29,783 nt of DNA. Source: Nitrososphaeraceae archaeon (lineage in GTDB: Archaea > Thermoproteota > Nitrososphaeria > Nitrososphaerales > Nitrososphaeraceae). The stretch is taken from assembly GCA_035250975.1 (NCBI GenBank), contig DATFEP010000091.1, positions 1 through 29,783 on the forward strand. Reading direction: 5' to 3'. Positions 1 to 29,783 of this stretch are shown here, in pieces. Made by a program: the position numbers and the translations under genes. Under the pieces are notes generated by a model. The model made no database searches. It saw nothing but the letters and a program-made list of their open reading frames with translations, and was not told where the DNA came from. Position 1 is the first letter of the stretch. Every line of letters begins with the position of its first letter.

Positions 1-1
1 G

Positions 2-70
2 AACCCGTATGTAGCAGAGATGTACAAGCTAGCATTGGAAGGAAAACTGTACAGCAGATCTATTCCATAG
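2..70 (+). CDS. amoC: Ammonia monooxygenase subunit C, 3' end only (gene starts before the window)
   Basis: Frame from position 2 reads NPYVAEMYKLALEGKLYSRSIP-TAG, matching the conserved C-terminus of archaeal AmoC as I recall it (..ENPYVAEMYKMALEGKLYSRSIP). Not in the ORF track. Confidence 0.93.
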   Translation, partial: NPYVAEMYKLALEGKLYSRSIP

Positions 71-91
71 AAAATCAAGACTTCAATCCAC

Positions 92-112
92 TCTTTTTTT
101 ATTTTTTTTTGT
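92..112 (+). terminator. Oligo-T archaeal terminator after amoC
   Basis: TCTTTTTTTATTTTTTTTTGT about 20 nt after the amoC stop. Confidence 0.6.
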
Positions 113-197
113 ATTTGTTGTTGTTAGTGTTAAAGTTATTATATTGATAATCTAAAAAATTATTCAGTACAAAGATACCTGAATAAATATTAAATAT

Positions 198-569
198 GTG
201 CATGCGATCTTTCTAACAGGGTTATTGAACCAATGTTATATCTGTGGATCAAAATTTGGTAATATTATATGTGCATACTGTAATCAAAATACATGTTCAT
301 CTTGTTTGATCGAATCGGAAAGAAAATGTAAAAGATGTGCAATCTCTAAAAAACGACCTTCCGGCTTTCTAAGAAGAAACATTCCGTTCATATTGATGAT
401 GGTTGCGGTATGGTTTTTTGTTTCAGGTTTGTATCCTTTTCCGTATTTTTATGCTGTAGGAATGCCAGTTGATGAGGCAATAATGAAACCGGTTCTCATA
501 GCTACGGCCATTTTTATGATTCCTTTCATATTTATAATGATTGCATGGAGAAAAAGACCGCCGTATTAA
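198..569 (+). CDS. Small membrane protein with N-terminal Cys-rich Zn-binding domain and two TM helices
   Basis: Four CxxC pairs (CYIC, CAYC, CSSC, CKRC), then two hydrophobic segments. Start uncertain (GTG 198 or TTG near 225). Confidence 0.75.
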   Translation: MHAIFLTGLLNQCYICGSKFGNIICAYCNQNTCSSCLIESERKCKRCAISKKRPSGFLRRNIPFILMMVAVWFFVSGLYPFPYFYAVGMPVDEAIMKPVLIATAIFMIPFIFIMIAWRKRPPY

Positions 570-648
570 GAGCACTTCTTAATACATTGTAATATATCCT
601 ACAGTTTTTAAAGATTAAATAAATAAGAAAATCAATTATCTGATAATC

Positions 649-2028
649 TTGCAAAAAGTATTTTTACAATATGATAAAGGTTCAATCATTATATCTGGAC
701 TAGCTCAAATTCCATATACAATATTTGATCCTAGAACTAATCAATTAAGAGCACAAGGATTTTACTATTCAAATATTATCTCGTTTTTACAGCAAAGTGG
801 TATCGAATATGAAGATCGTGTTATGGATATAATTCCAACACCATCTCTTACTATATCTGATTCAAATATTAAACTATCTTTAAGAACATATCAAAAGAAA
901 GCCATAGAAAATTGGGTAAACGCAGACAAAAAAGGATGTATAATTTTACCTACTGGGTCAGGAAAGACAATAATAGCTATCAAGATAATTGAATTAATAA
1001 ACTCTTCAGCTATTATCATTGTACCAACAATAGATCTAATGGATCAGTGGATGAAAGTTCTTTCAATATATTTCAAAAATCTAAAAATAGGAAATATAGG
1101 AGGAGGAAACTCAAATGTTAGTGGTATAACAGTTTCTACATACGATTCTGCATTTCTTAAAGCACATCTAATAGGAAACAAATTTTCTCTACTTGTTTTC
1201 GATGAATTGCATCATCTAGCTGCACCAGGATATAGGACTATTGCAGAGCAATTTGCCTCTCGATATAGATTAGGTCTAACTGCTACTTATGAAAGAGAAG
1301 ATAATCTCCATCTAGAATTTCCAAAGTTAGTTGGAGGTATAGTGTTTCAATCACATGTTAATGATTTAACTAAAGAAAAACACTTGGCATCTTTTGTTGT
1401 AGAACGAAGATTTGTAAAGTTATTACCAGAAGAAAAAATAGAATATAATCAAAATTACGAGTTATATCAAACTCTATTAAAAAAAATTGGGATTAAATTA
1501 CGCGGTCAAATGGGACTGCAAAAGTTAATAATGATTTCAGGAAAAAACAAAGATGCAAGAGAAGCCTTACTTGCTAGGAATAAAGCTTTAGATATTGCTC
1601 TAAACAGTCAGTCCAAGGTGGAAGAATTAAGAAAGATCCTTAATGAAAACCATGGATTAAAAACGATAATATTTACACAACATAATAAATTGGTATATAC
1701 AATCTCTGACAAATTTCTAATTCCATTTATAACTCATAAATCAAGTAAACAGGAAAGAGAAGATACCTTAGATGGTTTTAAAGACAATAGGTATATTGCT
1801 ATAGTAACATCCAAAGTATTAGATGAAGGTGTAGATGTTCCAGAAGCGGAATTGGGTATAATAGTTAGTGGTACTGGTAGTAAAAGGGAGTACATTCAAC
1901 GATTAGGGCGTCTGTTGAGAACTAAACGAGATTCAAATAAAAGAGCGAAATTAATAGAAGTAATTTCTTCTGAAACACAGGAAATTAACACAAGTGCTAG
2001 GAGGAAGCAAGCTCTTAAAAATATTTGA
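649..2028 (+). CDS. xpb: XPB/Rad25 (SSL2-like) superfamily 2 DNA helicase
   Basis: Walker A LPTGSGKT, DELH box, LGLTATYERED, VLDEGVDVP, QRLGRLLR; N-terminal region resembling the archaeal XPB damage-recognition domain. TTG start. Confidence 0.9.
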   Translation: MQKVFLQYDKGSIIISGLAQIPYTIFDPRTNQLRAQGFYYSNIISFLQQSGIEYEDRVMDIIPTPSLTISDSNIKLSLRTYQKKAIENWVNADKKGCIILPTGSGKTIIAIKIIELINSSAIIIVPTIDLMDQWMKVLSIYFKNLKIGNIGGGNSNVSGITVSTYDSAFLKAHLIGNKFSLLVFDELHHLAAPGYRTIAEQFASRYRLGLTATYEREDNLHLEFPKLVGGIVFQSHVNDLTKEKHLASFVVERRFVKLLPEEKIEYNQNYELYQTLLKKIGIKLRGQMGLQKLIMISGKNKDAREALLARNKALDIALNSQSKVEELRKILNENHGLKTIIFTQHNKLVYTISDKFLIPFITHKSSKQEREDTLDGFKDNRYIAIVTSKVLDEGVDVPEAELGIIVSGTGSKREYIQRLGRLLRTKRDSNKRAKLIEVISSETQEINTSARRKQALKNI

Positions 2029-2185
2029 TAAAGTGTAACTATAATTGATAGATAAATTATTTTAAAACACTAAAAATCAAATAAAATATTTAAACAATAT
2101 CTTTATATTACAAATTAACTCAAATCTCATCAAAAAGAATTAAATTAACTCGTTAATATGTTAGATTTTACATAATTATTATAAT

Positions 2186-4456
2186 ATGTCAAATAATAAA
2201 TACATAGAATATAGTAATCTGTCGGAATCAGAAAATTATATAGATCATCCTCTAATCAAAAAAAAATCAATTGATCATCGATTGTATCAAACCAATATTG
2301 TTAATTCGTCACGGGGAAAAAATTCAATGGTCATTCTTCCAACTTCTTTAGGAAAAACAATAATTTCAGCTCTGTTATCTGCGGATGTCCTTTATAATTT
2401 TAAAACTATGAGGGTTCTAGTCATGGCTCCAACGAGACCATTAGTATTACAGCATATGTTCTCGTTTTCTTCTGTACTTAAAATATTAAACAATCAAAAA
2501 ATCTTTGTTACCGGTCAAATTCCACCATCTACAAGAAAGTTGATATGGGATAATAAAAATATCAGATTGATATTTTCAACTCCTGAGATAATAAGAAATG
2601 ATCTTTTTGAAAGCCGTCTATCTCTAGATGATTTTGGATTGGTGGTTTTTGATGAAGCTCATAGAGTAGTGAAAGACTATGCATATACATATATTGCAAA
2701 AAAATATCTAGAACAGTCACTAAATCCAGTCATTCTAGCTATGACTGCAAGTCCTGGATCAGATGGTATCAGAATCGACCAAATCTGTGAACATCTTAGT
2801 ATTGAACATATCGAGTATCGAAATGAAGAGGATTCTGATGTAAAACCATATGTCAATCCAATCGATTTGAGTTGGGAATTAATAGATCTATCATGCGATT
2901 ATAAAAATATTGTACATCTATTTCGCGAAATATTAAAAGAAAAATTAAGATGGTTGGTTTATCGTGGATTAATTCAAAAAAAGAATATTGACTATATATT
3001 TAAAAGTGATTTATTAGAACTTGGAAAAGTTCTCCAACGAAATCTACAATTTTCGGTAACTGAAGAAAAAGGTCAGTTATACTCTGCTTTGTTAAATCAG
3101 TCATCTGCTCTTTCTTTAATGTACTGCATAGAATTAATCGAGAGTCAAGGTCCGTATTCTCTTGAAAATTTTATCAAGAGAATGGAATCTAGTGAGGGAA
3201 AAGCACATTCCATACTCTTAAAAGATCCGAGAATGGATGAAATAAAAAAGAAACTTGTAAATATTTCAGACCATCCAAAAATTAAATACATCATAGATTT
3301 ATTAGATCAAAATAAATTTGTTTCCCATATAAAGGATTCAAATAATACAAATCTTTCATTAGATTCGAATTCTAAAATTTTAATTTTTACTCACTATAGA
3401 GATACAGCTACACATATTGTTGATGTATTAAAACAAAGAAAAATAAGATCTTGTAGATTTGTTGGACAATCGAGCAAAAATAATGATATAGGCATGAAAC
3501 AGGATGAGCAATCCAATGTATTAGATTCATTTAGAAGAGGAGAATTTAATATATTGATAGCTACATCAATTGCAGAAGAGGGACTAGATATCCCTGAAGT
3601 GGATTTAGTTATTTTTTATGAACCTGTTGCAAGTGAAATAAGACATATACAAAGAAAAGGAAGAACTGGCCGAAGGTCAAAAGGTAAAGTTATAATACTT
3701 GCATCAAAAGATTCTGTCGATATGCATTTACTATATGCAAGTAAAAGACGCATAGAGAAAATGAGAAATATATTCAATACAAAAAAAACCTCACTAAAAC
3801 CAATGAAACGAAGTCAAATATCCTCAACTCCATTAACTAAAAAAGAATTAGAATCACTTGAAGAATTACTTGAAAAAGAAAAAACTAATTTAGGTACTGA
3901 AGACTATGATTTCAAATTACAAAATTACAACTTATTAGCAAAAATGAAAGAAAATAAATTTGATGACAAATATTTATACAATAAACAATCAAGATTTGAT
4001 CGAACTATTAATCCAAAAAATAAATCTAAAAATAATAATAAATTGATAGATAAAACAATTAGAAATATTTATGAATTGTTGGTAAAAGAGAAAATAAATA
4101 AAAAAACTCAATTTGATCTAAGATATTTGTCCGATCATTTTTCTATAGACTATAAGATATTGTTAGACGCAATTGATCAACTCCAGAAAGAGCAAATAAT
4201 AACAGTAAAAAATAATTCTATTATTTTTAATAAGATACCAAATTCTAAAGAACAAAAATATATGATCTATGTTGAAAAAATATTGCCAGGGAAAGCATCT
4301 GTCCTGGTAAACGGAAGATGGCATGCTGTATTAAATTATTATGATTATGACGGGCCACGTAATATTTTGAAAAAAGGTTCCGAATTTATGGCAAGAGCAG
4401 ATCTTTATAATAATGAAGGATCATTTTGTATTAGAATAAAAGAAGTAATTCTGTAG
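2186..4456 (+). CDS. Hef/FANCM/Mph1-family DEAH helicase with an atypical C-terminal extension
   Basis: RLYQ, LPTSLGKT, APTRPLVLQH, DEAHR, AMTASPG, FVGQ, ATSIAEEGLDIP, QRKGRTGR. No ERKxxxD ERCC4 nuclease motif seen. Confidence 0.88.
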   Translation: MSNNKYIEYSNLSESENYIDHPLIKKKSIDHRLYQTNIVNSSRGKNSMVILPTSLGKTIISALLSADVLYNFKTMRVLVMAPTRPLVLQHMFSFSSVLKILNNQKIFVTGQIPPSTRKLIWDNKNIRLIFSTPEIIRNDLFESRLSLDDFGLVVFDEAHRVVKDYAYTYIAKKYLEQSLNPVILAMTASPGSDGIRIDQICEHLSIEHIEYRNEEDSDVKPYVNPIDLSWELIDLSCDYKNIVHLFREILKEKLRWLVYRGLIQKKNIDYIFKSDLLELGKVLQRNLQFSVTEEKGQLYSALLNQSSALSLMYCIELIESQGPYSLENFIKRMESSEGKAHSILLKDPRMDEIKKKLVNISDHPKIKYIIDLLDQNKFVSHIKDSNNTNLSLDSNSKILIFTHYRDTATHIVDVLKQRKIRSCRFVGQSSKNNDIGMKQDEQSNVLDSFRRGEFNILIATSIAEEGLDIPEVDLVIFYEPVASEIRHIQRKGRTGRRSKGKVIILASKDSVDMHLLYASKRRIEKMRNIFNTKKTSLKPMKRSQISSTPLTKKELESLEELLEKEKTNLGTEDYDFKLQNYNLLAKMKENKFDDKYLYNKQSRFDRTINPKNKSKNNNKLIDKTIRNIYELLVKEKINKKTQFDLRYLSDHFSIDYKILLDAIDQLQKEQIITVKNNSIIFNKIPNSKEQKYMIYVEKILPGKASVLVNGRWHAVLNYYDYDGPRNILKKGSEFMARADLYNNEGSFCIRIKEVIL

Positions 4457-4607
4457 ATCTTGGTATATTATAATGTCCTTAGTAAATATTATAAAATGAT
4501 TTTTATATTATTTATTGAAGATTTCATTATTGATAAACGACATATATATCTTATGTGTATCAAAAAATTTTGAATTTTAATGCTTCTACTAATGAAAGAA
4601 TATCTTT

Positions 4608-5459
4608 CTAGGAAACAATAATGCCTTTAAATTTATCAGATATTTCACTTTGTGTCAAGTTAGAACCAACTGCCGTGATTTTAGCATTTATTGAATATTC
4701 TCCATCTGGATTATTACTTCTAACATGATATGCTCCTATAATAGGATCGTTAAAATCTGGACCATATACCAAGATATCATCAAGATTGCTTGAAATAAGT
4801 TCGATCTGAAGATCGTTTCCTAGGGCAACAAAGGTCTTTGAAAAAATTGTCTTTAACTTCTTGTCATCATGCAAGGTAATATTGTAACTTAATGGCACAG
4901 TTTTTTCAAAGTTAATGGAAGTTGGTTGGAAATCTAGTAAAATTCTATCATTTTTGGTAGCATTAAAAACCCAATCGTATTGAGAATTATCCATTAAACC
5001 CATGTCAGATCCAGAATTCAATTTTATGTTATTACCTTCCTTAAAAGAATCACTTACATAAATAGAACCTATCATCCAAGGATGAATCTCACAATGATAT
5101 GCAACTCTTCCCAGCGTATCAAAAGTATATTGCAATGAACCAGAATAAGGTATAATACCTGAATTGAACATTTTTCCTGAATTCGGTGATCCTGGCGCCC
5201 CGCTAGTTACAGTATGTATTGCTTCTGGATCGTAATTAAACCATGCTACAGTAGTCCCCACTGGTATGGCGATATTTAGGGGATAAAAATGTTGAAATTT
5301 GTAACTAATACCCGAACCTGTGGTTATATCCACCACATAGGTAGGCAGTACCTTGTGGGAGGTTGGAGGTGGGACCGTTCCCAGTTCTCCGAATATCTCT
5401 CCATTTGATAAGAATAAGCTACAGATGATTCCTAAAAATAGAAATAAAAATATTGTCAA
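4608..5459 (-). CDS. Exported blue-copper (plastocyanin/azurin-like cupredoxin) domain protein
   Basis: Hydrophobic N-terminus; type-1 Cu ligands in IHTVTSG and YHCEIHPWM; extra C-terminal domain of about 145 aa. Confidence 0.88.
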   Translation of the reverse strand: MTIFLFLFLGIICSLFLSNGEIFGELGTVPPPTSHKVLPTYVVDITTGSGISYKFQHFYPLNIAIPVGTTVAWFNYDPEAIHTVTSGAPGSPNSGKMFNSGIIPYSGSLQYTFDTLGRVAYHCEIHPWMIGSIYVSDSFKEGNNIKLNSGSDMGLMDNSQYDWVFNATKNDRILLDFQPTSINFEKTVPLSYNITLHDDKKLKTIFSKTFVALGNDLQIELISSNLDDILVYGPDFNDPIIGAYHVRSNNPDGEYSINAKITAVGSNLTQSEISDKFKGIIVS

Positions 5460-5597
5460 TAAATAAACTTGTCTCTAGGTCTTAATATCAAGTATGTTTA
5501 CACTATATTCATTTGCAATCATCTGCAACGTCTGTAATAGTGATTCTAGGAGAAGAAATATTATTTAAAATACAAAGGAGATTAGATATCTATCAAA

Positions 5598-5628
5598 CTT
5601 GAACTTCTAGAATCTTGAACTTCTAGAA
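5598..5628. repeat. Tandem duplication CTTGAACTTCTAGAA x2 (16-bp period)
   Basis: Copies at 5598-5612 and 5614-5628, upstream of the cupredoxin gene. Confidence 0.8.
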
Positions 5629-6096
5629 GAATAAATAACCTTCATAATTCCATAAATTATATTTGATTAAAATCAATTCAATAAATTCAAAAATAGAATA
5701 AAAATGTCTTAAAATGATAAGTGTTATGTCACTTTGGTCACAATAAATTTTAAATGAGAATTTGTTATTACCAAAATATATTCAGTAATTTTAACGAAAA
5801 AAGGATTATTATTGTTTTTAACAAATGGTTTTGGATATGTCAGTTAGGGAAACAATATGAAGAACACAATTATTACATTAACTGCACTATTAGGATCATA
5901 TTCATATAAATCTTGATTGCATAAAGTTACATTCTATACTTTTTTTATTTGGAGTAAGTTTGGCTAATCTTACGTATCAATTCTCAATGTAGTTTCCTAT
6001 TTTTTGCATAAATAGCTTTAACTTTGTATTATATATTTTGCTACAAACTAATATGAGTCATTAAAGAATTGATGTAGCAAATAAATTCTAGACAAT

Positions 6097-6110
6097 GTTC
6101 TAAAACGTAA
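6097..6110 (+). repeat. Left att-like direct repeat GTTCTAAAACGTAA
   Basis: Identical to 11174-11187; similarity continues imperfectly (AGTTTGTCAC vs GTTTCAC). Confidence 0.8.
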
Positions 6111-6197
6111 AGTTTGTCACGTAAATATGTACCCCTAACACAAGTAAATAGACATAAAATGATATAATAATTTTATTGGTATTTTAAGTTCACAATT

Positions 6198-6207
6198 CTT
6201 ATAAATA
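6198..6207 (+). promoter_or_regulatory. TATA box for the leaderless RHH gene at 6233
   Basis: CTTATAAATA ending about 26 nt before the TTG start. Confidence 0.45.
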
Positions 6208-6232
6208 AGAGTATTGTTTTTATTTTCAAACA

Positions 6233-6391
6233 TTGAACAACAAATATGTTTTTAATAATTTGGCATTAAAACCGCATGTTTATGAACGAGTTAAAAAACG
6301 TGGAATATTCGGAGAATCCTTTTCAGACATAATAGAAAAAATGTTGGATAAATTAGAAGGTATAGAACTGGAGACTGAATTACAAATATGA
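6233..6391 (+). CDS. Small RHH/CopG-like or antitoxin-like DNA-binding protein (52 aa)
   Basis: Manual translation from TTG: MNNKYVFNNLALKPHVYERVKKRGIFGESFSDIIEKMLDKLEGIELETELQI. Strand-helix-GESFSDII-helix pattern typical of archaeal RHH proteins. Not in the ORF track. Confidence 0.75.
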   Translation: MNNKYVFNNLALKPHVYERVKKRGIFGESFSDIIEKMLDKLEGIELETELQI

Positions 6392-6406
6392 TAATAATAG
6401 TAGAAG

Positions 6407-6505
6407 GCTTGGCCTGTCCGATAACCAGCCAAGCAAGAATCGTAATCCCCGCAGACTACGACAGACGAACGACGGACACCACAGCAACCAACCCGTTCAG
6501 GAGGT
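6407..6505 (+). promoter_or_regulatory. GC-rich structured region (three hairpins) ending in Shine-Dalgarno AGGAGGT
   Basis: Stems GCTTGGC/GCCAAGC (6407-6434), TCGTAATC/GACTACGA (6440-6461), GAACG/CGTTC (6467-6498); AGGAGGT at 6499-6505, ATG at 6516. Confidence 0.5.
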
Positions 6506-6515
6506 TATCTGATAG

Positions 6516-6617
6516 ATGAACAGTGCGAATTTTTATCTAACAAGTCTTTGTACGTCATTTTACATCATGCGAGAATTAGGCATGAAGAAATTTGCAAAAT
6601 ATACAAAAATTTCGTAA
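6516..6617 (+). CDS. Possible 33-aa peptide or stub of a truncated gene
   Basis: MNSANFYLTSLCTSFYIMRELGMKKFAKYTKIS, with a strong SD 10 nt upstream. Confidence 0.3.
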   Translation: MNSANFYLTSLCTSFYIMRELGMKKFAKYTKIS

Positions 6618-6627
6618 ATAATCATCA

Positions 6628-6741
6628 TTATGCTATCATCTCATTCTGCAGTATCTGGAATCGACAAACTGACATTATATTCTGTGATTTTCCCATACTA
6701 TCATAAAAATCCAGTAGTCTTCTGATAATATCATCAAGATT
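6628..6741 (-). pseudogene. Remnant of an RHH-like paralog
   Basis: Reads DDIIRRLLDFYDSMGK..., resembling TYDDIIIKILDFYEEK in 7040..7255; no intact 5' part. Confidence 0.5.
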
Positions 6742-6776
6742 CCTACATTAGAGAAACCGGATAATAAAAACTACAA

Positions 6777-6795
6777 AGGTTATACGTTATAACCT
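6777..6795. promoter_or_regulatory. Inverted repeat AGGTTATA-cgt-TATAACCT (candidate operator)
   Basis: Perfect 8-bp arms; another half-site AGGTTATA at 6883-6890. Confidence 0.4.
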
Positions 6796-7039
6796 ACTTT
6801 TTATTTATTTACTACTGTTCAAACACTTACAATTATTTTCTTCGTGAAAGTTATCCACTAAATGGGCGTGAAGATTCTCCATAGGTTATATCATACACTT
6901 CTTTTTTTCTCTCTGCTTTAGATTTAATAAGGTTAGTGCCGCAAAAATACATTATAGAGATTTTAGTGTTAACTATAATATACCATTACAGTTAAGTGTT
7001 AGTATTTAAGTGTTCAAGGATAGAGAACTTTTTGGGTAA

Positions 7040-7255
7040 CTAATAATAAGACTTATCTTGATTTTTTTCTTCGTAGAAGTCTAATATCTTGATAATTATG
7101 TCGTCATAGGTAGTAACTTTATTATTGCGTAAGTCTTCTGGTCCGTAGTGAAATTCATTAAAATGATTCCTTAATCTCTGGTATGTCTGTTCGTTTAATT
7201 GAATAACCCTAACCTGGTGCACTTTATGAAGACTATCTAGTTTTCTGGTTCCCAT
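7040..7255 (-). CDS. RHH-like small DNA-binding protein
   Basis: VRVIQLNEQTYQRL ... TYDDIIIKILDFYE: strand-helix-helix pattern with an insertion between the helices. Confidence 0.7.
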   Translation of the reverse strand: MGTRKLDSLHKVHQVRVIQLNEQTYQRLRNHFNEFHYGPEDLRNNKVTTYDDIIIKILDFYEEKNQDKSYY

Positions 7256-7452
7256 AACATAACAACGATTGAAATAAGAAAAGGTTAGGATAAATATTTT
7301 TAGTTACTTGCTGCAGTACTAGGATTTCACTTTGTACCTTAACATGATTTTCTATTGTTTTTATTGTCAATAATTCAGAATGATAGAATATTATAATTTT
7401 AGATAATGTTCCTTCCAACCTTAGATATATTAAAATCGTATTCAACAATGTA

Positions 7453-7947
7453 ATGAGCAACAAAAAGATAATGTTTGCTTCTATACTGGGAGCAATACTA
7501 GCAACAGGCTTACTGGCTCTAAACCCATCAACGATTACAAACGCACAGGCAGTACCATACGGTACAGATTATGACAATAGATATTCCTACGGTGATCAAT
7601 ACGGGGACCAGTACGATAACAGCAGATACAACGATAATAGATATGGATATGATAACTATGATAATAGTTATTATCCTGAACCTAAAAAAGATAAAAAGAT
7701 TGGAAATCAGCAAGAAATAAAATGTTTCAATAAGAACCTTAACGTAAACGGTATAGATATCAACCAGATACCTCAAGACCCTACTCCCTGGCTAGCAGCA
7801 AATGAAGGAGGAACAGCAGACGCAGCAAATACAGAAAATGGTAACGGATTTGGAGATAGAATAAACTTCGAAAAGAATCTAGTAAATATATGCGTCAACC
7901 TCAACTTTAACAACCAAGAAAGAATACCTTTTGATATCATATCATAG
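7453..7947 (+). CDS. Secreted protein with Tyr/Asp/Gly/Asn low-complexity repeats and a Cys-bracketed C-terminal domain
   Basis: Signal peptide ending near AQA; YGDQYGDQYDNSRYNDNRYGYDNYDNSYY; KCFNKNLNVNG...NICVNLN. T-tract at about 7962-7976 follows. Confidence 0.8.
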   Translation: MSNKKIMFASILGAILATGLLALNPSTITNAQAVPYGTDYDNRYSYGDQYGDQYDNSRYNDNRYGYDNYDNSYYPEPKKDKKIGNQQEIKCFNKNLNVNGIDINQIPQDPTPWLAANEGGTADAANTENGNGFGDRINFEKNLVNICVNLNFNNQERIPFDIIS

Positions 7948-8067
7948 GACTAAATTTATCTATCTTTCTTTTTTTTGTTAATTATTTAATTCATTCCTCT
8001 AGAAACATTACTACTCCCAGCAATAACGTAAGTCGCAGAAGATTTTGTCTTGATTTATTATATACAA

Positions 8068-8547
8068 TTATGCTGCGACACTACTACCACTTGGAATATA
8101 GGTACCAGCAGCACTATTAGAAGTAGAAGATTTGTTTCTGATAAACTCGAACTTTCTTTTTACTTCGTCCCTCTTACCTTCCGGAACTTCATAGTAAACC
8201 AACAAGTCAAGTAATCCCGTTCTAGTATCTCTATCCCTCTGGGAACCGTGTACTTTCCCTCCTGTGTCTATTACAATGTCAGATAATACCTCATATTGTT
8301 TTTGAACCTGTAATATTGAACCCTGCAGTAACTCAAATGAATTAGACATTTTGGGTTTTGGACTCCAGGGTTTTTTATTATAATATGTAGAAGTTGTACT
8401 AGTTGGTTTGTTCGTGGAAACTCTATTAGGACATACATGCTTTTTCTGTCCAAGTATTTCCCAGTATTCACTTACCGAAGTATTCCAATAAATCCTGGTA
8501 TTACACCCATAACCGCATACTTTAGGATAAATGTTATTTGGACTCAA
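8068..8547 (-). CDS. Hypothetical protein with N-terminal Zn-ribbon-like motif
   Basis: CGYGC-x-IYW ... KKHVC, then a Thr/Pro linker and a small alpha/beta domain. TTG start. Confidence 0.7.
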   Translation of the reverse strand: MSPNNIYPKVCGYGCNTRIYWNTSVSEYWEILGQKKHVCPNRVSTNKPTSTTSTYYNKKPWSPKPKMSNSFELLQGSILQVQKQYEVLSDIVIDTGGKVHGSQRDRDTRTGLLDLLVYYEVPEGKRDEVKRKFEFIRNKSSTSNSAAGTYIPSGSSVAA

Positions 8548-8690
8548 TTTATTTAATTTAAATTAATTTCTCTCGTAGTCTTATTCGAAATTTCTGGTAT
8601 TCTTCTTTAGTAACAATCCTGTTCTTGACAAGATATTGCGTTTCTTCTTCATTTCTTCTTGATTATCTCTTATTATTTCTGCAATAAGTT

Positions 8691-8888
8691 TCAAAATATC
8701 TTCCTTTGTGAACGATCACGTCTAATGTATTCACCATTACCATTAAAAACATCATCTCTAGAACGTGCTATCCATATCCAACGTCCTTTTTCATCAGCAT
8801 ACACTCTTTTTTTATACTCATTATCGTTGTCGTCATGGACGATTATTTCAAACAAATTCTCATGATCATCATCAATATCGTCTGTCAT
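8691..8888 (-). CDS. Small acidic hypothetical protein, translationally coupled to the upstream RHH gene
   Basis: ATG at 8888 overlaps the RHH stop codon (ATGA); MTDDIDDDHENLFEIIVHDD... Confidence 0.55.
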   Translation of the reverse strand: MTDDIDDDHENLFEIIVHDDNDNEYKKRVYADEKGRWIWIARSRDDVFNGNGEYIRRDRSQRKIF

Positions 8889-9040
8889 TTCTTCTGTTTC
8901 TCCCAATAGAAATGCACTAGCTTCCAGATAACGTCTTCATAACTCTCTCCCTTCTTACCCAAATCCTTCAAGGCATTGCGTAAGTCCTCAGACACCTGAA
9001 TAGTTGATCGTTTTTCCAAATCTTGATTTTGTATTAACAT
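8885..9040 (-). CDS. RHH/CopG-like repressor (51 aa)
   Basis: Manual translation MLIQNQDLEKRSTIQVSEDLRNALKDLGKKGESYEDVIWKLVHFYWEKQKK, with TIQVS..L..L..GESYEDVI signature. Not in the ORF track. Confidence 0.82.
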   Translation of the reverse strand: MLIQNQDLEKRSTIQVSEDLRNALKDLGKKGESYEDVIWKLVHFYWEKQKK

Positions 9041-9087
9041 TGTATCTATTATATTTATGCTATACTATAAGTGTTATATAATCTATA

Positions 9088-9103
9088 TAACTATATATAG
9101 TTA
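9088..9103. promoter_or_regulatory. Perfect 16-bp palindrome TAACTATATATAGTTA between divergent RHH and SWIM genes
   Basis: Self-complementary; near the centre of the 109-bp divergent intergenic region, which also has TATA-like motifs. Confidence 0.55.
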
Positions 9104-9149
9104 CCCATAATAATTATATAAATGCATATAAGTAATAGAATATTACAAT

Positions 9150-9542
9150 ATGAAACAAAAAATAGAAGTTTCTAAACATATAGCTGAATCAAAAGAGAAG
9201 AACAGACGAGAAGGCCGGGGTAGAGTCCTGGCCCTCTCCAGACATGTATACCAACTGCGAGGAAAGGATACCTTTTATGTAGAATCCGAATCCTGCGACA
9301 ATAGATACTACTTCGTACGCTTTAACTCTTCCTTTGCTGGAGGGTTCTGCAGTTGCAAAGACTACGATTCTAACCGTTCCGACTTATGCAAACATCAACA
9401 TACCGTATTCTAAGGAATAAAGTACAATGCAATCCAGGAAGTTGATAAACTACCGGAAGAGGTACGCACTAAGAGCGAACCTGCAGAGGATAAACCTACT
9501 ATAGAATGCAAATGTTGGGAATATGACGAATATTCTTTTTAA
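9150..9542 (+). pseudogene. SWIM zinc-finger protein interrupted by one in-frame TAA (9411-9413)
   Basis: FYVES...YFV...CSCKDY...CKH SWIM motif; frame continues past the TAA as GIKYNAIQEVDKLPEE...WEYDEYSF-TAA (9542). Confidence 0.75.
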
Positions 9543-9566
9543 CTGGGGAGGAGATGATAAAAATGA

Positions 9567-9656
9567 GTGATAGAAGTCGGGCAATGTGTGAATTGTGGAC
9601 ATGAGTTCCTGCAGCATCCAGGCGGACAATGTTATCTTTGCGACTGCGTAAAATGA
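9567..9656 (+). CDS. Mini zinc-finger peptide (29 aa; 5' end possibly frameshifted)
   Basis: (GTG)IEVGQCVNCGHEFLQHPGGQCYLCDCVK; GGAGGAG at 9547-9553 precedes out-of-frame ATGs at 9554 and 9563. Confidence 0.5.
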   Translation: MIEVGQCVNCGHEFLQHPGGQCYLCDCVK

Positions 9657-9659
9657 GAA

Positions 9660-9860
9660 TTGAAGCAGCAGCAGCAGTATAAGCAGGAAATAAAAGACTT
9701 TCAGAAAATATATGAATCCCTAAATTTCTATTTTATAAAACTTGTATCAAAACAATCAGAAGATTTAAAATATCAAATGATACTCAAAGATTTAGGAGAC
9801 GTGAAAGACAGACTCTATGCAGTGAGACTGCAGATAGAGGAGTATTTCCAGAACCAATAA
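9660..9860 (+). CDS. Small helical/coiled-coil hypothetical protein
   Basis: 66-aa ORF, co-oriented and closely spaced after the Zn-finger ORF. Confidence 0.5.
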   Translation: MKQQQQYKQEIKDFQKIYESLNFYFIKLVSKQSEDLKYQMILKDLGDVKDRLYAVRLQIEEYFQNQ

Positions 9861-9914
9861 GGAAAGTAATAATTATTCATTTTTTTCCTAATCCAAATTT
9901 TCTTTTTCGTCTTT

Positions 9915-10061
9915 CTAATTTTCTATTTTCTCTTCTGTTCGTTCTTTGTTGTACTCCTGTTCTTCTTCTTTACTGTGTTGATAGTCGTCAAAATTGGGTT
10001 CCTCTGAAGTTTCTACCGGATAAAATTCCATGAACTCTTTAGCAGGCATATACATACCCAT
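9915..10061 (-). CDS. Acidic 48-aa ORF, possibly the detached tail of the integrase
   Basis: MGMYMPAKEFMEFYPVETSEEPNFDDY...; same frame as 10083..10400, separated only by the TGA. Confidence 0.3.
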   Translation of the reverse strand: MGMYMPAKEFMEFYPVETSEEPNFDDYQHSKEEEQEYNKERTEEKIEN

Positions 10062-10082
10062 CTTTTCAAAGTGATTGACAAG

Positions 10083-11155
10083 TCATTTCTTTTGATATTC
10101 CATCTTGGCCCCGTTGTACTTCTGCATTGACTCGATAATGAAGTCAACCTGTTCCTGTAGTCTTTGCATCTGGCTATCTCTCTCAATAATCTGTTTTTGT
10201 AGTTGGTAATCCTTGACTGATACTTCTTTCTTTAGTTCTGTATTTTCCTTTTGTAACCTGTTCGACTCGTCTATCGTTAACAAGTCAACGACTTTCATGT
10301 ATTCCTGCAGTAATACGTCATCCTCACTCCTGTCATAATTGTAGTCGAGTCCCTGGCCTACCTTATGTCCCATCAACTTTTCCTTTATTGTATGGTTCAC
10401 GTTTACATCCGGATTATTGCGGTATGTATTGACATCTTTCTAAAGACATGTACACACATCGTACGCTTTCTTATCCTTCCTGATTCGGCATGTTTTCCCG
10501 ACTTTATTACAGTCTTACTTTCAATATTGGCGTCATATCTCAGGCGTTCCAGCATTTTTTGAAGTACCTTTGAAGAGTAAAATCCCTTCATTTTCACTCC
10601 ATAAAGAGTTTGTTCTATGTCTGATAAACGGTAAATCGTCTGTAAGTTTTTCTCCTTCCTTTTCTGTACGATGTTTAAAATAAATGTCTATCATCGAAGC
10701 ACATTCAGAAGTACAAAATGTTACATAGTCGTCAAGTCCGCATGTTCAAGTAGTAATTTAATCTGTTCATCAGTATAGAGTTCGTCATCTACTACACGTC
10801 TGGGTTTACCCTTCAGTTTCGTTATTTGTTTCCAGTTGGGAATATGTTCTACACCATTTATTTCATAAAATAACTTTATTGCTGCAGTTGATAGTTTTAT
10901 ACTGGAATAGGAAACCTTATCCTTCCCTACTCTGTGACTGATATATTCCTTTATTGCGTGAAACTTCTCCTCATCCGAAATCTCCAATAACTGTTCATAT
11001 CTATCAAAATCACAGAAATTTAGGAAACCTTTCAAATGATATCCATACGTAACTTTGCTTTCATCGCTATGGATTGAATTCATAAAGTTCTCGTAAGGCG
11101 TATTTTTGGACTTGTAAGACGCTTTTTGCAACGCATTTTTATACGAAATCAGCAT
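10083..11155 (-). pseudogene. Tyrosine recombinase/integrase, fragmented
   Basis: Core-binding N-terminal part (10721..11155); out-of-frame segment DYVTFCTSECASMIDIYFKHR..EGEKLTDDLPFIR; HVFRK (HxxR) in 10403..10597; LMGH...LDYNY plus coiled-coil tail in 10083..10400. Box I with the first catalytic Arg appears deleted after HADL. Confidence 0.88.
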
Positions 11156-11173
11156 ATTAAAGGTACAACTTCG

Positions 11174-11187
11174 GTTCTAAAACGTAA
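11174..11187 (+). repeat. Right att-like direct repeat GTTCTAAAACGTAA
   Basis: Identical to 6097-6110; 18 nt separate it from the integrase ATG at 11155. Confidence 0.8.
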
Positions 11188-11394
11188 GTTTCACAAACAA
11201 CTTGACAATTATAGACATTTTAACAGTCATAAAAAAAGATAATAATAATAATGTATTGTAAAGAATAGTATGGAAGCTGTGGCGAAACATCATGAAAATA
11301 TTCTTCGTATGAAAAAAGTAGTTAACGATATGCCAGAGAAATGGAACAATCTTTTTTTTGAAAATCTTACAACTCACAACCTAATAAGTTATAA

Positions 11395-12423
11395 GTGAAT
11401 GATTTGGAACGAGATTCTAACCAGTTACTTTTAAGAGATAATTTTGACAGAATTGCTAGAAAACTGAGAATTTCTGTGACAGACAAGTGTAATATGAAAT
11501 GTATCTATTGTATGCCTCAACATAATGTTAAATGGTTCGAAGACAAAGAAATTCTCAGTTTTCAAGAAATTGTAAGAATCACATCAATTTTTGCAGATTT
11601 AGGTATCAATAAAATAAGAATAACTGGAGGAGAACCACTGCTTAGGCCATGCCTAGAAAATCTTATTACTGATCTAAAACAGATCAGCAAAATAAAAACT
11701 ATCAGTATGACAACAAATGGTATGCTATTAGAAGAAAAAATAGATCAATTGTCATCTGCTGGAATTACAAGCCTAAATATTAGTCTTGATACATTCAGTG
11801 AAGAGCGATTTAGAACACTTAACGGTATAGCTAATTTGAACCGGGTTATAAAAGGAATTCAAAAGGCTAGGGATTTAGGATTAAAAATAAAAATCAATAC
11901 AGTAGTAATACGAAATTGGAATGATGACGAAATAATAAATTTCGCAAAATTTGCAAGAGACTACAACGTACTTTTAAGGTTTATTGAATTTATGCCGCTT
12001 GATGGGACAGGTATTTGGAACAATGATCTGGTAGTAAGCAAGAACGAGATAATAAACAAAATTAGTTCCCATTTTATGGATATATTTCCTTTAAAGGATA
12101 GCAACTATCATTGTTCTGACCCCGAGACTATCTATAATTTCGCTGACGGTAAAGGACAAATCGGATTTATTTCTTCTATTACCGAGCCCTTTTGCAACAA
12201 TTGTGATAGGGTAAGATTAACATCTGATGGAAAATTTCTTACTTGTCTATTTGATCAAAAAGGATATGATTTAAAATCGTTGATACGTAGTGGTAAGACA
12301 GACAAAGATATAATGGATTATATATATATGTGTCAAAAAAAGAAACCAGAGGGAATAGTAGAATTAATTAGACTAAATGCACTTAAACCAACCTTAAACC
12401 TTATGCATACAATAGGAGGTTAA
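11395..12423 (+). CDS. moaA: GTP 3',8-cyclase (molybdenum cofactor biosynthesis, radical SAM)
   Basis: LRISVTDKCNMKCIYC, IRITGGEP, RFIEFMP, FCNNCDRVRLT...TCL, C-terminal IGG. Confidence 0.96.
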   Translation: MNDLERDSNQLLLRDNFDRIARKLRISVTDKCNMKCIYCMPQHNVKWFEDKEILSFQEIVRITSIFADLGINKIRITGGEPLLRPCLENLITDLKQISKIKTISMTTNGMLLEEKIDQLSSAGITSLNISLDTFSEERFRTLNGIANLNRVIKGIQKARDLGLKIKINTVVIRNWNDDEIINFAKFARDYNVLLRFIEFMPLDGTGIWNNDLVVSKNEIINKISSHFMDIFPLKDSNYHCSDPETIYNFADGKGQIGFISSITEPFCNNCDRVRLTSDGKFLTCLFDQKGYDLKSLIRSGKTDKDIMDYIYMCQKKKPEGIVELIRLNALKPTLNLMHTIGG

Positions 12424-12991
12424 CTCAAATCGATTCTAGCAAAAAAAATCTACATTTAACTATAAAATTGTATGAAGTTTAAGAGAACAAATAGCTTGCG
12501 ACGCTTTGGTTATTTATATAAACCTTACAATTTCATTACGACATCTGAAAAAAACAAAGTCTGATAAACAATGGATAAAAAATGTAAAAATTATTGAATA
12601 AATCAGACCCTTACAACAAAATGTTCAATGTATCAAACAAGATAGATATATTATGTCTACCACTGAACACGCCTTTATCAGGTAACTCCAGCTAATATTG
12701 TTCTTATAAAAAACGGGGGAAACCACCAAGGGAAATATAATAGAAGCTGCGGAAATATGATCTGTTCTATGTACTAAGTCTGAGGTCTTCTTTTAGGTTA
12801 AAATTCACAAATCATAGTTGTGCAAAAAAGAACTATAACCGGTTATTTTTATCATCCTTGTAGATTTTATATTCATATATTTAGCATCTTTTTATAATGA
12901 AATTTAAATTTCCTGAAATTTGTCAGTCATTTTTAATATTATATTCTTGTATTAGCAATTCTTAATAATAATTACAATTATTTTATAATTT

Positions 12992-13339
12992 ATGAAAATG
13001 GTAGAAGAAGGATTCTTATTTACAAAATTAAGTTTTGTTACCACATTTATTATATTTACATTTTTGATAAATTCTATTTCCGAAGCATTTGGTTTAATTC
13101 AAGATAATGTTAGTCTAATGATGCCAGGACATAATATGACATTTGGTTCGTCACTTGATAATGCTAAGATGCATTTGATGGAAGCAGTTATGGATTTAGA
13201 GGAAGGAAATATCAATGGGGCACTAATACAATTAAACTTGACACAGGATGGAATCAAAATGCATGAAAAGCAGATGATGGATATGATGAACATGATAAGA
13301 ACAATGGAAAAGGTGGGTATCATGAATTTTACTAAGTAG
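12992..13339 (+). CDS. Exported Met/His-rich helical protein
   Basis: Signal-like N-terminus; AKMHLMEAVMDL...GALIQLNL helical hairpin; 16 Met in 115 aa. Confidence 0.75.
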   Translation: MKMVEEGFLFTKLSFVTTFIIFTFLINSISEAFGLIQDNVSLMMPGHNMTFGSSLDNAKMHLMEAVMDLEEGNINGALIQLNLTQDGIKMHEKQMMDMMNMIRTMEKVGIMNFTK

Positions 13340-13458
13340 ATTATTCTATACTGATAATATGCTTCAATATAATTTTTTGAAAAACCACATTTAATTTAAA
13401 ACTTACCAAAAACTTAAAGTATGATAAACCTTAAATCATGTAGGTCTAATATAATTAC

Positions 13459-15099
13459 GTGACCCATCGGCCGAATTACATTGCATTTTTATTTCTTGCA
13501 GGAATCGTTTCAGGAGTAGCTTCCATTGCAATATCTCTTCTGATAAAGGAGTTTGGTAATGGTCTGTTTCTTCCAGAGCTTGCATCACAAGCATTATTTT
13601 CTTTAACCCCTGGGGAATTTGAATCCGAGGCAATAGAGACCTTAGGTCCTCTTGCTAAATATTCTACATTTATAGGAGCAATAATCATAAATATCTTAAT
13701 TTATGGACTCTCTGGAATATTTCTTGGTAGAATATTTATTAAATCTGGTATTACTGGATATTTTAAGAAAGTAGTATTATCGTCATCAATATTGTATATA
13801 TTATTAGTGTCAATTGCAATCTTGTTAGTAACAACAATTCAAGCTAGAAGTGGTATTCAAACAATTCCTTTTTATGTGATTATCCTCTCTCTTATACCAT
13901 CACAAATAGTATTTGGACTGCTTTTTTCATCCTTTACGAAAAAAGTCGTACCAGTACAAAAAGAACATCTTACGACCACTGTCATAGATGATAGGGCTGG
14001 ACTATACTATGGAAGAGGTGAATTTATCCGTCTTATCATCGCATCTATTATTTCTTTACCTGTTATTTTTTTCGGACTAAATCGTTTATTTTCAATACAA
14101 GAAGATAAGGAACTAACTAAAAATTTACCTAATCTGATACCCAAATCCATATCAATTCCACAAGAATTCAAAGACCCAAAACTTGCATCTCTTCTTGCCT
14201 CAGAAGTCACGCCAACCTACTTATTTTATCGTATAGATATAAATCCAGTTATTCCAGAAGTTAATGTCGCTAATTGGAATCTTAAGATAAATGGATTAGT
14301 GGATAATCCAATATCGTTAAGTTATGAAGAGATAAAGGCAATGCCGTCAATTGAAGAATATGTTACCTTAGAATGTATAAGTAACAAGATAGGCGGAGAT
14401 CTTATTGGTACTGCATTATGGAAAGGAGTACGTCTCAAGGACATTCTTGAGAAAGCAATAGTTAATTCGAATGTACAATATATAGTATTCCGATGTTCTG
14501 ATGGTTATGATGTAGGAATACCTCTAGCTAAGGGACTAATGGATGAAACGATATTAGCCTATGAAATGAATACTGCTCCTCTAACCTCCAAACATGGGTT
14601 CCCACTAAGAGCTATCGTACCTGGGCTTTACGGGATGATGAATCCAAAGTGGATAACTGAGATAGAGTTGGTCAGTGGTGTATATGAAGGATATTGGCAA
14701 AGAAATGGATGGACTAATTTAGCAAACTATCAAACTGGCTCGTCAATCGTAATTCCGGGACGAGCTCCGATACACCAGAGATTTAGAGGATTGGATGAAA
14801 TTTCTAACAATTCAATTAATAATGGAGTACCTATTGCGGGAATAGCTTTTGGAGGTGATCGAGGAATTTCCAAGGTTGAGGTAAGTACAGATGGTGGTTC
14901 TACATGGAAGACTGCTCAAATAAAGGATCCACTTTCAACATATACTTGGGTGCTTTGGACAGCTGGATATGTTCCTCCTGATGTGAAAAATTACAAAATT
15001 ATAGTGCGAGCCACGGACCAAACTGGAAAAGTTCAAACTTCTGAGTTAACGAAACCATTTCCAAACGGAGCTACTGGATATCACACAGTTACAGTATAA
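13459..15099 (+). CDS. Membrane-anchored sulfite oxidase-family molybdopterin oxidoreductase
   Basis: About 5 N-terminal TM helices; FYRID, TLECISN (Mo-ligating Cys), HGFPLRAIVPGLYGMMNPKW, GYWQ, and VEVSTDGG/VRATD Ig-like dimer domain. Confidence 0.92.
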   Translation: MTHRPNYIAFLFLAGIVSGVASIAISLLIKEFGNGLFLPELASQALFSLTPGEFESEAIETLGPLAKYSTFIGAIIINILIYGLSGIFLGRIFIKSGITGYFKKVVLSSSILYILLVSIAILLVTTIQARSGIQTIPFYVIILSLIPSQIVFGLLFSSFTKKVVPVQKEHLTTTVIDDRAGLYYGRGEFIRLIIASIISLPVIFFGLNRLFSIQEDKELTKNLPNLIPKSISIPQEFKDPKLASLLASEVTPTYLFYRIDINPVIPEVNVANWNLKINGLVDNPISLSYEEIKAMPSIEEYVTLECISNKIGGDLIGTALWKGVRLKDILEKAIVNSNVQYIVFRCSDGYDVGIPLAKGLMDETILAYEMNTAPLTSKHGFPLRAIVPGLYGMMNPKWITEIELVSGVYEGYWQRNGWTNLANYQTGSSIVIPGRAPIHQRFRGLDEISNNSINNGVPIAGIAFGGDRGISKVEVSTDGGSTWKTAQIKDPLSTYTWVLWTAGYVPPDVKNYKIIVRATDQTGKVQTSELTKPFPNGATGYHTVTV

Positions 15100-15320
15100 G
15101 AAATTACTTTCAAGTTCCTATGGAAATACAAAAATAAAAAAAAGACAAAACTTTTCAATCAAATCATGCTTATTGCATTTATGAAATATCACCACTTTGG
15201 ATATGTTCCTCATTCTGTAGAATTAAATAACTAATGACAATGATTTATAAATAAATTTAATAATCAAATTGTAATTTTATAATTGATCATTTATGATGTT
15301 GCTCGGTTAAAAAATTTAGG

Positions 15321-16013
15321 TTAACACTTGTCAATCAATTTATTTATAGGCTTGAATCCAATCAATAATGCAAATTCCAACCATCTCCAGTAACAATCAA
15401 CGTCCACAAATCCAATTTCCAGAAGCCATCGTATTTGAATATCTATTTTAGTCAATCTTTTTTCATGTTCTTTATTTACCGGTTTTCTTGCCATTATTTT
15501 TCTAAAATATTTACTTAATCTTATTGAGTTTGATGAAATATGATCAAGATTACAAAAAAAACCTCCTGGCTTAATGGAAAATATCTCAAAATACAACTCT
15601 TTTTTGCGTTTATGTGTTAAATGATGTAGGGCAAAACTTGATATTATTGCATCAAACTTCCCTAAGGTTGACGGAAGCTCATAACTTAAATCATGTTCAA
15701 CTATTTTGACTAAAGGATCGGATAAAAATTGCCTTTTTAGTTCAATTAACATATGGGGAGAAAAATCTAATGCTATATATTCTATTTTTGGTAGTTTCTC
15801 TTTTAACAATTTTATCAATCTTCCATTTCCTGACCCTAGATCAAGAACTCTTTTGGTTTTTTTAGATATAAACTCGCATAATACAGATTCACCCTCTGTC
15901 CTATGTGGGATTTGTTCTACTCTATTCAGATAATCTTTAACTCTTCTGGAAGTTAACCATTTACTATGATCGTCTATTACCAGCGTGTTGTTTTTCTTTA
16001 CTTTTTTTCTCAA
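15321..16013 (-). CDS. Class I SAM-dependent methyltransferase
   Basis: VLDLGSGNG, LDFSPHM, FDAIISSFALHHL, KPGG. Confidence 0.9.
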   Translation of the reverse strand: MRKKVKKNNTLVIDDHSKWLTSRRVKDYLNRVEQIPHRTEGESVLCEFISKKTKRVLDLGSGNGRLIKLLKEKLPKIEYIALDFSPHMLIELKRQFLSDPLVKIVEHDLSYELPSTLGKFDAIISSFALHHLTHKRKKELYFEIFSIKPGGFFCNLDHISSNSIRLSKYFRKIMARKPVNKEHEKRLTKIDIQIRWLLEIGFVDVDCYWRWLEFALLIGFKPINKLIDKC

Positions 16014-16648
16014 ATAATCTTAAAAGAGAATAAATATTATAAGTAATTTTCGAGTATCTTTAATACAATCGTTCAAAATAGTTCAAATATATTAAAAATG
16101 ACAAACTAGATTTGTTTTTTTTGCTATTGCAAATAATATATATTTTTAATAACTAAGTTTACTATAGCTAAATTCACTGATACTCTTTTTTCATCTTATT
16201 TGATTGAAATAAGATAACATGACTATACAAAATAGAGTAATATTATATTGTTAAAAGTTTGTAGGTAACAAAGTAAATAATTTTTCATATTCACAATGTG
16301 TATTTATTGTCATTTATAGAATTATTTCTTCACCTCTTTATAAGGTCTTTTGTGTTATATTCTATGTTTTAGAAATATCATAGCCAAAACAAAATGAAGC
16401 AGCTATTGATTTCCTTACGACAACTATTATAATTTTGTTACCAGCTTTAAAAATTCAGATAAAAATGTAAAATAATTTTGTTTAATTTATTTAATTACTT
16501 TTCTGATAATCAAATTATAATGCAAAATGAAAAAATAATACAAATAAAACAACTAGGCGAAATATATGGATATGAAGAAAATATTGAAATCTTAATTAAA
16601 ATATTGAAATATGATAAAAAAACTCGATTTGTAAATTAATTGATATGT

Positions 16649-16672
16649 AAATTAATTAATTAATTAATTAAT
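16649..16672. repeat. (AATT/TTAA)n simple repeat
   Basis: AAATTAATTAATTAATTAATTAAT. Confidence 0.7.
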
Positions 16673-17676
16673 CATGGCTCATAGAATAGAATAATATCTT
16701 CATAGATATTCTAAAAGTTACAATGCTACTTCAGAGGATTAATAGAAAGAATGTTTGGTATGGAGGAAAAAAGTATATCATAAGCTATATTGTGGAATTA
16801 GATTTAAGAAAGCGGATTCAGATTTAAGAAACAACATTCAGAAAAGATTTGTATTAATCATAAATATAGAATGTAACTCGTGCGTTCAAAACATAGTGCA
16901 ACATGGAAAAAGTCTAGAAATAAAAATGACATCATATGTTAGATCAAATTATCCGACAACCGTACATATGTAATAAATTAGTTATAATGTTTATTTTTAT
17001 TGAAACGGTTGTCTGTTGGAAAATATGAACCACTTTATTCTAACACAATTTAGCGGATTGGAGTTATAACTGAACAGTCAATGAGTGGAAATTAAATATA
17101 TCTTAAATGTGAAATAAAATGAATTTGTTTTATTAATAGAATGATAATGGACCATGTTTAGATAAGGAAATAGATTTAGCTATCAATTTAAAATAATTGT
17201 ATAGTATGAAATTTCGTAGATTCATAAAATTCAGCTTACATTTTCATAGTTAGATCTATCTTTAAAAAACTTGATTTACAGTTTAATGACTATGTAAAAA
17301 TGCAAATTTTAAATTCAGAAAATTTAAAAATAAATAGACTGGTATAAATCGATATCAGATCAATTAAACTTGATTTGGCTTTATGAAAAAATTCACATAG
17401 ACTAACTTGTTTATATAAACTACATTTAGATAATCCCAAGATGCTGGACGAAATATAAAAGTTAATTTCAAATAATAAATTATGGGCTGAAGAAATCAAA
17501 GTGCTACGAACTATTAATTCTATAGTTTAATGGAAAAAGTATGTTTAAGTTATTTTGTGCATGCAGTATGACCAGTTAACGTTATATGATATTAAATCTG
17601 CCGATAATTAAATTATTTGTGCCATTTTTGTAACTAAAGCATCTTATATAGCATTCAAATATTTACACAATAAATT

Positions 17677-18921
17677 ATGTATAATCCATCATCAAAAATT
17701 AATGAAGAGATAGATCCTAATGATTTAAAAAAGAAAATGGATAATAATGACGATATTTTTCTTTTAGATGTCAGAACACCTGCAGAATATGAATCTTGGA
17801 GAATATCTTATGAGAAACATGAGAATCCGAAATTAATCCCTGTTGATCATTTATTTGGAAATACATCTAACTGGTTAAAAGAAATTCCAAAAAATAAAGA
17901 AATTGTAACAATTTGTGCTCATGGAAACAGGTCTCTAATAGCTGCAAAATTGTTAAATCAACTAGGCTACAATGTAAAAAGTGTTAGGGGTGGAATGGCA
18001 GGCTGGAATAAAGTCTCTGACATTGCAGAGGTTCCTGTTCCTAAAAATACTCCATTTCAGATATGGCAAATAAGAAGAATATCGAAAGGATGTATGGGCT
18101 ATATTATTTCTTCCAAAGAAGATAAAACAGCAACAATTATAGATCCAAGTCGTGAAATTGGAGAGTCTTTTCTGAGGATTGCAAAGGAAAATAAATTAAA
18201 AATAACCAAAATAATCGACACTCACCAACATGCAGATCATGTTTCGGGAGTTGCTAGATTGGTCAAAGATAAAAAAAAGGATATCAACTCCGAAGATTGT
18301 TTTGCATATTTTAGTTCATATGAAGATTATGATTTCAGCAAATCTAATATTGATAATATCAAGTACATCCAAGATGGAGATGTTATATTGATAGGCCAAA
18401 ATGTTGTATTAAAAGCAATTCATACGCCAGGACACACAAACGGTAGCATGTCTTTTATTCTAGAACATAATTATACTGATAGTAACAATATCAATATTGA
18501 TAACAATGATACTCGAAATAGTTATTTATTTACCGGAGATACACTTTTCGTTGATGGTATCGGAAGACCGGATTTGCGAGATCAAGCTAGTCAATTTGCA
18601 GAAATGCTATATGATTCCTACCATCAAAAAATCCTCAAATTTCCAATGAACACCGTAATTCTTCCTGCACATTTTAATGGAACTTCAATCACTTTAAAAC
18701 ATGCAATTCCTATATCAGATACTATTGGTTCAATAATTAACAAGGTAAAACTTCTATCTATGCCCAAGAATGAATTTATTAAATTTGTAACTGATACATT
18801 ACCGCCACGACCTATGAATTATAAGACTATAATTTCAATTAACAAAAAAATGCCTACACATGACGAAATGGAAATGCCAGACTTGGAAGCAGGTCCTAAT
18901 TCTTGCGCTATATCATCATAA
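17677..18921 (+). CDS. Rhodanese + metallo-beta-lactamase-fold fusion (persulfide dioxygenase-like)
   Basis: LLDVRTPAEY, active-site loop CAHGNRS, GGMAGW; then THQHADH, HTPGHT, FTGDTLF, GRPD, LPAH; C-terminal NSC. Confidence 0.9.
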   Translation: MYNPSSKINEEIDPNDLKKKMDNNDDIFLLDVRTPAEYESWRISYEKHENPKLIPVDHLFGNTSNWLKEIPKNKEIVTICAHGNRSLIAAKLLNQLGYNVKSVRGGMAGWNKVSDIAEVPVPKNTPFQIWQIRRISKGCMGYIISSKEDKTATIIDPSREIGESFLRIAKENKLKITKIIDTHQHADHVSGVARLVKDKKKDINSEDCFAYFSSYEDYDFSKSNIDNIKYIQDGDVILIGQNVVLKAIHTPGHTNGSMSFILEHNYTDSNNINIDNNDTRNSYLFTGDTLFVDGIGRPDLRDQASQFAEMLYDSYHQKILKFPMNTVILPAHFNGTSITLKHAIPISDTIGSIINKVKLLSMPKNEFIKFVTDTLPPRPMNYKTIISINKKMPTHDEMEMPDLEAGPNSCAISS

Positions 18922-19198
18922 AATCCATTTAATTTCTTTTTAGTTTTAATTTTAATTTCAATTTTTTGTTTGAAATAAAAATTCGTATAATGTAAATTCA
19001 ATTCCGATTAACATTTTTATTGGAAATTAGACTTCTTTATTTTATTATGTTTCTATGATAAAATCTTTATAAAAAATATTATCTTTCTTTAAAAAACTTA
19101 ATAGATGATTACTATTTATAATTGATAGAATTATTTAACCTCTCGAGATTTTATAATATGATCATATTATATAGTTGTATGACGTATATATGATATGA

Positions 19199-19528
19199 AT
19201 GGCTTTTGAAAAGACTAGTAATAAATTTCCTATGAAAGAATATCATATACAACATATGGAAAAAACTATTCTGAGATTTGTTATGGGGTTGCCAGAAAAT
19301 CCATCAAAACTGCAAAAGAGAAATCATGAGAAATACTTTGGACGACTTACTTATGTATGTAAAGAAATTGAATATGATATACTACATGGAGTTAAAATTG
19401 AGGAAGTACTTTCTACTCTTAATAATATGAGAAATTATCCCTCTATTTTACAAGTTAAGGATAATGAAGATCTAATAAGACGATTGAACGAGATAGAAGA
19501 ACGTTTTATTAAAAACAGATCCACGTAA
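19199..19528 (+). CDS. Hypothetical protein
   Basis: 109-aa ATG ORF with an upstream TATA-like motif and a globular-looking sequence. Confidence 0.65.
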   Translation: MAFEKTSNKFPMKEYHIQHMEKTILRFVMGLPENPSKLQKRNHEKYFGRLTYVCKEIEYDILHGVKIEEVLSTLNNMRNYPSILQVKDNEDLIRRLNEIEERFIKNRST

Positions 19529-19820
19529 TATTCAAAATTTACTGTCTTATCTTCATGTTTATGTATTACGCATTAAAAAAAGTTTGATTGAAATAGTAAT
19601 AATATATTCTAAAGATAGAATTGAACCTTTGATAATTATTATTGCCTGAATCAACAAGAAAAAGAATATGAAGTGGGATTTGTCAATCGTTCATTGCATT
19701 GAACGAGATATCGCAAATATAATTTCATATTTAGAAGCCCGAATTTATCTTACTTTAATAAGACTTTTATAAACTACAACACATAAATTCGGACTTCCCT
19801 AATTGTTTAAAATCTGTAGA

Positions 19821-20399
19821 TTACTTCCATTCCCACATAATAAACGTACCTAGATCATCATTTTTGTTTAACTCTGTCTTGTAAATACCTACCATATTAC
19901 TAAGAAGAGAAAGACTTCCTGTTGCATTTGAACTAAAGAATACAGCTCCTTTACTTTTTTGTAACTCTTCTTCAGAATGTCCTACTGCTTGAAAAAAGTA
20001 TGATGCATATCCACCATCTTCTGTTTCTGTTGAAATAAAAGCTCTTCCAATAATTGATTGTATCATTTGTGATTGAGGAATCGAAACTCCCTCTCCAAAA
20101 AGATTAACATTTATTCCATTAACAGTTCCATTACCTGAAAAAACGAATTGCGTTGCATTCTCTCCATTCATAACAATCGGTGTTTTATATAAAATCGAAT
20201 ATTTTTCCACAAATATTGGTTCGCCTATTTGAACAGAATTATTTTTTGATGACTCTATGATATTGTCATTAGACTCTCTATTGTCGGTCTGTGATAGAGA
20301 TACATTCGTTGAAAATATCAACGATATAATCATAATTGTTAATATTAACATAATACCATTTCGAGTACCTGATATATCTTTAGAATTTTGAAATCTCAT
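19821..20399 (-). CDS. Secreted beta-rich hypothetical protein
   Basis: N-terminal hydrophobic helix; FSGNGTVNG, GAVFF..NATGSLS.LSNMVGIYK, ends WEWK; resembles exported families common in Nitrososphaeraceae. Confidence 0.75.
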   Translation of the reverse strand: MRFQNSKDISGTRNGIMLILTIMIISLIFSTNVSLSQTDNRESNDNIIESSKNNSVQIGEPIFVEKYSILYKTPIVMNGENATQFVFSGNGTVNGINVNLFGEGVSIPQSQMIQSIIGRAFISTETEDGGYASYFFQAVGHSEEELQKSKGAVFFSSNATGSLSLLSNMVGIYKTELNKNDDLGTFIMWEWK

Positions 20400-20617
20400 T
20401 AATTTATTTTGTTTTAGAATCTATTTATGTTTGTATGGATGATGTTAATTTTTTTTATTGAAATAATTTAATTTTTATTTTATTTTGATAAACGATATAT
20501 TTTTCAATTTATAAAATATATAATGAATCTCAAATTTGTTTTTAGATACTAAATCATTTGCTTTTAAGCGCAATAAGGCATCTTGAATTCATCTTAATGT
20601 AATGAATAGCATAATAA

Positions 20618-21193
20618 TCATTTTCTATACTTTTTTACAACATTTCTTATTCTTTCGCGTTCCTCATGGCTAGGTTTTACCAAGGGTTGTAATGACCAAT
20701 ATTTTCCATCATGATAAATCAACGATTGTTTTTCTGGATTCTGTACCGCATATACTACTTCACCAATAAACATTATATGATCTCCAAATTTTATTTCTCG
20801 TAAAAGCTTACATTCAACATTCAATGAAGCTCTATCTAACATTAAAGATTTGATTTTTTTTGCTTGGTAGAATTCAAATCCCAATTCTTTTAAAGCTTCA
20901 ATCTTATTGTAATTAATTCCACTAAATCCACCTGCCACACTAGCTATCACGGATTGATCTAGTGCACATAGGTTCACACCAAACTCTTTAGATTTCTTAA
21001 TATTTTTAACTGTGGCTTTCGTGGGACCTAAAGAGATTGCTATTAAACCAGGATCATACGAAATATGATGTGTCCATTCACATGCCATTATATTATTACC
21101 ATAATGACCATTTGATGTTATCAAGCCAATAGTCGTTGCAAATTTGTTTGAACATGGATCGTTCCATGGCAATTCCATATAATGCAATCTCAA
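20618..21193 (-). CDS. Flavin reductase-like (FMN-binding split barrel) protein
   Basis: GLITS..G.NIMACEW, NIKKSKEFGVN, VECKL, GDHIMFIGEV. Start may be the internal Met. Confidence 0.9.
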   Translation of the reverse strand: MRLHYMELPWNDPCSNKFATTIGLITSNGHYGNNIMACEWTHHISYDPGLIAISLGPTKATVKNIKKSKEFGVNLCALDQSVIASVAGGFSGINYNKIEALKELGFEFYQAKKIKSLMLDRASLNVECKLLREIKFGDHIMFIGEVVYAVQNPEKQSLIYHDGKYWSLQPLVKPSHEERERIRNVVKKYRK

Positions 21194-21948
21194 AATAAAA
21201 GATTTTAATCTTTCTTGGTTTTACCTTATAAGATATTAATTCTGGTCCTATTGATTACAAACATTTCATACTGATGAGGTCTGATAACCGGATAGTTGTT
21301 GAGATAATTTGTATCATAAATTTAGTAATTTAATATATTACAAAAACACCATCTATTTGCTCATCATCTTGAAGTCATATGTTTTTGTTAGATTCATTTG
21401 AATGAAGTTCATAAACGCAGTCCTTAAAATATTTATAAAATACCATATATTGTCAAGACCATTTTGTCGTCAGACAGTCACCTTTAAGATAGTTAGTTAT
21501 TTTGGGATTGGATATAAACTCTATTCAATGACCCACGGTGCTAATCTAAAATCTTTATCACAAGATAATGTCGAATATTTACATGCAAAAAAAATTATAT
21601 TAACACTAAATCGTGTTTTCTGGGGGAACAAGTCATTGTTGATAAATAAAATGAAAGTCATTTATCTTAATTTGATATATTTTTCAATCTTCCTCAAGGT
21701 GGTTTTATTATTGTTAATTCAATTCAGATCCTTTATTATTTTTTCAATCTCGTAAATCAGTTACTGTTAACAGGTATTTTTTTCTTCAGCTAATTCGATG
21801 ATGTAATAACTTTAAATTAAATGAAAAACTAGAATATGCGTATTTTATCTATTTAATAAATAATAATTATACATAGAACTTTTATTAATGCTCGAACATA
21901 TACAATTAGATATGAATAATATTAGAAAATTTGGGAGAGTAAAAATAT

Positions 21949-22371
21949 ATGCTTTTTGATATATTCATAATTGTTAGAGTTTTCAGTATACTTTACACAT
22001 GGTTAGATCACAATATAGTAGATAGTATTTTGAACTTTAGTAGGATATTTGGGAATATGTTAGTTTTGATGGGTGTGGTTATATTTTTTCTTATAGTTGT
22101 ATACATTACAATAAAAAATCTCAAGAAGTTACCCAAGTTTTATGTGATAAAAATTATAGATATCGATGGGAACGATATAATTCTGGAAGGAGTAAGAACA
22201 CAATTTCTAACTTACGATGCTGCTAGACATTATTCAGAATTTTACCAAGATATTTATAAGAAACAATACAAGTTCCATGTAGTCGGTAGCAATAAAAGAT
22301 ATGATTTAGGATTTATTAATGTTGCATCATTATCTCGTGGAGTTTTTAAGCACAATAGAGATAATTCATAA
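21949..22371 (+). CDS. Hypothetical membrane protein
   Basis: Two hydrophobic segments followed by a small soluble domain. Confidence 0.6.
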   Translation: MLFDIFIIVRVFSILYTWLDHNIVDSILNFSRIFGNMLVLMGVVIFFLIVVYITIKNLKKLPKFYVIKIIDIDGNDIILEGVRTQFLTYDAARHYSEFYQDIYKKQYKFHVVGSNKRYDLGFINVASLSRGVFKHNRDNS

Positions 22372-22858
22372 TAAAGACTATAAAATAAAGGAAATATGGA
22401 AAAGGATTCAAAACGGTAACTTAGGATATAAATATCATAAATCGATGACTATTTTAAGAAAAATTTAGTAATACATTTAAAAAAACTTTCAAAAATCAGT
22501 AGGGTTACACTAGTTTATGCTAAAAGTTAACAGTCCCCAAATTAGATTCAAAGTATATACTACAAACTATTATTATTATAGTCCTGAAAAGAATCTGTCG
22601 GATAAATTTTGGGATTTCATTTAATAATTTCCTCTAAATTAGAAAATTTCTTCCGATAATAAAAAGAAATTCATATATAAAATTAAGAAATTAATATACA
22701 TTTGAGTACAACCGCTAATAAACAAGCTTTATCATATTTACAATAATCTACCCAAACAAGAATACATTGAAGTTTACACCCAGAAGAATGGATCCAACTT
22801 AGGACAGAAATTGAAAAAATTTTTAGAAAAGTTTAACTTTAAGAAATTGATATTAAAT

Positions 22859-23707
22859 ATGATGAAAATAAATTTATTATGTCAAGTTTTATTTTCGATT
22901 TTAGGAATTTTCATTTCTATTGGATTAATTAATTTAAATATACTGTATGGTCAAATTGATAAACCCATATCAGATCAAAATTCCAACGAATTGCCATACA
23001 AAATATTATTACAAAATAAGACAACAAATTACTATAATGATGCTATAGGCTATTTAGTATATCCGTCAGTTTTAAATGCAACAGACAATGGACATAAATT
23101 CCCGGCTGTAATAATGATTCATGAATGGTGGGGATTAAATGATAATATTAAAAAAACAGCAAATAAGCTATCTGAAGAAGGATATGTAGTGCTTGCAGTA
23201 GATCTTTATAATGGAAAGGTAACAAATGATCAAGATCGTGCGAGAGATTTATCCGGTATCGTGAGAGCTAATCCAGAAGAAGCAATCACTAATCTTAAAG
23301 CAGCAGTGGGGTTTCTTAGCTCACTCGAAAACGTGGACAAATCAAGAATTGCATCTCTCGGTTGGTGTTTTGGAGGAGGTCAGTCCTTACAATTAGCATT
23401 AAACAGTCAACAACATCCATTAAATGCAACAATTATTTATTATGGTAATTTGATAACTGATAAACAATCACTATCAAAGATCCATTGGCCAGTCTTGGGA
23501 ATATTCGGTGATAAGGATACTTCTATCCCTGTTGAACAGGTAAATCAATTCAAAAATGCGTTAGATGCTAACGAAATTGTAAACGAAATTTATATCTACA
23601 AAGATGTTGGACATGCTTTTGCAAATCCGTCTAATGAAAATTATGCACCCAAGGAAACAGCAGATGCCTGGCAAAAAACACTAAATTTCTTGAACAAATA
23701 TCTATAG
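22859..23707 (+). CDS. Dienelactone hydrolase-family alpha/beta hydrolase with N-terminal anchor or signal
   Basis: VIMIHEWWG, GWCFGG (Cys nucleophile), GDKD, GHAFAN. ATG 22859 preferred over TTG 22811. Confidence 0.92.
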   Translation: MMKINLLCQVLFSILGIFISIGLINLNILYGQIDKPISDQNSNELPYKILLQNKTTNYYNDAIGYLVYPSVLNATDNGHKFPAVIMIHEWWGLNDNIKKTANKLSEEGYVVLAVDLYNGKVTNDQDRARDLSGIVRANPEEAITNLKAAVGFLSSLENVDKSRIASLGWCFGGGQSLQLALNSQQHPLNATIIYYGNLITDKQSLSKIHWPVLGIFGDKDTSIPVEQVNQFKNALDANEIVNEIYIYKDVGHAFANPSNENYAPKETADAWQKTLNFLNKYL

Positions 23708-24024
23708 AGTTAATTTTTTTGAATTATGACTCTATAAAAGGACCATAATAATATAATAAATAGGATCGTAGATAATATTGTGAATTTTTTCTGAATAGTA
23801 TTCACAAAACTGAATTAATTAATATAAATTATTATTATAATTATAGTTTACACATAGCAATACATTCTAATTTCTCAATGAAATTTATCAAGTGTAAATG
23901 TGATATATTGACGATTAAAAATTCAATTACAAATTCTTTCGGATAAAAAATATAGATATTTGTATGAATTTAACATGACTATTACAGTAATAATTGTTAA
24001 ATCATATGTTGACTATTATATCAC

Positions 24025-24207
24025 ATGTCATCGAATTTAGAAAAAGTATATCAATGTGAGGCCTGTGACATGAATTTTAGTACAGAAGAAGAACAAAATA
24101 AACATAGAAATGAGAAACATTCTAATGACAACATGTCATCCAATTTAGAAAAAGCATATCAATGTGAGGCCTGTGACGTGGACCTTAGCACAGATGAATA
24201 TAAATGA
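24025..24207 (+). CDS. Small C2H2 zinc-finger protein with internal tandem duplication
   Basis: YQCEACDMNFSTEEEQNKHRNEKH, then a second MSSNLEKAYQCEACD copy (108-nt period) truncated before the His ligands. Confidence 0.7.
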   Translation: MSSNLEKVYQCEACDMNFSTEEEQNKHRNEKHSNDNMSSNLEKAYQCEACDVDLSTDEYK

Positions 24208-24389
24208 AACAAAGAATAAAATATTAATTGTTAAACCAAATTTCTATTTTTCTTTTAGATTTAATATCTGATAATTTGAATAATCAAAATAGAAATATCA
24301 GGATTAAAATATTTGGGAAATTAATATTGACAAGGAATTCGAGTTAACTATTAAGGCAGTAGAAAAACAATGGTAAATTAGTAATAAAA

Positions 24390-24566
24390 TTATTTGCTAT
24401 CTTTTTTTTTCTGTTGAGCTATAACATCTTTATATTTCATGATTTCTTTTTTTATTCTATCTGATATCTCCTCATCTTCTTCCTCTTCCGAATTTTCAGA
24501 TTTTCCAACTATGTTCGATTCATCATAATTATATTCATTTTCCCCTTTGTTATCAATCGAGGACAT
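24390..24566 (-). CDS. Small acidic hypothetical protein (58 aa)
   Basis: Manual translation MSSIDNKGENEYNYDESNIVGKSENSEEEEDEEISDRIKKEIMKYKDVIAQQKKKDSK. Confidence 0.45.
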   Translation of the reverse strand: MSSIDNKGENEYNYDESNIVGKSENSEEEEDEEISDRIKKEIMKYKDVIAQQKKKDSK

Positions 24567-24956
24567 TTGTTAATATATATTTTAATATACTTTTATTTTT
24601 TTTTGTTGATTCTTATATAAATATTCTGAGGAACTATAATAAATAATCTAATGATAAAAGGCAAAGGATTCTTAAATCTTTATTTATTGTTACCGAATAG
24701 TAAAATGAAATTATTGTTCGTACACAATTTGTATTAAAAGGAAATACAAATACAAATAAACTATTAATAGAAATAGTTATAGTTCACTTGATATTGTAGA
24801 TCATGCTACAGACTGTAGTTTAATCTGTTGATATATGCATAATGAGTTGATTATTGAAAGAATTATTAAATTAACAACCTACAAAAATGAAATATCTAAC
24901 AAGCAATTTCACAAAAAAGGTAAGAATAATCTAGGGGATTGATATTATTATTTCAA

Positions 24957-26159
24957 TTGACATCGGTATGGCAAGAATTGGATGAATGGGGGCCTGAAAA
25001 GGTTCTGCAGGTTTATGATCCTGATACTAATATGAAGGGCGTTTTAGTTATTGATAATACCTCAACAGGTCCAGGAAAAGGAGGTATACGTTTTGCTCAA
25101 AGTGTTACACCATTAGAAATTTTTAGGCTTGCCAGGACCATGACATGGAAATGTGCTGCAGCTGGACTTCCTTTTGGTGGTGCAAAAGGTGGTATCATTG
25201 CTGACCCAAATTCTGTAGATAGGGTATCCTGGATGAAATCGTTTGCAAAAATGATTAAACCTTATTGTCCTTCTCAATATATAGCTGCAACAGATGTGGG
25301 TACAACAGAACTTGATATGGCCGTTTTTGCCCACGAAATAGGTGATATGCGGGCATGTACTGGAAAACCATCTGAGCTTGGTGGTATTCCGCATGAGCTT
25401 GGAACTACTGGATATGGAGTAAGTATAGCAGTAAAAACATCCCTTGAAATGCTAGAGGAATTAAAAATTACACAAATACCAAAAAAGAAACAGATTAAGG
25501 TTTGCATTCAAGGGTTTGGAAATGTAGGATCCTTTACTGCCAAATTTCTTGATCAAATGGGCATTAGGGTAGTAGGAATAAGCGATGTTTCGGGATTTAT
25601 TTACAGCAAAGATGACAATGGGTTGAATATTCCCAAACTAATGAAGGATATGAAGGGAAAAGCAAAGCTTTCAGATCTAAAAGATCATGATTATATTCTA
25701 AGGGATAGTAATGAATTATTTGAAATTGATCTAGATATTTTTATTCCTGCAGCTATGGGGGGTGTCATAAATAACAAAACGGCATCAAAATTACTTGAAA
25801 ATGGTGTTAAAATGGTTGTTGAAGCAGCAAATATTCCTACTACATCTGATGCATGTGAATATTTACATAAGAATGGAGTTTGGATTATACCCGATTTCCT
25901 AGCCAATGCAGGTGGTGTTATCGGATCCTTTGTAGAATATCAAGGAAGAACAGAAAAGGAAGCATTTGATCTTATTGAATACAAAATAACCAAAAATGTA
26001 AAAGAAGTACTCACAGAGGCAATTATGAAAAAAGAGAATCCAAGGAAAGTAGCTACAGAAATATCAAAACAAATAGTATACAGAGCCATGCTGTTGAGAA
26101 AAGGTGCAATAAGTGTAGCACGTGAAGCTTATGATAGAAAGGACAGGATATCAATATAA
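24957..26159 (+). CDS. gdhA: Glu/Leu/Phe/Val dehydrogenase (glutamate dehydrogenase-like)
   Basis: GPGKGGIRF, MTWK, PFGGAKGGI, QGFGNVG, EAAN, PDFLANAGGV. Start TTG 24957 or 24939. Confidence 0.88.
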   Translation: MTSVWQELDEWGPEKVLQVYDPDTNMKGVLVIDNTSTGPGKGGIRFAQSVTPLEIFRLARTMTWKCAAAGLPFGGAKGGIIADPNSVDRVSWMKSFAKMIKPYCPSQYIAATDVGTTELDMAVFAHEIGDMRACTGKPSELGGIPHELGTTGYGVSIAVKTSLEMLEELKITQIPKKKQIKVCIQGFGNVGSFTAKFLDQMGIRVVGISDVSGFIYSKDDNGLNIPKLMKDMKGKAKLSDLKDHDYILRDSNELFEIDLDIFIPAAMGGVINNKTASKLLENGVKMVVEAANIPTTSDACEYLHKNGVWIIPDFLANAGGVIGSFVEYQGRTEKEAFDLIEYKITKNVKEVLTEAIMKKENPRKVATEISKQIVYRAMLLRKGAISVAREAYDRKDRISI

Positions 26160-26219
26160 CGATTGCTTGTTGTATACTAGCTACTAAATTTCGTATATTC
26201 TATAATGATGGAAATATCA

Positions 26220-26681
26220 ATTTTCTCCTGTTTTTCTTCCATACCAATCCCTCGATGTTTTTCTTGAGTAATAATCCTGACAATCAACAAGGTAATTTTT
26301 TTGAGCAGAATTCTCAAGTTAAAATGGACCTAAAATAACCATCTGTACCATTCGGTTTGGTTTTTTTATTATAAATCTTTTCCATTTCCCATTTCTGATC
26401 TTGCATTCCAGCATGTTCAATGCATGTTTTCCAGTACTTTGTATATAGTTATTGTACTAAATAATATGATAGCAACCAAATCTTTTTGTTATATGTAGAT
26501 TCAGTATTTCTGTTCTATCTCTTTTGTTACTTTCTGACATATGATGTTGTGTGGTCTTCTATCAGTAGACTGTCTATTCCATACTTTAGGTATCTGTTAT
26601 TCCACTTGTAGTGTGACTTTAGATCTGTTATGTAGTGTAAATGTCGGCTACAGTATCTCTAGTTCACTCTTTCTTTCTCAT
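26220..26681 (-). pseudogene. Decayed IS481-family (DDE/integrase-core) transposase
   Basis: Frame-hopping translation: YKWNNRYLKYGIDSL / DRRPHNI..KVTKEIEQ / ILNLHITKRFGCYHI / STITIYKVL / KHALNML...KWKRF..KKPNRMVQMVILGPF*LENSAQKNY...DYYSRK. Boundaries approximate. Confidence 0.72.
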
Positions 26682-27076
26682 GAGTTAAATTAAATAAAAT
26701 TCTATTTGTAATTCTATTTTTCATAGATTTCCTAGCAGAGTAGGAAGTCTTACCTATACCGGTAAATGAAATTGTAATGTATCTTCGAAAGTATAACATT
26801 TAAGAAACTTTAGCATTTACGCCATTGGGTCTACTGAATTAACCAAAAAATTGATTTGTTATTTCCGTAATAGTCAAGATAATTCATTATAAATGAATAA
26901 CTAGACACATTGCATTGTTTTTCTATTTATAGTAATCGAACTACAGACAACCAGTTCCAAATTAATTTGAAATGAGATAATGAAAAAGTCTAAACTCATG
27001 TCTTTTTTGATCCATTGTAATAATTTAGAATGTTTTAATAGGTATTCTTATTTATTATAATATAGTTTATTATATC

Positions 27077-28060
27077 ATGAAATATATCTTATCAACAACA
27101 TTACTTTTCTCTTTAATGTTTTGTATTTTGTTCTCGTCTCCATTTGGACTAATGGACATTATATACACAGAATCAATAAAATCTTGGAAGATTGGAAGTC
27201 CAATGCCTACACCTAGAACAGAAGTTACCGGTACTAGCATTGGAAATAATATTTATGTTATTGGTGGACTTGATTCATCAGGTAGAGTGTTAAATACTGT
27301 TGAAGTTTATAATATTGATAATAATTCTTGGAAGTCAATAGCACCATTACCACAGCCACTACATCATACTGCTGCTTCCAGTTTTAATAACAAAATATAT
27401 GTCGTTGGTGGATATTCTACAAGTATTGCCAATTGGGTCCCAAGTGACAAGTTATTTATATATGACCCACTATTAGACAAATGGATAGAAGGTAAACATA
27501 TGCCTACTGCAAGAGGCGCAATGACTGCAAATTTTGTAGATGGAATCATGTATGTCATTGGTGGTTATGGTTCTTCTAAAATACTGGATACAAATGAAGC
27601 ATACAATCCATTGACTAATGACTGGCAATTTAATAAAACGTTAATGCCTACTCCAAGACATCATGCAGCATCAACAGTAGTTGATGACAAGTTGTTTATA
27701 ATAGGTGGGAGAATAGTTGGTCTTTATCCTATGGTTAATTCCAATTTAAATGAAAGATACGATCCTAAAGAAGATAAATGGATAACTCTTGAATCAATGC
27801 CTTTCAAAAGAAGTGGAATTAGTTCTGCATCAATAAATGGCAGTATATACGTTTTTGGAGGCGAAGATGTTACTAAAACATTTAACAACAATGAAAAATA
27901 TGACGTAAAAAGTAACAAATGGATATCTTTAGAACCATTACCCACTGCTCGCCATGGATTGGCTGCTGTGTCGATTAACGATACTATATTTGTAATAGGA
28001 GGAGGACCAAAATCGGGATTGAGTGTTACTAATGTAAATGAAATTTTTAATGTTAAATAG
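27077..28060 (+). CDS. Secreted Kelch-repeat beta-propeller protein
   Basis: Signal peptide and six IYVIGG...YDP..W..MPTPR-type repeats. Confidence 0.93.
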   Translation: MKYILSTTLLFSLMFCILFSSPFGLMDIIYTESIKSWKIGSPMPTPRTEVTGTSIGNNIYVIGGLDSSGRVLNTVEVYNIDNNSWKSIAPLPQPLHHTAASSFNNKIYVVGGYSTSIANWVPSDKLFIYDPLLDKWIEGKHMPTARGAMTANFVDGIMYVIGGYGSSKILDTNEAYNPLTNDWQFNKTLMPTPRHHAASTVVDDKLFIIGGRIVGLYPMVNSNLNERYDPKEDKWITLESMPFKRSGISSASINGSIYVFGGEDVTKTFNNNEKYDVKSNKWISLEPLPTARHGLAAVSINDTIFVIGGGPKSGLSVTNVNEIFNVK

Positions 28061-28431
28061 GAATAATTTTTAAAACTGATCTTAGTTGTAGGAAGTGATG
28101 AAAACATACTTTAGCGAACTCTCCATCAATCGTTGTGAATTTTCCATGGCTATCTGAAGATAAGATTCTTTTGTTCATTATCGACAAATCATATTCTTGC
28201 AGAATGTGCATCAAGATATTATACTACATATTCTAGAGTTTTTTGAGGCCGTTGATTCAAATTGCCATTTCTCTACTAGGAACGGAATAGAACATTTTAA
28301 TAACTATTATTGGTACATGAAATATCTACAAATTGATCTATTGTTTGTATTAATAAATGACGGTATAAACAGATTCTATTTAAAATTTAGATTGTCGATG
28401 CAGCTAACTTTTTGATTTAGTGTTAACAGAA

Positions 28432-29136
28432 TCATTTAAAGAAAAGCTTATGCACATTTTCCTTTGTGATATGAAGCTTGTGGACATCGTCTTGTTTTAT
28501 TATGAAAACTTGGTCATGTCCTTCAAACAATTCTACAAGATCTTTTATATCTGAGCTTAGCAGAGTTGTAGTCTTGTAAGTACAATACATAAGTCCAGGA
28601 ATTCTACTATTATCATAAGCTTTTTCGATTGTCAAGGCTTGTTGTAATGAAGATTTTGCTATATCATTTATAAGAAAATCAAGGCAACAAATTTGTTTCT
28701 TATTGGAATGATTTGCTATATTTTCCATAACTTTAGTACAATATTTCATAATACTTTTATTATTTTGACTTGGTTTGTGCTTTTGTTGTTTGAGTGTTCC
28801 ATAGCCTTCATAACAATATGGCATTACTGTTCCATCATACCAATTTAATCTAGATAGAAGGCTAGTAGAACTAGTGGAAGGTGGACCACAAAAACATCTA
28901 AATAAATCACTCTCTTTTGCAAGTCTATCCATAGTCTTTAGTAACCCTAGTATGGAATCATCGTCGGAATAAATTACAAGATAATGTTTTTTTGGAATAT
29001 CTGATTGCTGATTGAGCCACTTGTCAACAGCATCCTTTACAATTGAATTTATAGATACACCCTTCTCTTTAGCTAATTCTGATAATTGTGAATGAATTTG
29101 ATCGTCAAATCCTCTGATTAGTAAATCACGAGTCAT
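28432..29136 (-). CDS. RHH-domain regulator fused to a MEDS-like/alpha-beta sensory domain
   Basis: MTRDLLIRGFDDQIHSQLSELAKEKGVSINSIVKDAVDKWL (RHH); then HYLVIYSDD ... LTIEKAYD...MYCTY. ATG 29136 preferred over TTG 29157. Confidence 0.75.
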   Translation of the reverse strand: MTRDLLIRGFDDQIHSQLSELAKEKGVSINSIVKDAVDKWLNQQSDIPKKHYLVIYSDDDSILGLLKTMDRLAKESDLFRCFCGPPSTSSTSLLSRLNWYDGTVMPYCYEGYGTLKQQKHKPSQNNKSIMKYCTKVMENIANHSNKKQICCLDFLINDIAKSSLQQALTIEKAYDNSRIPGLMYCTYKTTTLLSSDIKDLVELFEGHDQVFIIKQDDVHKLHITKENVHKLFFK

Positions 29137-29245
29137 GTTTATTTTTAATGTCTTCAAGTTATATATATTTTGTTAATTTGATATCACGATATCTACATAG
29201 AAACTCCTTATATAATGCTATGATGATAGCATTTTTAGGAATCAG

Positions 29246-29470
29246 ATGAATCAATAAAATAAAAATGAAGAAAATGAAAATATTGTAGAAGTCAATGTAA
29301 GCAAACTCTTTGAGACAGTTAGAGTAACTAAACAAAAACCTGAATTTGCAAAATTCAACTTCAAAGCACAGATTAAATTAGTAAATGGTGGACATAATAG
29401 AACAATTATCAAAGATTTTTATGGAGCGTATCAAACATTCAAAAGGAGCAATCATTTGTTTTTGAAATGA
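29246..29470 (+). pseudogene. Truncated OsmC-family protein
   Basis: ATG 29246, early TAA 29255, then VNVSKLFETV...KPEFAKFNFKA..KLVNGGHNRTIIKDFYGAYQT, resembling the N-terminus of long OsmC-like proteins; lost before the Cys-containing core. Confidence 0.7.
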
Positions 29471-29655
29471 AAAAGTAAAAGAATTAATAGGTTAAGGACG
29501 AGTTTGATGTTACCCCTATTAACATTCTCTTTAACAGAGATGCTGATCTATGTTACTGTCTGCAGGAGGCATCCAGCAGGGAAGCAGTAGAAAAACATCA
29601 TTCAAAATTCAATTTGAAATGTGATTGGATCACAGAAGTAACGATGGCTAAAAAA

Positions 29656-29745
29656 TAAAATAAAATAAAATAAAATAAAATAAAATAAAATAAAATAAAA
29701 TAAAATAAAATAAAATAAAATAAAATAAAATAAAATAAAATAAAA
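29656..29745 (+). repeat. Perfect pentanucleotide microsatellite (TAAAA)18
   Basis: 18 uninterrupted TAAAA units counted directly. Confidence 0.95.
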
Positions 29746-29783
29746 TATGTCTAGAGTAGTAGAATAATTAATGGTGAAAGAAT

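Follow-up and report, generated by a model that had tools for sequence, protein, structure and literature searches.

The segment from 6111 to 11173 of the window (the whole 29,783-nt stretch of DNA analysed here, from a Nitrososphaeraceae archaeon) is very probably an immobile remnant, decayed through deletion, of a site-specifically integrated element of the thaumarchaeal cryptic integrated class. Integration occurred site-specifically at an 18-nt sequence, GTTCTAAAACGTAAGTTT, and the core is duplicated as attL and attR at the ends of the insert. In the proposed mechanism a classical (non-suicidal) tyrosine integrase, encoded by a right-end gene reading inward, would have recombined attP with this 18-nt attB, the recombination duplicating the core to give attL and attR. 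The parent element would have been 11.6–13.4 kb in size; its replication and packaging half would then have been deleted in the genome of the window (G000), and most of the remainder broken. The remnant is predicted from its gene lesions to be no longer able to excise on its own. It is compared below with elements of a sister genome (G016) and of another genome of the genus (G019).

The direct repeat and the att sites

The insert is bounded by direct repeats, exact over 14 nt and extending to 18 nt with one indel. The exact 14-mer, GTTCTAAAACGTAA, has two copies on the + strand at 6097–6110 and 11174–11187, just as the original prediction had it, and the genome search that it proposed found these to be the sole copies in the whole assembly (2,488,707 bases in 91 contigs). 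When up to two mismatches are allowed the window contains two matches, compared with 0.46 expected, and two or more were found in 5 of 100 shuffles. In the window there are 36 pairs of maximal exact direct repeats of at least 14 nt, 18 of them outside simple-sequence arrays, and genome-wide a 14-mer partner lies 0.5–20 kb away from 1716 of 33296 60-nt anchors (5.2%). Taken alone the 14-nt repeat is therefore weak evidence, not beyond chance (∼5%).

The full repeat is the 18-nt core, which is exact at both copies in G016. In the window attR (11174–11191, + strand) is an exact copy of the core, and attL (6097–6115, + strand) comprises the exact 14-nt core followed by a 1-nt insertion (A at 6111) and then GTTT. 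The G016 counterpart of the attL junction is the exact 18-mer (L015 17788, equivalent to L016 788). Among 25 genomes of the genus the 18-mer is found at five places in three genomes (G000, G016 and G019), at junctions only. Between the right copy of the 14-mer and the ATG at 11155, which starts an ORF on the minus strand (10721–11155), there are 18 nt, confirming the distance from the integrase start that had been predicted. ARAGORN found no tRNA genes in the window and no Rfam family reached the gathering score there, in agreement with the earlier view that there is no tRNA at either end.

The empty site and the flanking genes

The insertion site is intergenic, with a cupredoxin-like gene and moaA diverging from it on either side. 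The right flanking host gene (11395–12423, + strand) is securely moaA (Pfam Radical_SAM 7.8e-35, Mob_synth_C 3.1e-33), and is 96–97% identical in G016 and G019. The left flanking host gene (4608–5459, − strand; ORF of 283 aa, 94% identical in G019) is cupredoxin-like by motif only, having a C-x2-H-x2-M sequence that we take to be a copper motif; Pfam gave nothing for it even at E 1. Thus of the two neighbours named in the original prediction moaA is established, and the cupredoxin is a call by motif with no Pfam match. The GC content of the insert is 0.340 compared with 0.306 for the genome, in the top 4.8% of 859 equal-size windows, so the compositional check that had been suggested also sets the insert apart.

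An empty form of the site is present in a metagenome contig (L031), where window 4081–6115 (91% identity) directly abuts 11174–13135 (91%) via a single 18-nt core. Since both flanks are joined there through one copy of the core, the insertion at the repeat is real, and with it the predicted integration at a non-tRNA, intergenic att site. The flanks of L031 are 91% identical to those of the window and 96–98.7% identical to those of G019. Related genomes had been expected to reveal the empty site; a pattern search found none among 25 species genomes of the genus. In more distant members the cupredoxin-like gene and moaA are on separate contigs, so these genomes cannot serve as empty sites. The 19 metagenome loci containing the 18-mer comprise the one empty site, one occupied attR (L036) and 17 unrelated sequences, and a metagenome scan with a 27-nt pattern of attR plus flank (one degenerate position) gave no matches. 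The occupied attR is also found in ∼98%-identical contigs of sequencing runs X2–X5, for example in a 2899-nt contig spanning 8441–11340.

The integrase

The ORF at 10721–11155 (− strand) matches the integrase N-terminal SAM-like domain (PF13495, E 4.9e-5, under the curated cut-off). It is part of a tyrosine integrase pseudogene (9960–11155, − strand) that is delineated by alignment to the intact 443-aa integrase of an element in G016, termed Y. The window integrase aligns at 84% to residues 1–134 of the Y protein. A deletion has removed residues 135–183 (49 aa, including GMRVG with the first catalytic Arg), and what follows is split over two reading frames, with stops. The Y integrase itself matches Pfam Phage_integrase (PF00589, 32.1 bits with a cut-off of 27.1) and the PHROG_1 integrase (3.3e-16), and its catalytic motifs lie in the order R (GMRVG, residue 146), HxxR (277–280), H (LMGH) and Y (SYFRG). 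A scan of IMG/VR with this protein found no relative. The best integrase homologues elsewhere in G000 are 28–29% identical (contigs C88 and C2), and none is a cognate integrase for the remnant.

The sharp break in identity between BLAST segments at 10727/10730 was considered as a chimeric junction; it corresponds to a 147-nt deletion, with 82–90% identity on either side. A split integrase of the SSV type was also rejected, as all the fragments are contiguous at 9960–11155 and the core, 18 nt upstream of the integrase start, lies outside the gene.

Full-size relatives

Two elements of G016, Y and Z (13,374 and 11,644 nt), have the same termini as the element of the window, and an element of ∼7.9 kb in G019 shares the termini, the att core and the integrase-proximal module. 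Y and Z encode the 443-aa tyrosine integrase, a large-terminase homologue (PHROG_2, 4.2e-22 and 1.5e-18, respectively), a primase with a PriX domain and a 589-aa P-loop ATPase, together with several RHH and Zn-ribbon proteins. A small gene precedes that of the large terminase, in the position of a small terminase. All four elements (G000, G019, Y and Z) retain the module of SWIM-like, Zn-ribbon and integrase genes beside attR. Neither Pfam nor PHROGs revealed portal, capsid or tail families in Y and Z, a negative at the level of profiles that does not reach distant folds. A 226-aa Y protein was examined as a capsid candidate; its single-sequence model was unusable (pLDDT about 36), and the ESM Atlas gave no usable match.

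The right end of element Y is that of the window element (...GGTACAACTTCG followed by the core and the moaA flank), and the left junction of Z is likewise that of the window (flank, core and left end). The other ends of Y and Z join a different, second site, the flanks of which adjoin each other in contig C73 of G000 (at 2471/2473). In both Y and Z one end is a junction of att site 1 and the other a junction of att site 2; the two elements are ∼31 kb apart and inverted.

Other genes of the element and their decay

The left terminal sequence (6116–6160, + strand) is conserved in elements Y and Z; window 6108–6160 is 81% identical to L014 18697–18645. Rightward from this there is a 52-aa ORF (6233–6391, + strand) with weak similarity to RHH/VapB antitoxins (PF02697, E 0.0019, under cut-off), and a 71-aa ORF (7040–7255, − strand) with a relative of 83 aa in element Y (tblastn with Y_RHH83: 32%, E 6.6e-8). 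An intact protein of 164 aa with an N-terminus like a signal peptide (7453–7947, + strand) is 58% identical to the 226-aa Y protein. It has 110 database homologues and no Pfam domain, and belongs to a multi-copy family restricted to Nitrososphaeraceae, with 11 further tblastn matches on nine other contigs of G000. It is followed by an intact Cys-rich hypothetical protein of 159 aa (8068–8547, − strand), cargo that is absent from Y and Z, with no match in Pfam or PHROG; all of its 607 homologues at E ≤ 0.001 are unnamed or ‘hypothetical’. G019 has an intact gene for a 112-aa protein, the window counterpart of which (8561–8906, − strand; tblastn match over frames −1, −3 and −2) is a pseudogene. 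Next to it is an intact 51-aa DUF7557 protein of RHH/Arc-like type (8885–9040, − strand; PF24434, E 3.7e-7, above cut-off) that is 96% identical to the G019 copy. The intact ORFs, that is the 164-aa secreted-type, 159-aa Cys-rich and small RHH proteins, are leftover cargo.

The SWIM-like gene (9150–9539, + strand) was delineated by alignment to a 129-aa Y protein, whose own SWIM Pfam match is weak (E 0.0069). Its ORF ends after 87 aa at an in-frame stop (9411–9413), and the same-frame alignment continues to 9539. The Zn-ribbon gene (9567–9860, + strand; 97 aa in Z and G019) aligns in frame over its full length at 89–93% identity and has an in-frame TGA at 9654–9656. Contigs of runs X2–X5 have G at 9656, reading TGG where the window has TGA.

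Four genes of the element (integrase, SWIM-like, Zn-ribbon and 112-aa) are thus disrupted, and the moaA, cupredoxin-like and helicase genes beside the element are intact. The lesions are read from a metagenome-assembled contig, in which single frameshifts could be assembly errors; against this stand the 147-nt deletion, two nonsense substitutions and the intact flanking genes. Only 13 of the 31 proteins of Y, Z and the G019 element have any match in the window; the 18 without one include the terminase, primase and ATPase. No portal, major capsid, tail or large terminase genes were found in the window. The original prediction was thus right that no replication or capsid gene is recognisable; the lack of replication and packaging genes is due to deletion, since relatives with the same termini carry them, and does not reflect a minimal design.

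In runs X2–X4 the sequence to the left of 6686 is unlike the window. This suggests a further deletion junction in G000 near 6686, because a 30-nt loose end there, when reverse-complemented, reads as the start of a gene like Z_199. Contigs from X2 and X3 have a coverage gap at 5804–6619. The element DNA of the three genomes is 78–90% identical per 100-nt block in the integrase region and 68–82% in the interior, compared with 89–94% at four-fold degenerate sites of the flanking genes. As the element is more diverged than these sites, its history is more complicated than one ancestral insertion that then decayed.

Alternative explanations

The original prediction saw here a small mobile family defined by its integrase, RHH, SWIM and Zn-ribbon modules, possibly a satellite or minimal integrative element. 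The module beside attR is indeed kept in all four elements compared and the att sites are nearly intact; yet the integrase lacks residues 135–183 and is frameshifted, and the SWIM-like and Zn-ribbon genes contain in-frame stops. The relatives of 11.6–13.4 kb with the same termini have primase, ATPase and terminase genes, and the loose end in X2–X4 points to further loss in G000. A functional minimal element equipped with this full kit is thus very unlikely, and the idea of a family so defined is not upheld. It is somewhat less improbable, though still unlikely, that the remnant is non-autonomous and could be excised and moved by an integrase supplied in trans by a relative that enters or shares the cell. 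The two att cores are still in place, as are the conserved sequences at the termini, and PMC8371274 discusses, with regard to suicidal integrases, the excision of archaeal elements with a defective integrase by a related enzyme of exogenous origin. However, the attL core is interrupted by the 1-nt insertion, the nearest integrase in G000 is only 28–29% identical, and contigs of the four runs X2–X5, which cannot reveal rare forms, contain neither a joint across 6097–11187 nor a circle junction.

That the segment is not a mobile element at all, and is a variable islet between genes, its 14-nt repeat being due to chance, would agree with the 5.2% of anchors that have such a partner within 20 kb and with the 17 other non-simple repeat pairs in the window. 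We regard this as extremely improbable given that L031 has a single core exactly at the predicted joint, that an integrase homologue is located at the element end, and that the same termini occur at a second att site in G016, the empty form of which is found in contig C73 of G000. The decayed remnant of an integrated element is thus the preferred reading.

For annotation this means that the cluster of small ORFs separating moaA from the cupredoxin-like gene is dead mobile DNA, and no novel minimal family. An 18-nt intergenic attB, empty site included, is defined for this soil Nitrososphaeraceae group. The remnant also points to a family of 11.6–13.4 kb with integrase, terminase, PriX-primase and ATPase, and with at least two att specificities. 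No prior description of the element in Nitrosocosmicus was found in literature titles and abstracts. A more speculative reading, which we consider unlikely, concerns Y and Z. These capsid-less integrative elements with their own terminase, primase and ATPase would be the thaumarchaeal counterpart of phage satellites, packaging themselves into heads supplied by some tailed helper virus that infects soil ammonia oxidisers, with integrase variants switched between two related att cores that both contain ACGTAA. The copy in the window would then be a fossil, whose intact secreted-type 164-aa and 159-aa genes are kept as they serve the host.

Comparison with known systems

The family of Y and Z resembles PICI-like phage satellites in fitting packaging genes and a primase-type replication module, along with an integrase, into 11.6–13.4 kb, with no recognisable capsid gene; this is an analogy from gene content only. 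To our knowledge typical PICIs lack a large terminase, in contrast to the large-terminase homologue of the present family. A Caudoviricetes provirus was rejected, since the window has no terminase, portal, capsid or tail gene, and Y and Z have the terminase homologue only. A casposon or transposon was also rejected; there is no Pfam match to Cas1 or a transposase, and the recombinase is a tyrosine integrase. The inverted match near the element ends is limited to 6 nt (TGTACC/GGTACA).

The closest likeness is with the thaumarchaeal cryptic integrated elements (Krupovic et al. 2019, PMC6563490), which share a tyrosine integrase at the end, a short direct-repeat att site, an intergenic target and a range of sizes (2.6–98 kb) that includes the present one. 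Of the 68 elements there 15 are intergenic, so a non-tRNA target is not unusual, and the att sites have a median of 17 bp and a minimum of 8; the class is already known for short att sites and frequent intergenic targets. The copy in the window differs in being a pseudogenised remnant. The sole Nitrosocosmicus genome analysed there has two elements, both in tRNA genes, and the first 11 nt of our att core have no occurrence in four supplementary files of the paper. The parent family is terminase-bearing like NitKor-E1 and NitAQ6f-E5, to which it is likened by their description there, and shares with NitKor-E1 a large terminase with a small upstream gene and no other recognisable head or tail gene. 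Terminase-bearing, capsid-less elements of Thaumarchaeota are called enigmatic in that paper (PMC6563490). Their nature may become clearer as the ends of further members are mapped.

Integration leaves the integrase gene unsplit, as in classical (type II, non-suicidal) integration of the pNOB8/SNJ2 type, with the core 18 nt upstream of the start. The box II motif of the pNOB8 type is given as YxxR in PMC8371274, whereas that of the Y integrase, read from its sequence, is HxxR. SSV-type suicidal integrases are also archaeal and integrative, and the fragmented ORF of the window could pass for int(N)/int(C); its fragments, however, lie at one end, parted by frameshifts and a deletion, with no att site within the gene. 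Lastly, chromosomal inversion by homologous recombination between related, oppositely oriented integrated elements is described for Thermococcus kodakarensis (cited in PMC8371274). The Y and Z junctions show the same pattern, in the sister genome rather than in the window, and in a thaumarchaeon whose integrases are classical, not suicidal.

Integration at an 18-nt core

The insert, a remnant of an integrated element, lies between a cupredoxin-like gene on the left and moaA on the right, bounded by attL (6097) and attR (11174–11191). Identical 14-bp repeats (GTTCTAAAACGTAA) are found at 6097 and 11174, as in the original prediction, and 18 nt separate the end of the right repeat from the start codon (ATG) of an ORF on the minus strand (10721–11155) whose product matches the integrase SAM-like N-terminal domain. 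The copy at 11174 is longer, forming the 18-mer GTTCTAAAACGTAAGTTT (the core), from which the left repeat differs by a single inserted A. The absence of a tRNA at either end is borne out by searches of the window, in which neither a tRNA gene nor an Rfam family was found. The 2.49-Mb, 91-contig assembly containing the window (G000), in which the window makes up all of contig C21, holds no copies of the 14-mer beyond these two. Statistically, the repeat by itself is weak evidence. The window contains 18 exact repeat pairs of at least 14 nt, excluding those of simple sequence, and 1716 of 33 296 60-nt anchors in the G000 genome (∼5.2%) have a 14-nt exact-repeat partner within 20 kb. In the compositional check proposed earlier the insert proved somewhat richer in GC than the genome (0.340 versus 0.306), ranking in the top 4.8% of 859 windows.

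Integration of the insert at the core is proven. In a scan of metagenome contigs the 18-mer was located at 19 loci, 17 of which are unrelated. One of the others (L036) is an occupied attR, and the other (L031) is an empty site, where one copy of the core joins the equivalent of 4081–6115 to that of 11174–13135. Both flanking segments are 91% identical to the window, and this is the single-copy junction by which the original prediction was to be judged. Assemblers normally use word sizes that exceed 18 nt, so that collapse of the repeat during assembly is an unlikely cause of the empty site. A scan of 25 species genomes of the genus, allowing up to two mismatches, located the core only in G000 and the related genomes G016 and G019, every copy being at the junctions of these elements; no empty site was found among the 25.

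A 6-nt inverted match is present within the ends of the insert, TGTACC near the left (6116–6133) and GGTACA near the right (11153–11173). Both are kept in the G016 elements, while in G019 the right end reads GTTACA and the left end is lost. They would flank the core asymmetrically in a reconstructed attP, and are possible candidates for integrase binding sites.

Three other repeats were observed in the window. A 15/16-nt tandem duplication (CTTGAACTTCTAGAA twice) lies in intergenic sequence to the left of the att site (5598–5628), and an exact 22-nt direct repeat occurs at 24048–24069 and 24156–24177, the copies lying 108 nt apart. An (AAAAT)n simple repeat of ∼91 nt (29652–29742) at the contig end probably accounts for the assembly break there.

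Decay of the insert

When the window was searched by tblastn with 31 proteins from related elements only 13 gave matches, and the majority of the genes so identified are disrupted. Residues 1–134 of the intact 443-aa integrase of G016 align at 84%, residues 135–183, including the GMRVG arginine, are absent from the window, and the remainder is divided between two reading frames with stops. The SWIM-like gene has an in-frame stop (9411–9413) and the Zn-ribbon gene an in-frame TGA (9654–9656); contigs of four other sequencing runs have G at 9656, giving TGG. The 112-aa gene is distributed across three frames. With these four genes broken, the earlier interpretation as a small mobile element, a minimal family or satellite, is rejected. 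No trace of the terminase, primase or ATPase genes of the relatives was detected in the window by tblastn. The flanking helicase, cupredoxin-like and moaA genes are intact, and the lesions are therefore ascribed to local decay and not to poor assembly.

In three sequencing runs of other samples (X2, X3 and X4), from strains ∼98% identical, the sequence to the left of 6686 departs from that of the window. When reverse-complemented, the loose end of 30 nt at 6686 reads like the start of a 199-aa gene of element Z of G016 (described below), and the window copy therefore seems to have undergone an additional deletion at this point.

The sequences show integration by crossover inside the 18-nt core, in the classical arrangement that leaves the integrase gene whole on integration, with subsequent deletion and pseudogenisation of the insert. 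We infer that the window copy is unable to excise by itself. Rescue in trans is unlikely in G000, as its closest integrase is only 28–29% identical.

The genes of the insert that remain unbroken are two small RHH-like ORFs and those for a secreted-type protein of 164 aa, a Cys-rich protein of 159 aa and a DUF7557 protein of 51 aa. The 164-aa protein (7453–7947), whose N-terminus is signal-peptide-like, is one of a multi-copy family that gave 11 more tblastn matches on nine other G000 contigs (C32, C56, C26, C74, C51 with two matches, C35, C55, C34 and C54); the copy on C56 adjoins a homologue of the PriX primase. It has 110 unnamed database homologues, without domain assignment. The 159-aa protein (8068–8547) has 607 homologues, all unnamed or ‘hypothetical’, and the best 120 listed are 54–98% identical. 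The few homologues of either protein with a named source come from Nitrososphaeraceae or Nitrososphaerales MAGs. No counterpart of the 159-aa protein was found in the G016 elements. It is a small, strongly conserved protein carried within the remnant.

The parent family and its two att sites

The only close relatives are in G016 and G019, with flanks 92–94% identical to the window. Element Y (L014, G016:C10:1488315–1501688; 13 374 nt) adjoins moaA behind an exact attR, and element Z (L016, G016:C10:1520805–1532448; 11 644 nt) adjoins the cupredoxin-like gene behind an exact attL. Y has an intact integrase, which exceeds the Pfam cut-off for PF00589 and matches a PHROG integrase at 3.3e-16; for the integrase family 63 homologues were found. 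Further products of Y are SWIM-like and RHH proteins, a P-loop ATPase of 589 aa, a 474-aa homologue of the large terminase (PHROG_2, 4.2e-22) and a 360-aa protein in which a PriX primase domain was recognised (5.8e-9). Z has the same modules, with the integrase and ATPase genes each in two pieces. Pfam and PHROG searches of Y and Z gave no match to a portal, capsid or tail family, and left proteins of 226, 315, 159 and 122 aa from these elements unassigned. The version in G019 at the same locus is ∼7.9 kb, a deletion having removed the left end of the element together with attL and 244 nt of flank; the primase is intact, and the integrase ORF does not include the catalytic tyrosine. Homologues of the family primase (60% identity) and ATPase (50%) occur in G000 at C56:40900–42808 and C57:530–1846, and are probably what is left of other elements of this family. 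Replication of the parent family by the PriX-domain primase and ATPase, with packaging by the terminase into capsids, is speculative.

Y and Z are ∼31 kb apart and inverted, and each has one junction at the window core and the other at a related sequence ending in TTATAGATT. In G000 contig C73 (C73:2440–2500) the host flanks of the second junctions directly adjoin each other, at 2471/2473 and with 92–93% identity, and form an empty second attB. These junctions imply two att specificities, and a putative switch between them, within one element family; both attB sequences contain ACGTAA. In the simplest reading, G016 had two related elements at the two att sites in opposite orientation; homologous recombination between them would have inverted ∼31 kb and generated two chimeras. 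Y and Z provide independent junctions, which place the left and the right end of the element precisely at the core.

The presence of related elements at one locus in three genomes might reflect a single ancestral insertion, later excised in the L031 lineage, repeated integration at one attB, or recombination of co-resident relatives. Among the three genomes moaA and the cupredoxin-like gene are 89–94% identical at four-fold degenerate sites. The integrase region is 78–90% identical per 100-nt block, and the rest of the alignable interior 68–82%. The window integrase tail is closer to Z than to Y, the primases of G019 and Z are 94% identical, and the nearest relative of the empty-site contig is G019. 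Together these comparisons favour repeated integration or recombination, which appears slightly likelier than a single ancestral insertion.

Comparison with known elements

Among the titles and abstracts listed by a full-text literature search none describes this element family, and the first 11 nt of the att core were not found in four supplement files of the survey of thaumarchaeal integrated elements by Krupovic et al. 2019 (PMC6563490). That survey gives a median att length of 17 bp, and places the mapped elements in tRNA genes (39/68), intergenic sequence (15/68) and protein-coding genes (14/68). Its cryptic elements span 2.6 to 98 kb, some having terminase genes with no other virion gene (NitKor-E1, and NitAQ6f-E5 in the supplement), and tandem integrations are known. 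A recombination-driven inversion described in Thermococcus (review PMC8371274) is the same process as that proposed for the G016 elements. The window insert adds a new member, now decayed, to a class already known, and its parent family is of greater interest.
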